Shown here in pieces: positions 1-64,000 of a DNA stretch of 64,000 nt. The notes beneath the pieces were generated by a model, which saw only the letters and a list, made by a program, of their open reading frames with translations, ran no database searches and had not been told where the DNA came from. Both the position numbers and the translations under genes were made by a program. Within the stretch, counting starts at the first letter, position 1. Each line of letters begins with the position of its first letter. The DNA lies in contig CAVQFQ010000004.1 of the NCBI GenBank assembly GCA_963711835.1, positions 192,001 to 256,000 on the forward strand, in the 5' to 3' direction. This DNA is from an uncultured delta proteobacterium. GTDB taxonomy: Bacteria > Desulfobacterota > RBG-13-43-22.

Positions 1-147
1 CCGGCCGGCTGCCTCTTCTTGGAGAGATCCTTTTGGAGGAATTATTAACAGGCACCTCCCTTTTATTATTTTTGTCAGGTGAGGCGGTTGTTCAATAATT
101 CAAAGACATCTTGGAATGATCTTTGTCGCCTTCTTGCCATAGTCTAA

Positions 148-582
148 TCATGTATTCAATCGTCCATGACGGCCGCGATTTAATTTTTTGATTGTAATAA
201 CACCTTGAAGCTGAAAAAGTTCGGGGTCTCCAGTCACAAGGATAGCCCCAAGTTGTTTGGCTTCAGCGGCGGCAAAGGCATCGGCATAAGAAATGGCATA
301 ATCCATTTTAAGGGCGGCCGCCGCCAAAACCGTTTTGTCGGTCGCCGGACGGATGGTTAAAGGCAGTCGATAAATGTTTTTTAATGTATCCTCGGCCTCG
401 TTTCGACCTTTTTCTTTCCCGATCCGATAATAAATTTCCCCTACATTAATGATGGAAATGAAAAGATCCGCCTTTCGATCCAGGCCTTCTTGAAGCAGTT
501 TACGAACTTGCGAGGCAGCCGGTTCTTCCTTCTGGAGCAGGGCCAAGAAAGCCCAGGCATCAAGAAGATAGATTTTGCTCAT
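148..582 (-). CDS. vapC: PIN-domain (VapC-like) toxin of type II TA system
   Basis: N-terminal YLLDAWA acidic motif, GEIYY, ISYADAFA and LVTGD motifs typical of PIN RNases; overlaps the upstream antitoxin. Confidence 0.9.
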   Translation of the reverse strand: MSKIYLLDAWAFLALLQKEEPAASQVRKLLQEGLDRKADLFISIINVGEIYYRIGKEKGRNEAEDTLKNIYRLPLTIRPATDKTVLAAAALKMDYAISYADAFAAAEAKQLGAILVTGDPELFQLQGVITIKKLNRGRHGRLNT

Positions 583-811
583 GTTGAATCTCTTGCCGGT
601 GTTCTTTTTCTAAGGCACCAAGCAAGTCCGTCCCCGAATACCGTCCGTACAATTGATCAATCGGGGAAGACGCCGAGATCAATTCCAAGACAATTTTCTT
701 TTCAACAACCTCAACGTGAAATTGAGTCCCGGTGCCCAAGGAAAGAGTCCGACGAATAGTCTTAGGAATGATCAGTTGTCCTTTTGATGAGAGTTTAGCT
801 GTTAAAGCCAC
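560..811 (-). CDS. AbrB/MazE/SpoVT-family antitoxin (VapB-like)
   Basis: KLSSKGQLIIPKTIRRTLSLGTG is the AbrB swapped-hairpin signature; lies directly upstream of the PIN gene. Confidence 0.9.
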   Translation of the reverse strand: MALTAKLSSKGQLIIPKTIRRTLSLGTGTQFHVEVVEKKIVLELISASSPIDQLYGRYSGTDLLGALEKEHRQEIQHEQNLSS

Positions 812-825
812 TTTGTTTCTCCACT

Positions 826-872
826 TCTTACTTTTTTAACAAAATAGTAAGATAATTCCCCGGGCTTGTCAA
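826..872 (-). promoter_or_regulatory. sigma70 promoter with overlapping palindromic operator for the TA operon
   Basis: Minus strand TTGACA (872-867), 17 bp, TACTAT (849-844); inverted repeat TCTTACT(826-832)...AGTAAGA(846-852) overlaps the -10, as expected for TA autorepression. Confidence 0.7.
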
Positions 873-957
873 GACCTAAAATATCCTTCCACTATTATCT
901 CCCTGGTAACATTTATAGGCAGAAATGCCGGCGCAGTCGGTATTTCTGCCTATGGTC

Positions 958-1779
958 TTACCTTTTCAAGGCCCGGGCATAGGCCAAGACGGCCTGGACA
1001 TAATTATCGCAGTGGTTGTAGGCGTACAGGGCTTCCTTCTTCTTAGCCGAATCCTTCAGGGACCATCCGAACGACTTCAGGTAATTGGCCATGCTGGCCA
1101 AGGCATCGGTCAGATTGTCGAGGTCCACGATCCCGTCGTCGTTTCCATCCACACCATATTTTACATAGGAGGAAGGCACAAACTGAGGAAGGCCGAAGGC
1201 CCCGGCCCAGGAACCCTTGATGGAGAGTGGATCCCTGTTCTGCTCCCGGGAAAATCGAAGCAGCTGCCCCAGTTCCTCTCCGGCCCAGTCGGAACGCCGG
1301 TTTTCAATCAGGGCCATGGTCAGCAGGCTGTTGAATATGGGAGTGTTTCCCACAAACCGGCCGAAGTTGGTTTCGATTCGGAGGAGAGCCACCAGGACCT
1401 CCCGGCCCACCCCGTAGGCAGACTCGATCTTCCCCAGTATATGCCGGTTGTCTCGCATTACGTTTTTCCCCTGTTTCACCGATATTTTGGTGAGCAGTCC
1501 GAAACGCCGACTGGTGTAATCCAGCCCCTTACCCCTCCGCTCGACAATCTCCGGGTAGAGCGTCACCCGGGGATCAGAAAAAACCCGAGCGAGGTCCTCC
1601 TCCGACAGGCCACGCGCTTTGAGCCTTAATAGAAGATCGTCCAGCCTTCCGTTATCAGCCGAAACCGGGGCCGCCAGGCCGGCGGTGTAAGCGGCGATGA
1701 GCAGAAAAACGCTCAGGCAAAAACCCGCGATGTGGGAACCCCCCAGCCGATTTAAATAAGTCTGAATTTTCCACTTCAT
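958..1779 (-). CDS. Lytic murein transglycosylase, MltB/SLT_2 family
   Basis: LRIETNFG catalytic Glu motif, GSWAGAFGLPQFVPSSY, EF-hand-like DGNDDGIVDL, ASMANYL, YNH. Confidence 0.9.
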   Translation of the reverse strand: MKWKIQTYLNRLGGSHIAGFCLSVFLLIAAYTAGLAAPVSADNGRLDDLLLRLKARGLSEEDLARVFSDPRVTLYPEIVERRGKGLDYTSRRFGLLTKISVKQGKNVMRDNRHILGKIESAYGVGREVLVALLRIETNFGRFVGNTPIFNSLLTMALIENRRSDWAGEELGQLLRFSREQNRDPLSIKGSWAGAFGLPQFVPSSYVKYGVDGNDDGIVDLDNLTDALASMANYLKSFGWSLKDSAKKKEALYAYNHCDNYVQAVLAYARALKR

Positions 1780-2738
1780 GTCGCCTTGATCTCCTCAAAG
1801 AGCAGACAGCGGACACGGTGAGATGAAGAGATGTCGGTGAGAGGAATGGAACCCTCCCGGCATTTCTCCATGACTTGCGGGCAGCGGGAGGCGAAGCGGC
1901 AGCCCGGGGGCGGGTCAACCGGAGAAGGCGGCTCGCCCGGCAGGTGATGGAGGCCGCAGGGCCTGGAAGGATCCAGGGAAGGGATGGAGGCGAACAGGGC
2001 CTGGGTATAAGGATGCAGGGGTTGGGCGAATAGTTCCTCTGTAGGCGCCTCTTCCATGACCTGGCCCACATACATGACCAGTACCCGGTCGGCAATGTGG
2101 CGCACCACCGACAGGTCGTGGGCCACGATAAGATAGGAAAGAGAGAATTTTTCCTGAAGCTCTTCCAGCAGGTTCAGGATCTGGGCTTGTATTGAAACGT
2201 CCAGGGCCGAAACCGGTTCATCACAGACAATGAACGACGGCCCCACGGCCAGGGCCCGGGCAATGCCGATCCGCTGCCTCTGGCCCCCGGAAAATTCGTG
2301 GGGATAACGCGACCCGTCTTCCTGGGAGAGCCCGACAATATCCAGGAGCTCCCCTACCCTCTTCTCCCTTTTGGGTTCGCCCATGATGGCCAATCCCTCT
2401 CCGACGATATCCACAACCGTCATCCTTGGATTGAGGGATCCGAAGGGGTCCTGAAAAACGATCTGCATTCTCCCTCGATATTCTTTCAATGATTTCCGAT
2501 CAAGACCGGCAATATCATGGCCTTCAAAGAGGATGCTCCCCGCCGTAGGACGCAGTAGTCTGACCAGGCACTTGCCCACCGTGGTCTTGCCGCAGCCGGA
2601 TTCCCCAACCAGGGCCAGGGTTTCTCCCTTCCCGACCGAAAAGGAAACCTGGTCCACAGCCTTGACGTATCCGGCGGCACGGCCCAAAAGCCCGCGCTTT
2701 ACGGGAAAATACATTTTCAGGTCTTTGACCTCAAGCAC
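1776..2738 (-). CDS. Oligopeptide/dipeptide ABC transporter ATP-binding protein (OppF/DppF-like)
   Basis: GESGCGKT, FSGGQRQR, CDEPVSALD, C-terminal GCRFASRCP domain. Confidence 0.95.
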   Translation of the reverse strand: MLEVKDLKMYFPVKRGLLGRAAGYVKAVDQVSFSVGKGETLALVGESGCGKTTVGKCLVRLLRPTAGSILFEGHDIAGLDRKSLKEYRGRMQIVFQDPFGSLNPRMTVVDIVGEGLAIMGEPKREKRVGELLDIVGLSQEDGSRYPHEFSGGQRQRIGIARALAVGPSFIVCDEPVSALDVSIQAQILNLLEELQEKFSLSYLIVAHDLSVVRHIADRVLVMYVGQVMEEAPTEELFAQPLHPYTQALFASIPSLDPSRPCGLHHLPGEPPSPVDPPPGCRFASRCPQVMEKCREGSIPLTDISSSHRVRCLLFEEIKAT

Positions 2739-3801
2739 CCTTCCCTGCCTCTCCTTTCCCCGTGTCTCCGCATCTCACCCTCTCCGCGTCTCCCGTCCCC
2801 CGGGTCCCTCCTTCTCCGCAACGCACCCAGCAGGCGCAACCATGGCCCTTGTCAACTTCTACCAAGGGCGGTTCTTCCGTTCGGCATTGCTCGATGACCA
2901 GAGGGCAGCGGGTGTGGAAGCGGCATCCCGGGGGAAACCGCGTCGCTGAAGGGACGGCCCCGGCAATGGTATGAAGACGCCGACCGCGCTCCGCCCGGCC
3001 CGGCAGGCTCTTAAAAAGCCCCTCGGTGTAGGGGTGCAGAAAAGAAGTAAAGATCGAACGGCAGGGACCGGACTCCACCACCTGGCCGGCGTACATGACC
3101 GCCACTTCGTCCGCCATCTCGGACACGATACCCAGATCATGGGTAATGAGCAGGACGGCCGTGCCGCTCTCGGCCTGGAGGTCCTTGATCAGTCGCAATA
3201 TGCCGGCCTGGATGGTTACATCGAGGGCCGTCGTCGGCTCATCGGCTATCAGCAGGTTGGGTTTGAGGCACAAGGCCATGGCGATCATCACCCTTTGCTT
3301 CATGCCGCCGGAAAGCTGATGCGGGTATTGCTGCATCCGCTGGCGCGGGGCGGAGATCCCGACTTTGGCCAGATATTCCAGGGCAATCTTACCGGCCTCC
3401 CCCTTGCCCATGCCGGTATGGACACGCACGGCCTCCATGATCTGCCCGCCGATGGTGAAGACCGGGTTCAGGCTGGTCATGGGTTCCTGAAAAATCATCG
3501 AGGCCAGGCGGCCTCTGATATCGCGCAGCTCAACCTCGGGAAGGGAGACTATTTCCCGGCCTGATAAGGTTATTTTTCCGCCGACAATCCGGCCCGGGGG
3601 CGAAGGAATCAGCCTCAGGATGGAAAGGGCCGTAACCGACTTGCCGCAGCCCGATTCGCCGACCAAACCGATGGTCCGGTTTTTCCCCAGGCTGATCGAG
3701 ACCCCGTCCACCGCCCTGGCCACGCCGTCGCCGGTGTAGAAGTAGGTCCTCAGGTCTTCTATTTTCAGTACGGGTTCCAATCGCTTCTGTCGGCCTCTCA
3801 A
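2731..3801 (-). CDS. Oligopeptide/dipeptide ABC transporter ATP-binding protein (OppD/DppD-like); start may be the TTG at 3780
   Basis: GESGCGKS, LSGGMKQR, ADEPTTALD, GCRFHTRCP. Confidence 0.95.
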   Translation of the reverse strand: MRGRQKRLEPVLKIEDLRTYFYTGDGVARAVDGVSISLGKNRTIGLVGESGCGKSVTALSILRLIPSPPGRIVGGKITLSGREIVSLPEVELRDIRGRLASMIFQEPMTSLNPVFTIGGQIMEAVRVHTGMGKGEAGKIALEYLAKVGISAPRQRMQQYPHQLSGGMKQRVMIAMALCLKPNLLIADEPTTALDVTIQAGILRLIKDLQAESGTAVLLITHDLGIVSEMADEVAVMYAGQVVESGPCRSIFTSFLHPYTEGLFKSLPGRAERGRRLHTIAGAVPSATRFPPGCRFHTRCPLVIEQCRTEEPPLVEVDKGHGCACWVRCGEGGTRGTGDAERVRCGDTGKGEAGKGA

Positions 3802-3824
3802 AAAAAAGGAAGAGAAAATACTTT

Positions 3825-4021
3825 GCCACGGACAAAGACTGGACAGGGTGGCGGTCCACTGAGGCGGACCGCCACCTTAATCGCCAGCGCCTTTGGCGCA
3901 TATCAGGTTCTTATGCGAAGCGATGGCCTGTTTTGCCTGTTCATTAGCCTGCCCCGTAGGCATTAATACAGGGTCGAACAGGCAAAAATAATTGTCCGTT
4001 TTTGTCTGTGTGGGTCTGTGG
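3825..4021. repeat. Nested palindromic (REP/REPIN-like) intergenic element
   Basis: Perfect 11-bp stem 3847-3857/3866-3876 and perfect 12-bp stem 3931-3942/3976-3987, enclosed by an imperfect outer IR 3826-3845/3993-4010. Confidence 0.65.
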
Positions 4022-4030
4022 TAAAAAAAC

Positions 4031-5026
4031 TCACCCCTGTCTCAGGCGCGGATCCATAGCGTCGCGCAGGGCATCCGCAAAAAGATTAAAAGCCAGCACC
4101 AGCACGAACAAGAAGATCGAGGCCCCGGTCAGGTTCCACCAGATGGCATTGGGCAGTTCCCGGTCGGCCATCATGATCATCCTGCCCCAGCTCCCTGTTC
4201 CCGGCTCCACCCCGATACCGATGTAGGTCAGCACGGTCTCGGACATGACCAGTGAAGAAAAGTCCAGGGTCATCTCAATAATGACCAGATATAAGACATT
4301 GGGCAGGATATGCCTGAAAAGCAGCCGCAGATCCCCGGCCCCCAGGGCCCGGGCGGCCTCGATGTACTCCATGTTCTTGACCTTAAGGGTCTCGCCCCGG
4401 ATGAGCCGGCAGAGGCCCACCCAGGAGGTAACCCCAAGGGCGACGCAGAGCTGCCACAACCCCCGTTCCATCACCATAAGCATGGCGATCAGCAGCAGGA
4501 TGCCCGGAATGGAAGAGAGCACCTGATAGATGTACTGGATCAGGTCATCCACCCAGCCGCCGTAATAACCGGCCAACAGCCCGAGAAGGATGGCAAAGAA
4601 AACAGCCACCAGCGAGGGAACGATCCCGATGATGAAGGCCGTCCTCACCCCTTTGAGGGCGTTGTAAAGCACATCCTCCCCCAGGTTGTTGGTTCCCAGC
4701 AGGTGACGCGACTTCAGTGAAAACTCCTGGCGGTTGAGGACGCCTTTTTCAGCCAGGGGAGGCGAATAGGAGCGTTCGACCTCCTTCTGAAATAGGGCGT
4801 CAAGGACGGTCCGATTCCACTTGAGGCCGCCGGCACCTTGTTGTGGCAGAGGTATCGAATCCATAAGGGCGACCAGAGCGAAGAGACAGATGACGCAGAA
4901 ACCTGCCCAGGCCAGCCTGTCTTTCCTGATCCGCTTTGTGGCAATTTTTAGATGTGATTCCGCCAACTCCGTTTTACCTCTTTTGCGCCCTTTGCGCCTT
5001 TGCGGTGGAATATGCTTTTCATTCAA
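4031..5026 (-). CDS. Peptide ABC transporter permease (OppC/DppC-like)
   Basis: HLLGTNNLGED, EYIEAARALGA EAA motif, FNLFADALRDAMDP. Confidence 0.95.
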   Translation of the reverse strand: MNEKHIPPQRRKGRKRGKTELAESHLKIATKRIRKDRLAWAGFCVICLFALVALMDSIPLPQQGAGGLKWNRTVLDALFQKEVERSYSPPLAEKGVLNRQEFSLKSRHLLGTNNLGEDVLYNALKGVRTAFIIGIVPSLVAVFFAILLGLLAGYYGGWVDDLIQYIYQVLSSIPGILLLIAMLMVMERGLWQLCVALGVTSWVGLCRLIRGETLKVKNMEYIEAARALGAGDLRLLFRHILPNVLYLVIIEMTLDFSSLVMSETVLTYIGIGVEPGTGSWGRMIMMADRELPNAIWWNLTGASIFLFVLVLAFNLFADALRDAMDPRLRQG

Positions 5027-6002
5027 AGGCCACCCGGGGATCTACCAGGGTGTAGCTGATGTCCGTCAGGATGCTGCCGGCAATGTAAAGCAGTGAATAG
5101 ATATAAACCAGGGTCCGAATGACCGGATAATCGTGATTGTTGATGGCGTTGAGCATCAGGTTGCCCATGCCGGGAATGCCGAAATACATCTCGAGCAGCA
5201 AGCTCCCGGTGATAAGAAAAGGGATGGAAAGCACGGTGACCGTCAGGATGGGGATCATGGCGTTCTTGAGCACATGTTTAAAAAGCACCCCCTCCTCGCT
5301 TACCCCCTTGGCCAGGGCGGTGCGGACATAATCGGCCCGCACCTCATTGAGCATGACGGTCCGATAGAACCGGACCCCTCCTCCCAATCCGGCGGCCACG
5401 GCCAGGATAACCGGCAGGAGTACGAACTTCCAGGCCCCGGCGCCGAATTCATAACCGTAGATGGGGAAGTATTTGAACACAACCGCCAGCAGGTATTGGC
5501 CGACGATGATGTAATTCAGAATGACGATGCTCATCAGTATGACACAGATAAATAAGGCCAGCCGGTCGATGTACGTGCCGCGGTAAAAGGCAATAAAAAG
5601 CGCAATAGGCAAGGTCACCAGGATAGAGAGCAGGAAAGCCGGAATGGTGATCGTCAGTGAAGGACCGATCTTCTGCTTCAATAGGTCGCTCACCTGTTCA
5701 TGGAGATAATCCGATTTGGGGAATTTAAAGAGTAAAAGCTCTTTCATGTGATTCCAGAAGCGGCTGTCGAAGGCCTGAATGCGGCCGTCCTTTCCGGGTT
5801 TAAAATTAAAAAAGAGGGGCTTGTCCATGCCGTGGGCCTTGACCCAGGCCGTGACTTGCTTCTCGGTCGGGTTCTTTCCAAGCTGTTTCCGGGCGATCGC
5901 CTCGGGTGAGGCGAAGACATTGAAAAGCAGAAAAGTAACCAGGCAGACCCCGATCACGGTGGGAATGGCCAGCAGCAGACGGCGGATGATATAGGTCAGC
6001 AC
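5019..6002 (-). CDS. Peptide ABC transporter permease (OppB/DppB-like)
   Basis: YIIRRLL start, DYVRTALAKG, KHVLKNA, DISYTLVDPR. Confidence 0.95.
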   Translation of the reverse strand: MLTYIIRRLLLAIPTVIGVCLVTFLLFNVFASPEAIARKQLGKNPTEKQVTAWVKAHGMDKPLFFNFKPGKDGRIQAFDSRFWNHMKELLLFKFPKSDYLHEQVSDLLKQKIGPSLTITIPAFLLSILVTLPIALFIAFYRGTYIDRLALFICVILMSIVILNYIIVGQYLLAVVFKYFPIYGYEFGAGAWKFVLLPVILAVAAGLGGGVRFYRTVMLNEVRADYVRTALAKGVSEEGVLFKHVLKNAMIPILTVTVLSIPFLITGSLLLEMYFGIPGMGNLMLNAINNHDYPVIRTLVYIYSLLYIAGSILTDISYTLVDPRVAFE

Positions 6003-7946
6003 TTACTTCCTCCTTCTTCGATAGGTCAGCACCATGGCCGGGATTGAAATGGCCAGCAGCAGCAGGGCGGCGTAGAGCAGGATCCTCACGTTGGGCCGGT
6101 TTTCGGCCTCCCGGTAGGCCCGCCTCATTTCCGGATCAATCCGGATATACTTCCGGTAGTTGCCGGAGATGCTGTGGGACTTGCCGTTTTTTACCCAGGC
6201 CTGGCGTAAGACATAGGAGGGGGAATGAATATTGAAGATCCAGGGGCACTCCTCGACCACGATGGCCACCATCTTCCGGATCACCGCCTCCCGCTCCGGC
6301 GTGTTTTCCATGATCTTCATCTGCTCGTAGAGGCGGTCGTATTCCGGATTGGCAAAGGAAGAACCGTTCGGGTTGGGGGGGGCGTTGGGGCCGTAGAGCA
6401 GTTGAAGAAAGTTTTCCGGGTCGGGATAATCGGCATTCCAGCCCAGGGAAAACATCTGGAAGGTCCCTTTGTGGCTTCGTTCCAGGTGCTGAGACCAGGT
6501 ATTCACCTGGAGCTTCATCTTGAGCCCGAGCTGTTCAAAACAGCGCATGTCGAAGGTGGCCACCTCACGGGCCCGGGTGGAGTCGGACCCTATGTCATAG
6601 GTCAATTCCAGCGGTTTGCCGGTCTTGGGATCAATCCCTTCTGGATAACCGGCCTTGGCCAGAAGCTCCCTGGCCTTGGCCGGGTCATAGGCTTTATAAG
6701 GATTTCTCAAGGTCGGATCGTAGCCGAAAATACCCGGGGGTAAGGGTCCCTGGGCGTTGATGGCCCGGCCGTTCAGGAAGATCTGGTTGTACAGGTCCGT
6801 ATCATAAGCCAGGGACATGGCCTGGCGCAGATATTTGTTCTTTCCCAAAAGGGGGTCGCGCATGTTGAAGGCCAAATAAAAGACCGATAGTTCGCTGGCG
6901 ATTTCGAGCGAGATCCCCTTTTTGACGAATCGGTCCGAAAGCTCCAGGTTTTTGGTAACCACCTTGTCGAACTGCTCCTGGGGGATCCCGGATGCATCCA
7001 GATAACCCTGGAGGAAAAGAAGCCAGACCGGCTGGCCGGCGGATATGATGGTGTACCAGACCTCATCCAAAAAAGGCAAGTGTTTACCGGCGTCGGCCAG
7101 GAGGCCTTTCTCCCGGTCGCCCGGAGCGCCGCTTAAAGGATAAGTTTCCTTTCTGAAGCTGGGGCTTCTGTCCATGATGATCCGGTGCTGCCGCTTCCAC
7201 TGTTTGAGCCGGTAAGCGCCGGTCCCGACCGGATGGCGGGAAAAGCCTTCCCGCCCAGGGGCGTTGTAATAGTCCACCGCTTCCCTGGCCACCGGAGCGG
7301 TGTAAGGCATGCTCATCACATAAATAAAAGCCGGAAAGGGCTCGGTCAAGGTGACTTTCAAGGTCTGGTCGTCAAGGGCCTTCAGCCCTTCGATCTCCCA
7401 GACATAATCCGCTTTCCCGGCCGCGACGGCCCGGTTGAAAAAGGCATCTAACCCTTTTATTTTGCCCGAAACCAGCCAATAGCCGGTGGATTGAACCGCC
7501 GGATCAGCCAGTCTTTTAATGGCATAGATCACATCATCGGCGGTCACGCGACGCCCCCTGCCTCCCGGGAAACAGGGATCATCCTGGAAAAAGATGTCCG
7601 GCCTCAATTTGAATTGATATTCCATCCTGGCCTTTTTGACCCTTTTCCCTTTCTCCTGCACCTCCTCGTAAAAAATCCGCTTCTCCGGAAAGGCGGCCGC
7701 CAGGGCCGGTATAACCGTGTAGGGCCGGTCAAGGTAGGCGTTCTGAAAAAGAGAGTCGTATATCTGGCAGAGGATCTCGGCCGAGGTGGTGTCGGAAACC
7801 TGCGCCGGATCAAGGGTCCTGGGGTCTTCGCCGAGGGCGGCGTAGCCGATCAATTTTCGGTCTTCCGGAGGATAGGGGTTGTTTCCGCAGGCCTGGACAA
7901 AGGCCGTCAGCATTAAAGCAAGCCATAAAATTCTATTTTTTTTCAT
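6003..7946 (-). CDS. Peptide ABC transporter substrate-binding lipoprotein (SBP family 5) with extra C-terminal TM helix
   Basis: Lipobox FVQAC, LDPA, PVGTGAY, GWNADYPDP; C-terminal hydrophobic stretch followed by RRRRK. Confidence 0.92.
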   Translation of the reverse strand: MKKNRILWLALMLTAFVQACGNNPYPPEDRKLIGYAALGEDPRTLDPAQVSDTTSAEILCQIYDSLFQNAYLDRPYTVIPALAAAFPEKRIFYEEVQEKGKRVKKARMEYQFKLRPDIFFQDDPCFPGGRGRRVTADDVIYAIKRLADPAVQSTGYWLVSGKIKGLDAFFNRAVAAGKADYVWEIEGLKALDDQTLKVTLTEPFPAFIYVMSMPYTAPVAREAVDYYNAPGREGFSRHPVGTGAYRLKQWKRQHRIIMDRSPSFRKETYPLSGAPGDREKGLLADAGKHLPFLDEVWYTIISAGQPVWLLFLQGYLDASGIPQEQFDKVVTKNLELSDRFVKKGISLEIASELSVFYLAFNMRDPLLGKNKYLRQAMSLAYDTDLYNQIFLNGRAINAQGPLPPGIFGYDPTLRNPYKAYDPAKARELLAKAGYPEGIDPKTGKPLELTYDIGSDSTRAREVATFDMRCFEQLGLKMKLQVNTWSQHLERSHKGTFQMFSLGWNADYPDPENFLQLLYGPNAPPNPNGSSFANPEYDRLYEQMKIMENTPEREAVIRKMVAIVVEECPWIFNIHSPSYVLRQAWVKNGKSHSISGNYRKYIRIDPEMRRAYREAENRPNVRILLYAALLLLAISIPAMVLTYRRRRK

Positions 7947-8220
7947 TCTTACCCTTTAGACAACCCCAGAAAAAAGACCCCCCGGTCCCTGTTGGTCACT
8001 ATTATTTTGAGACCCTTAATAAATAATGACCTTAGGGCTTGATTATCTTTTTTAGATTTGTTGAATATAAAATAGGGAGGTAATGGGGGTCAAGGGGAAA
8101 GATTTGGGCCTTGAGCAAGGAAAGCCGGGCTTAAGGAATCCCAAGGGCTGAAAAGGGCGGCCTGTTGTTTTCGCTTGATTAGTATGGTATGGGTCAGAAA
8201 CGGAATCCGAAACAGAGGAC

Positions 8221-8976
8221 ATGGCCATGCCCGTTCAGGTAAAATTGGATCACCTTACCATTGTGCTGCATCAACCCCGCTTTGCCGAAAACATCGGCTC
8301 CACGGCCCGGGCAGCCTGGAACATGGGGCTGACTCATTTAGCGGTGGTCAATCCCGAAGATACCGACTGGGAACGGATGACCAAGCTTTCAACCCATGTG
8401 GCCCGGGGACTCCTGGAAAAAATGGAGGTCCATACTTCCCTGGCCGAGGCCCTGGCCCCGTATCAGTTTATCATCGGCACAACGGCCCGATTGGGGGGAC
8501 AGCGAAAAGAACTCATCACCCCGAACCAGGCCGCCCAAAAAGTCCGTTCCCTGGGAAACCGGAACCGGGTGGCTCTCCTTTTCGGACCGGAGAACCGGGG
8601 CCTCAGCAACGAGGAATTGCGTTTTTGCCAGACCGTGGTAAATATCCCGACCGCTTCCGAGAGTTCCCTCAACCTGGCCCAGGCCGTATTGATCCTTTGT
8701 TATGAAATCCTTCTGGCCCTTCAGGAAGAGAGTCCCGAACCCGCCCTCCCGCCTCTGGCAACCTCCTTTGAACTGGAGGGAATGTATCGGCATCTTTCCG
8801 AGGTGCTTCAGATGATGGATTTTCTGGATGACCAAAACCCCGAACTCTGGATGATGAGCCTGCGACGATTTTTTGCCCGCACCGGCCTTCACTCGAACGA
8901 GGTCCGCCTGATACGCGGGATCTGCCGCCAACTGAAATGGTTCGTCACCAACCAAAGGGAACAAAAATCCGAATGA
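8221..8976 (+). CDS. trmJ: SPOUT tRNA/rRNA 2'-O-methyltransferase, TrmJ/LasT family
   Basis: ENIGSTARA, GTTAR, LLFGPENRGL, SLNLAQAV motifs. Confidence 0.85.
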   Translation: MAMPVQVKLDHLTIVLHQPRFAENIGSTARAAWNMGLTHLAVVNPEDTDWERMTKLSTHVARGLLEKMEVHTSLAEALAPYQFIIGTTARLGGQRKELITPNQAAQKVRSLGNRNRVALLFGPENRGLSNEELRFCQTVVNIPTASESSLNLAQAVLILCYEILLALQEESPEPALPPLATSFELEGMYRHLSEVLQMMDFLDDQNPELWMMSLRRFFARTGLHSNEVRLIRGICRQLKWFVTNQREQKSE

Positions 8977-9014
8977 ATTCTTTTTCCATAATTTTTTGCC
9001 CGTTCTTAATCCTG

Positions 9015-9049
9015 GGCCTATCGCCTCACGCCTTACGCCTTACGCCTTA
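9015..9049. repeat. Heptamer tandem array (CGCCTTA)n
   Basis: GGCCTAT CGCCTCA CGCCTTA CGCCTTA CGCCTTA just upstream of mutM. Confidence 0.8.
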
Positions 9050-9063
9050 TGCAGGGGACCTAT

Positions 9064-9885
9064 ATGCCCGAACTGCCTGAAGTCGAAACCATCGTCCGAA
9101 CCCTGCGCCTCTATCTGATTGGAAAAAAAATCCGTTCCATAGAGGTGATCACCCCTAAAATCATTCGCAGTCCCCTGCCCCTGGCGCTTCGAACCCTTAA
9201 ACAGGCGACCATCATCGATATAAAGAGAATCGGGAAGATGATCCTGATTCTGTTAGACCCCCCTGCATCTCTGGCCGTCCATCTCAAGATGACCGGTCAG
9301 CTCCTGCTTCAGCCGTCTGAGACCCCAGTAGATAAACATACCCATGTCATATGGACCCTGGCCTCCTCCGGAAAGCAATTGCGTTACCGGGATGTCCGCA
9401 AGTTCGGGTTCCTGCTCTGCTCATCCGAGACAGCGCCTTCAGAGATCCCTGTCCTGAAGGACCTTGGGCCGGATCCTTTTGAAATCTCCGCCGCCCAATT
9501 TGCCCGGATCCTTAAACAAAAAAAAAGGGCGCTCAAACCGCTGCTGTTGGATCAGACCGTAATCAGCGGCCTGGGAAATATTTACGTGGATGAATCCTTG
9601 CATCTGGCCGGGATTCACCCCCTAACCAAAGCCGGCACCCTTTCCCCACCGGAGGCGAAAAAGCTCCATCACATCATTCGAAAGGTCCTGCGCCGGGCTA
9701 TTCGGAGCAAAGGATCCACCCTGCGTGATTTTCGCCGACCGGACGGAAAGGCCGGAAGTTATCAGAACCGTCATCAGGTCTATGGACGTGAGGATGAACC
9801 CTGTCTTAGCTGCGGCCGGCCCATTAAAAAAATTCGGGTCGGCGGCCGGGGCACGCATTTCTGCCCCTCCTGTCAAAGGAAGTAA
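9064..9885 (+). CDS. mutM: Formamidopyrimidine-DNA glycosylase (Fpg)
   Basis: MPELPEVE start, HLKMTG, GLGNIYVDE, C-terminal CxxC...CxxCQ zinc finger. Confidence 0.97.
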   Translation: MPELPEVETIVRTLRLYLIGKKIRSIEVITPKIIRSPLPLALRTLKQATIIDIKRIGKMILILLDPPASLAVHLKMTGQLLLQPSETPVDKHTHVIWTLASSGKQLRYRDVRKFGFLLCSSETAPSEIPVLKDLGPDPFEISAAQFARILKQKKRALKPLLLDQTVISGLGNIYVDESLHLAGIHPLTKAGTLSPPEAKKLHHIIRKVLRRAIRSKGSTLRDFRRPDGKAGSYQNRHQVYGREDEPCLSCGRPIKKIRVGGRGTHFCPSCQRK

Positions 9886-9896
9886 TAAGCTTTAAA

Positions 9897-10180
9897 TTCT
9901 TACATCTCTTAGTCCGAGAATTTATCTCTAACTTCCCAAAATTAGGTGTAGGGGGATCCTATTTTTTATGTTGTCCAAAGGGTGACTAAGAGTCCCTAAT
10001 CCGGCCCGAATAACTAAGTTTATTTTATAGCAGGGCATTCACCCCAGCCCATTTCCAGCTTGGGTGTAAGCCTGTCCCGCCAGGCGGGACTCATGGCTTG
10101 GGGGTGGACAATTTAAAAAATAGGATCCCCCTACACCATTTCATCAGGACTTTAAAAAAATTTCAAATATCTTTGGTTAG
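9897..10180. mobile_element. Dispersed IR-cassette element, copy 1 (33-bp IRs at 9945-9977 and 10105-10137)
   Basis: Arms match 31/33; arms, core and flanks are homologous to the copies at 38.3 kb and 58.7 kb. Confidence 0.8.
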
Positions 10181-10187
10181 TTTTTGG

Positions 10188-10215
10188 TTGACGAATCCTT
10201 TCCCGGGGGTATAAG
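10188..10215 (+). promoter_or_regulatory. Putative sigma70 promoter of mdh
   Basis: TTGACG, 16 bp, TATAAG; GGAG Shine-Dalgarno before the ATG at 10273. Confidence 0.5.
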
Positions 10216-10272
10216 TTTTTAAAAAAAGTCACAGGCGAAGTTTAACAATTTTTTTTCGAAGGAGAGTCCGTC

Positions 10273-11208
10273 ATGAAACATAAGATTACCGTAGTCGGTG
10301 CCGGAAATGTAGGAGCCACGGCCGCGCAGCGGGTTGTGGAAAAGGAACTAGCCGATTGTGTCTTGATCGACATTTTGGAAGGGGTGCCCTTCGGCAAGGC
10401 CCTGGACCTGGCGGAAGCCGCCCCCATCGAGAAGCACGATGCCAAACCCATTGGGGCTAATGACTACGAAGCCACCAGGGATTCGGATGTCATTATCGTT
10501 ACGGCCGGCATTCCCCGAAAACCGGGTATGAGCCGGGATGATCTTCTATCCACCAATGCCAAAATCATGAAGGCCGTGGTCAGCCAGGCGGCTAAATACT
10601 CCCCAAAGGCGGTCCTGATCATCGTCAGTAACCCCCTGGATGCCATGTGCCACGTAGCCTATGAAGCCAGCGGCTTTCCCAAGAACCGGGTTCTGGGCAT
10701 GGCCGGGGTCCTGGACTCAGCCCGCTTCCGGACCTTCATCGCCCAGGAACTCAACGTTTCCGTGGAAAACACCCATGCTTTCGTTCTGGGAGGTCACGGC
10801 GACACCATGGTCCCCCTGCCCCGCTATTCCACCGTAGCCGGTATCCCCATTACCGAATTGCTGGATCAGGCCGCCATTGACCGCCTGGTAAAGCGCACCC
10901 GGGACGGCGGGGCCGAGATCGTCGGCCTGCTCAAGACCGGCAGCGCCTTTTACGCTCCGGCCTCCGCGGCCGTTGAAATGGCCGAGGCCATACTGAAGGA
11001 CAAAAAAAAGATCCTGGCCTGCGCCGCCTATCTGACCGGCGAATACGGCATCAACGATTTGTTTATTGGAGTTCCGGTTAAATTGGGACGGGACGGCATC
11101 GAGCAGATCATCCAGATCAAGCTGACCCCCGAGGAAGACGCTGCCCTCAAAAAATCAGCCGAAGCCGTCAAGGGCCTGGTGGAGGCCATGAAAAATTTGG
11201 GAGTCTAA
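10273..11208 (+). CDS. mdh: Malate dehydrogenase (LDH-like MDH)
   Basis: [39 protein letters not shown]. Confidence 0.97.
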
Positions 11209-11232
11209 CCCGGAGATTCTTAATCATTCATC

Positions 11233-11338
11233 AGTATCGTTCAAAAGTTTTGGCACTGGCGCATTATTGCCTGACTAGGGGACCGGGGGTCTTCCAATGG
11301 GTATTAGAAATATAATGCCACAACTTTTGAACGATATC
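11233..11338. mobile_element. MITE-like element, 106 bp
   Basis: 21-bp subterminal IRs (11235-11255/11316-11336, 20/21 match) flanked by an 8-bp direct repeat CATTCATC (11225-11232, 11339-11346). Confidence 0.75.
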
Positions 11339-11357
11339 CATTCATCGGGTTATTCCG

Positions 11358-12851
11358 ATGTCCGTTAAAAAAAAGGTTATCCTGGCCCTGGACCAGGGCA
11401 CTTCCAGTTCCAAAGCCTTCCTAATCGACCGGCAGGGCCGGGTAGTAAGCCGCGCCGCACGGGCTTTTCGTCAGATCTATCCCCGACCGGGATGGGTGGA
11501 GCATGACCCGAAGGAGATCTGGAGCAGCCAGATCCGAACCGCCCGCGAAGCCGTCAAACGGGCCGGGGTGCAGGCCGAGCAGATTGCCGCCCTCGGTATT
11601 ACCAACCAGCGCGAAACAACCATCCTCTGGCACCGGGAGACGGGCCGGCCGGTCCATAACGCCATTGTCTGGCAGTGCCGTCGGACCGCTGAGCGCTGCG
11701 AGGAACTGAAAAGCCGGGGTTTTGATCGATTCATTAAAGAACGCACCGGCCTGGTAACGGATGCCTATTTCAGTGCCACCAAGGTCGAGTGGCTTCTCCG
11801 GGAAGTACCCGGCCTGCGCTCCATGGCGGAGCGGGGAGAAATCCTTTTCGGCACGGTGGACTCCTGGCTGATCTACAACCTCACCGGGGGCAAACGGCAT
11901 GTCACCGATTATTCCAACGCCTCCCGGACCCTGCTGTTTGACATCCACCGTCGTCAGTGGGATGAGGACCTTCTGAAAGAATTCAGGATCCCGCCGGCCA
12001 TGCTGCCGGCCGTTATCGAATCCAGCCAAGTGGCCGGAGAAACTACCCCCGGCCTGTTCGGTTGTCCCCTGCCCATAGCCGGAGTGGCCGGCGATCAGCA
12101 GGCGGCCCTCTTCGGACAGACCGGCTTCCGGCCCGGGCAGGCTAAAAATACCTACGGCACCGGCTGCTTTATGCTGCTCAATACCGGAGGCCGGGCCGTT
12201 CCTTCCAAAGACCTGCTGACTACCATTGCCTGGGTACTGAATGGCAAGGCCGTCTATGCCCTGGAGGGCAGTGTTTTTATTGCCGGAGCGGCCATCCAGT
12301 GGCTGCGGGACGGCCTGGGACTTATGGCCAAAGCCGCTGACAGTGAAGCCCTGGCCGCCTCGGTCCCTGATTCGGGAGGGGTCTACTTCGTGCCGGCATT
12401 TGTCGGATTGGGGGCCCCCTACTGGGATCCCTATGCCCGGGGCACGATTGTGGGTCTGACCCGTGGCTCCCATCGGGCGCATCTGGTCCGGGCTGCCCTC
12501 GAAGCCATTGCCTACCAGACCCGGGACGTGATCGAAGCTATGAAACGGGATTCGGGAATAGCCTTGCGGGTCTTAGGAGTGGACGGCGGCGGCGCGGCCA
12601 ATAACTTCCTCTGCCAATTCCAGTCGGACCTGCTCGGTTGCCCGGTTGAAAGGCCTGCCGTTGCCGAGACGACGGCCCTCGGAGCGGCCTATCTGGCCGG
12701 TTTGGCGGTGGGATTCTGGGGCGGCCTGGCCGAGATTGCCCGGAATCATCGGGTGGGAAAACGGTTTAGGCCGGTTATGCCGGCCTTTAAGAAAGAGCAA
12801 CTCTGCCAGGGCTGGTCCCGGGCCGTGGAACAGGCCCGCTCCCGCTACTAA
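11358..12851 (+). CDS. glpK: Glycerol kinase
   Basis: [43 protein letters not shown]. Confidence 0.97.
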
Positions 12852-12944
12852 TAAGTGCAAAATAGTAAAGATTCATTTCTTGGTTGCCAGGAGGCTTTTT
12901 CTGGAGACCTTGGCGGGAGGGGGCCGTTTTTTCCCAAATAACCC

Positions 12945-14516
12945 ATGCCGAAAACCAAACCTATCGAGCTCAACCAACAATTCCAGCGAGCCCTGGCCTT
13001 GATGGAGAACACGAACCATCATCTCTTTCTTACCGGCAAGGCCGGCACAGGCAAATCAACCCTGTTGGAGCATTTTCGGGCCATTACCCGCAAGCGCCTG
13101 GCCGTCCTGGCTCCCACCGGGGTGGCCGCCCTCAATGTTCATGGCCAAACCATCCATTCCTTTTGCGGTTTTCGGCCCGATATCTCCCTGGACAAGGTCA
13201 AGAAAATCCGGAATAAAGAGAGCATCCGGGCTCTGCTTTACAAGGAGCTGGACACGGTCATCATCGACGAGATCTCCATGGTCCGGGCCGACCTCCTGGA
13301 CTGTGTGGAAAAATTCCTGCGCCTCAACGGCCCTCAATCGAAGAAGCAGTTCGGAGGGATCCAGATGATTTTTATCGGCGATCTCTACCAGCTTCCTCCG
13401 GTAGTCCCCTCGGGGGAGAAAGATATTTTCAAGGTTCAATATGAAACGCCTTATTTTTTTTCGGCTCATATTTTTAATGATCCGCAATTCGATATGGAGT
13501 TCATCGAGCTCGAAAAAATTTACCGTCAGACCGACGAGAATTTTATCGGGCTGCTCAATGCCATCCGGAACCGCTCCATTACGGATGCGGATCTGTCCCT
13601 TCTGAACCAAAAATATGACCCTGAATTTAACCCGCCCGAAGAAGAATTCTATATCCACCTGACCAGCACCAATGACCAAGCCTACCGGCGAAACCGGGAA
13701 AAACTGGCTCGGCTTCCCGGGAAGACTCAGGCCTACCAGTGCCTCATCAAGGGAGACTTTGACCAATCCGCCTTTCCAACCGATAGGGTACTGGAATTGA
13801 AACCAGGGGCCCAGGTTATGCTCCTGAACAACGACGCCCTGGGCCGCTGGGTCAACGGTTCCATCGGCAAGGTGGCCAAAATCATCCGGCGGGCAGGGGA
13901 AGAGGATGTCATCCGGGTGGATCTGTCCCGTCACCGCGGCCTCGAGATCACGCCTTATATCTGGAAGATCTTTAAATATGCCTATGATGAACAGGCCCGG
14001 AAAATCACCTCCGAACCGGTGGGCTCCTTCACCCAATATCCCCTCAAGCTGGCCTGGGCCATCACCATCCATAAGAGTCAGGGCAAGACTTTCGACAAGG
14101 TGGTCCTTGATATCGGGCGGGGAACCTTTGCCCACGGCCAGGTCTATGTGGGGCTGAGCCGCTGTACCCGTCTGGAAGGCCTGGTTCTGCGCAAACCCAT
14201 CCAACGGCATCACATCCTGATGGATTATCAGGTGGTCAACTTCCTGACCCGTTTTCAGTATAAAAAGGCCCAGGAAAAATTTTCCTATAAGGATAAAGTC
14301 AGGATGATCGATGAAGCCATCGCCGCCGGCCGCCGGCTTGAGATCGCTTATCTCAAACCCGATGACACCAAGTCCCGCCGCTGTATTGAGCCTCAAGCCA
14401 TAGAGATGCTGGAGTACCGGGGAAAACGATTTGAAGGCCTGCGCGCCTTCTGCCTGGAGCGCCGCGAGCTCCGTCACTTCCGCATCGACCGGATGCTTGA
14501 GGTCAAGCTGGTCTGA
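12945..14516 (+). CDS. Pif1-family SF1B helicase with C-terminal WYL domain
   Basis: GKAGTGKS, APTGVAA, DEISM, GDLYQLPP, TIHKSQG, YVGLSR; C-terminal LEIAY..RCIEP..AFCLERRELRHFRIDRM matches the WYL pattern. Confidence 0.88.
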   Translation: MPKTKPIELNQQFQRALALMENTNHHLFLTGKAGTGKSTLLEHFRAITRKRLAVLAPTGVAALNVHGQTIHSFCGFRPDISLDKVKKIRNKESIRALLYKELDTVIIDEISMVRADLLDCVEKFLRLNGPQSKKQFGGIQMIFIGDLYQLPPVVPSGEKDIFKVQYETPYFFSAHIFNDPQFDMEFIELEKIYRQTDENFIGLLNAIRNRSITDADLSLLNQKYDPEFNPPEEEFYIHLTSTNDQAYRRNREKLARLPGKTQAYQCLIKGDFDQSAFPTDRVLELKPGAQVMLLNNDALGRWVNGSIGKVAKIIRRAGEEDVIRVDLSRHRGLEITPYIWKIFKYAYDEQARKITSEPVGSFTQYPLKLAWAITIHKSQGKTFDKVVLDIGRGTFAHGQVYVGLSRCTRLEGLVLRKPIQRHHILMDYQVVNFLTRFQYKKAQEKFSYKDKVRMIDEAIAAGRRLEIAYLKPDDTKSRRCIEPQAIEMLEYRGKRFEGLRAFCLERRELRHFRIDRMLEVKLV

Positions 14517-14683
14517 CTCCTTATTTTTTGGGACAAACTCTATTTTTATCAGCGCTTATTCCAATGGTGCCTGATGGACGGTTTTGATTTTAATAGACAT
14601 CGATGTTGGAAAGGTTTCGGAAGTTGCAGATTTGAGGCAGCCAGGGAAAAGGGCTTGCCTTTTCCTTTTTAATCTTATAAACA

Positions 14684-15442
14684 GTGGCCATGGAAGGTGT
14701 AAAAGCCATTGGCTTTGATCTTTTCAACACCCTGATCACGGCCGACCCCGCAGCCTTGCGTGAGGCCATCAGCCGTCTAATCCGCAGCTTTGGCGAGAGC
14801 GGCCTGGACCTGGATCCAGAGGCCTTTAAAAAGCCCTACCGGGAAGCAGCCATACGGTTTATCACGGAAGCCAGAGCCGAGGGCCGGGAGACCCATAACC
14901 GCTTCTGGATCAGCGCCGCCTTGACTTCACTGGGCCATGAGATCAAACCTGAAGATCCCCGTATCGCCAGGGCCGTGGAGGCCTATTTTTCAGCCTTCTT
15001 CGATTACTGCCATCTTATCCCGGGAACGAAGGAAATGCTGGCAGAGCTCCAGGGGTATTTCCGTCTGGGATTGCTCTCCAACTTCACCCATGCCCCGGCA
15101 GCCAAAGGGCTGGTCGAATATTTGGGGCTGGCCCCCTATTTCGACACGATACTCATATCGGGGGAAATTGGTTATCGAAAACCCCACGCGCTTGTTTTTG
15201 AACTCCTGGTGAAAAAACTCGGACTTGAAAAATCAGCCGTCATTTATATAGGCGATGACCCTGAACCCGACATCCTCGGGGCACAGGGGGCCGGAATAAG
15301 GCCGGTTTGGATGACGTATCTGCGCGATCACAACCTGCCCGTTATGCCCAGCACCGTTACCGGTCATGAGGGCATGGTCGATGACGATATCCCCCGAATC
15401 TCGGAATGGAATGACCTTTTTACCCTTCTAAGGATCAGGTAA
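14684..15442 (+). CDS. HAD-superfamily hydrolase
   Basis: FDLFNTL motif I, LSN, RKP, IGDDPEPDI. Confidence 0.9.
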   Translation: MAMEGVKAIGFDLFNTLITADPAALREAISRLIRSFGESGLDLDPEAFKKPYREAAIRFITEARAEGRETHNRFWISAALTSLGHEIKPEDPRIARAVEAYFSAFFDYCHLIPGTKEMLAELQGYFRLGLLSNFTHAPAAKGLVEYLGLAPYFDTILISGEIGYRKPHALVFELLVKKLGLEKSAVIYIGDDPEPDILGAQGAGIRPVWMTYLRDHNLPVMPSTVTGHEGMVDDDIPRISEWNDLFTLLRIR

Positions 15443-15450
15443 TTACCCTC

Positions 15451-16710
15451 TTAGGAAAAGGTTTGTTTTGGTACGCAAAGACTGGCGTTTAACAAGAGGT
15501 GAACTCTGGCCTGAGGACCTTTAATAGCCAGGGCCTGGTTTACAGCTTCCTGAAGGTCAGGCATAGGTTTAATAAAGGTTTGGGAGAGGAAATCGGAATC
15601 CAGATCGGTAATCCCCCAGATCCGGCCGCCGTTATGGATGAACCTTACATTGCGGAGAATACGGTGAAAACCCAGTTGGTAGGCCTGGTAAAGCATGGTC
15701 CTGGCCTGGGCCGGATCGCCGGCCTGGATCAGCAAATCCTGAAATTCCTTTGGCCCCGGACCCTGGGGGCATTGCATGACCAGAATCAGGATCCCGTCCT
15801 CCTTCAAGGCCATCTTGCCGTGCTCAATCGGTTTCTGAGATTGGTAGAAATCAATGTCCATGGGTGGCTGGGCCACGCTGATCAAAATATCGGCCTTCTC
15901 CTTAAAAGGGACGGTAAAGTGTTCGTCGGCCTTCTCAGCCGCCCGGACCAGCGTTTCTTTGATGGAGCCGGCATAGGCGGCAACTAACCGGTGGGCCGGT
16001 GTCAGAACCAGCATCAGCGAAAAAATGGGCGGCCGGAGCAGCAATCCCAGGGCCTCTTCCTGGTCTTCATGCACCGGGTTGCCGGACAAGGCCAGGGGTT
16101 GGGCGCCCGCTTCCATGGCCAGGGAATGATTGGCGACGATCGAAGAATACCCGGCCACGCCGGGGAGGAGGGCCTTCCGGCCCCCGGTATATCCGGCGAA
16201 ATAATGGGGTTCCACCGACCCGATAACCAGGAGACGGTCGGCCATCATAATCGCCTGGTTGATCAGGACCCGGGTGCCGCGGGAGGTCTCGCCTAAAAAT
16301 ACCATGCTCCCCTCCTGGCGGCAGTCGTGAAACCGAACCCGGTCTTTGATTCTTTCCCAGAGGCTGCCGAAAATCTTTCGGCAGCCTGCTTCCCCCGGGG
16401 GCCGATGGACCCCTCCGGCTACCAGGACCTGAAAATTATGAGACCGGATTTCCGGCCAGAGAAATTCCAGGATCCTTCCGCTCGGGGTGGGCCGGGTCTC
16501 ATCATTGACCAGGATAAGTAGAAAACGGCTTCCTCTTAGAAATTCCTGCAGGCCGGGGCTGTCCAACGGGTTTTGCAGGGCCTGATCCAACCCTTTTTCC
16601 CAGGAGATCTCTTCACCCTCATTGGGAGATAAGCTTTCTCCCCAGTTGGTCTCAGGTATCTCAAGGGGCACACTGACGTTGCCGTAGGGAACGCGCAGGG
16701 ACTTCATCAA
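15451..16710 (-). CDS. LarA-family nickel-pincer racemase/epimerase
   Basis: NDETRPTP, GVHR, EPHYFAGYTGGRK, NH, YQSQK motifs of the LarA superfamily. Confidence 0.85.
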   Translation of the reverse strand: MMKSLRVPYGNVSVPLEIPETNWGESLSPNEGEEISWEKGLDQALQNPLDSPGLQEFLRGSRFLLILVNDETRPTPSGRILEFLWPEIRSHNFQVLVAGGVHRPPGEAGCRKIFGSLWERIKDRVRFHDCRQEGSMVFLGETSRGTRVLINQAIMMADRLLVIGSVEPHYFAGYTGGRKALLPGVAGYSSIVANHSLAMEAGAQPLALSGNPVHEDQEEALGLLLRPPIFSLMLVLTPAHRLVAAYAGSIKETLVRAAEKADEHFTVPFKEKADILISVAQPPMDIDFYQSQKPIEHGKMALKEDGILILVMQCPQGPGPKEFQDLLIQAGDPAQARTMLYQAYQLGFHRILRNVRFIHNGGRIWGITDLDSDFLSQTFIKPMPDLQEAVNQALAIKGPQARVHLLLNASLCVPKQTFS

Positions 16711-16727
16711 AACATCGGCCTATGGGT

Positions 16728-17057
16728 TCAGGCGGCCCTTCGGGTCTTTTTCTTCAACCGGCCGATGCGGCGTCTTAAGCGATCGGTCATTTTAGGGTCC
16801 TTTTTCTCACCGGCCTCCAGTTTTTTAGCCCGCAACTCGTTAATCTTCTCTTTTAATTCCCTCATGGAACGGTCGCCTTTCTTAGCCGGTTTTTCCACCA
16901 GGCCGCGGGCCTTCCTGATGGCGGCCAGGACTTCTTCCTTGTTCATGCCGTGGACGCCCGAGATCTCCGGAATCGTTAAGGCCACCTCCCGTAATTCTTT
17001 GGCGGTCATTTTTTCCAACGGTTTTTCTTTCTTATCGGCCTTCTCTTTCTTACCCAT
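16728..17057 (-). CDS. Small basic protein with Rho N-terminal-like domain
   Basis: LEKMTAKELREVA...HGMNKEEVLAAI resembles Rho_N; Lys/Arg-rich coiled tail. Confidence 0.7.
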   Translation of the reverse strand: MGKKEKADKKEKPLEKMTAKELREVALTIPEISGVHGMNKEEVLAAIRKARGLVEKPAKKGDRSMRELKEKINELRAKKLEAGEKKDPKMTDRLRRRIGRLKKKTRRAA

Positions 17058-17071
17058 ACCTTTTCTCTCCT

Positions 17072-17836
17072 TTAGGCTTTTTTCGATTCAATCGCTTCGG
17101 CGAGTTTCATAAATGGTTTAAATAAATCAATCGGGATCGGGAAGAGGGTGGTGGAATTATTCTCCGAAGCCACTTCCCGTAAGGTCTGGAGATAGCGAAG
17201 TTGAAGGGCAACAGGATGAGCCTCAATGATGGCCGCGGCATCGGCCATTCGGGAAGCGGCCTGGAATTCCCCTTCGGCGTTGATGACCTTGGCCCTTCGT
17301 TCCCGCTCGGCCTCGGCTTGCTTGGCCATGGCCCGTTGCATCTCCTGGGGCAAATCGATCTGTTTAACTTCTACGACAGACACTTTAATTCCCCAAGGGT
17401 CGGTATGCATATCCAAAATCTCCTGGATCTCCGTATTGACCTTTTCCCGCTCCGAAAGGATCTTATCCAGTTCAGCCTGGCCGCAGACGCTTCGCAGGGT
17501 GGTCTGGGCCAATTGGGAGGTGGCATAAAGATATTGCTGAACTTCGATTGTGGCTTTTACGGCGTCCATGACTCGAAAGTAAACCACGGCATTCACCTTG
17601 ACCGAGACATTATCGCGCGTAATGACATCCTGAGCCGGAACATCCATGGTCACCGTCCGCAAATCCACTTTAATCATTTTATCAATAATGGGAATCAGGA
17701 TAATCAACCCCGGTCCTTTAGCCCCCAACACCCGTCCCAGGCGAAAAATTACTCCTCGTTCATATTCGTTTAAGATACGTATGGCACTGCTTAAGAAAAA
17801 AATCCCCAACACGATGATGATGGCTAAGGTATACAT
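17072..17836 (-). CDS. SPFH/stomatin-like (slipin) protein
   Basis: [39 protein letters not shown]. Confidence 0.95.
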
Positions 17837-17946
17837 AACACGCTCCTTTTTTCCGCCCAAAACGCAGTCGGCTGCCGGGCCCCCCTTTTAAAAAAGGGAT
17901 TTAACAGGGTTAATGGTTCCGGGGAAACCGCTCCCTAAACCACCAT

Positions 17947-19365
17947 TTAAACCTCGGACTTTTTCCGGACCTTCAAGAGAAGCCGTTCAATACCCGAAAC
18001 CTGGATGACCTCCCCAGGTTCGATGACCTCATCAGACTGGGCATTCCAGATCTCGCCATGGACAAAGACCTTTCCCGGCTGGGCCGGGGTGATCCGGTTT
18101 TTAACCCTTCCCAATTCGCCGATGAGGCCTTCATCCCCGGTTTGAGGCTTCCTGAAATAGGCCTGGACGGCCATGGAAATGATCAGAATGAAAAATCCTG
18201 AAATAAGCACAATAGAAGGGATCATGACCTGGTAGGAAACCCCCGCCTGACCCTCCCCTGTTTTGAAGAGCATCAAAGAACCCAGAGTTAAGGCGACAAT
18301 GCCGGCCACGGTCAGGAGACCGTGACTGATAATCTTGATCTCGGCGATAAAAAAAATAATCGCCAGAATAATCAACAGAATCCCGGCATAATTGACCGGC
18401 AGGGTCTGCAAGGCAAAAAAGGCCAGGATGATAGAGATCCCGCCGATCACCCCCGGAAAAATGCCTCCGGGATGAATCAGTTCGAAAAAGATCCCCATCA
18501 TCCCCAGCATCATCAGGCCATAGGCGATGTTGGGGTCGCCAATGGTGCGAAGGATCCGGTCCCTGAAATTCTCCTTCAGATAAACCAGCGGCAGGCCCTG
18601 GGTCTGAATTACCTTGGGGTATTTGGAGGTCGTTACCTGCCGGCCGTCGAGTTTCTGCAGCATCTCCGGCAGATCCTTGGCCATCAAATCAATGACCTGG
18701 AGTTCCAGGGCCTTCTCGGCCGTTATGGATTCACTCTTTAGAACCGCACTTTCAAACCAGTCGGCATTGCGCTTTCGTTGTTCGGCGATGCTCCGGACAT
18801 AGGCCACCATGTCCTTTTCCACCTTCTGAGCCATGGTCTTGTCGATGTCTTTGCCGCCGATCTGCACCGGATGGGCCGCCCCGATATTGGTCCCCGGGGC
18901 CATAACCGCCACATCCGCGGCCAATACGATCACCACACCGGCTGAAGCCGCCCTGGCCCCGCTGGGGGAAACAAAAACGATGACCGGGAGCTGGGCGTTC
19001 AAGAGACTTTGGACTATGGAGCGCATGGAGGTATCGAGGCCTCCGGGGGTATCGAGTTCTATCACCAGGGCGGCGGCTTTATCCCGCTCCGCCTTGGCCA
19101 GACTCCGGCCTACGAATTCAGCCACCTGGGGATTGATGGAACCGGCAATAGAGAGAACATAGATGGCGGGTTTGTCGGCAGCCCAGGCTTTAACACCGGG
19201 GGAACAAAAGGCAAATAAAAAAATCAGGCCCGAGAGGAAAGCCATGGAAAACCTACAGGCAAACGAGGCCTGATGAACAAGGCCGGATGAACCGAACCTG
19301 CTCTCCGTCGAACGCTGATTGCCGGTGGCTGACTGCAGCCGGCTATTTTTACGCTGTTGGTTCAT
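17947..19365 (-). CDS. nfeD: NfeD-family membrane-bound serine protease (start uncertain)
   Basis: LDTPGGL, AASAG, IGAAHPV, C-terminal VHGEIW OB domain; paired with stomatin. Confidence 0.92.
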   Translation of the reverse strand: MNQQRKNSRLQSATGNQRSTESRFGSSGLVHQASFACRFSMAFLSGLIFLFAFCSPGVKAWAADKPAIYVLSIAGSINPQVAEFVGRSLAKAERDKAAALVIELDTPGGLDTSMRSIVQSLLNAQLPVIVFVSPSGARAASAGVVIVLAADVAVMAPGTNIGAAHPVQIGGKDIDKTMAQKVEKDMVAYVRSIAEQRKRNADWFESAVLKSESITAEKALELQVIDLMAKDLPEMLQKLDGRQVTTSKYPKVIQTQGLPLVYLKENFRDRILRTIGDPNIAYGLMMLGMMGIFFELIHPGGIFPGVIGGISIILAFFALQTLPVNYAGILLIILAIIFFIAEIKIISHGLLTVAGIVALTLGSLMLFKTGEGQAGVSYQVMIPSIVLISGFFILIISMAVQAYFRKPQTGDEGLIGELGRVKNRITPAQPGKVFVHGEIWNAQSDEVIEPGEVIQVSGIERLLLKVRKKSEV

Positions 19366-20062
19366 GGTAAAACCTTCTAACTTTTTTAAGATCTTCCCAG
19401 GCTTCTTTTTTAGCCTCAGGATTTCGGAGAAGATAGGCCGGGTGATAGGTCGCAATGAGCGGAATCCCTTGAAAAGTATGGGTCTTCAATCGCATTTGGG
19501 AAATCGGTTCCTTCGATTGAATTAAGGTCTGGGCGGCGCACTTACCCAGTGCCACCAGCAGCACCGGCCGGACCATTCGAATCTCCTCTTTAAGATAAAA
19601 TGAGCAGGAATGGACCTCATCCTCCTGGGGAGTGCGGTTTTCAGGCGGCCGGCATTTGACCACGTTGGTGATATAAACCTCTTCCCGGCGCAGCTCGATG
19701 GCCTTCAGCATCCGGGTCAGAAGCTGCCCGGCCGCTCCCACAAAAGGATGTCCCTGTTGATCTTCCTCAAAACCAGGCCCTTCGCCGACCCAAAATAAAG
19801 CCGCCCGTTCCGGGCCGAGGCCGGGGACCGCCTGGGTCCTGTTTCGGGACAAAGGGCACTTTCGACAGGCCCGGACTGCCTGGGCTATTTGCGGCAGGCC
19901 GGTAAAGAGGGTCTTCTCCTGTCCTAAGGTTTTAAGAAGGCCCCGGGCCTTTTCAGACAGGGGCAGAAAATGCCGTCCCCGCTGTTTCTCCAGGGCCATT
20001 ATTTCTCCGAGTTGAGCGGCCGCCTGGCCCAGGGTTAGGGTGTCGGAGGCGGGGGTGATCAC
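19349..20062 (-). CDS. Uracil-DNA glycosylase family 4 (Fe-S)
   Basis: CRKCPL, GEGPG, FVGAAG, NVVKCRPPENR, YHPAYLLR. Confidence 0.93.
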   Translation of the reverse strand: MITPASDTLTLGQAAAQLGEIMALEKQRGRHFLPLSEKARGLLKTLGQEKTLFTGLPQIAQAVRACRKCPLSRNRTQAVPGLGPERAALFWVGEGPGFEEDQQGHPFVGAAGQLLTRMLKAIELRREEVYITNVVKCRPPENRTPQEDEVHSCSFYLKEEIRMVRPVLLVALGKCAAQTLIQSKEPISQMRLKTHTFQGIPLIATYHPAYLLRNPEAKKEAWEDLKKVRRFYHEPTA

Positions 20063-21264
20063 GGCCTCTTCGACCTTTTAATCTTTACGATAGTGTCGAG
20101 AATGAAATGGGCCACTTCATCCTTGGTCAGTATGGGCAGGGATTTTGTCCTCCCATCGGGAAACAGAAGCAGAACCTGATTGGTATCACTGCCGAATCCG
20201 GCCCCGGTTTGCCCGATAGGATTGGCGACAATCAGGTCCAACCGTTTCTCTTTAAGCTTTTGCTGGGCATTCTTCAGGAGGTCTTCGGTCTCGGCCGCAA
20301 ATCCTACCAGAAATTGGGCCTTTTTCTTTTGACCCAGTTGGTAGAGGATATCCGGATTCTGGACCAGGGAGAGATGCAAAGCCGACGGCCTTTTCTTGAT
20401 TTTTTGGGGGGCGAAAGTTTCCGGACGATAGTCGGAAACCGCCGCTGCCTTAATGACGATCGAATTCGAAGGAAATGCCTTTAAGACTTCCTTTTCCATT
20501 TCCAGGGCCGTATTGATGCGGAGGAGCCGCACCCCTGCCGGAGACTCTAAATGGGTAGGTCCGCTGACCAGGGTCACCTGAGCGCCTCTCCTCCGGGCGG
20601 CCCGGGCCAAAGCAAAGCCCATTTTCCCGGTCGAGGGATTGCTGAGAAATCGGACCGGATCCAGGGGCTCCCGGGTGGCCCCGGCCGTAACCAGGACCTT
20701 TTCTCCCTGAAGATCCTGGGGTGAAACAAGGGTCAGGATCTCCTCGAGGATGGACTCCACCTCCGGCAAGCGCCCTTTTCCTTCCTGGCCGCAGGCCAAA
20801 AGGCCTGAGCCGGGCTCCAGGAGAACCCGGCCCCGGTCCCTGAGTCCTTTCATATTGGATTGGACCAGGCTATTCTCATACATCTTGACATTCATGGCCG
20901 GGCAAAAAAGTTGGGGTGCCGGAGAAGCCAGAAGGAAGGTGGAAAGGAGGTCATCACCGATCCCATGGGCCGCCTTGGCGATCAGATTGGCCGTGGCCGG
21001 GGCCAGGACAATCAGGTCGGCCCATTCCGCCAACTGGATATGATCCATGGCCCCCGGACGGTAGGCATCAAAAAGATCGGTATATACCCCCTGGGCTGTC
21101 AGGGCCTGGAAGGTCAGGGGGGCTATAAAACGCTGGGCATTCCGGGTCATGACTACAGCCACCTCGGCCCCGGCCTCAGACAGCCGGCGCAGCAGTTCCA
21201 CGGCTTTATAAGCGGCAATGCCTCCACTAACGCCCAGTACGATATGTTTATCCTGGATTCCCAT
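20059..21264 (-). CDS. coaBC: Phosphopantothenoylcysteine decarboxylase/ligase
   Basis: [39 protein letters not shown]. Confidence 0.97.
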
Positions 21265-21310
21265 GAGTAACGGCGATCCTCATTGTTAAAAAGAGCGGTG
21301 TTGTATTGCC

Positions 21311-21802
21311 CTAGGCCCCATTCTGAGTCGGGATGACCCAGACTTCGACCCTGGTATTAAACATGCTTTCCTCGATGGTAATAACGCAACGTTTGTTCTT
21401 TTTTTCAAACAGCAAAACGGTTTTAGGAGGGAGTTTGAAGTAGCCTTTTAACTGCCAGTTGTCCTTGGCCATACTGTCCTTGAAAAACGATACGATGGAA
21501 TTGACCTGCACATAGCCGTCTAAGGCCAGGACCCCGGCTACCAGGCTGGGGGTCTGGAAGACCCGGGACTTTTTTGAATCCAGCGTCAGCTCGTTGGGGA
21601 TCTTCACATCTTCAAAATCATAATAACGGGCATCGGGGCGGTCTGATTTTTTAGCCCCGATCTGGGGTGCCGAGGGAACCGGGGTGGCGGTCGATTCTTT
21701 CTTTTGCTCCTGGACCACACTTCCGCAGCCGAAGAGGAAGCCTGCCAAACCCAGAATCAATATTACCAGACCCATGCCTTTTGCACATTTACTCAATACC
21801 AT
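21311..21802 (-). CDS. Hypothetical lipoprotein
   Basis: Hydrophobic signal ending in LFGC lipobox; AGGAG Shine-Dalgarno. Confidence 0.75.
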   Translation of the reverse strand: MVLSKCAKGMGLVILILGLAGFLFGCGSVVQEQKKESTATPVPSAPQIGAKKSDRPDARYYDFEDVKIPNELTLDSKKSRVFQTPSLVAGVLALDGYVQVNSIVSFFKDSMAKDNWQLKGYFKLPPKTVLLFEKKNKRCVITIEESMFNTRVEVWVIPTQNGA

Positions 21803-22058
21803 GTTCCTGCTCCTTTCTAACAGTCAAATTTAATTAGTGTTTTTTAGATAGCAGCCGACCCTCAATAAGGGCAAACTTCTTAAATTACTTATCATTCTCC
21901 ATCAGGGAAGTCAAGCGAAACCGATGCTTATGGTCTGCCGATTTAAAAAAGGGTTGTCCGGTAAGAATTGCGGATTTTCGACCCTTTCCGCCGCGGCGGA
22001 CTCGACTCCTTGAATCCTGGATCATCGCCAGCTTTTTTGGAGATGATCCAAATTTTCT

Positions 22059-22700
22059 CTACCAAGTCAATCCGTGAACAACTCCGTGGCAGCGGCAGGA
22101 GGTGCCGATAAAAAAAGGGGGTCGGGCCCTCAAGACCTCTTCTCTTATCCTTTTGAGTTCCTTAAAAGGGTATCCCCCCACACCGGGAGCCAGTTGCCGG
22201 CTTTCGATGATCTTCAAGCTGCCTTGCCTCAACTTTTTTTGGGTTAAATGCTTCCAGAGAGGCAGGACCCTTTTCTCTTGGGTCAGGAAACAAAATCGTA
22301 AGGGGGAAGGGCAATTATCCGGACAGGTAAAAGAGGCCCTGCTCAGATAAAGTCCTTTCCCCATCTTTAGGGCAAAAGGCAGATCCGAGCCTAAGACTTG
22401 GGGCGGAGAAATCGTCTTGACCTTTTTGGGTTCGGGGAAATTCAAGACCAGCCATTTCCAGGCCAGGTGGATCGGCAAAGAAGGGATGATCCAATCCGTA
22501 TTTTTTATGGCCTCCTGGTACTGAAATAGAAATTCGGGTCCGTCATGCAAAACTCGGATACCGGGGTGAGGTCCCTCCTCAAGCAAGGCCTTGGGGTTGG
22601 AATCCACGATCCAGATCCTGGCCCTCGGCCAGAGTTTCATCACCCTGGGCAGGGCCAATTTCCCGAATTTTCCGAATCCGACAATAAAGACCTGGGTCAT
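22059..22700 (-). CDS. Hypothetical protein: N-terminal Rossmann-like GxGxxG plus Cys-rich C-terminal domain
   Basis: IVGFGKFG; CPDNC..C and CRCHG; coupled to the upstream gene by an ATGA overlap. Confidence 0.7.
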   Translation of the reverse strand: MTQVFIVGFGKFGKLALPRVMKLWPRARIWIVDSNPKALLEEGPHPGIRVLHDGPEFLFQYQEAIKNTDWIIPSLPIHLAWKWLVLNFPEPKKVKTISPPQVLGSDLPFALKMGKGLYLSRASFTCPDNCPSPLRFCFLTQEKRVLPLWKHLTQKKLRQGSLKIIESRQLAPGVGGYPFKELKRIREEVLRARPPFFIGTSCRCHGVVHGLTW

Positions 22701-23539
22701 GGGCTGCTTCTGGGGAAGATCCCCAATACCGTCGGGAGCTTGGCCGCTCGATCCGGTGAAAAAAATCGTGCCGGCTCCAGGCTATTGCCCTGGCCTTCGA
22801 AGAGGTATTTGAACTGTTTTAATTGGATCTGCAACTGGGTGCGCGTCCCTCCATCCAGGTTGAGCACCAGCTCCAAACCGAGCGGAAGCTCCTTGAGATA
22901 ATGGCCCAGTCGGTAGAGAGTAAAATAGGGTTTTTCGGTAATGATCAGGTAGAGGATTCCCTGGCGGTCCCTGGCCAGGATGGTCCGGTTGGCTTGAAAG
23001 CTGCTCTCATTCACCCGGACCCGCCCCTTGGGATCCAGCAGGATGGGAAAGGATTGGATTCCCTGCTCGTAGGAGGCCATGAGCTGCTCGCTCTGGGGAT
23101 CTTTCAGGTCGATCAGGGTGGCCTTGGGCAGGGTCTCAAACCCTTTCTTAGGCTCGGCCAGAAACATCCCTTTCATCGCTTTGTTGTTGTAGGGACCGAT
23201 AAAGGTTCCATTTACCAGGATCCTTCCAGCCGGCAAAAAATTCTCCTGATAAAATCCCCCGTTGCACAGGATGGGCGCCCCGGTGGTTTGTTGCCATTCT
23301 TTCAGGGTCTTGGGCTCCCGGTTAAAAAAAACTCGAAAGGCCCAGAGCTCCGGTTGAAGGCGGAGGATCACCAGGGTGTCTAAAAGGGTCTCCCGGTTCC
23401 GGACTTCCCAGCGATAAAATGAAAGTCCGGGTGCCGGTGTATTCCAGGGGACTGAGGGAAGGGGCGCCTTATCTTGAGAAAAAGCACCGGCCTGGAGAAC
23501 CAACAGAAACAGAGGTAGCAGGGCAATGACACGTTTCAT
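22697..23539 (-). CDS. Secreted phosphodiester glycosidase (NAGPA-like) family protein
   Basis: Signal peptide from MKRVIALL, NGGFY, NRT, LNLDGG; start placed at 23539 to avoid overlap with the tRNA. Confidence 0.75.
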   Translation of the reverse strand: MKRVIALLPLFLLVLQAGAFSQDKAPLPSVPWNTPAPGLSFYRWEVRNRETLLDTLVILRLQPELWAFRVFFNREPKTLKEWQQTTGAPILCNGGFYQENFLPAGRILVNGTFIGPYNNKAMKGMFLAEPKKGFETLPKATLIDLKDPQSEQLMASYEQGIQSFPILLDPKGRVRVNESSFQANRTILARDRQGILYLIITEKPYFTLYRLGHYLKELPLGLELVLNLDGGTRTQLQIQLKQFKYLFEGQGNSLEPARFFSPDRAAKLPTVLGIFPRSSP

Positions 23540-23572
23540 AAGGTGAAAGGGATGGGCAAAGAAATAAAAATA

Positions 23573-23648
23573 TGGAGGCGGCAACCGGACTCGAACCGGT
23601 GAATAACGGTTTTGCAGACCGCTGCCTTAGCCACTTGGCTATGCCGCC
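23573..23648 (-). tRNA. tRNA-Cys (GCA)
   Basis: GGCGGCATAGCCAAGTGG...CTGCAAA...GGTTCGAGTCC...GCCGCCTCCA cloverleaf with encoded CCA. Confidence 0.97.
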
Positions 23649-23672
23649 TTCTTTTTGGGGGAAGAAATGAAT

Positions 23673-23747
<75 letters not shown>

Positions 23748-23757
23748 TCAAAAATAA

Positions 23758-23786
23758 AATGTAGTTCAAAAAGGGGATTTTGTCAA
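23758..23786 (-). promoter_or_regulatory. sigma70 promoter of the tRNA-Gly/tRNA-Cys pair
   Basis: Minus strand TTGACA, 17 bp, TACATT, about 10 bp before tRNA-Gly. Confidence 0.75.
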
Positions 23787-23810
23787 AGGAAAAATTGATC
23801 GCCCGGCGGG

Positions 23811-24386
23811 TCAGCCTTTGGCCCCTTTATCCATAATCATCGAATAATATTGATAAAAATAAATCAAACCCGACCAGATGGTCAAGACCAAGGCTATCCA
23901 GAGCAGGATCAACCCCCAGAAATGAAAGTCGATATTAAAATAGGTGTAGTGGAGCATCAAGGGGATGAGAGCCAGGGCCTGGAAAAAAGTCTTGCCCTTC
24001 CCCCAAGCAGAGGCCGCCATGATTTGGCCTTTGCCGGCCAGGACGGCCCTGAGCCAGGTAACCGCGATCTCTCTGGCAATAATCAGGAACCCCATCCAGG
24101 CCTGGACCCGGTCCAGGTCGATAAGCATGATCAGAGAACCGCCGATCAGCAGTTTATCGGCCAGAGGATCCAACAGCTTTCCGACCCGGGTGACCAGATT
24201 TTTCTTTCTGGCGATGAAGCCATCCAGCCAGTCGGTCAAAAAAGCCGCTGAAAAAGCCAGGGTGGCCCAGAAACTGGAACGGGGCTTGCCGGTATCAAGT
24301 AGGAAAAGGATCAGCGGGATGGAGGCGATGCGCAGGGAAGTAAGGGTATTGGGGATGTTAAGAAACGAAGGGTTGAGAGCGGCCAT
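23811..24386 (-). CDS. pgsA: CDP-diacylglycerol--glycerol-3-phosphate 3-phosphatidyltransferase
   Basis: PNTLTSLR, DWLDGFIAR..GKLLDPLADK; classic position next to tRNA-Gly/Cys. Confidence 0.95.
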   Translation of the reverse strand: MAALNPSFLNIPNTLTSLRIASIPLILFLLDTGKPRSSFWATLAFSAAFLTDWLDGFIARKKNLVTRVGKLLDPLADKLLIGGSLIMLIDLDRVQAWMGFLIIAREIAVTWLRAVLAGKGQIMAASAWGKGKTFFQALALIPLMLHYTYFNIDFHFWGLILLWIALVLTIWSGLIYFYQYYSMIMDKGAKG

Positions 24387-24401
24387 TAATGGATTTCAAT
24401 C

Positions 24402-25067
24402 TCACCTGGATGAAACCATTGGGACTTTAAGACGATTATAGAGTTGGGTCACTTTTTGGACATAATTTCTGGTTTCCAGATACGGCGGGATGCCGCGATG
24501 GAGATTGACCTTTTCCGGACCGGCATTATAAGCCGCCAGGACCAGGGGCAACTCGTTGTTAAACAGGTCCATAAGATACCGCAGGTAGCGGGTTCCGCCG
24601 TGGATATTTTCTCCGGGATGGAAAGGGTCGCTTACCTGAAGATCCCGGGCGGTCTGAGGCATCAGTTGCATCAGCCCCTGGGCCCCTTTGGGAGAAACAG
24701 CCGAGGGATTAAAGTTGGATTCCACCTGAATGACGGCCTGGATCAGTTTGGGATCGACCCCGTAGGATTGAGAAGCCTCGCTAATGTGGTTTTCAATGAA
24801 AGGCAGTTCGGCCTGGCTGGCTTTAACCAGGGGAGGAAAAGAAATTTTACGGTTGGCCCGGCCGGGTCCGGGAGACTGGCTTTTCTGGTATTCCCGCAAA
24901 TAGAGACGGTATTTGGTCTCGGTCGGGACATTGGTAAAGTGGATCACTCCCCCGTCGTCTTCGAATCGGTAAATATCCCCCTGGACCGGATCCGGGACTC
25001 CGGCAACCAGGAGCCCGAGGCTGAGAAACCAGAAAACGCTTCCGGATAGGGAGGATCGTCTCATCAT
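24402..25067 (-). CDS. SLT-domain lytic transglycosylase with N-terminal DUF4124-like domain
   Basis: IYRFEDDGGVIHFTN; VESNFNPSAVSPKGAQGLMQLMP; AAYNAG; ETRNYV. Confidence 0.9.
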   Translation of the reverse strand: MMRRSSLSGSVFWFLSLGLLVAGVPDPVQGDIYRFEDDGGVIHFTNVPTETKYRLYLREYQKSQSPGPGRANRKISFPPLVKASQAELPFIENHISEASQSYGVDPKLIQAVIQVESNFNPSAVSPKGAQGLMQLMPQTARDLQVSDPFHPGENIHGGTRYLRYLMDLFNNELPLVLAAYNAGPEKVNLHRGIPPYLETRNYVQKVTQLYNRLKVPMVSSR

Positions 25068-25717
25068 TACTTTTTCCCCGGAATCTTTTCCCAATCCTCC
25101 TTAAAGCGCTTAATCCCCATATCCGTTAAGGGATGATGGGCCAACTGCAGGAGGACCTTGTAGGGTATGGTAGCAATATCGGCCCCCATGAGGGCCGCCG
25201 ACAGGATGTGCATCGGATGGCGAATCGAGGCCACGATGATCTCGGTTTCGTACCCGTAATTATTATAGATCTCCACCGTCTGGTTAACAACCTCCATCCC
25301 CTCCTGGGATATGTCATCCAGCCTGCCCACAAAAGGGCTGACGTAACTCGCACCGGCCTTGGCCGCCAACAAGGCCTGGATAGGGGAAAAGATCAGGGTC
25401 ACATTGGTCGGAATGCCGAGGGAGGATAATTTCTTGACCGCCTTGAGTCCTTCCGGGTTCATGGGGATCTTGACGGTAATATTTTTGTGAATCCCGGCCA
25501 GAGACCGGCCTTCTTTGATCATTTCCGGAGCCGACTCGGAAATCACTTCGGCATTGACCGGCCCGTCAACCAGTTGACAGATTTTTTTAATCAGTTCCCT
25601 GGGCCTTTCCTTTTCCCTGGAAAGCAGAGAAGGGTTGGTGGTAACGCCGTCAACTAATCCGAGATCTACGGCCGCCTCAATCTCTTTGAGGTTGGCCGTA
25701 TCAATGAAAAATTTCAT
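25067..25717 (-). CDS. fsa: Transaldolase/fructose-6-phosphate aldolase family
   Basis: [38 protein letters not shown]. Confidence 0.93.
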
Positions 25718-25744
25718 AGCTACCCCTTTTTAGAACCCTTCCGG

Positions 25745-26017
25745 TCATTCGGATGAAGGGTCGGTCTTTTTAAGGACTTTTTCTTTATAATGGTCCCGGC
25801 AGGCGGGACTGCAAAAATATTCCTTTTTTCCCCCCTCCAAATGCAGGACCAGGGAACGGCCTTTAGGCACATAGACCTTACAGACCGGATCCTCGACCAT
25901 TTCATCCTGAATTTCTCTGGGAGGGGCCTTCCTGGGGATCGTCTTAAACCAAGAGCTTCCCCGCAGAAGCCGGATAATGACATAAACAACAACAAAAATT
26001 ATAATCCATCTGAGCAT
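25745..26017 (-). CDS. Small membrane protein with YHS/TRASH domain
   Basis: N-terminal TM helix, EMVEDPVCKVYV...YFCSPAC. Confidence 0.75.
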   Translation of the reverse strand: MLRWIIIFVVVYVIIRLLRGSSWFKTIPRKAPPREIQDEMVEDPVCKVYVPKGRSLVLHLEGGKKEYFCSPACRDHYKEKVLKKTDPSSE

Positions 26018-26040
26018 GGTTGTATAGAAAAATGTTCCAA

Positions 26041-26537
26041 TCAATCAGGCATTTTTATCAAACCATTGTCCGAGGAAGACAAGGCTTCCCTCAATTCGGC
26101 TATGGTCCGCTTCAAAACCGGATGGCGGTAATCCGGGGCGATCTCGGCCATCGGTTCCAGGACAAATCTCCTTTTAACCATTTCCGGATGAGGCAGGGTC
26201 AAAAAGGAGCCATTCAGAATCAGCCGGTCATAACACAAAAGATCCAGGTCGATCACCCGGGGTCCCCATTTTACGGTCCGGCGGCGTCCCATGGCCTTCT
26301 CGATGCCCAGCAGTTGCTCCAATAGTTCTTCCGGGGCAAGGTCCGTTTCGACCAGCACCACCCCGTTGATAAACCACTCCGGATCCTTCAGACCGACCGG
26401 TTCGGTCAAATACCAGGAAGACCGTTTGAGCAGGGTAATCCGGGCCTGGTTCTTGAGCCGGTCCAGGGCTTCCTGACAATTTTTTTTTTATCTCCCCGAT
26501 TGGAGCCCAGACCGATAAAGGCCGGATAGGTCGCCAT
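26041..26537 (-). CDS. folK: 2-amino-4-hydroxy-6-hydroxymethyldihydropteridine diphosphokinase, frameshifted in an A10 tract (26480-26489)
   Basis: ATG at 26537 gives MATYPAFIGLGSNRGD; the frame breaks in poly-A; the downstream frame has SSWYLTEPVG, FINGV, WGPRVIDLDLL, LPHP. Confidence 0.88.
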
Positions 26538-27706
26538 TAAAAGCCCACTTTCTTCAGACGGGCTACGGCCTCTTCCAGCCGCTCTTCGGGCACGGTCAGG
26601 GAAATCCTGAAATACCCTTCACCCGGATCGCCGAAGCCGTTTCCCGGCGTAGTAACCATGCCGGCCTGCTGGAGAAGGTGGAGGGTGGTCCGGGTCGAAG
26701 TATAGCCCGGGGGGACTTCGATCCAGAGATAAAAAGTGGCCTTAGGAGGCTCAACCTTGAGTCCGATGGACCTCAGGCCTTGAACCATCAGGTCCCTACG
26801 GGCTTGATAGACCTTCCGCAGGCGCTCCAGACCATCCTGGGGGCCGTTTAGGGCCTCTATACCGGCGCACTGGATGGCTTGAGCGGCCCCGGAATCGATG
26901 TTGCTCTTGACCTGGCTCAACCCTCCGATCAATTCCTTATTTCCCACGGCGAAGCCTATCCGCCAGCCAGTCATATTATAGGTCTTGGACAGGGAATGAA
27001 ATTCAAGGCCTATATCCTTGGCCCCCGGGATCTCCAAGAAACTCATGGGCCGGTAGCCGTCATAGGATATTTCGGAATAGGCGGCATCATGGCAGACCAT
27101 GATCCGGTGTTCCCGGGCGAATTGAACCACGTTTTCAAAAAAATCCCTTCCGGCCACAGCCGCCGTGGGGTTATTCGGATAGTTGATATAAAGGAGCTTG
27201 GCCTGGTTGGCCGTCTCCTCAGAAACAAGGGATAAATCAGGAAGAAAGCCGTTTTCCCGGAGCAGGGGAAGGAAATGTGAGCGGCCGCCTGCAAAAAGGA
27301 CCCCGGTAAAATAGACCGGATATCCCGGACTGGAGACCAGAGCCAGGTCTCCCGGATTGATAAAGGCCAAAGGAAAATGGGCGATGCCTTCTTTCGATCC
27401 GATCAGCGTTACCACTTCGCTATCGGGGTCCAGCGCCACCCCAAAGCGTTGCCGATACCAGCCGGCTACAGCCCGGCGAAAGTCGTTCATCCCAGAATAA
27501 GAGGGATAACGATGGTTCTTGGGCTCCCGGGCGGCTTGAGCCAGACGATCCAGGATAGGAGCCGGAGTGGGCAGGTCCGGGTCCCCCACGCCCAGGTCGA
27601 TGATATCCACGCCCTTAGCTTGGACCTCGGCCTTCAGGCGGTCGATTTCCATGAACAGGTAAGGGGGAAGTTGTTTAAGACGATCCGACCTCTGAATCCA
27701 ATCCAC
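26537..27706 (-). CDS. dapL: LL-diaminopimelate aminotransferase (class I/II PLP)
   Basis: LPPYLF, GVGDPD, GSKEGIAH, NYPNNPT, SLSKTYNMTGWRIG; within the dap cluster; GTG start after AGGAG. Confidence 0.85.
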   Translation of the reverse strand: MDWIQRSDRLKQLPPYLFMEIDRLKAEVQAKGVDIIDLGVGDPDLPTPAPILDRLAQAAREPKNHRYPSYSGMNDFRRAVAGWYRQRFGVALDPDSEVVTLIGSKEGIAHFPLAFINPGDLALVSSPGYPVYFTGVLFAGGRSHFLPLLRENGFLPDLSLVSEETANQAKLLYINYPNNPTAAVAGRDFFENVVQFAREHRIMVCHDAAYSEISYDGYRPMSFLEIPGAKDIGLEFHSLSKTYNMTGWRIGFAVGNKELIGGLSQVKSNIDSGAAQAIQCAGIEALNGPQDGLERLRKVYQARRDLMVQGLRSIGLKVEPPKATFYLWIEVPPGYTSTRTTLHLLQQAGMVTTPGNGFGDPGEGYFRISLTVPEERLEEAVARLKKVGF

Positions 27707-27726
27707 GGTAAAACTCCTTTTCAATA

Positions 27727-27761
27727 GGCTATGAGCTATCAGCTATCAGCTTAGAGCTAAT
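27727..27761. repeat. Heptamer array (AGCTATC-like)
   Basis: GGCTATG AGCTATC AGCTATC AGCTTAG AGCTAAT. Confidence 0.75.
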
Positions 27762-28526
27762 TCAAACTACAAAATTGACCAGTTTCCCGACATTTTCTAT
27801 CTGAATTTCAATGGTGTCCCCTTGTTTCATTGGGCCGATCCCGGATGGGGTCCCGGTGGAAACCACATCGCCGGGGTGTAAGGTCATGATGTTTGAAATA
27901 AACCGGATCAGAAAAGGTATGGAAAAAATGAGTCGGCTGGTACGGGACGACTGGCGCCGCTCACCGTTCAAGTAGGCTTCCACAGCGAGGTCGCTGGGAT
28001 CAATATCCGTGGTCAGGTAGGGACCGATGGGGCAAAAAGTGTCAAAACCCTTGGCCCGGGTCCATTGCCCGTCTTTTTGCTGAAGATCACGTGCGGTTAC
28101 GTCGTTCAGGCAGGTAAAACCAGCCACGTAATCCAAGGTATCCGCCTCGGCTACCTGTCGGCAGGTCTTTCCGATCACTACGGCCAACTCGGCCTCGTAA
28201 TCCACCCGGGCTGAAGCCGCCGGATAAAGAATCTCTCCCAGATGCCCGATGATGGCGGTTGGGGGTTTGATGAAAATAACGGGTTCATCCGGAATGGCCA
28301 GGCCGACCTCTCGGGCATGGTCCTGATAATTGAGGCCCAGGCAGACAATCTTGGTCGGCTGGGAGGGCGGAAGAAAGGTGATCTCCTCAAAGCTGAATAA
28401 CTGGCTGGTCCCCTGATAAAAACCGAAAGGTGTCCCTTCGATTCTTTCCACGGTATGTTCCCCGACCAGAATCCCATAGTACGTCTCTTTTTGATAGCGG
28501 AATCGGAGGAAGGATCGCATAGCCAC
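27762..28526 (-). CDS. Fumarylacetoacetate hydrolase family protein
   Basis: KIVCLGLNY, DYEAEL, NDVTARD, KGFDTFCPIGP, TGTPSG. Confidence 0.92.
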   Translation of the reverse strand: MAMRSFLRFRYQKETYYGILVGEHTVERIEGTPFGFYQGTSQLFSFEEITFLPPSQPTKIVCLGLNYQDHAREVGLAIPDEPVIFIKPPTAIIGHLGEILYPAASARVDYEAELAVVIGKTCRQVAEADTLDYVAGFTCLNDVTARDLQQKDGQWTRAKGFDTFCPIGPYLTTDIDPSDLAVEAYLNGERRQSSRTSRLIFSIPFLIRFISNIMTLHPGDVVSTGTPSGIGPMKQGDTIEIQIENVGKLVNFVV

Positions 28527-29333
28527 CTACCCTTTCAACCCCAGGACATCCTGCATATCATAGAGACCGTTGGGTTGTCCCAGAATCCAACGGGCGGCCC
28601 GTAAGGCCCCCCGGGCAAAGGTATCCCGATTGTGAGCCCGGTGGGTAATTTCTAGGCGTTCACCCATTCCGCCGAAGAGGACGGTATGTTCGCCTACGAT
28701 GTCGCCGGCCCGGAAGGTCTGGATACCTATTTCATCGGGATTCCGCTCTCCGATGAGGCCTTTCCTTTGGTAAACGGCCGCCTTATCCAAATCCAGGCAG
28801 CGGGCCTGAGCCAGGATTTCGGCCAATTTCAAGGCCGTTCCGCTGGGGGCGTCCTTTTTCATCTTGTGGTGTATTTCCAGTATCTCCATATTGTACTCTT
28901 CTCCCAGGGTCGCGGCGATTTCCTTGACCACCTTAAAAAGCAGGTTTACACCGATACTCATATTCGGGGCCAGCACACAGGGAACCGAACCGGATAAGGC
29001 CTTGACCTCTTCCATCTCCTGCCCGGTAAACCCGGTACTGCCGATAACGATGGGTTTTTCCTTCCTAGCGGCCAGGCGCAGGTTTTCAAGAGAAGCCGTA
29101 TGAAAAGTAAAATCGATAATGACCTGGCCGCGCTCGATGATTTCCTCCAGCCCGGGGACAATGAGCAGGTCCATTTTCCCCAGACCCAGCCATTCCCCGA
29201 GGTCCCGGCGGACAGCAGGGTGCCCCTCCTTTTCAACGGCCCCGGCTACCTCCATATCCCCGCTTTCAACGATAAGAGGAATGATCCTTCCTCCCATCCG
29301 GCCTCCGGCACCGGCCACCAGGGTTTTTATCAT
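28527..29333 (-). CDS. dapB: 4-hydroxy-tetrahydrodipicolinate reductase
   Basis: GAGGRMG, IDFT, APNMSIG, EIHHKMKKDAPSGTA. Confidence 0.97.
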   Translation of the reverse strand: MIKTLVAGAGGRMGGRIIPLIVESGDMEVAGAVEKEGHPAVRRDLGEWLGLGKMDLLIVPGLEEIIERGQVIIDFTFHTASLENLRLAARKEKPIVIGSTGFTGQEMEEVKALSGSVPCVLAPNMSIGVNLLFKVVKEIAATLGEEYNMEILEIHHKMKKDAPSGTALKLAEILAQARCLDLDKAAVYQRKGLIGERNPDEIGIQTFRAGDIVGEHTVLFGGMGERLEITHRAHNRDTFARGALRAARWILGQPNGLYDMQDVLGLKG

Positions 29334-30181
29334 AGGTCCCTCCTTTCCTTATCCTCCCAGGCTTCAGGAAAAACCCGGCCTTCAAAAATCAGCTCGACCT
29401 CTCCTTCCAGATAGGCCTGGTCAATCGATTGACCCGGTTTGCCTTCCAGGTAAACGGTCAACCGTTCGCCACCCCTGGTCTGAACCGGGATAGGAGGGGT
29501 AAGGTTATGTCTCAGGTAGGCCAGGGAGGCCGCGGCCACCGCCCCGGTGCCGCAGGCCAGAGTCTCCCCTTCCACGCCCCTTTCATAGGTGCGAATCGAA
29601 AGCACCCCCCCCTCTTTGATCTGGACAAAGTTCACGTTGGTCCCTGCCGGTTGGAACTGGGAATGGAAACGGATCAGGGGGCCCAGGGTCGGCAGATCAA
29701 TCGCCTCCAGATCCTCGACCCAGACCAGGGCATGGGGTACGCCGGTATTGATGAAATCCACGGACTGGAAATCCTGATTCAAAGAGAGGCCTTGATCCAA
29801 ACTCCAGCCTTGGGGAGGAGTCAATTGGATCTTAACTCTGGCCCCGTCCACCCAGGCCCGGATCGGCCCGGCCAGGGTTTCAAAGGTCATCTCTTTTCCG
29901 GCCAGGCCCCGGAGAAAGGCATAACGAGCCACACAGCGGCCCCCGTTCCCGCACATCTCGGCCTCGCTGCCATCGGAATTAAAAAAACGCCACTTGAAAT
30001 CGGCCCGGTCCGAAGGTCCCACCAGGATCAGGCCGTCGGCTCCCACCGAAACCCTCCGGCGGCAAAGGGCCCTGGCCAGGAAAACCATCCGGGAATCGGA
30101 GATCTCTCCGGATCGGTTATCGATCAGGATGAAATCATTTCCCGAGCCGCTCATCTTGGTAATGTTCAGGTTGGTCAGCAT
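29330..30181 (-). CDS. dapF: Diaminopimelate epimerase
   Basis: GSGNDF, EMCGNG, ERGVEGETLACGTG. Confidence 0.97.
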   Translation of the reverse strand: MLTNLNITKMSGSGNDFILIDNRSGEISDSRMVFLARALCRRRVSVGADGLILVGPSDRADFKWRFFNSDGSEAEMCGNGGRCVARYAFLRGLAGKEMTFETLAGPIRAWVDGARVKIQLTPPQGWSLDQGLSLNQDFQSVDFINTGVPHALVWVEDLEAIDLPTLGPLIRFHSQFQPAGTNVNFVQIKEGGVLSIRTYERGVEGETLACGTGAVAAASLAYLRHNLTPPIPVQTRGGERLTVYLEGKPGQSIDQAYLEGEVELIFEGRVFPEAWEDKERRDL

Positions 30182-30186
30182 ATTTT

Positions 30187-31443
30187 TTATTTCAAATGCT
30201 CCGGAATTCTTTCCAGCGCGATCAGTTGGGCATAAGTCTCTCTTTTCCGGATAACATGAAAGGTCCGTCCCGAAACCAGGACCTCGGCCGCCCGGGGCCG
30301 GGAATTATAATTGCTGGACATGACAAACCCGTAAGCGCCGGCACTCATTACGGCCAACAGGTCCCCCGGGGCTGGCAGGGGCAGAAAACGGTCTTTGCCC
30401 AGAAAATCCCCGCTTTCACAGATAGGGCCGACGACATCGGCCTGGATTTTCGGTCCCCGGCGGCGGACCACCGGCTGGATGTAATGGTAGGATCCATACA
30501 ATGAAGGCCGGACCAGATCATTCATGCCGGCATCAACGACAATAAAATTCTTCTCCCCTCCTTTTTTGACATACAGAACCTTGGTCATCAAGATGCCGGC
30601 ATTCCCGACAATGACCCGCCCGGGCTCCAGAATCAGGGTAAAGGGAGCACGTCCCAGGGCCTTGATGACCGACCGGGCATACTCCCTGGGATGAGGCGGC
30701 TCCTCCTGATCATAGGTAATGCCCAGCCCTCCCCCCAGATCGACATACTCAATCCGTATATCCAGGATTTCCAGTTGGTCAATCAATCCCTTTAGTTTCT
30801 GAATGGCTTCAAGAAACGGGGAGGTCAGCAGCAACTGGGAGCCGATATGGCAATCCACCCCTATGACCTTCAGGTGGGAAAGCTCCTTGGCCAGGCGGTA
30901 CTCTTCCAGGGATTGTTGGATATCAATGCCGAATTTATTTTTCTTTAATCCGGTAGAGATATAGGGATGGGTTTTAGGATCAATGTCCGGATTGACCCGA
31001 ACCGCAATAGGGGCCTTTTTCTTCATCCTTCCGGCGATCTGGTTTATAAAACGCAGTTCTTCAGGCGATTCGACATTCAGCAACAAGATTCCTTGGTTTA
31101 AGGCATACCGGATCTCTTCCTCGGTCTTACCCACTCCCGAGTAAACGATCCGTTCCGGCGGGATGCCTGCTTTTAAGGCCCGGTACAACTCTCCTCCGGA
31201 CACAATATCCGCTCCGCCCCCCAAACGGGCGAACAGGCGCAGAAGACTCAGGTTCGAATTGGCCTTTTGGGCATAACAGGTCAGATGGGCAATCCGGGAA
31301 AAGGATTGGTCGAAGGTCTTGAAATGATGTTCTAAGGTGGCCTGGCTGTAAATATAACAGGGGGTCCCTACCTGCCGGATAAGATCGGGAAGGGGGATTT
31401 CTTCGGCAAATAACAGGCCGTTATGATACTGAAAATGATGCAT
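30187..31443 (-). CDS. lysA: Diaminopimelate decarboxylase
   Basis: YAQKAN, KFG, HIGSQ, EPGR, GPICESGD, YNSRPR. Confidence 0.97.
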   Translation of the reverse strand: MHHFQYHNGLLFAEEIPLPDLIRQVGTPCYIYSQATLEHHFKTFDQSFSRIAHLTCYAQKANSNLSLLRLFARLGGGADIVSGGELYRALKAGIPPERIVYSGVGKTEEEIRYALNQGILLLNVESPEELRFINQIAGRMKKKAPIAVRVNPDIDPKTHPYISTGLKKNKFGIDIQQSLEEYRLAKELSHLKVIGVDCHIGSQLLLTSPFLEAIQKLKGLIDQLEILDIRIEYVDLGGGLGITYDQEEPPHPREYARSVIKALGRAPFTLILEPGRVIVGNAGILMTKVLYVKKGGEKNFIVVDAGMNDLVRPSLYGSYHYIQPVVRRRGPKIQADVVGPICESGDFLGKDRFLPLPAPGDLLAVMSAGAYGFVMSSNYNSRPRAAEVLVSGRTFHVIRKRETYAQLIALERIPEHLK

Positions 31444-31454
31444 CGGACTTCACC

Positions 31455-32540
31455 TTAGGGGTTAAAAATGAGCTCGATTTCTTTGGAACGCGGCCCCTCG
31501 GTCCGGGCCGGGGGAACACCGACGGCGCTGATGGAATAAAAATAAACCCTTCCCGGCACGACCGGACGGTCCTCAAAAATAGGCTCGGTGAGGGGATCTT
31601 TGGTCAGGCGTCTGGGGGACTTTTCCCCTTGGGTCCGCCGGTAAACATGGTAGCCTTTTACCGCGGCCGAATCGGCCGCCTGCCATCGAATCTGGACCGC
31701 GGCAGCCAGGGAGACGGCCACCATTTCCTGGATCGTAGGCAGGGATACCAGAGGCTTAAAAAGCTCGGTTTTTTCTTCCGAACCTTCGCTTTCCAGGAAG
31801 TTGCCGTTGATACGTCTGACGGCTTTGACCTGATAGCTGTAAGCCATTGCTTCCTGCAAGCCCTTGTCCAGAAAACGGGGTGATTCAAGGGGCTGCTCGG
31901 CCACCCTTTCCCAGGCCTTTTGAGAGCTCCGACGGTAGAGGGCATAGCCGGCCAATCCTTCGGCCGCTGACCCGTCGACTAAAGAGTTCGGGGGAATCCA
32001 GGAAACCTCTAAGCCTTGTTCCACGTTTCTTACCTGGACCCCTGTGGGAGGCTTCAAGGGCAAGGCCCAGGCCACCTTGAGGGTCTTGGAGGGTTCACCG
32101 GGGATTTCCTTTTTATTCACGGCCTGGACCTGGAAAAGGTAAACGTGGTCCGGTTTGAGTTGGTCGTAGGTCACCTGGACCTGATTCGGTTCGACCGTTA
32201 TGCCCGGCAGCTCGGGGCCCTTGAGATCAACCCAGAGGGTGTCTTGAAATTGATCGGGGCAGGTTGCGCAATAGGTCCTGGTCGGCCACTCTCCCTTCCG
32301 TACCCGGAACCCCTTCAAATCCATCAGGGGGCTCCCATCCGTATTTTGAGAGGGCACGGTCCAGATAACCGACAAGGACCGGCCCCTGACCTGATACCTG
32401 ACATCTTCCGCGCTGTTGGGAACGACACTAATCGGCGCCACCGGATTGGTTTTCTTCCCGCAGGCCGAAAATAAGCCCAGGATCACCAAACCGGACAGGA
32501 TCCAGGGCAGGGCTTTTTTTCTGAGGATTACGCTTGCCAT
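31455..32540 (-). CDS. Lipoprotein with LptM-like N-terminal motif and about three fibronectin type III-like domains
   Basis: Lipobox FSAC followed by GKKTNPVAP; repeated W...GY.(V/L)YR...Y.Y.(V/I).AV pattern. Confidence 0.7.
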   Translation of the reverse strand: MASVILRKKALPWILSGLVILGLFSACGKKTNPVAPISVVPNSAEDVRYQVRGRSLSVIWTVPSQNTDGSPLMDLKGFRVRKGEWPTRTYCATCPDQFQDTLWVDLKGPELPGITVEPNQVQVTYDQLKPDHVYLFQVQAVNKKEIPGEPSKTLKVAWALPLKPPTGVQVRNVEQGLEVSWIPPNSLVDGSAAEGLAGYALYRRSSQKAWERVAEQPLESPRFLDKGLQEAMAYSYQVKAVRRINGNFLESEGSEEKTELFKPLVSLPTIQEMVAVSLAAAVQIRWQAADSAAVKGYHVYRRTQGEKSPRRLTKDPLTEPIFEDRPVVPGRVYFYSISAVGVPPARTEGPRSKEIELIFNP

Positions 32541-33937
32541 ATTCTTTTCTCCATCTTCCGCAGGGCCTTTTGGACCTGTTTCGGGGAGGTCCCTCCCAGG
32601 GTGTCTCTGCGGCTTAGAGCCGCTTGCAGATTCAAGGCCGAGGATACATCCGCTTCAAAGGCCGGGTGGAATTTTTTCAGAACCGTCAGGGGCAGGTCCT
32701 TTAATTCAAGGTCCCGCTCCTGGGCATAGGCCACAATCCGGCCTATCACATGGTGCGCCTTTCTGAAATCGACCCCCTTCCCGGCCAGGTAGTCGGCCAG
32801 ATCGGTAGCCAGAAGAAAACCCTTCCGGGTCGCCTCCTCCATCCGGTCGCCTTTAAAACGCAGCTGCGGATACAAGGCTCCCAAGAGCCGGGTGGAGGCC
32901 GCCAAGGTATCAACCGTGTCAAAGACCGCCTCTTTGTCTTCCTGGAGATCCCGGTTGTAGGTCAACGGCAGGCCCTTCATGACCGTCAACAGGCCCATCA
33001 GATGGCCGTAAACCCGCCCGGTTTTTCCCCGGATCAACTCCGGTACATCGGGGTTCTTCTTCTGGGGCATGATACTGCTGCCGGTACAAAAGGCATCACT
33101 GATGGCCACAAAATCAAATTCGGCGCTGGCCCAGAGAATCAATTCCTCGGCCATCCTGGAATAGTGCATCATCAACAAGGCTCCGGCCGACAGAAACTCC
33201 AGCGCAAAATCCCGGTCACTGACCGCATCCATGCTGTTTGAGGCCATCTCTTCAAAACCCAATTCAGCAGCCACATAGGCCCGGTCAATAGGGAAGGTGG
33301 TCCCGGCCAGAGCGGCGCTCCCCAAGGGCAGACTGTTGACCCGTTTCAGCACCTGGCTCAAACGCTGCTGGTCCCGATCCAGCATCTCCAGGTAGGCCAG
33401 GAGGTGATGGCTCAGCAAGACCGGTTGGGCCCGCTGTAAATGGGTATAACCGGGCAGGACCCAGTGACCCTGGTCCTTGGCCAGGTCCAGCAAGGCCTGT
33501 TGGAGCTGCCTGAGGTCTTTCTTCAAGGCCTGAACCCGGTCTCTCAGGTAGAGGCGCAAGTCCAGGGCGACCTGGTCGTTTCGACTTCGGGCGGTATGAA
33601 GTTTCCCCCCGACCGCTCCTATTTTCCGGGACAGCCTTTTCTCCACAAACATGTGGATGTCCTCATCTTCTATGGGAAAGACCAGCTTTCCCTCCTCCCA
33701 TTCCCGGGAAATGGCCTTAAGGCCTTTCAGGATCTGCCGGGCTTCCCGGCCGGAAAGGATCCCCTGCCTGGCCAGCATCCTGACATGAGCCCGGCTTCCT
33801 TCCAGATCATAGGGCAAGAGCCGGAAGTCAAAGGGCAGCGAGGCGGTAAAGGCTTCCACTAAAGGATCCAGGGCCTGCGAGAACCTGCCGGCCCAGAGTT
33901 TCTTCGAACCGGATCGGGGTGAGGGAGATTTTTTCAT
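32528..33937 (-). CDS. argH: Argininosuccinate lyase
   Basis: [31 protein letters not shown]. Confidence 0.97.
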
Positions 33938-35128
33938 GGTTTTTTCGCGCTGAGGTTTTGGATCTTAAGACGCAGTCCGTTGAGCCGGATGAATCCCTCG
34001 GCGTCTTTTTGCCGGTAAACATTTTCTTCTTCAAAGGTAGCGAAATCGGTGCGGTAGAGGGACTGCTCCGATTTCCGTCCCGCCAAGATGGCATTTCCCT
34101 TATAGAGTTTCAAACGCACCACACCCGAGACCCGGACCTGGGCCTCGTCCATCAATTTTTGGAGGAGTTCCCGTTCCGGTGAGAACCAGTACCCATAATA
34201 GATCAATTCCGAATAACGGGGGATCAGGGAATCCCGCAGGTGCATGACCTCCCGATCCAGGGTCAGGGATTCCAGGGCCTGGTGGGCCGTCCGAATCAGG
34301 GTTCCCCCGGGGGTCTCATATACCCCTCGGGATTTTATGCCCACATAGCGGTTTTCAACTAAATCGACCCGTCCGATCCCGTGTTTTCCGCCTATGCGAT
34401 TCAGATGCGACAACAACTCAGCCGGTTTCAGTCCGACCCTGGTCCACCGCCACCGGGTCTCCCCGTTCGAAAGTAATTTCGCAATATTCGGGTTTCTCGG
34501 GAGCCTTTTCGGGAGAGGCGGTCATTTGAAACATCTCTTCAGGAGGCTCCATCCAGGGATCCTCTAAGATACCGCCCTCATAACTGATGTGCAGCAGATT
34601 GGGGTCCGAGCTGTACGGCCTTTCCTTGGTAATCGGGATGGGAATGCCCTGTTTTTTGGCATAGGCGATCAGGGCGGAACGGGAATTCAAATCCCATTCC
34701 CTCCAGGGGGCGATTATTTTCAAGGCCGGGTTTAAGGCCATATAGGTCAGCTCAAAGCGGACCTGGTCGTTTCCTTTTCCGGTGGCTCCATGGCTGACCG
34801 CCTCCGCCCCCTCGGCCTCGGCAATGGCCACCTGGTGTTTGGCAATAACCGGACGGGCCAGGGAAGTCCCCAGTAAATAGAACTGCTCATAGGCCGCATT
34901 GGCCCGGAAAGCCGGAAATACGTACTGGCGGACAAATTCCTCCCGGAGGTCCTTGACCACAAATTTAGAGGCCCCGGTTTGAAGGGCCTTTTTCTCGATG
35001 GCTTCCCAATCCTCAACATGGCCCAGGTCGGCTGAAAAGGCAATCACCTCCGATTGATAGGTTTCCTGAAGCCACTTTAAAATGACCGAGGTGTCCAGGC
35101 CCCCGGAATACGCCAAGACAATCTTCAT
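33934..35128 (-). CDS. argG: Argininosuccinate synthase, split by a +1 frameshift near 34438
   Basis: [22 protein letters not shown] in ORF 34418-35128; [14 protein letters not shown] in ORF 33934-34416; removing one G from CAGGGTC joins them. Confidence 0.92.
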
Positions 35129-35155
35129 GAGTTCTTTCTCTCCTTAATAATATCC

Positions 35156-36079
35156 TTAACCCCCCAGGCCCTTTCGGCCTTGGAGGATGAATTCCAGCAG
35201 GGCCTTATGGACATGCATCTTGTTCTCGGCCTGATCAAAAACCGCCGAACGGGGTCCCTCCAGGACCTCCTCGGTTATCTCCTCCCCCCGGTGAGCCGGC
35301 AGACAATGGAGTACAAAGCAGTCCTTATGGGCCTGTTCCAATAGTCGGGCATTCAACTGGAAGGTCTTGAAAAATTTGATCCGTTCGGCCGCCTGGTCTT
35401 CCTGTCCCATGCTGGCCCAGACATCGGTATTGATCACCCGGGCCCCCCGGACGGCCTCCAGAGGTTCCTGGGTCACCGTGATTCGTTCCCCGGCCAGCTC
35501 CTTGGCCCATTGCCGGATCTCCTTTTGAGGTTCAAATCCCCGAGGACAGGCCATCACGAGTTGGAAGGGAAAACGGCAGGCCGCCTCCATCCAGGAATGG
35601 GCGACATTATTGCCGTCGCCCAGCCAGGCGATCTTCAGGCCCTCCAGATCTCCGAGCCGTTCCCAGATGGTAAAGAGGTCGCTCAGGATTTGGGCCGGAT
35701 GAAAAAGATCGCTTAAGGCATTGATCACCGGGACAGCCGAATATTGGGCCAGTTCCTCGATGATCCGGTGCGAAAAGGTCCGGACGACCAGGAGATCCAG
35801 ATAACGGGAGAGCACCCGGGCCGTGTCTTTTAACGGCTCATTCCGGGTCATCTGGGTATCCCGGCTGCTGATAAAAAGGGGATGCCCGCCGGTCTGAAGG
35901 ACGGCCACCTCGAAGGAGACCCGGGTCCGGGTAGATGGTTTCTCAAAGAGCAGCCCGACGGCTTTCCCGTTTAAAGGACGATCCGAAACCAGGCCTTTTT
36001 TATATTCAGCGGCCCTTTTCCAGATCGAGGTCATCTCATCCGAGGTCAGGTCCCAGAGGCGTAAAAAATCCTTCTTCAT
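35156..36079 (-). CDS. argF: Ornithine carbamoyltransferase
   Basis: STRTRVSF, HPAQ, DVWASMG, HCLP. Confidence 0.96.
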   Translation of the reverse strand: MKKDFLRLWDLTSDEMTSIWKRAAEYKKGLVSDRPLNGKAVGLLFEKPSTRTRVSFEVAVLQTGGHPLFISSRDTQMTRNEPLKDTARVLSRYLDLLVVRTFSHRIIEELAQYSAVPVINALSDLFHPAQILSDLFTIWERLGDLEGLKIAWLGDGNNVAHSWMEAACRFPFQLVMACPRGFEPQKEIRQWAKELAGERITVTQEPLEAVRGARVINTDVWASMGQEDQAAERIKFFKTFQLNARLLEQAHKDCFVLHCLPAHRGEEITEEVLEGPRSAVFDQAENKMHVHKALLEFILQGRKGLGG

Positions 36080-37312
36080 GCTTTTCCCATTTCTTTAAAC
36101 AAACAGCCTAAAGTCTTCACCAGGGCATCAACGGCTTCCCGGTCGATAATCAGGGGCGGCGTAAAGCGAAGCACCGTATCCTGCGTGCAATTGATTAAAA
36201 ATCCATTTTCCAGGCAGGCCTGAACCAGGGGTTTTCCCGGACCGTCCAGGGCCATCCCAAGAAGCAGTCCCAACCCTCTTATCTCCAGAATGGCGGGAAA
36301 TTCCTCCTTCAAGGCGATCAGGCGGTCCTTTAAAGTATTCTCCCATCTTTTTCACCCGGGCCAAAAAGCCTTCCTCCAGGATAACCGAGAGCACGGTCCG
36401 GGCCACAGCGGTGACCAGATGATTTCCGCCGAAGGTCGCGGCATGGGACCCCGGTTGGAAGGCCCGGGCCACTTCGTCCGTGGCCAACAAAGCTCCGATC
36501 GGCAAGCCATTGGCCAGGGCCTTGGCCAGGGTCATGATATCCGGGGTAAACCCGAATTGCTCATGGGCAAACAGGCTGCCGGTTCGGCCCAGACCGGTCT
36601 GGACCTCATCTAGGATCAGAAGGGCTTGTCTTTCCCCACAGCGTTGCTTAACGGCCTTTAAATAATCCTGGGCCGGGACCCGGATGCCTCCCTCTCCCTG
36701 GATCGGCTCCAAAAAGACGGCGCAGACGGTTTCATCCCAGGCCTGATCCAGGGCCGCCAGGTCGTCGAAGGGGACAAAAACAAAACCCGGCAGCAGCGGG
36801 CCGAAGCCCTTTTGGAATTTATCCTGGCCGGTAGCCGAGAGAGATCCTAGGGTCCGGCCGTGGAAACTGTTCTTCATGCAAATGATGGTGGTCCGATCCG
36901 GGCCGAACCGTTCCGTTCCAAAGCGCCGGGCCAACTTGATGGCCCCTTCATTAGCCTCCGTGCCGCTGTTACAGAAAAAGGCCTTATCGGCAAAAGAATG
37001 CGTAGTCAAAAGTTCGGCCAGGGCCACCTGGGGTTCTATGTGATAAAGATTGGAGGTATGAAAAATCATTTCAGACTGGACCTTAATGGCCTCCACCACC
37101 CGGGGATGATTATGCCCCAGGGCGGTAACCGCAATACCGGCCGTGAAATCCAGATAAGCCTTTCCTTCTTTATCCCAGACTTGGCAGCCTTGACCTCTTT
37201 CCAATACCAGGGGGGTCCGGGCGTAGGTATTCATCAGGACCTTTTCCGCCCTTTCGATGACCTCCATGGTAGAACTTGAATCTTTCATCGTCTCCCTGTC
37301 GTTTTTTTGCAT
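36076..37312 (-). CDS. argD: Acetylornithine aminotransferase, +1 frameshift near 36330
   Basis: [25 protein letters not shown]; the C-terminus ([15 protein letters not shown]) is in another frame. Confidence 0.92.
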
Positions 37313-37313
37313 A

Positions 37314-37356
37314 GGCTCTGAGCTGTCAGCTATCAGCTTATGAGCTATGAGCTAAT
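37314..37356. repeat. Heptamer array (AGCTATC-like) at the argB/argD junction
   Basis: GGCTCTG AGCTGTC AGCTATC AGCTTATG AGCTATG AGCTAAT; same unit as 27727-27761. Confidence 0.75.
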
Positions 37357-38247
37357 GATTTCCGTCCCCACCCCGCTGTCGGTGAACAGTTCCAACAGAA
37401 GGGCGTTTTCTACCCGGCCGTCGATGATATGGGCCTTTTCCACGCCCTGGGCCAGGGCTTCCAGACAACAATTGACCTTGGGGATCATCCCTCCGGCAAT
37501 CGTCCCGTCAGCCAGCAAACCGGGGATATCGGCGGCTTTCAGGGAAGGGATCAAGCGGCCTTTCCGATCTTTGACCCCTTCCACATCGGTCAACAGGATC
37601 AGTTTGGGGGCCTTTAAGGCCGCCGCCACCCGGCCGGCGACCAGATCGGCGTTGATATTATAGGTCCTTCCCTGCCGTCCGACCCCGATCGGTGCGATGA
37701 CCGGGATAAAATTATGATCTTCCAGGGTCCGGATGATCTCGGTATTGACCTCAATGACCTCACCGACCATGCCGATATCCATCAACTCCGGGGGATCTTC
37801 GGGGCCTCGGCTCGTGAAGACCTTCATTTTCTGAGCCAGGATGAGCTGGCCGTCCTTACCGCTCAAACCAATGGCCTTGCCGCCCTGTTGATTGATCAGA
37901 TGGACGATCTCCTTATTGACCTTCCCTCCCAGCACCATTTCGACCACATCCATGGTCCGGCTGTCTGTAACCCGGACGCCCTGGACAAACCGGGAGGTAA
38001 TGTGCATCTCATCCAGAACTTTTTTTATCTGAGGTCCCCCGCCGTGCACCACCACCGGATTAAGACCGATGTATTTCATGAGGACAATACTCTTGGCAAA
38101 GCTGTTTTTGAGCGTTTCATCCACCATGGCATGGCCGCCGTATTTGATCACCATGGTCTGATGATAGAAGCGGCGGATGTACGGCAAGGCTTCCATCAGG
38201 ATGGCCGCCTTTTCCCCAAAAGTCTGCTGGTCTTTATTCTTAGCCAT
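37345..38247 (-). CDS. argB: Acetylglutamate kinase
   Basis: [23 protein letters not shown]. Confidence 0.97.
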
Positions 38248-38266
38248 AGTTGCTAACGGCCTCTGT

Positions 38267-38502
38267 TCTGAGAATTTATCTCTATCAGGTGTAGGGGGGT
38301 CCTATTTTTTAAGTTGTCCAAAGGGTGATTAAGAGCCCCCAATCCGGCCCGAATAGCTAAGATCATTTGAGAGCAGGGCCTTCACCTTAGCCCATTGCCA
38401 GCTCAGGTATAGGCCTGCTTCCAAAACAGGTTCCGACCTTGGTCCGGCAAAGAAGTTCAGGGCTTTATGGTGGACAACTTAAAAATAGGACCCCCCTACA
38501 CC
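38267..38502. mobile_element. Dispersed IR-cassette element, copy 2 (IRs at 38288-38320 and 38471-38502)
   Basis: Arms identical except for one base in the T/A run; core homologous to copy 1; partial left flank TCTGAGAATTTATCTCT. Confidence 0.8.
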
Positions 38503-38524
38503 ATTCCCTGCTCCCAAACCTCTT

Positions 38525-39904
38525 TTACAGGATATACCGGCTTAAATCCTCGTCCTCTTCAATAGAGGACAACTTATCCTTCACATACTGGGCCGTCACG
38601 GTAAACTCCTTTATGGCCAGCTCGGGGGCTTCAAAGGATAAAGTATCCAGGAGCTTTTCCATCACGGTATGAAGCCGGCGGGCACCGATGTTTTCTGTCC
38701 GCTGGTTGACGGTAAAGGCAATCCGGGCAATCTCGGCCACGGCCTCCGCTAAAAAGGTCAGGCTGATCCCCTCGGTTTTCATCAGCTCCCGGTACTGGGT
38801 GATCAGGGCCGACTGGGGTTCGGTCAGGATCCGAATAAATTCCATCTGCCCCAAGGAATCCAGTTCCACCCGGATGGGAAAGCGCCCCTGCAATTCCGGA
38901 ATGAGGTCCGAGGGTTTGGCATTGTGAAAAGCCCCGGAAGCGATGAAAAGGATGTGATCCGTTTTCACCATCCCGTATTTGGTCGTTACGGTGGACCCCT
39001 CAACGATCGGAAGCAAATCCCGCTGCACCCCTTCCCGGGAGACATCCGGTCCCTGGTGGGAACCCCGTCCGGCAATCTTGTCGATCTCATCCAGGAATAT
39101 AATCCCGGTTTGCTCGATTTTTCGGATGGCTTCCTCCGTGACCTTGTCCATATCGATCAGGCGCTGGGATTCTTCCTGGACCAGGATCTCATAGGCCTCG
39201 GGGACCTTGACCTTGCGACGCCTGGTTTTTTTAGGGAAGAGGTTGCCAAACATGTCTTTGAGATTGAGGTCCATCTCCTCAACGCCTACGTTGGAAAAGA
39301 TTTCCATCATGGGGACGGCCCGCTGGCTGACTTCCAGGTCCACAAACCGCTCGGCCAGCTTCCCTTCCTGGAACAGGGAACGCAACTTATCCCGGGTGGA
39401 CAAGGGCTCGGGAGCCGGCCGTTTAACGACCTCCAGGATCTTTTCCTGCCCCCCGGCCTCTTCCGGCTTGGGGGTCTCGGTTTTGGGAGGCAACAACAGA
39501 TCCAGGAGCCGCTCCTCCCCAATCTCCCTGGCCTTGGCCATCACATTTTGTTTCTCTTCGGCCTTGACCATATTCACCGCCAGTTCGGTCAGGTCCCGGA
39601 CCATGGACTCCACATCCCTGCCCACATAGCCGACCTCGGTGAATTTGGTCACCTCCACCTTCAGAAAAGGGGATTGAGCCAGACGCGCCAGACGCCGGGC
39701 AATTTCCGTTTTCCCGACCCCGGTAGGCCCGATCATGATAATATTCTTTGGTGAAATTTCATCCCGGATCGCTTCATCCACCTGCTGTCTTCGCCAACGG
39801 TTCCGCAGGGCAATGGCCACGGTTCGTTTGGCCGCTTCCTGGCCGACAATATATTTATCCAGTTCGGAGACGATCTCCCTGGGGGTGAGGTAATCTTTAA
39901 ACAA
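38525..39904 (-). CDS. hslU: ATP-dependent protease ATPase subunit HslU
   Basis: [35 protein letters not shown]. Confidence 0.97.
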
Positions 39905-39905
39905 A

Positions 39906-40433
39906 TTATAACTCCTCTAAGACAATCTGTTCATTAGTATAAATACACAGGGAGGCGGCGATCTTCATCGCCTCCAGGGCAATCTCCGAGGCCGAAAGGG
40001 TCGAAAAACGGCACAGAGCCTTAACCGCGGCCAGGGCATAAGGCCCGCCGGAGCCGATGGCCGCCACATCGTCATCCGGTTCCATGACGTCTCCGGTTCC
40101 GGAAAGAATCAGGATATGGTCCTGATCGGCGGCGATCAGCAAGGCCTCCAGGCGACGCAGAATTTTGTCGGTCCGCCAGTCTTTGGCCAATTCTACGGCG
40201 GCCCGGGTCAGGTTGCCGTTGAACTGTTCCAGTTTGGCCTCTAATTTTTCAAATAAGGTTAAGGCGTCGGCCGTGGCCCCGGCAAAACCGGCGACGATCC
40301 GGTCATGATACATGCGGCGTATCTTTTTGGCCCGGTGCTTCATGACGGTTTGCCCCAGGGTCACCTGGCCGTCTCCGGCGATTACAACCCGGCCCTGATG
40401 GCGAAGGGCCAATACCGTGGTTCCGTGAAACAT
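39906..40433 (-). CDS. hslV: ATP-dependent protease subunit HslV
   Basis: [24 protein letters not shown]. Confidence 0.97.
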
Positions 40434-40434
40434 A

Positions 40435-41337
40435 TTATCCTCTGGGATGGGCCTTTCGATAGACTTCAAGCAAGCGGCCCATGCTGATATGGGTATATTT
40501 CTGAGTAGTCGAAAGGCTTTTATGGCCTAAACATTCCTGGACGATACGCAGGTCGGCCCCGGCATTGAGCATATGGGTCGCGAAACTATGCCGCAGGGCA
40601 TGGGGGCTGATAGCCGGCGAAAGCCGGACCTCCCGGACCCGTCCTTTGAGACGCCGGGCCACCCCGCGGTCGCTGAGCCGCCGGCCCAGACGATTCAGAA
40701 AAACCGCCTCAGGATCCCTGATTCGAAATCCGGCCCCTTCCCGGGCCTTTTGCAGGGCCGCCTGGTAGAGCCTAAGGGCGGCTACCGCCTTCTTGCCGGC
40801 CGGGACCATCCGTTCCCGCCCCCCTTTGCCGCTGACCCGCAACAGGCCCAGAGAGAGATCGATATGCTCCCAATTCAGGGCGGTCAATTCACTCAACCGT
40901 ATGCCTGAGGCATAAAATAATTCCAGGATGGCCTGGTCCCGCTGTTCCAGGAAAGCGTCCTTGATCGGATCCCTTAAAAGGGTTTCGGCTTCCTTCTCGG
41001 AAAGAAAAGGGGGAATGGTCTTCTCCGCCTTCGGGGTCCGCACCCGGATCAGGGGATTCTCCTCCAGCCACCCTTTTTTCTGGGCAAATTTAAAACAGGA
41101 GCGGATGGAGGCCATCTTTCTGGCTACGGTAGTTTTCTTGTTCATTTTATGCAGGTGGCCGAAAAAACCTCTCAAGAGGGAGGCCTCTATTTGCTCCGCT
41201 TCCTCAACACCCTGGGCTTTTAGATAACCGTCCCATTCCCTCAAATCGCGCCCGTAACTGCGCAGGGTATGCGCCGAGAGCCGCTGTTCGATCTCCCCCT
41301 CTCTCAGAAAGGCCTCAATGATGATCTGGATATTCAT
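40435..41337 (-). CDS. xerC: Tyrosine recombinase XerC-like
   Basis: [32 protein letters not shown]; conserved xerC-hslV-hslU order. Confidence 0.9.
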
Positions 41338-41492
41338 AATAATTTAATATTATTGACAAAAAAAGTTAAAAATATCATACCTGCGCTTAAAAGTCCATAA
41401 AATAATGGACCTTTAGTGAGATAAGAACTTGACTTCGATTGACTAATTAAGGTATGTAATCCATCAGTTGGTCCACTGGGAAAGGAAGAGGC

Positions 41493-43574
41493 ATGGATAA
41501 GAACCTTGACAAGACAAGAACCATAGGCCTGGTAGCCCACAGCGGGGCCGGGAAGACTTCCCTGGGAGAAGCCCTCCTGTATACCGCCAAAGCCACCGAC
41601 CGCTTAGGCCGGGTGGATGACAACACCTCCGTCCTGGATTTTGAAGCCGAGGAATTAAAACGCCATCTGACTATTAATACCTCCTTCCACCATTATGAAT
41701 GGAAAAAACATAAGGTGTTTTTGGCCGATACGCCGGGAGATGAAAACTTCATCGCCGACACCTTCGCTTCACTCCAGGTCCTGGATGGTCTGGTCATCGT
41801 GGTGGATGCCGTGGACGGGGTCAAGGTCCAGACCGAACGTATCTGGCAGGCGGCCGAATCGCTTCGGATCCCCTGTCTGATCGTCGTCAATAAATTGGAC
41901 CGGGAACGGGCTGATTTTCAAAAAACCCTGGACTCAATCGTGAACCTCCTGGCGACCAGGCCCGTACCTTTGACCCTGCCGCTCGGTCAGGGAGAGACGT
42001 TTAGAGGGGTGGTCTCCCTGCTGCACAACAAGGCCTTCGAGTATGCCAATGCCCAGGGGGAGGGGAAAGAAGTTCCGATTCCCCTGGAAATGGCCGACGA
42101 AGTCCAGTTGCAGCGCGAAAAATTAATAGAATTCCTGGCCGAAGGCGATGATGCTTTGATTGAAAAATACCTGGACGGCCAGGAACTCACCCCGGAAGAA
42201 CTGGCCCTGGGATTGCGGAAAGGGGTCTTAAAACGCCTTTTTACTCCGGTCTTCTGCACCTCGGCCCTCAAGAGTATCGGGATCGATCTCCTGTTGAATG
42301 CCATTAATGCCGCCTTGCCTTCCCCGCTGGATCGGGGTCCCAAAATGGGGCAGGATCCTAAAACAAAGCAGGAAAAGATCAAGGAGCCTTCCCTGGAAAC
42401 CCCTTTTTCCGCCCTGGCCTTTAAAACCATCGCCGACCCCTATGCCGGCCGGTTGACCATCTTCAGGGTTTTTTCCGGAGAAATCACCCCCGATTCCGGG
42501 TTTTATAACGTCAACAAAGGGACCAAGGAACGTTTCGGCCAGCTTTTCCTTCTGGAAGGAAAAACCCAGAAACCGATTTCGCTGGGGATCCCGGGAAACA
42601 TCCTGGCCGTGGCCAAACTCAAGGAAACGGTCACCGGCGACAGCCTGACCGATGAAAAAGATCCCGTCATTTTCCCTTTTAATCCTCCTCCCCTGAGGGT
42701 CATCTCTTATGCCATCGAAGCCAAAAACAAAGGCGAAGAGGACAAGGTCTTTTCCTCCCTGAGCCGTCTCATGGAAGAGGATCCGACCTTAAGGCTGGAC
42801 CGAGATTCCCAGACCAAAGAGATCATTCTTTCCGGGATGGGCCAGGTTCACCTGGAAACGACCGTAGAAAAGGTAAAGCGGAAATTCGGCGTGGAAGTCA
42901 ACCTCAAGGCCCCCAAGATCCCCTACCTGGAAACCCTCCGGCAATCGGCCAAAGGCATCGTCTATCGCCACAAAAAACAGACCGGCGGCCGCGGCCAATT
43001 TGCCGAAGTGCATTTTGATATCTTTCCTCTGGAACGGGGCAAGGGCTATGAATTCCAGGACGCCCTGGTCGGGATGAATGTGCCCCGGAATTTTGTTCCG
43101 GCCGTGGAAAAAGGGGTGGCCGAGGCCATGCAGCATGGGGTCTTGGCCGGATATCCGGTGGTGGATTTTAAAATCCGCTTCTATGATGGAAAATCCCACG
43201 AGGTCGATTCTTCAGAAATGGCCTTTAAAATAGCGGCTTCCATGGCCTTTAAAAAAGCCGTCCAGCAAGCCCAGCCCATCATGTTGGAACCCCTGGTCAA
43301 GGTCACGGTCACGGTCCCGGATGAAAACATGGGCGATGTCATCGGGGATTTAAACAGCCGTCGCGGGAAAGTTCTGGGGGTGGAGTCCAAAGGGAATTAT
43401 CAGGTTATCCAGGCCCAGGCCCCTATGTCTGAAGTGGCCAAATACGCCCCGGACCTGACCGCCATGACCGGAGGGCGGGGCTCTTTCCAGGCCGAATTCT
43501 CCCATTATGAAGAGATCCCCGCCTATATGAGCGAAAAGGTGATCCAGGAGGCCAAGGCCGCCCAGGAGGAGTAA
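41493..43574 (+). CDS. fusA: Elongation factor G paralogue (EF-G II/FusA2-like)
   Basis: AHSGAGKT, DTPG, NKLDR, HKKQTGGRGQF, HEVDSS; divergent G1 motif and not in the str operon. Confidence 0.9.
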   Translation: MDKNLDKTRTIGLVAHSGAGKTSLGEALLYTAKATDRLGRVDDNTSVLDFEAEELKRHLTINTSFHHYEWKKHKVFLADTPGDENFIADTFASLQVLDGLVIVVDAVDGVKVQTERIWQAAESLRIPCLIVVNKLDRERADFQKTLDSIVNLLATRPVPLTLPLGQGETFRGVVSLLHNKAFEYANAQGEGKEVPIPLEMADEVQLQREKLIEFLAEGDDALIEKYLDGQELTPEELALGLRKGVLKRLFTPVFCTSALKSIGIDLLLNAINAALPSPLDRGPKMGQDPKTKQEKIKEPSLETPFSALAFKTIADPYAGRLTIFRVFSGEITPDSGFYNVNKGTKERFGQLFLLEGKTQKPISLGIPGNILAVAKLKETVTGDSLTDEKDPVIFPFNPPPLRVISYAIEAKNKGEEDKVFSSLSRLMEEDPTLRLDRDSQTKEIILSGMGQVHLETTVEKVKRKFGVEVNLKAPKIPYLETLRQSAKGIVYRHKKQTGGRGQFAEVHFDIFPLERGKGYEFQDALVGMNVPRNFVPAVEKGVAEAMQHGVLAGYPVVDFKIRFYDGKSHEVDSSEMAFKIAASMAFKKAVQQAQPIMLEPLVKVTVTVPDENMGDVIGDLNSRRGKVLGVESKGNYQVIQAQAPMSEVAKYAPDLTAMTGGRGSFQAEFSHYEEIPAYMSEKVIQEAKAAQEE

Positions 43575-43580
43575 CTCAAA

Positions 43581-43692
43581 AGCCGATACTGGATACTGGA
43601 TTAAGAGCCGATACTGGATACTGGATAAAAACAAAAAGCAAGGCCTTATCCAGCATCCAGTATCCAGCATCCAGTATCAAGTATCCAGCATC
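43581..43692. repeat. Two inverted heptamer arrays, (GATACTG)n and (CAGYATC)n
   Basis: AGCCGATACTGGATACTGGAT occurs twice (43581, 43606), then six CAGYATC-type units at 43651-43692 that are its reverse complement. Confidence 0.85.
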
Positions 43693-43696
43693 TACC

Positions 43697-44185
43697 ATGA
43701 TCCAAACCGGTATTCTTACCATCAGCGACAAAGGCTCTCAGGGACTCCGCCGGGATCGAGGGGGGCCTGCCCTTAAAGCCCTGCTCCCCCCCGACCTCTA
43801 CCAGGTTCAGATGGCGAGCGTCGTTCCCGATGAGATCGCTTCTATTGTGGAGGTCCTGGTCGCCTGGACGGATCAAAGGCATCTGGACTTGATCCTGACC
43901 ACCGGCGGTACCGGTTTAAGTCCCAGAGACATTACCCCTGAAGCCACGGAGCGCATCTTAGAGAGGGAAATCCCCGGAATGGCCGAGGCCATGCGGCAGG
44001 AAGGCCTTAAATACACCCCCCTGGCCCAGCTCTCCCGGGCCAAGGCCGGACAGAGAGGCAACACCCTGATTATCAATCTTCCCGGCAGCCTTAAGGCCAT
44101 CCAGGAGATGCTGCCGGTAGTGCTGCCGGTTATCCCTCATGCCTTGGAGAAGATTAAGGGGTCTCAGGAGGATTGCGGGGTATAA
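43697..44185 (+). CDS. mog: Molybdopterin adenylyltransferase MogA/MoaB family
   Basis: TISD, VPDE, TTGGTG..RDITPEA, INLPGS. Confidence 0.9.
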   Translation: MIQTGILTISDKGSQGLRRDRGGPALKALLPPDLYQVQMASVVPDEIASIVEVLVAWTDQRHLDLILTTGGTGLSPRDITPEATERILEREIPGMAEAMRQEGLKYTPLAQLSRAKAGQRGNTLIINLPGSLKAIQEMLPVVLPVIPHALEKIKGSQEDCGV

Positions 44186-44648
44186 CCCCCCATTCTTCCA
44201 GGGTTCGGATCATATTGCGGACATGGGTCCCGGCCCAATAAAACCTTTTGCACCCGGGGCACCAATTAAATCGAGGCTGGGTTTGTAACACATAGGGCGG
44301 GATTTCCGGCCAAAGCCGAAAAACCTCTTCCGGGGTCAGCGGACTCAGCAGGCTGTTACAGCCCAAACAGCGTGTAAACATCCGAGTCCGATCCGGTTCA
44401 ATCCCCAGGATGGAAAAAAATTCCTTGAGCAGTTCTTCCCGGTTGGAAGCAGAAAGGGTCAGGACTTCCGCCCCCTGAAGGGCCAGGGGATAACGGGACC
44501 ATTGGACCACCCGGTCCACAGCCAGGCCGGATTTTTCGGTTCCGGTCAGGAGCCGCACATCCATTCCCAGGACCCGCAGCCACTGGACCAGAAAAGCCAG
44601 ATGCGGGGCTATCCAGAAAGGCCCCTCTAAGGATCGCTCCCGGGCCAT
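44154..44648 (-). CDS. Mut7-C RNase-domain-like protein (degenerate PIN plus Zn ribbon)
   Basis: LVQWLRVLGMD, FTRCLGCN, CPGCKRFYWAGTH. Confidence 0.75.
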   Translation of the reverse strand: MARERSLEGPFWIAPHLAFLVQWLRVLGMDVRLLTGTEKSGLAVDRVVQWSRYPLALQGAEVLTLSASNREELLKEFFSILGIEPDRTRMFTRCLGCNSLLSPLTPEEVFRLWPEIPPYVLQTQPRFNWCPGCKRFYWAGTHVRNMIRTLEEWGVIPRNPPETP

Positions 44649-45446
44649 GTCAAAAATTCTTCACCCAGGTCGGGGCGGACAATCAAACTCTCAAAACGTA
44701 GCCGTCATCTCCCTTTCCCCTGTTCCATCTTCCAACTCTATTTGAAAAGGAACCGGATTCCCCGCCAGATTGGAAAAATCGGAAAAGGTGATTAGGACCT
44801 CCTCCCCCGATCGGGGATCCTGGATCCGCGTCCGGGCAATCAGAAAGGGACGGGCTTCAACCCAGATATCCTGCCTCTGCTCTCCCCGGAGGCTGATCTT
44901 GATCAGTCTTCGGCCTTTTTCAGATACCGCCGCCGTCTCCCGGGCCTGAAAAGGGATCAAGGGGACGCGCCCCCAGAGAATTTTCAGGACCTCCGGCCAT
45001 TGCCGATCCGACAGAGGGCCGAACGGCCCGGCCGCCATCCGGCCGAAAGGGATCTCCTTTTTTTCTGAAATGGAAAACAGGCGCAGGCGCCCTTGAGAGG
45101 AAAAAAGGTAAAGTAGGGGCCTGCCGAAGGGATCATTCAATTCCAGGCGCAGGGCCTCCGGTCCACGGGCCAGAAGCCGGAAGCCCAGGCGGTACCGCTC
45201 ACCCGGGGCTTTAAGGATCAGGAAGCCCGCTCCTTCCCGGCCGGTCGGTTCAGCGGCCTGATTGGCCTGCTCCGAGAGGAACTGCGGATCGTCGCTCTCC
45301 CGGTTTGTCGGGGCGCGAGAGGATTCCGCCTGGGACAGCGCCCCGCTGGAGCAGGCCGGATTTGGAAAAAGCTGCGGGCCTAATAACAACCCGAAGCAGC
45401 AGAGCTTAATACAGGTTCGGATAATCTCCAATCGCTTTTTCTTCAT
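44628..45446 (-). CDS. LolA/LolB-fold (DUF4292-like) envelope protein, probable +1 frameshift near 44702
   Basis: LRLELNDPFGRPL and beta-rich body; removing one G from ACGGCTA extends the ORF to ...LRFESLIVRPDLGEEFLTWPGSDP*; follows a TPR gene, as lolB does in other Proteobacteria. Confidence 0.55.
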
Positions 45447-47262
45447 CGACCTTTTGCTGCGCCTCTTTGATCTTTTTAAGGACGGCCTCTTTATCTTTAT
45501 TGGGCGGTATCAGTTCCAACACGCGCCGGTAGGTCTTCAAGGCCTTTTCCCAATTGTTTTTTTTCCCAAAGGCATCCCCCAAATGTTCTCCAACGACCGG
45601 GTCGTTGGGAGCCAGTTTCCAGGCCTTTTCCAATTCAATCAGGGCTTCATCGTATTTTTTCTTTTTAAAATAAACCCAGCCCAGACTGTCCAGAATAAAA
45701 CCGTCATTAGGACGAAATTTTAAGGCCCGTTTGATCAAAGTCTCGGCCTCATCGAGGTTACTCCCCCTTTCGGCGTAGGTGTAGCCCAAGTAGTTCAAGG
45801 CCTGCACATGAAAAGGGTCCTTCTTGACGGCCGTCTTTAATTGGGTGAGGCTTTCTTTTTTCTGGCCCATCTTGTCCAGGAGGGCCCCCAGCCTGAAATA
45901 CAGTTCGGCCAGGTCGGGATCCATTTCGATCCCTTCCAGAAGGATCTTCTTGCTTTCCTGTAAATGGTTATCCTGCTCGTAAAGCGAGGCCAGCGCCAGA
46001 TATAATTCGATCTTTTTAGGCATCATCATCAAGGCGCTCTGCAGCAATTGGATGGCCTCTTTGATCTTTTTTTCTTTCTCGAGGATATAGGACTGCAAGA
46101 TCAGGGATTGGGGATAATAATCCGAAGGGCGGGAGATAGACTGTAAAAGCTCTTCGGCCTTTCCATACTGCCGCTGTTCGATCCAGGTATTGGCTAAAAA
46201 ATATTTGACCCGGTCCTCCGCCGGTCTTTCCGCCAGCAATTCACTGAATTCGGAGGCGGCCTGGTCAAACCGTTTATTCTCCAGATAAATGATCCCGATA
46301 CGAAACCGGGTATCAAAATCCCGGCCGGCATTTTTCTTCAGGGCTTGAAGGAGTTCATGGCCCGCTTCGAACCTGCCCTGCTTCAGATATTGGTCGCCGG
46401 CCTTTTCCTGGGCCTCCAGATTCCCGGGATTGATCTGGAGGACCTTCTGGTAAATGGTTAGGGCCTGCTTGGGCTGCTCGGTGATATCAAAGAGGGTTCC
46501 CAAGCCTAAGTAGGCATTTTCATGATTGGGGTTGATCTTGATGGTCTCCTGGAAATGGTGCCGGGCCCGATCGTATTGCTTCAGATCCTGATGGATTTTA
46601 GCCAGGAAATAATGTCCTTTTTCAGAATTGGGATTGACGGTAACGAGCTTCTGAAATTGCTCCAGGCCCTGGGTCGTCTTCTTCAGTTGAAGATACAATA
46701 CCCCCAGGTTAAAGAGTATTTCCTCGTCCAGGGGATTAAGGGCGGCTAATTTCTGATAGGCCTCCAGGGCTCCTTCCCATCGGCCCTGGGAAATAAGAAT
46801 CTCGGCCAGCAGGAAATAGCCGTCCTGGAATTTGGGATCCAATTCCAGGGCCCGCCGGACATGCTCCAGGGCCTCGGGGATTTGTTGGGTCTTGATATAA
46901 AGACGGGCCAGGCTGAATTCCAGACCGGGGGAATCCGGCTTCAGGGCCAGGGCCTTTTGAACCTCCTCCAGGGCCTGGCCCTCCTGGTCATTTTCGGCGT
47001 AGAGATTTCCCAAAATGAAATGATAGTAGGCCCGGGCCTGTTTGTCCTCGGATCGCGGCAGGGTCAAGGTTCCTTCTGAAAAGGGCTTCAGGTCCTCACC
47101 CCGGATCCGGGAAACGCTACCCTGGCAACCCGCCAGGCTGAGGCCCGCCAGAATAAAAAGAAGGATTCCGAAGAAGCAATGGAAGGACGGGAAATTCTTT
47201 TCAGTTAGGGAAAGGAAGGAACCCCGCCGCCCTGCTTCCCGAGCGGATCTATCGGCTCTCAT
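45406..47262 (-). CDS. Multi-TPR lipoprotein
   Basis: Lipobox LAGC; many TPR units; ALNYLGY..AE..DSLGW..EHLGD C-terminal motif. Confidence 0.9.
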   Translation of the reverse strand: MRADRSAREAGRRGSFLSLTEKNFPSFHCFFGILLFILAGLSLAGCQGSVSRIRGEDLKPFSEGTLTLPRSEDKQARAYYHFILGNLYAENDQEGQALEEVQKALALKPDSPGLEFSLARLYIKTQQIPEALEHVRRALELDPKFQDGYFLLAEILISQGRWEGALEAYQKLAALNPLDEEILFNLGVLYLQLKKTTQGLEQFQKLVTVNPNSEKGHYFLAKIHQDLKQYDRARHHFQETIKINPNHENAYLGLGTLFDITEQPKQALTIYQKVLQINPGNLEAQEKAGDQYLKQGRFEAGHELLQALKKNAGRDFDTRFRIGIIYLENKRFDQAASEFSELLAERPAEDRVKYFLANTWIEQRQYGKAEELLQSISRPSDYYPQSLILQSYILEKEKKIKEAIQLLQSALMMMPKKIELYLALASLYEQDNHLQESKKILLEGIEMDPDLAELYFRLGALLDKMGQKKESLTQLKTAVKKDPFHVQALNYLGYTYAERGSNLDEAETLIKRALKFRPNDGFILDSLGWVYFKKKKYDEALIELEKAWKLAPNDPVVGEHLGDAFGKKNNWEKALKTYRRVLELIPPNKDKEAVLKKIKEAQQKVDEEKAIGDYPNLY

Positions 47263-48196
47263 AAAGATAATCGGCTTTCAGGTCCGGCAATTCCTTCTCC
47301 AGGTAGGCCTTGACTTTAGTCAAGAGCTTTTCTTCCAGTTGCCGGATCCGTTCCCGCGAGACCCCGAAATGATCCCCCAATTCCTGAAGGGTCAAGGGGT
47401 CTTCGGTCAGGATCCTTTTGTTGAAAATCTCTTTTTCCCGGGGAGTTAATTCTTTCTGAAAAGAGTCCAACTTGGATTTCAGGATTTCACCCAGCTCCTG
47501 CCGGCTCAAGAGGGCTTCGGGAGACGGCTCCTTGTCGGGCAAAAAGGCTTTATGATCCTCGCTGGAGTTCTCGCTGATGGGGGCGTCCAGGGAAAGTTCC
47601 CATTCTCCCAAGCGCTGGTCCATCTCGATTACCTCCCGTTCGGTCACCGAAAACTTTTCCGAGAGCAGTTTCGGAGCCGGATCGATGCCCATGGCCAGCA
47701 AGCGGCCCTTCTCCTTTTTAAGATTATAAAAAAGTTTCCGCTGGGCCTGGGTGGTCCCGATTTTAACCAGCTTCCAGTTGTCCATAATGAACTTGAGGAT
47801 ATAGGCCTTGATCCAGAAAGAAGCATAGTAGGAAAGCTTGATGCCCCGGAAGGGATCGAACTTTTTAATGGCCTGCATCAGCCCGATATTCCCTTCCTGG
47901 ATGAGATCCAGCAGGTTCTGCATCCAGTAGCGTTGAAAGTCCATGGCGATTTTTACCACCAGACGCAGATTGGAGGTGATTAATTTATAGGCCAGTTCGG
48001 TATCCTGGGTTTTATGATACTGGAACAGGAGCTCTTTTTCCTCTTGGGGAGTAAGGAGGGGGTAACGGTTGATCTCGGTCAGATACCGTTGCAGAGGATC
48101 ATAGGGGATTACCTGGGCCTTCGGATCTTTCGTCTCCGGCGGTCCCTCTTCCTCAATCGTTGACGGCCCTGGCTCTACGGGAATGGAGGATTTCAT
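47249..48196 (-). CDS. rpoH: RNA polymerase sigma factor, RpoH/sigma32-like
   Basis: DLIQEGNIGL, FWIKAYI, RpoH box VKIGTTQAQRKLFYNL, SRERIRQLE. Confidence 0.88.
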   Translation of the reverse strand: MKSSIPVEPGPSTIEEEGPPETKDPKAQVIPYDPLQRYLTEINRYPLLTPQEEKELLFQYHKTQDTELAYKLITSNLRLVVKIAMDFQRYWMQNLLDLIQEGNIGLMQAIKKFDPFRGIKLSYYASFWIKAYILKFIMDNWKLVKIGTTQAQRKLFYNLKKEKGRLLAMGIDPAPKLLSEKFSVTEREVIEMDQRLGEWELSLDAPISENSSEDHKAFLPDKEPSPEALLSRQELGEILKSKLDSFQKELTPREKEIFNKRILTEDPLTLQELGDHFGVSRERIRQLEEKLLTKVKAYLEKELPDLKADYLYESR

Positions 48197-48205
48197 CTCC
48201 CGGGG

Positions 48206-48652
48206 TTAATCCAAAAAATCCCTGTCGTAGATGGATTCCAAACGATATTTGTGTTGGGCCTCTTGCTCGGCCAAAAAGGCGAATAATTTTTTATGCTCCG
48301 GAACTTCGGCTTTGATTTCCCAGGCCCGATAAAATTTGAGCGATTTCTCTTCGTTCTTCATGGCCAGAATCATCACATCTTGGTATTTCATCTCCTTTTG
48401 GAAGGTAAGGTCCATCATATAATCACTGATTTTCAGGTCCGGAACAGCTCCCCCGGATTCCGGGACAGAAGCCGCGTCGCGGAATGCTTCCAGGAGCCGC
48501 TGGTGCTTTTCCTCTTCCTGAACCATCTCCATAAAAAGGGCCGGGATCCCTGCATATTGGGAAAGGGCCGAGGCGGCCCGGTAAAAGGCCTGGGCGTCCT
48601 TTTCTTTATCAATGGCAAACCGAATGATTTCTTTAAATGAACTTAGGGACAT
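48206..48652 (-). CDS. Ferritin-like/rubrerythrin-family protein
   Basis: Paired E..Y / EEEKH and NEEKS..Y / QEAQH diiron motifs. Confidence 0.85.
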   Translation of the reverse strand: MSLSSFKEIIRFAIDKEKDAQAFYRAASALSQYAGIPALFMEMVQEEEKHQRLLEAFRDAASVPESGGAVPDLKISDYMMDLTFQKEMKYQDVMILAMKNEEKSLKFYRAWEIKAEVPEHKKLFAFLAEQEAQHKYRLESIYDRDFLD

Positions 48653-48686
48653 AGCAACCTCGCAGCGAATAAGTTATCCAAATTTT

Positions 48687-48715
48687 AATGTACTTAGCGC
48701 TGTCTTTGATGTCAA
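48687..48715 (-). promoter_or_regulatory. sigma70 promoter for the ferritin-like/rpoH operon
   Basis: Minus strand TTGACA, 17 bp, TACATT. Confidence 0.65.
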
Positions 48716-48745
48716 GGAATAAAAAAATGGAAGGGTCGGGTTCGA

Positions 48746-50029
48746 CTATTCCCAGACCCGTTTATCCTCAATCTTCTTGGCCCCTTTGGGTAACGACCCT
48801 TTGGGCAGGAACTGCACTTCTCCCCGGATACGCAGGATTTCCTGCAGGGTTTTTTTAACCTCTTCCAGCAGCTTCCTGGGATCGGGGCAGATTTCCGACA
48901 ACTCCGCCCGCAGGGTCATCCTGTCCTGGTGCCCTTCCCGGGTCACCACCACCTGACAGGCGCAGATCTCCGGGAACTTCTGGACCACCAGATCCACCAA
49001 ACCGGGATGGATGAACATCCCCTTGACCTTGGTAACCTGGTCCACCCGGCCTACAATCTTGATCAGTCGGGGGGAAGTCCGGCCGCAGGGGCAGGGTTCA
49101 TCACTAAAGTAGGACAAATCCCCGCTCCCAAAGCGGATCAGGGGATAAACTTTATTGAAACAGGTGCCGACCACTTCCCCGACTTCTCCGGGTCCTAATT
49201 GCCGGCCGGTATGGGGATCCACGATCTCAACAATGCAGTCATCCGGAAAATGCATCCCGTTTTTCTCGATGCACTCGAAACCCAGGCAGCCGACATCGGC
49301 GGTGCCGTAACTCTGCCGGATAATAAGGCCCGCTTCCGCTTCCAGGCTGTCCCGCAGGGATTCGGGAAGCATCTCGGCGGCCACAAAAGCCACCTTGAGG
49401 GCCAGGTCTTTTTTAGGATTAAAGCCCATTTCCTTGGCCTTCTGAACGGCCGCAAACAGGAAACTCGGGGTCCCCAGGAAGCCGGTCACTTTCAAATCCT
49501 TCAGGATTTGAACCTGAAGTTCCGTGTTGCCCACCCCGGTCGGGATGGTTCGGCAGCCCAGCATGGTCAAGGAGGAATCCAGCATAAAAGCAAAAGGCAC
49601 CATATGAAAGTTAAAGGTGATCTGGCAGATATCACCGGCTCGAAAGCCGCCGGCATAAAGGCCCTGGGCCCAGCGGGGGTCGTCATAGACCATCTCTCCC
49701 GGTTCATAGATGGGTCCGGGGGAGACAAAGAGGCGCCGCAACTCTTCGGGAGGAACCCCGTTAAATCCCCCGAAGGGGGGGCTTTTTTTCTGCATGCCGA
49801 CCAGATCGGCCTTCTCCGTAATGGCCAGTTTCTCAAGGTCCCTGACGGTCTTGAGGTCGGCCGGCTTGACCTTGGCCCGTTCTAACTTTTTCCGGATGGC
49901 CGGGGCCTTCTCATAGGCATAAGCGACGATCTGTCTTAATTTCTTGTTTTGAAACTGGCGGCGTTCCGAAGCCGTCATAGTTTCCTGCTTGGAAAAATAA
50001 CCGGAGTAGCGATCCTTTTTGGTTACCAT
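48746..50029 (-). CDS. Phenylacetate-CoA ligase-like AMP-binding protein
   Basis: FVSPGPIYEP, GTPS, QSYGTAD, IRFGSGD, GRVDQ..KVKG. Confidence 0.85.
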   Translation of the reverse strand: MVTKKDRYSGYFSKQETMTASERRQFQNKKLRQIVAYAYEKAPAIRKKLERAKVKPADLKTVRDLEKLAITEKADLVGMQKKSPPFGGFNGVPPEELRRLFVSPGPIYEPGEMVYDDPRWAQGLYAGGFRAGDICQITFNFHMVPFAFMLDSSLTMLGCRTIPTGVGNTELQVQILKDLKVTGFLGTPSFLFAAVQKAKEMGFNPKKDLALKVAFVAAEMLPESLRDSLEAEAGLIIRQSYGTADVGCLGFECIEKNGMHFPDDCIVEIVDPHTGRQLGPGEVGEVVGTCFNKVYPLIRFGSGDLSYFSDEPCPCGRTSPRLIKIVGRVDQVTKVKGMFIHPGLVDLVVQKFPEICACQVVVTREGHQDRMTLRAELSEICPDPRKLLEEVKKTLQEILRIRGEVQFLPKGSLPKGAKKIEDKRVWE

Positions 50030-50088
50030 GGTTCCTCCATTAGATTCTTGAACATTACCGTCTTAAAGGTGACCTCTAACTTTCCAAT

Positions 50089-50122
50089 AAAAAAAAGGGG
50101 CCAGCTTGGAAAGTCTGGCCCC
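50089..50122 (-). terminator. Rho-independent terminator
   Basis: Minus strand GGGGCCAG-loop-CTGGCCCC followed by T8. Confidence 0.8.
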
Positions 50123-50144
50123 TATGGTTGGAGATTAAATCATC

Positions 50145-50813
50145 TTATGGTTTGGTTGGAAAGGTCCCCTCAAAAGGAATATACATCGCCTTTCCATCCG
50201 GTCCCTGGATATTGGCCGTTCCATTGACGGTAATGGGGAAAGTAAAATCGGAGATCCCTTCCCACCATTTCTTCAACAGCTCAGCAGGGGTGGTATTCAT
50301 TTCCTTGACCCGAAACCCTCCAGTTACGCCCAGGACCATGTTGGCTGAAGTAGGATCAATGGTGACAAAATACCTGAACTGATCGGTGGTCTTGCCCGGG
50401 ATGTAATTGTCTTCGAAAAACATAACCGTGTTCAGTTCAAAGCCATCAAAGGCCACGGTAAACTTGAAATCGTCCAGCATGATTTTAAAGTTATTGGGGT
50501 TTTGGATAGAATAGACAAAGGACAGGACCAAAGGCGCCCCCCTTCTTTTAGCCGTTAATTTTCCTTCATTATCCAAAATGCCGTCTGAATAGTAACCCCA
50601 GTAGGCGGCGATATCCACACGCTCCAGTTTGATTACCGGGGCCTTGACCGCCCCCATCTTCACAGCCATTCCTTTGCCCATAGCGGCCTTGGGAGCCGGT
50701 TTTCCGGCAGCTGCAGCCGGGGCAGCGGCCTTTTCTTCGGCCGCCAGGCAGGGTAAGGCCACCAGTCCAATAACTCCCACAAGTAAAACCAATAAGAGCA
50801 GTGCTTTTCTCAT
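50145..50813 (-). CDS. Secreted hypothetical protein with LEA_2/WHy-like beta domain
   Basis: Signal peptide, Ala/Lys linker, SIQNPNNFKIMLDDFKFTV (NPN motif). Confidence 0.6.
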   Translation of the reverse strand: MRKALLLLVLLVGVIGLVALPCLAAEEKAAAPAAAAGKPAPKAAMGKGMAVKMGAVKAPVIKLERVDIAAYWGYYSDGILDNEGKLTAKRRGAPLVLSFVYSIQNPNNFKIMLDDFKFTVAFDGFELNTVMFFEDNYIPGKTTDQFRYFVTIDPTSANMVLGVTGGFRVKEMNTTPAELLKKWWEGISDFTFPITVNGTANIQGPDGKAMYIPFEGTFPTKP

Positions 50814-50824
50814 AGATTCCTCCC

Positions 50825-51634
50825 TTAAGTTAACCAACGTTTGCGTCGTTTGTAGTGTTTGACATCCCGGAAACTCTTGCGGGTTCCCAGGTCGGTCAGG
50901 CCGAGGTAGAAGTCTTTGATATCGGGGTTCTCCGATAATTTCTCGGCCGTATCATCCATGACGATCCGGCCGGTCTCCATCACGTAGGCGTAAGGAGCCA
51001 CGCTTAAAGCCAGTTTGGCGTTCTGCTCTACCAAGAGGATGGCGATCTTGGACTCCTGATGCAGCCGGGTAATGATGTTAAAAATTTCCCGGATGAGCAT
51101 GGGAGCCAGTCCCATGGAAGGTTCGTCTAGAAGCATCAGTTTGGGATTGGCCATCAGGGCCCGCCCGACCACGGTCATCTGCTGCTCACCGCCGCTGATA
51201 AAGCCGGCCGTCTCCGCGCGCTTTTCCTTGAGACGGGGGAAATAGTGATAAACCATTTCCAGCCCCTCTCTAACCGCACTTCTTTTCCGGCGCAGATGAG
51301 CCCCCACGACCAGGTTTTGCTCCACCGTCAGATGCTCAAAGACCCGGCGTCCTTCGATAACCTGGACGATTCCGGACTTGGCGACTTCTTCGGCATTCTT
51401 CCGGTCGATCCGCTCGCCCATAAACATGATATTGCCGTCGGAAACCTTGCCGTCCTCATGCTTGAGCAGTCCTGAAATGGCCTTGAGGGTGGTACTCTTT
51501 CCGGCCCCATTGGCCCCCAGGAGGGCCACAATCCCGCCCTGGGGAACTTCGATGGAAACCCCCTTCAGGACCAGAATAACCTCATGGTATTTGACTTCAA
51601 TGCTGTTGATCTTAAGAATCGGTTCCTCTGCCAA
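50825..51634 (-). CDS. Liv-type ABC transporter ATP-binding protein (LivF-like)
   Basis: GANGAGKS, SGGEQQM, DEPSMGLAP, VEQNA. Confidence 0.93.
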   Translation of the reverse strand: MAEEPILKINSIEVKYHEVILVLKGVSIEVPQGGIVALLGANGAGKSTTLKAISGLLKHEDGKVSDGNIMFMGERIDRKNAEEVAKSGIVQVIEGRRVFEHLTVEQNLVVGAHLRRKRSAVREGLEMVYHYFPRLKEKRAETAGFISGGEQQMTVVGRALMANPKLMLLDEPSMGLAPMLIREIFNIITRLHQESKIAILLVEQNAKLALSVAPYAYVMETGRIVMDDTAEKLSENPDIKDFYLGLTDLGTRKSFRDVKHYKRRKRWLT

Positions 51635-51657
51635 CGACCTTACCTCCTTGGAAAAAT

Positions 51658-51730
51658 TCAGCGGTCAGCCTCCGGCCTTCAGTCAAAACCTTGTTGCTGA
51701 GTTTTTCGCCGAACGCCGAACGCTGAACGT
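51658..51730. repeat. Degenerate inverted heptamer arrays
   Basis: CAGCGGT CAGCCTC CGGCCTT ... GCCGAAC GCCGAAC GCTGAAC. Confidence 0.55.
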
Positions 51731-51738
51731 TTATTATT

Positions 51739-52989
51739 CTACCAGCCCAACCATTCCTTCTCCCATTTGTCCGGCCAGCGTTTCTTTAAATCAGGGGTGT
51801 CCACCAGGACAAATTTGCCTTTTTCAATCTTGAAAATTGGGCAGGCAGTGGTCGGACGATGGTCTGTAGGCGAAAAGGTTGCCGGGGCCGACCCTACTCC
51901 GAACTCCTTGTTTTTGAAGGTTTCCATGGCCTTCATGATGCCTTCACCGGTTAACTTGCCCTGCTTGTCGGCGATCTTCATGGCATCGGCCAGCAGAATG
52001 ACAGCTCCCCAGGCCTGCACGGTCCGGATCAGGCGTTTAGTGGCCGGAACCCCGGGGTTGACCTTTTTGGCATAGGCCATGATCTTATCCATCATCGGGG
52101 CCTTGCCGCCGAAAAAGGCGCAGGGAGCGGCTCCCATAACCCCTTCGGAGGCCGGTCCGCCTAAACGGGGCAGATTTTCATCGAATCCCCAGTTATTGAC
52201 GATATGGTCGGCCCCCAGACCTAAAGAATAGGCATCCCGCAGGGCCGTGGCCACGGACATGGTGGTATTGCCGTGCCAGACCAGGTCGGGTTTGAATTGC
52301 TTGGCTCCCAGGACCTGGCTCTTGGCATCCAGGGCGAAAAGGGAAACGTCCTGATCCGAACCCACTTCAAAACCTAATATGGCGGCCTGGTCCTTGATGG
52401 CCTTGATGGGGGCGCTGCAATAAGGAGAGGCAAACATATAAAAGCATACGAATCTGGGTTTTTCACCCTTATCTCTCCGTTCCTTAAACCTGGCATCCTT
52501 CTTCCAGACATTGTCAAACCAGGCCGTTATGGCCGCCCGGGCATTGGTGGAGTAATCGGAGCAGAAAAAGAGGTTATAAGGCGTTTTTTTAGGATCGGTC
52601 AGGTGCCCGGAATAGGAAGCCGAGACATAGGGCATCTTATCTTTGGTAACGGTCGGGGAAAGGGCTTCCGTGTCCCCGGTACCCCAGCCCAGGACCGCCA
52701 CGACCTTATCGAAATCCCGGAAACGCTTGTAGGTGGTTACCGCTTCCGGAATCCGGTAGCCATAGTCGTATTGAAACAATTTGATTTTTTTGCCGTTAAT
52801 TCCGCCGGTGTCATTCACATAGGCAATGGCCTCGGCAATGCCCAGGGCGTAATCCTTGCCCACGTCGGCCGTGGCGCCGGTCATATCGTTAATCGCGCCG
52901 ACCCGGATTTCCCCCTGGGCCCAGACCAGCCCGGCCACCCCAAAACTCATCATTACGGCCATCAGCCAAAACAAACCTTTTTTCCTCAT
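51739..52989 (-). CDS. Liv-type ABC transporter substrate-binding protein
   Basis: Signal peptide, DMTGATAD, NDTGGINGK, GWGTGDT. Confidence 0.9.
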   Translation of the reverse strand: MRKKGLFWLMAVMMSFGVAGLVWAQGEIRVGAINDMTGATADVGKDYALGIAEAIAYVNDTGGINGKKIKLFQYDYGYRIPEAVTTYKRFRDFDKVVAVLGWGTGDTEALSPTVTKDKMPYVSASYSGHLTDPKKTPYNLFFCSDYSTNARAAITAWFDNVWKKDARFKERRDKGEKPRFVCFYMFASPYCSAPIKAIKDQAAILGFEVGSDQDVSLFALDAKSQVLGAKQFKPDLVWHGNTTMSVATALRDAYSLGLGADHIVNNWGFDENLPRLGGPASEGVMGAAPCAFFGGKAPMMDKIMAYAKKVNPGVPATKRLIRTVQAWGAVILLADAMKIADKQGKLTGEGIMKAMETFKNKEFGVGSAPATFSPTDHRPTTACPIFKIEKGKFVLVDTPDLKKRWPDKWEKEWLGW

Positions 52990-53076
52990 AATTGGTTCCT
53001 CCCTCTTAAGATATGCAATAGGATTTATCAACACCTCAGATCTCGGGCCTTAGGCACTACCAAGCATCACCTCCTT

Positions 53077-54144
53077 CTAATAAGAAAAGGGCCAAAGATT
53101 AAAATAGTTCTTGATCTGCCACCAGCGGTAAGCCAGGCCGTTGGGCTCATACATTAAAAAAATGACAATGGACAGGCCGAAGACGGCGTCTTTCAGGGAC
53201 AACATTTTCATACCAATGGCCGGGTAAATGGGCGTCAGGGGGATAATGGCGAATTTCAGGAATTCCATTACCAAAACCATGAACAAAGAACCAAAAATAG
53301 TTCCATAGATACTGCCTACCCCTCCGATAAGAATGACCCCCACCAGCCAGAGGGACCAGAACCACTGGAAATTCTCGGGACTCAGGGCGGCGGTGTTGCT
53401 CACCCAAAAAGCCCCGGCCACCCCGCCGATAAAACCGGCCACAAAATAGGCCATCAGCTTGTAAGAGACGATATTGATGCCCATGGTCTCGGCGGCGATG
53501 TCGTTGTCCCGGATGGCGATCCAGGCCCGGCCCACCCTGGAGCGCAGGAGATTAGCCAGACCCATGGTCAAAACAATGGTCAAGACGGCTCCCAGGTAAT
53601 ACACTTTCGTATCGGTGTCTAAGACGAGGGGACCGATGGTGATGGTACCCGGGGGCAGGGAAAAGGCCTGGCCACGACCGCCGATCTGGCTGACGTACTG
53701 GGTCAGGATAAAATCAACGGTCACGAATTGAGCGGCCAGAGAAGTCATGATCAGATAAAAGCCTTTGACCTTGGCCGAGGGCAGCCCGAAAAGGATACCC
53801 CAGAGGCCTGCCGTCAGGCCCCCGATGAACATGCTCAGCAGGTAGGGGACATGCAACTGCAGCATGAGCAGGGTGCTGGTGTAGGCCCCCACGGCAATAA
53901 AGGCCGCGTGCCCCAGGGTCACCTGACCGCAGTAGCCGATCAAAAGCTGGACGCCCAGGGCGCCCATGATCGTATAGAAGATCAGATTGGCCACGCTGAT
54001 GGCATAGAGTCCCCCAAAATAAGGGATGACAAAGAAGACGAACACCCCCAGGAGGATCATTTTCCAGATCACAAATTTGGTCTGCCACCAGGCATGGTCC
54101 TGCCGATAGACTTCGTGGTAAACACCGCAAGGTAAGTAGGACAT
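53077..54144 (-). CDS. Liv-type ABC permease (LivM-like)
   Basis: GYCGQVTLGHAAF, GRAWIAIRDN, IGGVGS, EPNGL. Confidence 0.92.
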   Translation of the reverse strand: MSYLPCGVYHEVYRQDHAWWQTKFVIWKMILLGVFVFFVIPYFGGLYAISVANLIFYTIMGALGVQLLIGYCGQVTLGHAAFIAVGAYTSTLLMLQLHVPYLLSMFIGGLTAGLWGILFGLPSAKVKGFYLIMTSLAAQFVTVDFILTQYVSQIGGRGQAFSLPPGTITIGPLVLDTDTKVYYLGAVLTIVLTMGLANLLRSRVGRAWIAIRDNDIAAETMGINIVSYKLMAYFVAGFIGGVAGAFWVSNTAALSPENFQWFWSLWLVGVILIGGVGSIYGTIFGSLFMVLVMEFLKFAIIPLTPIYPAIGMKMLSLKDAVFGLSIVIFLMYEPNGLAYRWWQIKNYFNLWPFSY

Positions 54145-54147
54145 AGC

Positions 54148-55032
54148 TTAGACCCTCTCAATCCGTTCCCAACCCCAGAGACCAAAGGGTTTGTAAAATA
54201 AGATGATGACCATAAAGACGAAGGGGGCGATTTCCTTCACCCCTCCGGGGAAAAACCTATCCAGGTAGGTGCCGCTCAAGTTCTGCAGCACCCCGATGAT
54301 GATCCCGCCAACGATGGCCCCCGGCACGGAATTCAACCCGCCCAGGACCACGGCCGGCAAGACCAGCAGGCCCAGGTAGCCGACCGAAATATTCAGGCCG
54401 TTGATATTGCCCAGCAGGGTCCCGCCCACCCCGGCGGCGACGAAGGCGATCCCCCAGGCGATGGCGTAAACAAAGCGGGCGCTGACCCCTAACGACATAG
54501 CCGCCATTTCATCATCGGCCGTGGCCTGCATGGCCAGGCCCCAGCGGGTATAGCGGAAAAAGGCCACGAAGACCAAGAGGAGCACAATGGCGGCCATGAA
54601 GCTCCACAAATAGACCTGACCGATAATGATCCCGCCGAAATCAATCGGCTTCATCGGGAAAACGGCGGGCTCAAAAATCACCGTATCGGCCCCAAAAATG
54701 AAGACCACGATGCCCCGGAAAAAGAAGGACAACCCGACCGTAACCATGATGACCGTCAGCACCGGTTCGCCGATCAGCTTGTCTAAGAAGAGCCGCTCGG
54801 TGATCAAGCCCAGGATGAAACCGATGATAATGGTAAAGAGCAGGGCCAGAAGAAAAGGGACCCCCCAGAGGTAAAAGGTCAGGGAGAGGTAAGCCCCGAT
54901 CAGGGTCAATTCTCCCATGGCCAGGTTGAGAACCCCGGAGCATTTGTAAATCAGGGTCCAGCCCAAGGCCACCAGGGCGTAAATCCCGCCCATCATAATC
55001 CCGGTAATCAGGGACTGCAAGAATAGCTGCAT
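54148..55032 (-). CDS. Liv-type ABC permease (LivH-like)
   Basis: GGIYALVALG, LNLAMGE, GLAMQATAD, VLGGLNS. Confidence 0.92.
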   Translation of the reverse strand: MQLFLQSLITGIMMGGIYALVALGWTLIYKCSGVLNLAMGELTLIGAYLSLTFYLWGVPFLLALLFTIIIGFILGLITERLFLDKLIGEPVLTVIMVTVGLSFFFRGIVVFIFGADTVIFEPAVFPMKPIDFGGIIIGQVYLWSFMAAIVLLLVFVAFFRYTRWGLAMQATADDEMAAMSLGVSARFVYAIAWGIAFVAAGVGGTLLGNINGLNISVGYLGLLVLPAVVLGGLNSVPGAIVGGIIIGVLQNLSGTYLDRFFPGGVKEIAPFVFMVIILFYKPFGLWGWERIERV

Positions 55033-55033
55033 G

Positions 55034-56983
55034 TTATTTACCCTCCTCTGGAATAGCTCGTATGGCCAGATCCGTTTTGATATGGATGACCCGCCCGTCT
55101 TCATAGGTAATGGTCGTGTCCATGTGGACCGTATCGGTATTTTCATACAGGGCCTTGACGATATTCTGGTAACGGTTTTCGACAAAGGCCCGGCGCAGTT
55201 TCCGGGTTCGGGTCAGCTCCTCGTCATCGGCGTCGAATTCCTTATAGAGATTGACAAATTTATGGATCTTGGCCGCCGGTTTCAGACTTTTATTGGCTTC
55301 CCGGATCTGTTTTTCCACCAGGTCATAGACCTCCGGTTTCTGGGAGAGTTCAGGATAGCTGGTGTAATTAATTTTTTTCTCATCGGCCCATTTGCCGATT
55401 ACCTGGTAATCAATACAGACTACGGCCGCCATATAGGGCTTTTCGTGGCCAATGACCCAGGCATCTCTCAGGTAAGGGGAAAATTTTAACCGGGTTTCCA
55501 GGTACTGGGGTGAGAAAATGGATTTATCACTCAGGATCATGACATCCTTGGTCCGATCGAAGACCACTAAATGATTATCCTCGTCAATAAAGCCTTTGTC
55601 ACCGGAATAGAGCCAGCCGTCTTTAAGGGTCTTTTCCGTGGCCTCCGGGTTTTTGTAATACCCCAGAAAAACCGAGGGGCTCTTGGAGATGATCTCCCCA
55701 TCTTCGGTAATCCTGACCTCGGTATCCGGGATGGCCGTCCCCACGGTATCGAACTTGATATCCCCATTGCGGTGGAGGACCGAGATGCCGGCGATTTCGG
55801 TCTGGCCGTAAATCTGTTTGAGATTGACTCCCATGGCATGAAAAAAACGGAAATGGTCCGGGCCCATGGCCGCACCGCCGGTATAGGCGGTCCGGACCCG
55901 GCTCAATCCGAGGTGGTCTCGAAGCTTTTTAAAGACCGTGGCATAGGCCAGTCCGTCTAAAATTTTCCACCCGATAGGAACACTTTTCTTTTCAAATTTA
56001 AGGTCAGCCACGTGGTAGCCTATCTTCATGGCCAGAGAATAACAGGTCCGCTTCAGCCAGGTGGCGTCCAGATACTTGACCTGAACGGTCCGGGTCATCT
56101 GTTCATACATCCGGGGCGGGGCAAACATCACATGGGGGCCGATTTCGCGGATATTTTCCTGGGCCGTCTCCGGCTCTTCCGGAAAGTTGATGGTAAAGCC
56201 CACCTGGAGGCCGCAGGAAATGGACATCATCTGTTCCCCGATCCAGGCAAAAGGAAGATAGGAGACGAAGTCGTCTTCCGGGGTACAGGGATCGACCTTC
56301 ATCATGTTCTGGCCCATGGTCAGCAGGTTGTAGTGAGAGAGCAAGGCCCCTTTGGGCAGGGCCGTCGTCCCCGAGGTATAGAAGAGAAGGGCCACATCTT
56401 TGGCTTTTCCTTCGGCAATCCGCTTTTCAAAAAAGCCGGGATCCTTCTGGTCCAGCTCCCGGCCCAGACGCATGACTTCTTTCAAACTGATCAGTAACGG
56501 GTCGTCGTAATCCCGCATCCCCTTGGGGTCATCCCAAATGACCTTTTTTAGATACGGACATTTTTCCTTAATGGACAAAGCCTTATCCACTTCTTCCTGG
56601 CCTTCGCCGAACAGGAAGGCCGCATCGGAGTGGTTGATGATATAAGCCACTTCATCCATAAGGGAGTCCTGGAACAGCCAGACCGCAATGCCCCCGGCTG
56701 ACAGGGTGGCCATTTCCGCCCAAAGCCCTTCCGGTCGGTTGTCGCCGATCATGGCTACCTTATCCTCGCGCTTCAGGCCCAGACTCACCAATCCTAAGGA
56801 GATATATTTGACTTTTTCGTAATAATCTTTCCAGGTAATAGGCCGCCAGATACCGAACTCCTTTTCCCGCATGGCCACCTTGTTATCCCCATACCGCTTA
56901 GACGTTTCCGATAAAACCTTGGGCAAGGTCAGGTCCTCGGTGATCTGAAAAGGTATGGTAAACGATTTATCTCCGTGTGGCAT
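55034..56983 (-). CDS. Long-chain-fatty-acid--CoA ligase-like AMP-binding protein
   Basis: REKEFGIW, YTSGTT.LPKG, YGQTE, GYYKN, SGD, DRTKD. Confidence 0.92.
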   Translation of the reverse strand: MPHGDKSFTIPFQITEDLTLPKVLSETSKRYGDNKVAMREKEFGIWRPITWKDYYEKVKYISLGLVSLGLKREDKVAMIGDNRPEGLWAEMATLSAGGIAVWLFQDSLMDEVAYIINHSDAAFLFGEGQEEVDKALSIKEKCPYLKKVIWDDPKGMRDYDDPLLISLKEVMRLGRELDQKDPGFFEKRIAEGKAKDVALLFYTSGTTALPKGALLSHYNLLTMGQNMMKVDPCTPEDDFVSYLPFAWIGEQMMSISCGLQVGFTINFPEEPETAQENIREIGPHVMFAPPRMYEQMTRTVQVKYLDATWLKRTCYSLAMKIGYHVADLKFEKKSVPIGWKILDGLAYATVFKKLRDHLGLSRVRTAYTGGAAMGPDHFRFFHAMGVNLKQIYGQTEIAGISVLHRNGDIKFDTVGTAIPDTEVRITEDGEIISKSPSVFLGYYKNPEATEKTLKDGWLYSGDKGFIDEDNHLVVFDRTKDVMILSDKSIFSPQYLETRLKFSPYLRDAWVIGHEKPYMAAVVCIDYQVIGKWADEKKINYTSYPELSQKPEVYDLVEKQIREANKSLKPAAKIHKFVNLYKEFDADDEELTRTRKLRRAFVENRYQNIVKALYENTDTVHMDTTITYEDGRVIHIKTDLAIRAIPEEGK

Positions 56984-57779
56984 ATAAGTCCTCCTCACCC
57001 AAGTAGGCTTCGATCACCTGCGGATTATTCTGAATGTCCTGCGGGGTACCGGTGGTAATTTTAGTGCCGAAGTTCAGGACCGAAACCCGGTCGGAAATAT
57101 CCATGACCACCCCCATATCATGTTCGACCAAGATGCAGGTGACCTTCCAGCGTTCTTCCAAGTTAATATCCAGAATGAAGCGGGCCATATCCTCCACCTC
57201 TTCCAGGTTGAGCCCGGCCAGGGGCTCGTCTAAGAGGAGCAGTTTGGGATTCAGGGCCAGGGCCCGGCCTAATTCGACCCGCTTCTGGAGTCCGTAAGGC
57301 AACATGCCGACTGTTTTATGCCGGATCGATTCAATTTCCAGGAGATCGATGATTTCCTCTTCAATCAGTTCCCGGGCCTTGATCTCTTCCCGGGCTGTTT
57401 TTCCAAAATAAATGGTGCCGCTCAGGATGCCTGACTTCAGATGAATATGCCGGCCCAAACGGATATTGTCCAAGACGGTCATGCCCCGGAACAATTCGAT
57501 TTTCTGGAAGGTCCTGGAGATCCCCAAGCCGGCCCGGCGGTGGGGTTTTAATTTGGAGACCTCTTGGCCTTGATAGGCTATGGCGCCTTTTTGGGGATGG
57601 TATAAGCCGTTGATACAGTTGAGCAGGACCGTTTTCCCGGCCCCGTTAGGGCCGATGATGGAATGGATTTCCCCTTCCCGTACATCAAGGCTTACCCCGG
57701 AAAGGGCAGCCACTTTTCCAAAAAACATACTGATATCATCTACTTTTAATATAACGGGCCCAAGGTGATGCGCTTCCAT
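56967..57779 (-). CDS. Liv-type ABC transporter ATP-binding protein (LivG-like)
   Basis: GPNGAGKT, LPYGLQKRVE, DEPLAG, VEHDM, EAYLG. Confidence 0.93.
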   Translation of the reverse strand: MEAHHLGPVILKVDDISMFFGKVAALSGVSLDVREGEIHSIIGPNGAGKTVLLNCINGLYHPQKGAIAYQGQEVSKLKPHRRAGLGISRTFQKIELFRGMTVLDNIRLGRHIHLKSGILSGTIYFGKTAREEIKARELIEEEIIDLLEIESIRHKTVGMLPYGLQKRVELGRALALNPKLLLLDEPLAGLNLEEVEDMARFILDINLEERWKVTCILVEHDMGVVMDISDRVSVLNFGTKITTGTPQDIQNNPQVIEAYLGEEDLYATRR

Positions 57780-58237
57780 CCGGCCATTCTCCTTCCTTTT
57801 ACAATGGAAATATGCTCATGGCCCCATCCTGAAGAGGAAAGGCTAAACGATGTCGTGACAATGGGGAGGTGTTACTATTTATTGGTTATTTAGTTCAAAA
57901 TCTTTTTGGGTTAAAGTAACGAACTAAAAACTTCTCGGACAGTTCAAGGTTGCCGGTAAACCCTTTTAACCCTTATACCTGCCGAATATAAAATAACAAC
58001 AAAAGGCGGTAATTTGATCGTCGAATTGATTCTGATTTGTTGGGCTTAAACGCTGCAATATTGTCTAATACACGTTCAGATTTTGCGAGGTTGGCGAAAG
58101 CTATTTACTTCCTAATCTATTGGATCTTTTTTGTCAAGTATTTATTAGCTATTTTTCAGCTAAATTCGTTGCGCCTCTTTCGTCCCGGATCAGGCCCGTT
58201 GTTAAAAGGACAGGCGGCAGCAGGTAATTGGACGGGA

Positions 58238-58325
58238 GAGGTTGGGATCAACGAAAATTCCGGATCCCAACCTCGGGAGGAGGGGATTGATGAGTATCCA
58301 TCCGGAAATGAAGGATTTCCGGATG
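58238..58325. other. Two adjacent perfect hairpins (possible terminator or REP-like elements)
   Basis: 12-bp stem 58238-58249/58263-58274 and 11-bp stem 58299-58309/58315-58325. Confidence 0.55.
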
Positions 58326-58333
58326 CGCATTCG

Positions 58334-58657
58334 TTATCGTACGGGTTCCCAATAACCCGGGATCCAGATCCGCTCCAGGTCGCCATAAGGCCCCCGCCGC
58401 TCTTCCCAGTGGCCGGGGACCCAGCGGTCACGATAGGAATCCGGATAGGGTTCATGCGCCGGAGGATAATAGGCCGGCGGCGGCGTATGATACCTCGGGG
58501 CGTGAAGAATGGAGCCTAAGACAATGGCCGCTCCGATCCCTGCAGCCACCCCGGGCCAGAAAGGTCTATAATATCGGCCACGAGCCTGGGCCGGGGCGGC
58601 GCTCAACAGGGTCAGGGTCAGAGCGGTAATCAGCAATAACAGCGTTACTTTTTTCAT
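58334..58657 (-). CDS. Small secreted Pro/Tyr-rich protein with WxPGxW repeats
   Basis: AGGAGG Shine-Dalgarno, signal peptide ending AQA, Gly-rich hydrophobic segment, WVPGHW and WIPGYW. Confidence 0.75.
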   Translation of the reverse strand: MKKVTLLLLITALTLTLLSAAPAQARGRYYRPFWPGVAAGIGAAIVLGSILHAPRYHTPPPAYYPPAHEPYPDSYRDRWVPGHWEERRGPYGDLERIWIPGYWEPVR

Positions 58658-58690
58658 GGGTGTCCTCCTAAAGCTTTTTTTATAATTAGA

Positions 58691-58943
58691 TTTTTACATC
58701 TTTTAGTCTGAGAATTTATCCCTAACCTTCCAAAATCAGGTGTAGGGGGGGTCTATTTTTTAAGTTGTCCATCCCAAAGCCATAAGTCCCGCCTCGGCGG
58801 GATGAATGCCCTGCTCTAAAATAAACTTAGTTGATTGGGCCGGATTAGGGGCTCTTGGTCACCCTTTGGACAACTTAAAAAATAGACCCCCCCTACACCA
58901 TTTCTTCGAGACTTTAAAAAAAGTTTCACATATTTTTGATTAG
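58691..58943. mobile_element. Dispersed IR-cassette element, copy 3 (perfect 33-bp IRs at 58739-58771 and 58867-58899; core inverted)
   Basis: Flanks align with copy 1 in direct orientation; the core aligns with copy 1 only as reverse complement. Confidence 0.85.
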
Positions 58944-59126
58944 ACTTAGGGTATATAAATTAGGTTAAAAAAATGGTACGGTTTAAACTTAAAAGGCAAT
59001 GGCCCGGGGCTCAAGAGTCTGCTGACTGCTGCTGGCTTAACGCGCGCATCAGAAAACGGTTTTTTCCGGATGCACCCTATTTAACTAATTAATTTCTTTG
59101 TAGTCTAATTTAATGATGCCAAGTAC

Positions 59127-59666
59127 ATGACCGATGACCAGTTAGTCGACCGCGTAAAAAATGGCGATAACCGGGCCTTTGAAGAGCTGGTCCTTCGGCA
59201 TCAAAAGGGGATTTATTATTTTGTCCTTAGAATCCTGCAAAATCAATCGGATGCGGAAGACACGGTTCAAAAAATATTTTTACTGGCCTTTCAGAATTTA
59301 AAGGGCTTTCGGGCCGAATCGAGCTTTAAGACCTGGCTCTATCGAATCGGCATCAATCAATGCAATAACCTTATTCGCCAGAACCGGAAAAGAGAATATA
59401 CCTCCATTGAAGAACTGCCTCTGGCGGATCTTCGTCCCGATCAGGAGGCAGATCTCTCCGAGAAAGAGCGGTCGACTCAGATCCAAAAAGCCGTGGAGCG
59501 GCTTCCTTACAAACAACGGATGGTCGTGACCTTGCGGATCTACCAGGAATTGTCTTTTGAAGAAATCGGAGCCGCCCTTCAGATCAGGGCTAATTCGGCC
59601 AAGGTCAACTTTCACCATGCCGTTGAAAAAATAAAAAAATGGATCAATCCCGAAGCAAACCCATGA
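59127..59666 (+). CDS. ECF-family RNA polymerase sigma factor
   Basis: AFEELV, DAED, SSFKTWLYRI, LP..QR, LSFEEIG. Confidence 0.93.
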   Translation: MTDDQLVDRVKNGDNRAFEELVLRHQKGIYYFVLRILQNQSDAEDTVQKIFLLAFQNLKGFRAESSFKTWLYRIGINQCNNLIRQNRKREYTSIEELPLADLRPDQEADLSEKERSTQIQKAVERLPYKQRMVVTLRIYQELSFEEIGAALQIRANSAKVNFHHAVEKIKKWINPEANP

Positions 59667-60319
59667 GACACCTGTCCTGTAAAGAAATAAGATCAAAGGC
59701 AACCGATTTTTGCCAGGATCTCCTGACTTCAGAAGAAGCGGATCGGATCAGGGTCCATTTAGAGGGTTGCCCTTCCTGCCGCAAGGGATACCGGGACACT
59801 GAAGATACCCTGGCCCGCTTGCTGCAGGACCGGCTTAAGGACCCCGGGCCGGACCACTGGGACGGCCTCCAGGCGGCGATTATGCACCGCATTGCCCAAA
59901 ACCGCCCTGCCCCATCGGAAGCTCCCTGGTATAAAAAGGTCTGGGAAATTCCGTTTCAATGGCCCGGCTCTGCTTGGGCTACGGCTCTGATCCTGCTGGC
60001 CATAACCCCTGTTTTATTTTATGCCGTCTATCCCGGGTCTGACCGCCTCACCCCCGGCCGGGAAGCCGTCCTGAACGAATTAAGACCTGACGGCGGTCCG
60101 GAATCACTAACAACCGAGGTCCAGGTCCTTACGGCCCAGGAATCGGCCCGATTGGACAAACGGCTGGTTGCCCGGTTAGCCCGGGAATGGATGGGCCAGG
60201 CCGCTCCAAGACGGGAAGAGGACTGGTCCTGGGATGAGGCCGGCTCCCTGGAACAGCTCAACCAGAACGAATTGGAGGCCGTTGCCAAAAAACTTGCAAT
60301 CCCCAAACTAACCGGATAA
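59663..60319 (+). CDS. Zinc-binding anti-sigma factor (zf-HC2) with TM helix
   Basis: HLEGCPSC ZAS motif; ATGA overlap with the sigma gene; one TM segment. Confidence 0.85.
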   Translation: MRHLSCKEIRSKATDFCQDLLTSEEADRIRVHLEGCPSCRKGYRDTEDTLARLLQDRLKDPGPDHWDGLQAAIMHRIAQNRPAPSEAPWYKKVWEIPFQWPGSAWATALILLAITPVLFYAVYPGSDRLTPGREAVLNELRPDGGPESLTTEVQVLTAQESARLDKRLVARLAREWMGQAAPRREEDWSWDEAGSLEQLNQNELEAVAKKLAIPKLTG

Positions 60320-60335
60320 GAGGAGGAATTCACTG

Positions 60336-60860
60336 ATGGTCTTGAAAAAAATTGCCTGGATCCTTTTTCTGGCCTTCTTCCTGACGGGTTCCGTTGCCTG
60401 GGCCCAATCCTTTCGAGATTCCAAAGACCCCCGGGAAAAAACCAGGGACCGGATCCAAATGATCAAGATGTGGAAACTGACCGATACCCTTAAGCTGGAC
60501 CAGGAAGGGACCGCCCGGTTTTTTGCGGTCAACAGCCAGTACGAAGAGAATAAGAAAAGACTCCGAAGGGATCTCCATGAGGAGCTGGAAAGGCTGCGGC
60601 ACCTAATGCGGGATATGGCGCCCCAGGAGCGCGAATTACGGGAAACCATTTCCCGGGTGAAAAACAGAAAAAGGGAGTTGGATGCCTTAGCCCAGAGGCA
60701 GATGGATGACGAAATGAACCTCTTGAGGCTGGACCAACAAGGCCGCTATATCTTGTTTCAGATCGACTTTCACCGGGAAATGGACGACCTGATCCGGGAA
60801 GTCCGGGAAGAAAAATTTCCCCGACCCGGCTTTGAAAAGGCCCCGGAGAGGATCAGGTAG
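60336..60860 (+). CDS. Periplasmic helical protein, Spy/CpxP-like
   Basis: Signal peptide, LKLDQE...L.LDQQGRY pattern, charged helices; typical third gene of ECF loci. Confidence 0.65.
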   Translation: MVLKKIAWILFLAFFLTGSVAWAQSFRDSKDPREKTRDRIQMIKMWKLTDTLKLDQEGTARFFAVNSQYEENKKRLRRDLHEELERLRHLMRDMAPQERELRETISRVKNRKRELDALAQRQMDDEMNLLRLDQQGRYILFQIDFHREMDDLIREVREEKFPRPGFEKAPERIR

Positions 60861-60864
60861 TCTA

Positions 60865-61608
60865 ATGAAACTCGGAGGTAAAGTGGCTATCGTCACCGGC
60901 GCCGGTCAGGGAATCGGAAGAGCCATTGCCCTTTTGTTCTCCCAGGAGGGTGCCAGGCTGGCCTTAGTGGAGCGCAACCAGGAGACCGGACTGGAAACCT
61001 TGAAAGCCCTGGAAGGTAAAGGTGCTGAAGGGGTTCTTGTCCAGGCCGACATCACCCAGCTTGCGGATATCAAAAAAACCGTTAAAAAAACCCGGCATCA
61101 ATGGGGAAAAATCGATATCCTGGTCAACAACGCCGGCTTCGACCGCCCGGCTGGTATTTTTAAGATCCAGGAAGCCGACTGGGACGCAGTTCATGGGGTT
61201 CACCTGCGGGCCGCCATGCTTCTAATGCGGGAGGTGTTGCCTTTTATGAAAGGACATAAATACGGGCGGATCGTCAATATCTCTTCCATTTACGGAAAAA
61301 CCGGAGGTAAAGGCGAAATTGCCTACGCTGCCGCCAAAGCCGGACTCATAGGGCTGACCAAAAGCGTGGCCAAGGAAGTAGGCCGCTTTGGCGTCTGTGT
61401 AAATGCCGTCCTTCCGGGCCTGACCGATACGCCGGCCATCCAAACCATGATGGCGGAGAAATACAAAGAGGAAATCCTTTCCCAAACCCCCTTGGGCCGA
61501 ATGGCCCGCCCTGATGAAATTGCCCAAGCCGTCCTCTTTCTCGCCTCCGATGAAGCCAGTTATATCACCGGCACCGGACTGGAAGTCTCAGGCGGCTGGG
61601 AGATGTAA
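60865..61608 (+). CDS. SDR oxidoreductase (FabG/acetoacetyl-CoA reductase-like)
   Basis: TGAGQGIG, NNAG, NISS, YAAAK. Confidence 0.92.
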   Translation: MKLGGKVAIVTGAGQGIGRAIALLFSQEGARLALVERNQETGLETLKALEGKGAEGVLVQADITQLADIKKTVKKTRHQWGKIDILVNNAGFDRPAGIFKIQEADWDAVHGVHLRAAMLLMREVLPFMKGHKYGRIVNISSIYGKTGGKGEIAYAAAKAGLIGLTKSVAKEVGRFGVCVNAVLPGLTDTPAIQTMMAEKYKEEILSQTPLGRMARPDEIAQAVLFLASDEASYITGTGLEVSGGWEM

Positions 61609-61707
61609 AGACGGGCCCTCGTTTTCAGCGGATATTTAAAACCGCCGCAGCCAATTTCTGCTTTGCCGAGGAACCTCCAAATTTTCCCGCTTGCCTTAAA
61701 AAATTAC

Positions 61708-61736
61708 TTGACTCCTACACGGTAGGACCTTAAGCT
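61708..61736 (+). promoter_or_regulatory. sigma70 promoter with palindrome in the spacer
   Basis: TTGACT, 17 bp, TAAGCT; TCCTAC-ACG-GTAGGA at 61713-61727. Confidence 0.55.
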
Positions 61737-61814
61737 AATCCCTCTTAGCCCTGCCTAAAGAATTAACCCAATAAATCCCAATGGTTTTAACCTGGGAAAT
61801 AATAAGGAGGCATC

Positions 61815-63089
61815 ATGAAGGTCTTCCATCGTTTTGTTCTTGTTTTGGGTGTGTTGCTTTGTTTTTGGTCTTTGTTAACTTTTTCAGCCCAGTCTGCAGA
61901 CCCGATTATTATCGGTGTGCCCACCTCCCTCGGCTTTCTGGAAGGGACCGAAAGCTATAACAGCGCCCTTCTGGCTGTGGAGGAGATCAACGCCAAGGGG
62001 GGAGTGAACATCAAGGGCGAGAAACAGTTGCTCAAACTGGAGTCCATCGACATCCGCGACGCCGCCCCGGGTGTGCCGGTTCCGGAGGCCCTGCTGGGCA
62101 TTGAAAAAATCATCCTGGAAAAAAAGGTCAAGGCCATTGTGGTCGGGCCCTTCCGCTCCGAGGCCCTCCTGGCCGGTATGGACCTGATCGCCAAATACAA
62201 GGTCCCCATGCTGGCCACCATCGCCATGGCCGGAGATTACAGCAAGAAGATCCTGGAAAATCCTGATAAATATAAATACTGTTTTCGGGTCTGCCTCGAC
62301 GGCGGCTACCTGGTTGGCTATTTGAAAGGCCTGATGGAGTTTATCAACAAGGATTTTGGTTATAATAAAATTTTCATCATGCACCAGGACGTGGCCTGGG
62401 CCCGGGGTACCGGCAATGCCTTGGCCGGGATACTTAAAGGTGCCGGCTGGACCGTCCTGGGGCAGGAGGCCTACCCCACCGGGGCCAGCGACTTTTCTGC
62501 CGGCCTGATGAAGGTCCGAAGCGGGGGCGCCCAGGTGATCCTGCCTATTTTTGACATGCCCCAGAGCGGCATACTGGTCAAACAATGGAACACCATGAAA
62601 GTCCCGGCCCTGATGGCCGGTTTCATATCCCCGCTGGCCGGTCCAGGCGCCTGGAAAAATTTCGATCAAAAGATCGACGGGGCCATGAACGCCATCTTTG
62701 AGATCGGCAACATTCCGGTAAAAAAAGTGCCCAAATCCGTGGCTTATTATGAAGGCTACAAGAAAAGGTTCAATAAGGAAGTGGAATCCGGTCATGGACC
62801 GTCTGCTGCCTATGAATCGGTTTACATCCTGGCCGAAGCCATTGAAAGGGCCGGGACAGTTGACCCGGAAGCCCTGGCCGCGGCCATTGAAAAAACCGAC
62901 CGTCTGGGCGCCATCGGCCGGATCAAATTCGGGAAAAACCACCAGGTCATCTTTGGCAACGACCCCAGGGAAACCGCCATGGGTTGTGTTTTACAGTGGT
63001 CCAAGACCGGCACCCGGGAGATCGTTTATCCTGAAAGTCTGGCCGAAGCCAAGATCCATCTGCCGGAAGGCCTGAAACCGGCCAAGTAA
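61815..63089 (+). CDS. Liv-type ABC transporter substrate-binding protein
   Basis: Signal peptide, AVEEINAKGG, GPFRSE, AYESVYILAEAIERAG. Confidence 0.9.
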   Translation: MKVFHRFVLVLGVLLCFWSLLTFSAQSADPIIIGVPTSLGFLEGTESYNSALLAVEEINAKGGVNIKGEKQLLKLESIDIRDAAPGVPVPEALLGIEKIILEKKVKAIVVGPFRSEALLAGMDLIAKYKVPMLATIAMAGDYSKKILENPDKYKYCFRVCLDGGYLVGYLKGLMEFINKDFGYNKIFIMHQDVAWARGTGNALAGILKGAGWTVLGQEAYPTGASDFSAGLMKVRSGGAQVILPIFDMPQSGILVKQWNTMKVPALMAGFISPLAGPGAWKNFDQKIDGAMNAIFEIGNIPVKKVPKSVAYYEGYKKRFNKEVESGHGPSAAYESVYILAEAIERAGTVDPEALAAAIEKTDRLGAIGRIKFGKNHQVIFGNDPRETAMGCVLQWSKTGTREIVYPESLAEAKIHLPEGLKPAK

Positions 63090-63095
63090 CTTCCG

Positions 63096-63220
63096 TAAGG
63101 CGCAAGGCGCGAGGGGTAAACGTTTTGCTCTTCATCTTTACACCCTCCGCCTTAAGCCTTTCTGCTTCTCAAAAATTTTTTAGGGTTTTTCGCCTAACGC
63201 CTAACGTCTCGCGCCTAACG
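63096..63220. repeat. Inverted heptamer arrays (AGGCGCA/CGCCTAA)
   Basis: TAAGGCGCAAGGCGCGAGG ... CGCCTAACGCCTAACGTCTCGCGCCTAAC; same family as 9015-9049. Confidence 0.7.
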
Positions 63221-63228
63221 GTTTTGAA

Positions 63229-64000
63229 ATGCTTCTCGGCACCCTGATCTACGGCTTTATCAACAGCGTTATTTTAGCCCTGGTGGCCCTGGGGTTCAAT
63301 TTGACCTTCGGCATCAGCGGAGTGGCGAATTTCGCCTACGGGGCCTTTTACATTTTTGCCGGCTACGGGGCCTGGATCCTTTTAAACACCCTGAAGCTTC
63401 CCTATGGCCTGGCCATCCTGGGAGCGCTTATCCTGACCATGGTCCTCGGGGCCCTCATGTACCGGGTGGTCCTGCTCCGCATCCGGGGCCTGGTCATCTC
63501 CGAGGTTATTGCCACCTTCGGGATCGGGCTGGCCATCCTGGAGACCTTCCGCTACCTCGGTTTCATCGGTTTTGAATACAACCTTCCGGTTTTTATCGAC
63601 GGCAGCCTGGAAATCGGAGGCGTCTTTGTGGATTATCAACGGCTCTTCATTGTCGGCCTGGGCTGCGCCATCGCCCTGTTTCTCTGGCTCTTTACCCATT
63701 ACACTAAAATCGGGCTGGCTTTCCGGGGCATTGCTCAGGAGGAACGCACCGCCCTTTCCTTGGGCATCAACTCCGATTGGGTGGCCACCCTGAGCGTGGC
63801 CTTTGGTGCCGGGTTGTCCGCTTTGGCGGCGATCCTGATCCTGCCCCTGGGGACCATTTCCGTTGAAGGGGGCTATGATATCCTGATCAATGCCCTGGCG
63901 GTCTGCATCGTGGGCGGACTGGGCAGCACAATCGGTGTCGTTGTGGCCAGCTTCCTGATCGGCTACGCCCAGATGATCACCTCCACCTACCTGGAGCCGC
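63229..64000 (+). CDS. Liv-type ABC permease (LivH-like), truncated by the window end
   Basis: MLLGTLIYG...ALVALGFNLTFGISGVANFAYG; open frame to the end. Confidence 0.88.
   Translation, partial: MLLGTLIYGFINSVILALVALGFNLTFGISGVANFAYGAFYIFAGYGAWILLNTLKLPYGLAILGALILTMVLGALMYRVVLLRIRGLVISEVIATFGIGLAILETFRYLGFIGFEYNLPVFIDGSLEIGGVFVDYQRLFIVGLGCAIALFLWLFTHYTKIGLAFRGIAQEERTALSLGINSDWVATLSVAFGAGLSALAAILILPLGTISVEGGYDILINALAVCIVGGLGSTIGVVVASFLIGYAQMITSTYLEP

Follow-up and report, generated by a model that had tools for sequence, protein, structure and literature searches.

Co-variation between the arms of a multicopy 33-bp inverted repeat in a desulfobacterial genome: a probable footprint of arm-to-arm copying

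Introduction

A 33-bp inverted repeat occurs three times in a 64,000-nucleotide stretch of DNA from an uncultured delta proteobacterium (Desulfobacterota, RBG-13-43-22; assembly GCA_963711835.1, contig CAVQFQ010000004.1, positions 192,001 to 256,000), referred to here as the window, and its arms raise the question of how the two arms of one copy come to share bases that other copies lack. At arm positions 12-14, both arms were reported to read ATC in copy 1, GTC in copy 2 and GGT in copy 3, and we found the same on re-reading the sequence. The sequence-only reading that drew attention to the locus argued that protein-bound ends decaying independently would not behave in this way, and offered two explanations. 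Either the pairing of a long stem is under selection, as in a REPIN-like or structured non-coding RNA, or the arms are homogenised by recombination linked to inversion of the interior. Here we describe the element to which the arms belong, measure the co-variation across the genome and in relatives, and weigh the processes that could have produced it.

Results

The three copies in the window

Copy 1 lies between the housekeeping genes fpg and mdh. Its left arm (9945-9977, plus strand) and right arm (10105-10137, minus strand) are complementary at 31 of 33 positions, both carry A at position 12, and they enclose a hairpin core in P-to-Q orientation (9978-10104, plus strand), part of which is replaced by a CCCGCC..GGCGGG palindrome at about 10074-10090. 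As DNA, the region 9890-10180 folds with -57.3 kcal/mol (z = -7.3). Copy 2 (38288-38502, plus strand) lies between hslU and argB, also housekeeping genes, and has a full-length core between arms at 38288-38320 and 38471-38502, the right arm being one T short. Copy 3 (58739-58899, minus strand) lies upstream of the gene for an ECF sigma factor; its arms (58739-58771 and 58867-58899) are complementary at all 33 positions, and its core is shortened, inverted relative to the flanking sequence and contains a short palindrome (58788-58801).

Conserved sequence extends about 45-50 bp beyond the arms on each side and forms an outer shell, named A, with a "Y" side at 9893-9944 and an "X" side at 10138-10180 in copy 1, and at 58687-58738 and 58900-58943 in copy 3 (all minus strand). 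Copy 2 has a variant Y side (38247-38287, minus strand); its X side is absent and its right flank is unrelated. It had been noted that no target duplication lies immediately outside the inverted repeats, and we likewise see none beside the arms; these, however, do not form the ends of the element. The window also holds a collapsed shell of another family, D, between mdh and glpK (11234-11337), in which the core is gone and one arm is partly kept, and half an element of family B (7951-8019, minus strand) fused just upstream of an ORF starting at 7946.

The claim that arms agree within copies and differ between them holds for copies 1 and 3, while copy 2 is uninformative since GTC is the family consensus. 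Relative to that consensus, copy 1 has a single substitution, G12A, which is carried by two elements, and copy 3, whose GGT is private to it, differs by what amounts to a shift of one base.

One core in several shells

The genome is a draft assembly of 28 contigs, estimated to be 89% complete with 6.4% contamination. It contains 107 elements with paired arms and 145 loci with similarity to the core. The common plan is a unit of about 215 bp, consisting of a 33-bp arm, a folded core with distinct P and Q sides and a second 33-bp arm, which is set in an outer shell whose X and Y sides differ, giving a whole element of about 260-390 bp. There are at least four shells, and the main families, A (20 elements), B (16), C (41) and D (26), are unrelated to one another. 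The cores are homologous across shell families, and each shell has its own version of the outer 8 bp of the arm. Whatever the shell or genome, the arm measures 33-34 bp and has a sharp outer edge. In many of the truncated copies the break falls at arm positions 6-16. Some stretches are nearly identical on different contigs (G000 C1:1-324 and C21:25566-25893; copies on C27 of C17 elements; C24:931 and C5:104785), perhaps reflecting a mixture of strains or redundancy in the assembly.

Shells C and D have the hallmarks of MITEs, namely terminal inverted repeats and target duplication: among copies with both ends found, direct repeats of at least 8 nt, one mismatch allowed, flank 25 of 35 C copies and 15 of 20 D copies, some of these by chance since the flanks are rich in A+T. 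For the collapsed D shell in the window, a contig of a relative (run X1) skips 11225-11338 and thus provides a precise empty site, with 8 letters that fit either side. Shell A is not a MITE in the classical sense, as its ends are dissimilar and have only CTA in common. Profiles of Mutator/ISH6-type transposases (PF06782, PF00872) found no match in this genome, PF06782 being silent in the controls as well. A search of 301 genomes of the phylum with the collapsed D shell gave only two matches, a D-like end at two contig ends of one genome (G104).

Among 401 genomes of the phylum, the core was found only in two genera of this bacterial family, apart from one 24-bp chance match elsewhere, and blocks of its interior are conserved across the two genera. 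Pattern matches in relatives came from bins labelled Deltaproteobacteria or Thermodesulfobacteriota; two viral pattern matches lay in unrelated coding DNA and were discarded.

Co-variation of the arms

We defined a both-arm deviation as the same non-consensus base in both arms of one element and counted such deviations in 96 elements (the 107 paired elements less five that fitted the four families poorly and six chimeric, other-shell or duplicate copies; the two C27 copies of C17 elements were excluded from the counts). There were 67, more than chance allows: when arms were permuted within families 5000 times, the average was 17.6 and no round exceeded 33. They were spread over 23 arm positions. 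Counting only variants present in at most two elements, 20 were found in both arms where 1.1 would be expected. Private variants, those of a single element, numbered 38, with 16 in both arms and 22 in one, and the rate of change in the shell spacers predicts only about 1.3 private both-arm changes through double hits. Transversions, which have no wobble intermediate, made up 11 of the 16, an excess that was not significant (Fisher p = 0.10).

As an internal control we used the terminal repeats of the shells themselves, in 69 of the same elements. Here no private variant was found in both ends and 33 were found in one, which differs from the arms (16 versus 22) with Fisher p = 7e-6. When all shared changes in the terminal repeats were counted there were 6 against 2.5 expected, all of them at polymorphisms common to several copies. 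The terminal repeats thus behave just as was expected of protein-bound ends, which would decay independently and show no co-variation. The pattern recurred in 53 elements of five other genomes (102 both-arm deviations against 25.9 expected), although this test pools shell families within a genome, which overstates the effect, and is to be read as recurrence rather than as a second statistic. The co-variation of the arms is real and general.

The arms have also changed little. Private changes per arm site amounted to 0.0050 in both arms and 0.0034 in one arm, compared with 0.028 in shell spacers; if neutral DNA were copied without bias, about three times as many would be expected. In families B, C and D, a one-base bulge close to arm position 27 is still present in 15 of 16, 36 of 38 and 19 of 22 copies, respectively. 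In the element at C4:442020, both-arm changes at positions 3 and 29 lie on either side of the retained bulge.

Inversion and collapse of the core

Both orientations of the core occur in every family (8 and 12 copies in A, 13 and 3 in B, 9 and 29 in C, 2 and 20 in D); in B (p = 0.02), C (p = 0.002) and D (p = 0.0001) the split departs from 50:50. The inversions are scattered on the trees, which are weakly supported: family C requires nine changes for nine minority copies, and family A requires seven. In the nine inverted C copies the bulge follows the core in seven and the shell in two, and a marker at arm position 9 follows the shell. The exchange points therefore vary, and together with the orientation bias in B, C and D this differs from a phase-variable switch with a fixed crossover and frequent flipping. 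Some copies have perfect repeats of 35-41 bp that reach into the core. In contigs of relatives we observed one joint between opposite strands, which may derive from another copy.

The core can also be lost. In collapsed forms it has been removed between repeats of 2-5 bp made by small palindromes within the arms, and 9 of 34 shell-A pairs are core-less in this way.

A CTA-ended element behind shell A

A relative (G019, contig C51, locus L239:427-2276) carries an 1850-bp element that consists of an X end, an ORF for a protein of 539 residues and a Y end. Both ends of shell A match it. The X sides of copies 1 and 3 are identical to the 5' end at 28 of 31 (10150-10180) and 24 of 31 positions (58913-58943), and the Y sides, kept across family A, are identical to the 3' end at 27 of 43 and 30 of 43 positions, with 26 of 43 for the variant Y side of copy 2. 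Judged by this similarity, the X and Y sides are relics of the 5' and 3' ends, and the shell of the copies in the window arose from the CTA-ended element by deletion. In several relatives (L221, L234, L214, L032, L035), shell A ends bracket other hairpins of short tandem units and not this core.

The element has CTA at both ends and no terminal repeats. In 49 complete elements there was no duplication beyond CTA in 38, and one of 2-4 nt in 11. Among 80 metagenome loci (L257-L336) the 5' end motif gave 69 matches, and in 38 of the 44 loci where a full ORF could be parsed the 3' motif was no further than 90 bases from the stop codon. One locus (L300) contains a head-to-tail junction through CTA. 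The elements measure 1.75-2.2 kb, are multicopy and encode a protein of the 539-residue type alone; in some members from these loci a second small ORF lies upstream on the other strand. At four loci of relatives (L036, L039, L041, L224) the element's 3' end stands alone as a palindrome of about 62 bp, possibly itself a fold-back product.

The protein is widespread: of 7999 candidates that were scored, 6375 proved to be homologues, and 8181 clusters were counted at 50% identity. Its gene is present in 6 of 20 genomes of the family and was not found in the 89% complete genome studied here. Distant homologues (21-26% identity) occur in five near-identical copies in G020 (L246, L250, L253, L255, L256) and three in G016 (L248, L252, L254). 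Several of these adjoin short palindromic repeats, and at G000 C17:358341 and C27:6573 a core arm is joined to sequence that the G016-type 3' end resembles. The protein matched no Pfam family at E-values up to 1 and nothing in NCBIfam or the PDB sequences, had no significant match in PHROGs, and fell only into unnamed clusters of the Atlas. In the literature accessible to us we found no description of such an element, which leaves its novelty unproven.

Predicted fold of the 539-residue protein

A structure model built from 111 sequences reached a pLDDT of 87.6 (an earlier model, with a pLDDT of 54, was usable only in the winged helix). In this model residues 5-381 align with the archaeal TATA-binding protein (TBP) 1mp9 over 181 of 189 residues (Z 9.1, rmsd 4.0), at rank 37 and below winged-helix matches to residues 384-500 (Z up to 11.4). 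Foldseek returned viral TBPs and A0A345MNV4 (E 3.3e-4), which is named an inovirus Rep_trans initiator in PMC13107129. Weak structural matches in the PDB included the rolling-circle initiators 4cij and 4cwe (E 0.018 and 0.026), with low TM-scores and mixed with unrelated chains. D20, E253, Y328, K330, R336 and E338 are conserved in diverse homologues, the motif being YxK and not YxxK. These residues echo the tyrosine and acidic ligands that PMC13107129 lists for RepDE.

Given the TBP-fold matches, the initiator matches and the conserved tyrosine and acidic residues, our best guess is that the protein would be a Rep_trans-like rolling-circle transposase, a putative tyrosine nicking enzyme with a TBP fold. 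It resembles the Rep_trans, MOBT and Rep-Arvir initiators (PF02486; PMC13107129) in its predicted TBP fold, Tyr-x-Lys motif, downstream Arg-x-Glu and conserved acidic residues, and Rep-Arvir also in its predicted C-terminal winged helix. It differs from them in lacking a sequence match to the Pfam family and in being the lone gene of a multicopy CTA-ended element rather than of a plasmid, phage or ICE.

Search for a Y1/HUH partner

It had been suggested that a HUH/RAYT or other recombinase gene might be co-distributed with the repeats. Y1 HUH genes with terminal repeats are indeed present in the genome, and they fit the TIRYT type, or subclass 2.1, as characterised in PMC3733652, PMC6006769 and PMC5581495, but their ends do not match the arms; the partner that did emerge belongs to the outer shell and is not a HUH protein. 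A link to TIRYT had been prompted by a GGGGTC motif and an apparent 12-bp spacing to TTG. We discarded it after a matrix made from 45 GGGTC-type ends scored the arms at -12 to -34 and the ends themselves at +5 to +22, with shuffled arms scoring as well in 22-92% of cases, although other Y1 subgroups may exist. The Y1 loci scanned in this genome and relatives (about 80 of some 200 family matches) contained no match to the core, and in none did repeat copies flank the gene as in REPIN/RAYT systems. Two IS110 copies in the genome have unrelated ends.

Likeness to the TIRtrons (PMC3733652, PMC6006769) lies in terminal inverted repeats of 25-33 bp with a GGGG[AT]C motif and in the abundance of such TnpA-Y1 genes in this family. 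The arms differ in lacking a conserved A-N-N-TCT after GGGTC and in placing GGGGTC 8 bp inside the arm. The element also recalls the bacterial MITEs and RAYT-mobilised REPINs of PMC5581495 and PMC3733652 in being short, gene-less, intergenic and high-copy, with a long imperfect hairpin and collapsed or nested forms; it differs in that no cognate RAYT or TIRYT was found and that the hairpin rides as a passenger within four or more unrelated shells, which supply the mobile ends. Many TIRYT-type Y1 genes (about 220-345 residues; L001-L012, L120-L199) have terminal repeats of 20-35 bp, often with a TTGACA-like hexamer at the inner end of the repeat, and gene-less derivatives of such elements occur at G000 C12:3433-3709 and C12:86169-86415.

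Discussion

The co-variation of the arms was most likely left by a mutational process that is already known, and it is seen here unusually clearly. We propose that after insertion one arm would be repeatedly copied onto the other during host replication, by homology-driven template switching or short gene conversion. A strand that folds back would copy an arm, a switch to the sister strand would also invert the core, and slippage across the stem would delete it. Copying, inversion and collapse may thus be outcomes of a single fold-back and strand-switch process helped by the self-folding core. Host replication is the agent that we infer, and an identical pattern would be left by recombination accompanied by short conversion from arm to arm. 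The composite would presumably spread through the shell's own transposase acting in trans. The excess of identical changes in both arms and the recurrent inversion of the spacer with variable switch points are as expected of template switching. Of the two original explanations, it is homogenisation tied to inversion that fits the scattered inversions, the variable exchange points and the tracts that run past the arm.

Copying over long tracts is disfavoured, since it should erase the bulge, yet the bulge has been retained. The kept bulge, the low arm divergence, the conserved interior blocks and the shortness of published inversions imply either that the tracts are short or that the arm or the folded strand is also under selection. 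Purifying selection probably acts on the arms on top of copying. Nor does copying account for the presence of one core, with its sharp 33-bp edge, in several unrelated shells, or for the origin of that core. As a whole, the scheme of post-insertion arm copying at replication, a shell transposase acting in trans and some selection on the arms seems to us moderately probable.

Could the pairing itself be what is maintained? An element acting as a structured non-coding RNA would be consistent with the stable fold of copy 2 as RNA (-108.8 kcal/mol, z = -6.9) and with the conserved interior blocks, but any inverted repeat folds well, and inversion and loss of the core are tolerated. Arm mismatches show no bias towards G·U over A·C (38 versus 36; 18 versus 19 in a second count), the core is oriented 29:31 to host transcription, with no strand bias, and Rfam gave no match for the element. 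The RNA explanation put forward by the sequence-only reading is thus not upheld, and we regard it as very improbable. A different form of selection would have the folded single strand of the core serve in mobilisation, as a recognition hairpin or a priming site for the second strand, with pairing and bulge selected and copying merely supplying the variants. The retained bulge, the low divergence of the arms and the conservation of interior blocks in two genera agree with this, as do the predicted rolling-circle-type partner of shell A and the other hairpins held by that shell in relatives. Interior helices on the P-to-Q strand have 445 G·T against 154 A·C pairs, although this excess is circular since the structure was predicted on that strand and both strands fold about equally (-91.8 and -87.4). 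We nevertheless consider such a signal unlikely, given how common core-less shells are, that private both-arm changes lie on terminal branches, and that the core is also found in shells with 8-bp target duplications, where no single-stranded step is expected.

The sharp outer edge of the arm, present everywhere although the outer 8 bp differ and without a target duplication, speaks for a dedicated enzyme. A site-specific invertase, or a nickase of HUH or Rep type, would cut the arms and flip or excise the core, repair synthesis would homogenise them, and the core would be, or have been, a mobile unit of its own with 33-bp ends. The frequent breaks of truncated copies at positions 6-16 would suit such cutting, and the genome has 12 Y1 and 7 tyrosine-recombinase matches. 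However, one orientation clearly predominates in B, C and D, the exchange points vary, no gene was found between paired arms in this genome or in 66 loci of relatives, the arms misfit the TIRYT matrix, and the Y1 loci scanned lack the core; we think this decidedly unlikely. That the matching arms arose in assembly or read correction is hardly credible. The assembly is fragmented, and L023 of a relative has a 118-bp inverted duplication at a contig end, but the shared variants are private and could not be created by consensus errors, other mismatches and the bulge survive in the arms, and the pattern recurs in five other assemblies. Furthermore, as judged from depths, the run X1 contig at the same locus does not have the consensus base of other copies at 10126.

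Arm-to-arm copying of the kind proposed has precedents. Homogenised arms with an inverted spacer have been attributed to intra- or intermolecular template switching (PMC8604942), template switching has been inferred for proteobacterial inverted repeats (PMC5941160), and it can imitate compensatory change in RNA stems (PMC8794818). The likeness to the quasi-palindromes of these three sources extends to inversion of the spacer, to multi-base changes that are private and present in both arms, to switch points that vary and to the absence of wobble bias. The spacer inversions in PMC8604942 are of 2-5 bp, whereas here 33-bp arms enclose a folded spacer of 95-170 bp. Further differences are the approximately 100 parallel replicates in one genome, the internal negative control and the persistent one-base bulge.

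The collapsed forms recall nearly precise excision of Tn10, in which the interior is deleted between short direct repeats made by small palindromes within the inverted ends. In both cases a short palindrome is left, but here the repeats are of 2-5 bp and the core is of 200 bp.

The predicted transposase of shell A cannot alone explain the co-variation of the arms, since this is as strong in shells C and D. The element behind the shell shares with IS91, IS200-IS605 and IS110 the lack of terminal inverted repeats, the lack of duplication beyond a short core common to both ends, and the head-to-tail junction of L300. It is set apart from them by its core, CTA, and by a protein that is neither HUH nor DEDD according to the profiles tested. 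A bolder reading, which we offer tentatively as possible rather than probable, is that it represents an undescribed and widespread IS family moving by rolling circle at CTA through a non-HUH, TBP-fold tyrosine transposase, whose gene-less derivatives would package self-correcting hairpins for a single-stranded intermediate.

Strong co-variation of a stem without selection on RNA is found here as a clean natural case, with about 100 replicates and a built-in control. It calls for caution in covariation-based RNA discovery and offers a ready system for testing template switching over long spacers. What is new on the side of the shell is the tie between shell A and an unannotated, widespread element with a predicted TBP-fold transposase. 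If the protein is a Rep_trans-like transposase, it would represent a new catalytic class among bacterial insertion sequences, and since the ends of the element are short and defined, a test in vitro should be straightforward.

A short palindrome of the form CCCGCC-N2-5-GGCGGG, seen at 10074-10090 and 58788-58801 and in many copies in the genome, replaces stretches of the core at varying places and does not interrupt it. At G000 C10:53482-55974 (L110) a family-D element is interrupted by a two-ORF insertion sequence of DDE type, which is inserted within the loop of a small CCCGC..GCGGG palindrome and is accompanied by a short duplication. Like the half element at 7951-8019, others at G000 C4:124937, C5:147418 and C17:99878 are fused to host genes only a few bases before the start codon, a position from which the G-rich arm could serve as a ribosome-binding site.

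Follow-up and report, generated by a model that had tools for sequence, protein, structure and literature searches.

Bacterial MITEs are among the closest described relatives of the repeat analysed here, which is likewise short, non-coding, multicopy and intergenic, with both filled and empty sites. Each complete copy consists of a core between two inverted arms, held in an outer shell; the shell of copies 1 and 3 is denoted F1 and its sister shells F2, F3 and F4. The window is the entire 64,000-nt stretch of DNA that was analysed, its own genome assembly is labelled G000 (completeness 89%, contamination 6.4%), C-numbers denote contigs of that assembly and L-numbers the compared loci. Like MITEs, F2 and F3 end in terminal inverted repeats and are flanked by duplications, here of 8 bp (z 13.9; 39 and 30 copies). 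F1 lacks such terminal repeats and repeats TAG alone, and, unlike in MITEs, one cassette occupies at least four shells. The duplications of F2/F3 are AT-rich with the consensus AA....TT, near the published AANATNTT of ISH6/p-MULT 2 (PMC3942029); this is a partial match in which only the duplication was compared, and it is limited to the sister shells F2/F3 and does not extend to F1. That article reports an ISH6 family member in Desulfobacterium.

Invertons and shufflons (10.1101/2023.03.11.532203) also present a segment between inverted repeats in both orientations, here between species; the present family differs from them in that no invertase, fixed crossover or sigma-70-like promoter was found, in its stability between strains and in its more than 100 dispersed copies. 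REPIN-RAYT systems (10.1101/2021.07.10.451892) resemble the family in having two conserved inverted sequences and a more variable spacer, in being extragenic and in being long-lived in one lineage, whereas here the arms are not palindromes, no copies lie beside Y1 genes and the shells carry target repeats. In yeast, template switching is described as giving both arm homogenisation and spacer inversion (PMC8604942). The likeness to that account comprises the reversed spacer, identical arms, reversible flips over evolutionary time and the lack of a dedicated enzyme, although the yeast arms measure 9-16 bp and the spacers 2-5 bp, as against 33-bp arms and 95-215-bp spacers (cores) in a multicopy mobile unit here. 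Our literature searches found no description of this hairpin-cassette family.

The window contains three copies, together with a collapsed and a truncated sister shell:

7948..8015, minus strand: truncated F4 sister shell with one end, one arm and the core's first bases; inner boundary approximate
9893..9944, plus strand: copy 1, shell left end, with TAA in place of TAG, directly past the mutM/fpg stop
9945..10137, plus strand: copy 1, arms 9945-9977 and 10105-10137 (94%) with a 127-bp core, forward
10138..10180, plus strand: copy 1, shell right end, upstream of mdh
11233..11338, plus strand: collapsed F3 sister shell that has lost its core and the greater part of its arms and lies between exact 8-bp direct repeats
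38247..38502, plus strand: copy 2, between argB and hslU
38247-38287, plus strand: copy 2, variant left shell end
38288-38320 and 38471-38502, plus strand: copy 2, arms around a 150-bp core, forward
58687..58738, plus strand: copy 3, F1 shell left end, opening at the repeated TAG
58739..58771, plus strand: copy 3, left 33-bp arm, 100% complementary to the right arm
58772..58866, minus strand: copy 3, core of 95 bp in the opposite orientation to the shell; a short variant with a small CCCGCC/GGCGGG palindrome
58867..58899, minus strand: copy 3, right 33-bp arm
58900..58943, plus strand: copy 3, F1 shell right end, closing with TAG

The flanks of copies 1 and 3, which are asymmetric and lie in the same orientation, agree at 44/52 positions on the left and 37/43 on the right. 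Between them, the core of copy 1, when aligned to the reverse complement of the copy 3 core, agrees at 85/94 bases and needs just one gap, of 33 columns; aligned directly, the two cores agree at 51/67 and the alignment is full of gaps. The preliminary description had proposed exactly this arrangement, a core reverse-complemented in copy 3 with a deletion of about 33 bp and bounded by 33-bp inverted repeats, and all of it stands, the arms being perfect in copy 3 and 94% identical in copy 1. It was also right that the core of copy 2 is forward like that of copy 1, and the right flank proves to be absent from copy 2, where no right shell end is recognisable. For copy 3 it gave the span 58691-58943, of which the right end holds and the start falls four bases short, the true ends being TAG 58687-58689 and TAG 58941-58943. 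The pattern of copy 3 is not due to chance, because the core has 130 matches genome-wide (E<=0.01) and the folding z-scores are -8.3 and -6.7. An Rfam search of the window at the gathering score returned two tRNAs only, and no RNA family for the hairpin element.

In G000, 129 of the 130 core profile matches could be parsed, and two of them represent one copy (~128 cores). The shells that house these cores are mobile and of at least four unrelated kinds, and scoring all copies for core against flank orientation, a check that had been proposed at the outset, revealed both orientations in every shell type. Among copies with both arms, forward and reverse cores number 14:11 in F1, 33:11 in F2, 24:3 in F3 and 14:3 in F4, so that 28 of 113 complete copies are reversed at the arms; a further eight records have no shell assignment. 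This tally includes hand edits: seven double-labelled F4 copies were set to forward, two F2 copies nested in F1 were set to F2, C7:43744 was taken out of F1, and C17:515056 was dropped as the second match of one copy. The F4 shell is flanked by constant TTAA. The same cassette also occurs within shells that have other terminal repeats (L017, L095, L123, C10:3278 and C14:19432), and there are therefore more than four shell types. Of 120 copies, 110 have arms of 31-34 bp, and in 103 of these 110 the arm starts with GG or AG; the inner ~22 bp of the arms are similar family-wide, and the outer ~10 bp are lineage-specific yet match within each copy.

The element was matched in 14 of 20 genomes of the same family and in none of 20 genomes of other families, and, in a GTDB scan, most of the titled records with several copies bear the label Deltaproteobacteria or Thermodesulfobacteriota. 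Viral contigs gave 0 matches to the element, and plasmids gave none. Nested or chimeric copies, with F2 or F4 inside F1 shells or arms, were observed at L181, C25:45073-45280, C4:455456, C16:106147 and C17:14742; these copies suggest that shells may be exchanged through insertion followed by deletion. One F3 copy (C10:53481-55975; L011:181-2676) holds, inside the core's small palindrome, a 2.1-kb two-ORF IS that consists of a 190-aa HTH ORF and an overlapping 423-aa frame with a DDE_Tnp_1 match (a possible frameshift), with ~15-bp inverted ends and a 7-bp repeat. Small contigs of the assembly duplicate regions of larger contigs at 96-98% identity (C1 versus C21, C27 versus C17, C24 versus C5) and are probably a second strain within it.

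The F1 shell moves, repeating TAG: it is present in close-strain contigs at sites where G000 is empty, with TAG/TTAG repeated (L186 versus C21, L190 versus C23). Across 64 shells of 74-401 bp, the target reads (T/A)TAG followed by N, T/C, T and T, a one-sided consensus, and in place of a terminal inverted repeat the ends carry just an inverted motif that is sub-terminal and offset. The left-end motif is found in 18 of 21 family genomes. In addition to taking F2/F4 insertions, the F1 shell hosts unrelated passengers, namely hairpins of 7-bp tandem repeats in place of the cassette (C17:146650, C17:282180, C23:4457, L232, L252, L260 and L264). In genera g2/g3 (L227, L228, L244, L245), the F1 left end is a ~58-bp near-perfect hairpin, sometimes standing alone, and the right end is often a ~32-bp hairpin. 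One intergenic site, occupied by an F4 shell in G000 (C25:101486) and by one of type F1 in a close strain (L182), is either an insertion hot spot or a case of shell exchange. Of 74 tandem gene contexts, 47 have the shell antisense to transcription (p 0.027, uncorrected, with rough gene calls).

The enzymes that move the shells would be transposases or recombinases acting in trans; our searches did not find them. IS110 elements have non-inverted ends, a short repeated core, a sub-terminal inverted motif and a specific target, and F1 resembles them in its TAG core, one-sided target consensus and offset sub-terminal motif. The F1 ends are absent from the 30 IS110 loci examined, of 84 matches, and no parent with the same ends was seen in three PF06782 loci or in 60 loci chosen by F1 end motifs. 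G000 has no PF13751 match, and its lone PF05598 match is found where a contig ends, with no copy nearer than 20 kb. Nor does G000 contain an autonomous parent with the same ends, the long pairs being host genes or the unrelated IS in the F3 core; a transposase with F2/F3 ends was likewise not found. An IS110-family element at L204 and L222 (C13, C15) has an apparent TATAG at both ends and lacks the F1 motifs. An integron cassette was considered for F1 and rejected: attC sites recombine after a conserved G and carry paired L boxes, whereas a G precedes the left T-TAG in only 20% of the 64 shells and no paired L boxes were seen by eye.

The core has inverted in place at its inverted repeats, as had been proposed, since two loci, L125/L126 and L091/L109, carry opposite core orientations in different species. 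Between the two genomes with L125 and L126, the flanks agree at 128/150 and 129/150 positions and the shell at 47/50 and 21/24, and the core agrees at 82/176 positions read directly and at 145/152 (95%) read reversed. The reversed core has thus diverged no more than the shell, from which we infer inversion on site instead of replacement or new insertion. In L126 one and the same A>G change is found in both arms. At a third locus compared across species, L042/L082, the orientation does not differ, so that two of three such loci differ. Left out of these counts were C25:101700 versus L182 (different shells at one site), copy 1 versus L154 (one flank, 75%), pairs matched via neighbouring repeats, and identical records. 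Trees of 25 F1 copies imply 7-9 orientation changes, as many as for shuffled labels, and none of 200 bootstraps gave a one-change tree, these trees being poorly resolved, with starred branches that force only 1-3 changes. At C9:17269-17527, compared with L189/L178, a 151-bp core has been swapped in place for a 97-bp form with the CCCGCC/GGCGGG palindrome; this short form occurs there, in copy 3 and at two other loci, twice forward and twice reversed.

The flips are slow. Where close strains or duplicates resembling strains were compared (92-99.7% identity; the assemblies represent majority states), none of seven loci differs in orientation. The loci compared were C9:17354 with L178 and L189, C4:272069 with L185, C1:87 with C21:25806 and L191, two C17/C27 pairs, L179/L184 and L180/L187, of which the comparisons with L191, L179/L184 and L180/L187 were read by eye. 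A two-state estimate, rough and ignoring spread by transposition, gives ~2-13 flips per substitution per site. Roughly, then, the flip rate differs from that of point mutation by no more than about tenfold and is nowhere near the rates of phase variation. Among contigs from sequencing runs (24 runs, best share 0.26), four were compared; none of their pieces ran across copy 3, and no joint with a change of strand appeared.

The position of the crossover varies. Among reversed F2/F3 copies, as read by eye, a 1-base arm indel moves with the core in nine and stays with the shell in two (C16:1817 and C17:650590), and three others are mosaic or homogenised. There are therefore two or more crossover intervals, of which one spans only ~7 bp. 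Other repeats flip as well: the outer ends are swapped in two F2 copies, and a 19-base central loop is reversed between ~13-bp imperfect repeats in one clear copy of 114 loop records. Flips thus occur at three nested inverted-repeat levels, those at the arms (28/113) being far commoner than at the other levels.

The two arms of a copy are also more alike than arms of different copies, with a divergence of 0.075 within copies versus 0.188 between them. Derived changes common to both arms number 24 versus 6.9 in shuffles, 13 versus 4.2, 15 versus 2.6 and 2 versus 0.3; they are well above shuffles in F1-F3 and marginal in F4, and are partly inherited within sub-lineages. The same multi-base variant was found on one arm of unrelated copies (C9:17321, C17:91050, C18:29415, C13:54168 and C7:34647, not in L178), a distribution that suggests conversion between copies. 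Deletions of a hairpin are expected to join at short direct matches. By eye, the short forms of F2-F4, of 7-86 bp, are joined at 2-5-bp direct matches, and one of them retains the variant letter run of the full right arm. The short forms of F1, about 12 in number, have a near-uniform 21-27-bp hairpin.

The flip is real, in place, recurrent and slow, and it is probably passive. We consider the family to be a MITE-like, gene-less repeat whose core is inverted passively and slowly via template switching or arm-to-arm recombination, neither of them calling for a specific enzyme and with no switch function predicted, and give this reading a probability of about 0.7. A long hairpin at the replication fork would let the new strand switch template, and such a switch would invert the spacer, copy one arm onto the other or skip the hairpin altogether. 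The passive reading is favoured because a long hairpin that undergoes template switching or slippage yields inversion, arm homogenisation and deletion alike. The preliminary description had offered hairpin or template-switch repair as one of several options, and it fits best, given the variable crossovers, the homogenised arms, the flips at other nested repeats and the deletions. Unfavourable to passive copying are the 2-5-bp spacers of the yeast study, far shorter than the 95-150 bp found here, and three features of the family: the near-fixed arm length, the conserved inner ~22 bp and the presence of one cassette across unrelated shells. Neither the constant arm length nor the cassette common to several shells is accounted for by the passive model.

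The same three features form the case for an enzyme acting in trans, be it a parent transposase, an unknown recombinase or a nickase, that would cut near the conserved inner part of the arms and thereby cause low-rate flips and transfer of the cassette between shells. We regard such an enzyme as unlikely. The narrow range of arm lengths and the GG/AG start speak for it, as do the occurrence of the same core within at least four shells that differ in their ends and target repeats, the preponderance of arm-level flips and a resemblance, seen by eye, between the inner end of the arm and the F2 shell end. The variable crossover speaks against it, and by eye neither a standalone cassette nor a duplication beside the arms was seen. 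Longer copies carrying genes between the same arms, which the preliminary description had proposed to look for, are lacking in G000 and among the GTDB-scan loci listed. It had also stated that no cognate invertase or transposase is adjacent; across the family, no tyrosine-recombinase, Y1 or IS110 match lies within 1.9 kb of any copy. Carried further, the arm hairpin would be a shell-hopping passenger in unrelated MITEs (8-bp-duplicating, TTAA-duplicating and TAG-core), cut at its arms by the enzyme in trans, and the shell with the TAG core would be a miniature version of a recombinase-type element not yet described; we hold this fuller picture to be just as doubtful. Twelve Y1_Tnp (PF01797) matches were observed in G000 (C12:141793, C17:165498, C8:125762, C5:298416, C10:57915, C18:33319 and others), the nearest copy being 2.0 kb off; eight lie in 288-412-aa open frames, and these genes are unusually numerous and long for the IS200 type.

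A programmed switch of the inverton or shufflon type, in which a dedicated site-specific recombinase would flip the core often and alter the expression of neighbours, had also been put forward, and we find it quite improbable. The near 50:50 orientation of F1 (14:11) would suit it, and so would the intergenic position of the copies, one of which, copy 3, lies upstream of an ECF sigma gene; that site, however, is empty in 18 of 18 relatives, and none of the seven close-strain loci differs in orientation. A recombinase-type site consists of two half-sites around a fixed crossover, whereas the crossovers here are not fixed and the arms have no internal dyad (median best 0.45-0.55 versus 0.55 in shuffled arms, none above shuffles). 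Serine resolvases/invertases (PF00239) have no match in G000, an assembly that at 89% completeness could have missed an invertase gene. Seven tyrosine-recombinase (PF00589) matches do exist in the genome; the nearest, at 40435-41337 in the window, 2.2 kb from copy 2, is XerC-like, and as a candidate invertase it was rejected because it is part of the housekeeping cluster xerC-hslV-hslU-argB, where the gene that we take to be hslV is named from its position. A search for sigma-70-like promoters and for terminators found neither around copies 1 and 3 in either orientation, and core orientation is random with respect to transcription, with 36 sense and 38 antisense in tandem gene contexts under rough gene calls.

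It is very improbable that the arm-bounded core is a separate element that inserts either way into a hairpin target, with the short forms as empty targets, an alternative that had likewise been raised. The ~12 short F1 forms with their near-uniform hairpin would be such targets, the outer ~10 bp of the arm differ between shells, and shells do insert into one another. The same-locus pairs, however, share one core, reversed, which largely refutes two-way insertion as the source of orientation; the F2-F4 short forms, with their direct-match joins and the one retained right-arm letter run, look like deletions, and no target duplication was seen beside the arms. Two-way insertion may have been the route of the cassette's first entry into each shell. 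That the reversed cores are assembly artefacts is a negligible prospect, despite the 6.4% contamination of G000 and the difficulty of assembling hairpin repeats: the arms and core of each copy carry variants private to it, independent close-strain assemblies reproduce the orientation, forward (L178, L189) or reversed (L185), and a misassembly confined to copy 3 is countered by the reversed arrangement in 11 of 25 complete F1 copies and in other genomes.

The best remaining leads are the fixed-arm cassette common to the shells and the parent of the TAG shell. If the passenger reading is true, the cassette would be an element that parasitises MITEs, and a new recombinase would stand behind the TAG shell. 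If inversion is passive, as we prefer, the family provides a natural data set from an uncultured bacterium, made up of over 100 copies with inverted repeats nested at three levels and of pairs at the same locus, in which the flip rate could be related to arm length and perfection. It also carries a warning, in that the occurrence of both orientations among paralogous copies does not prove an inverton.
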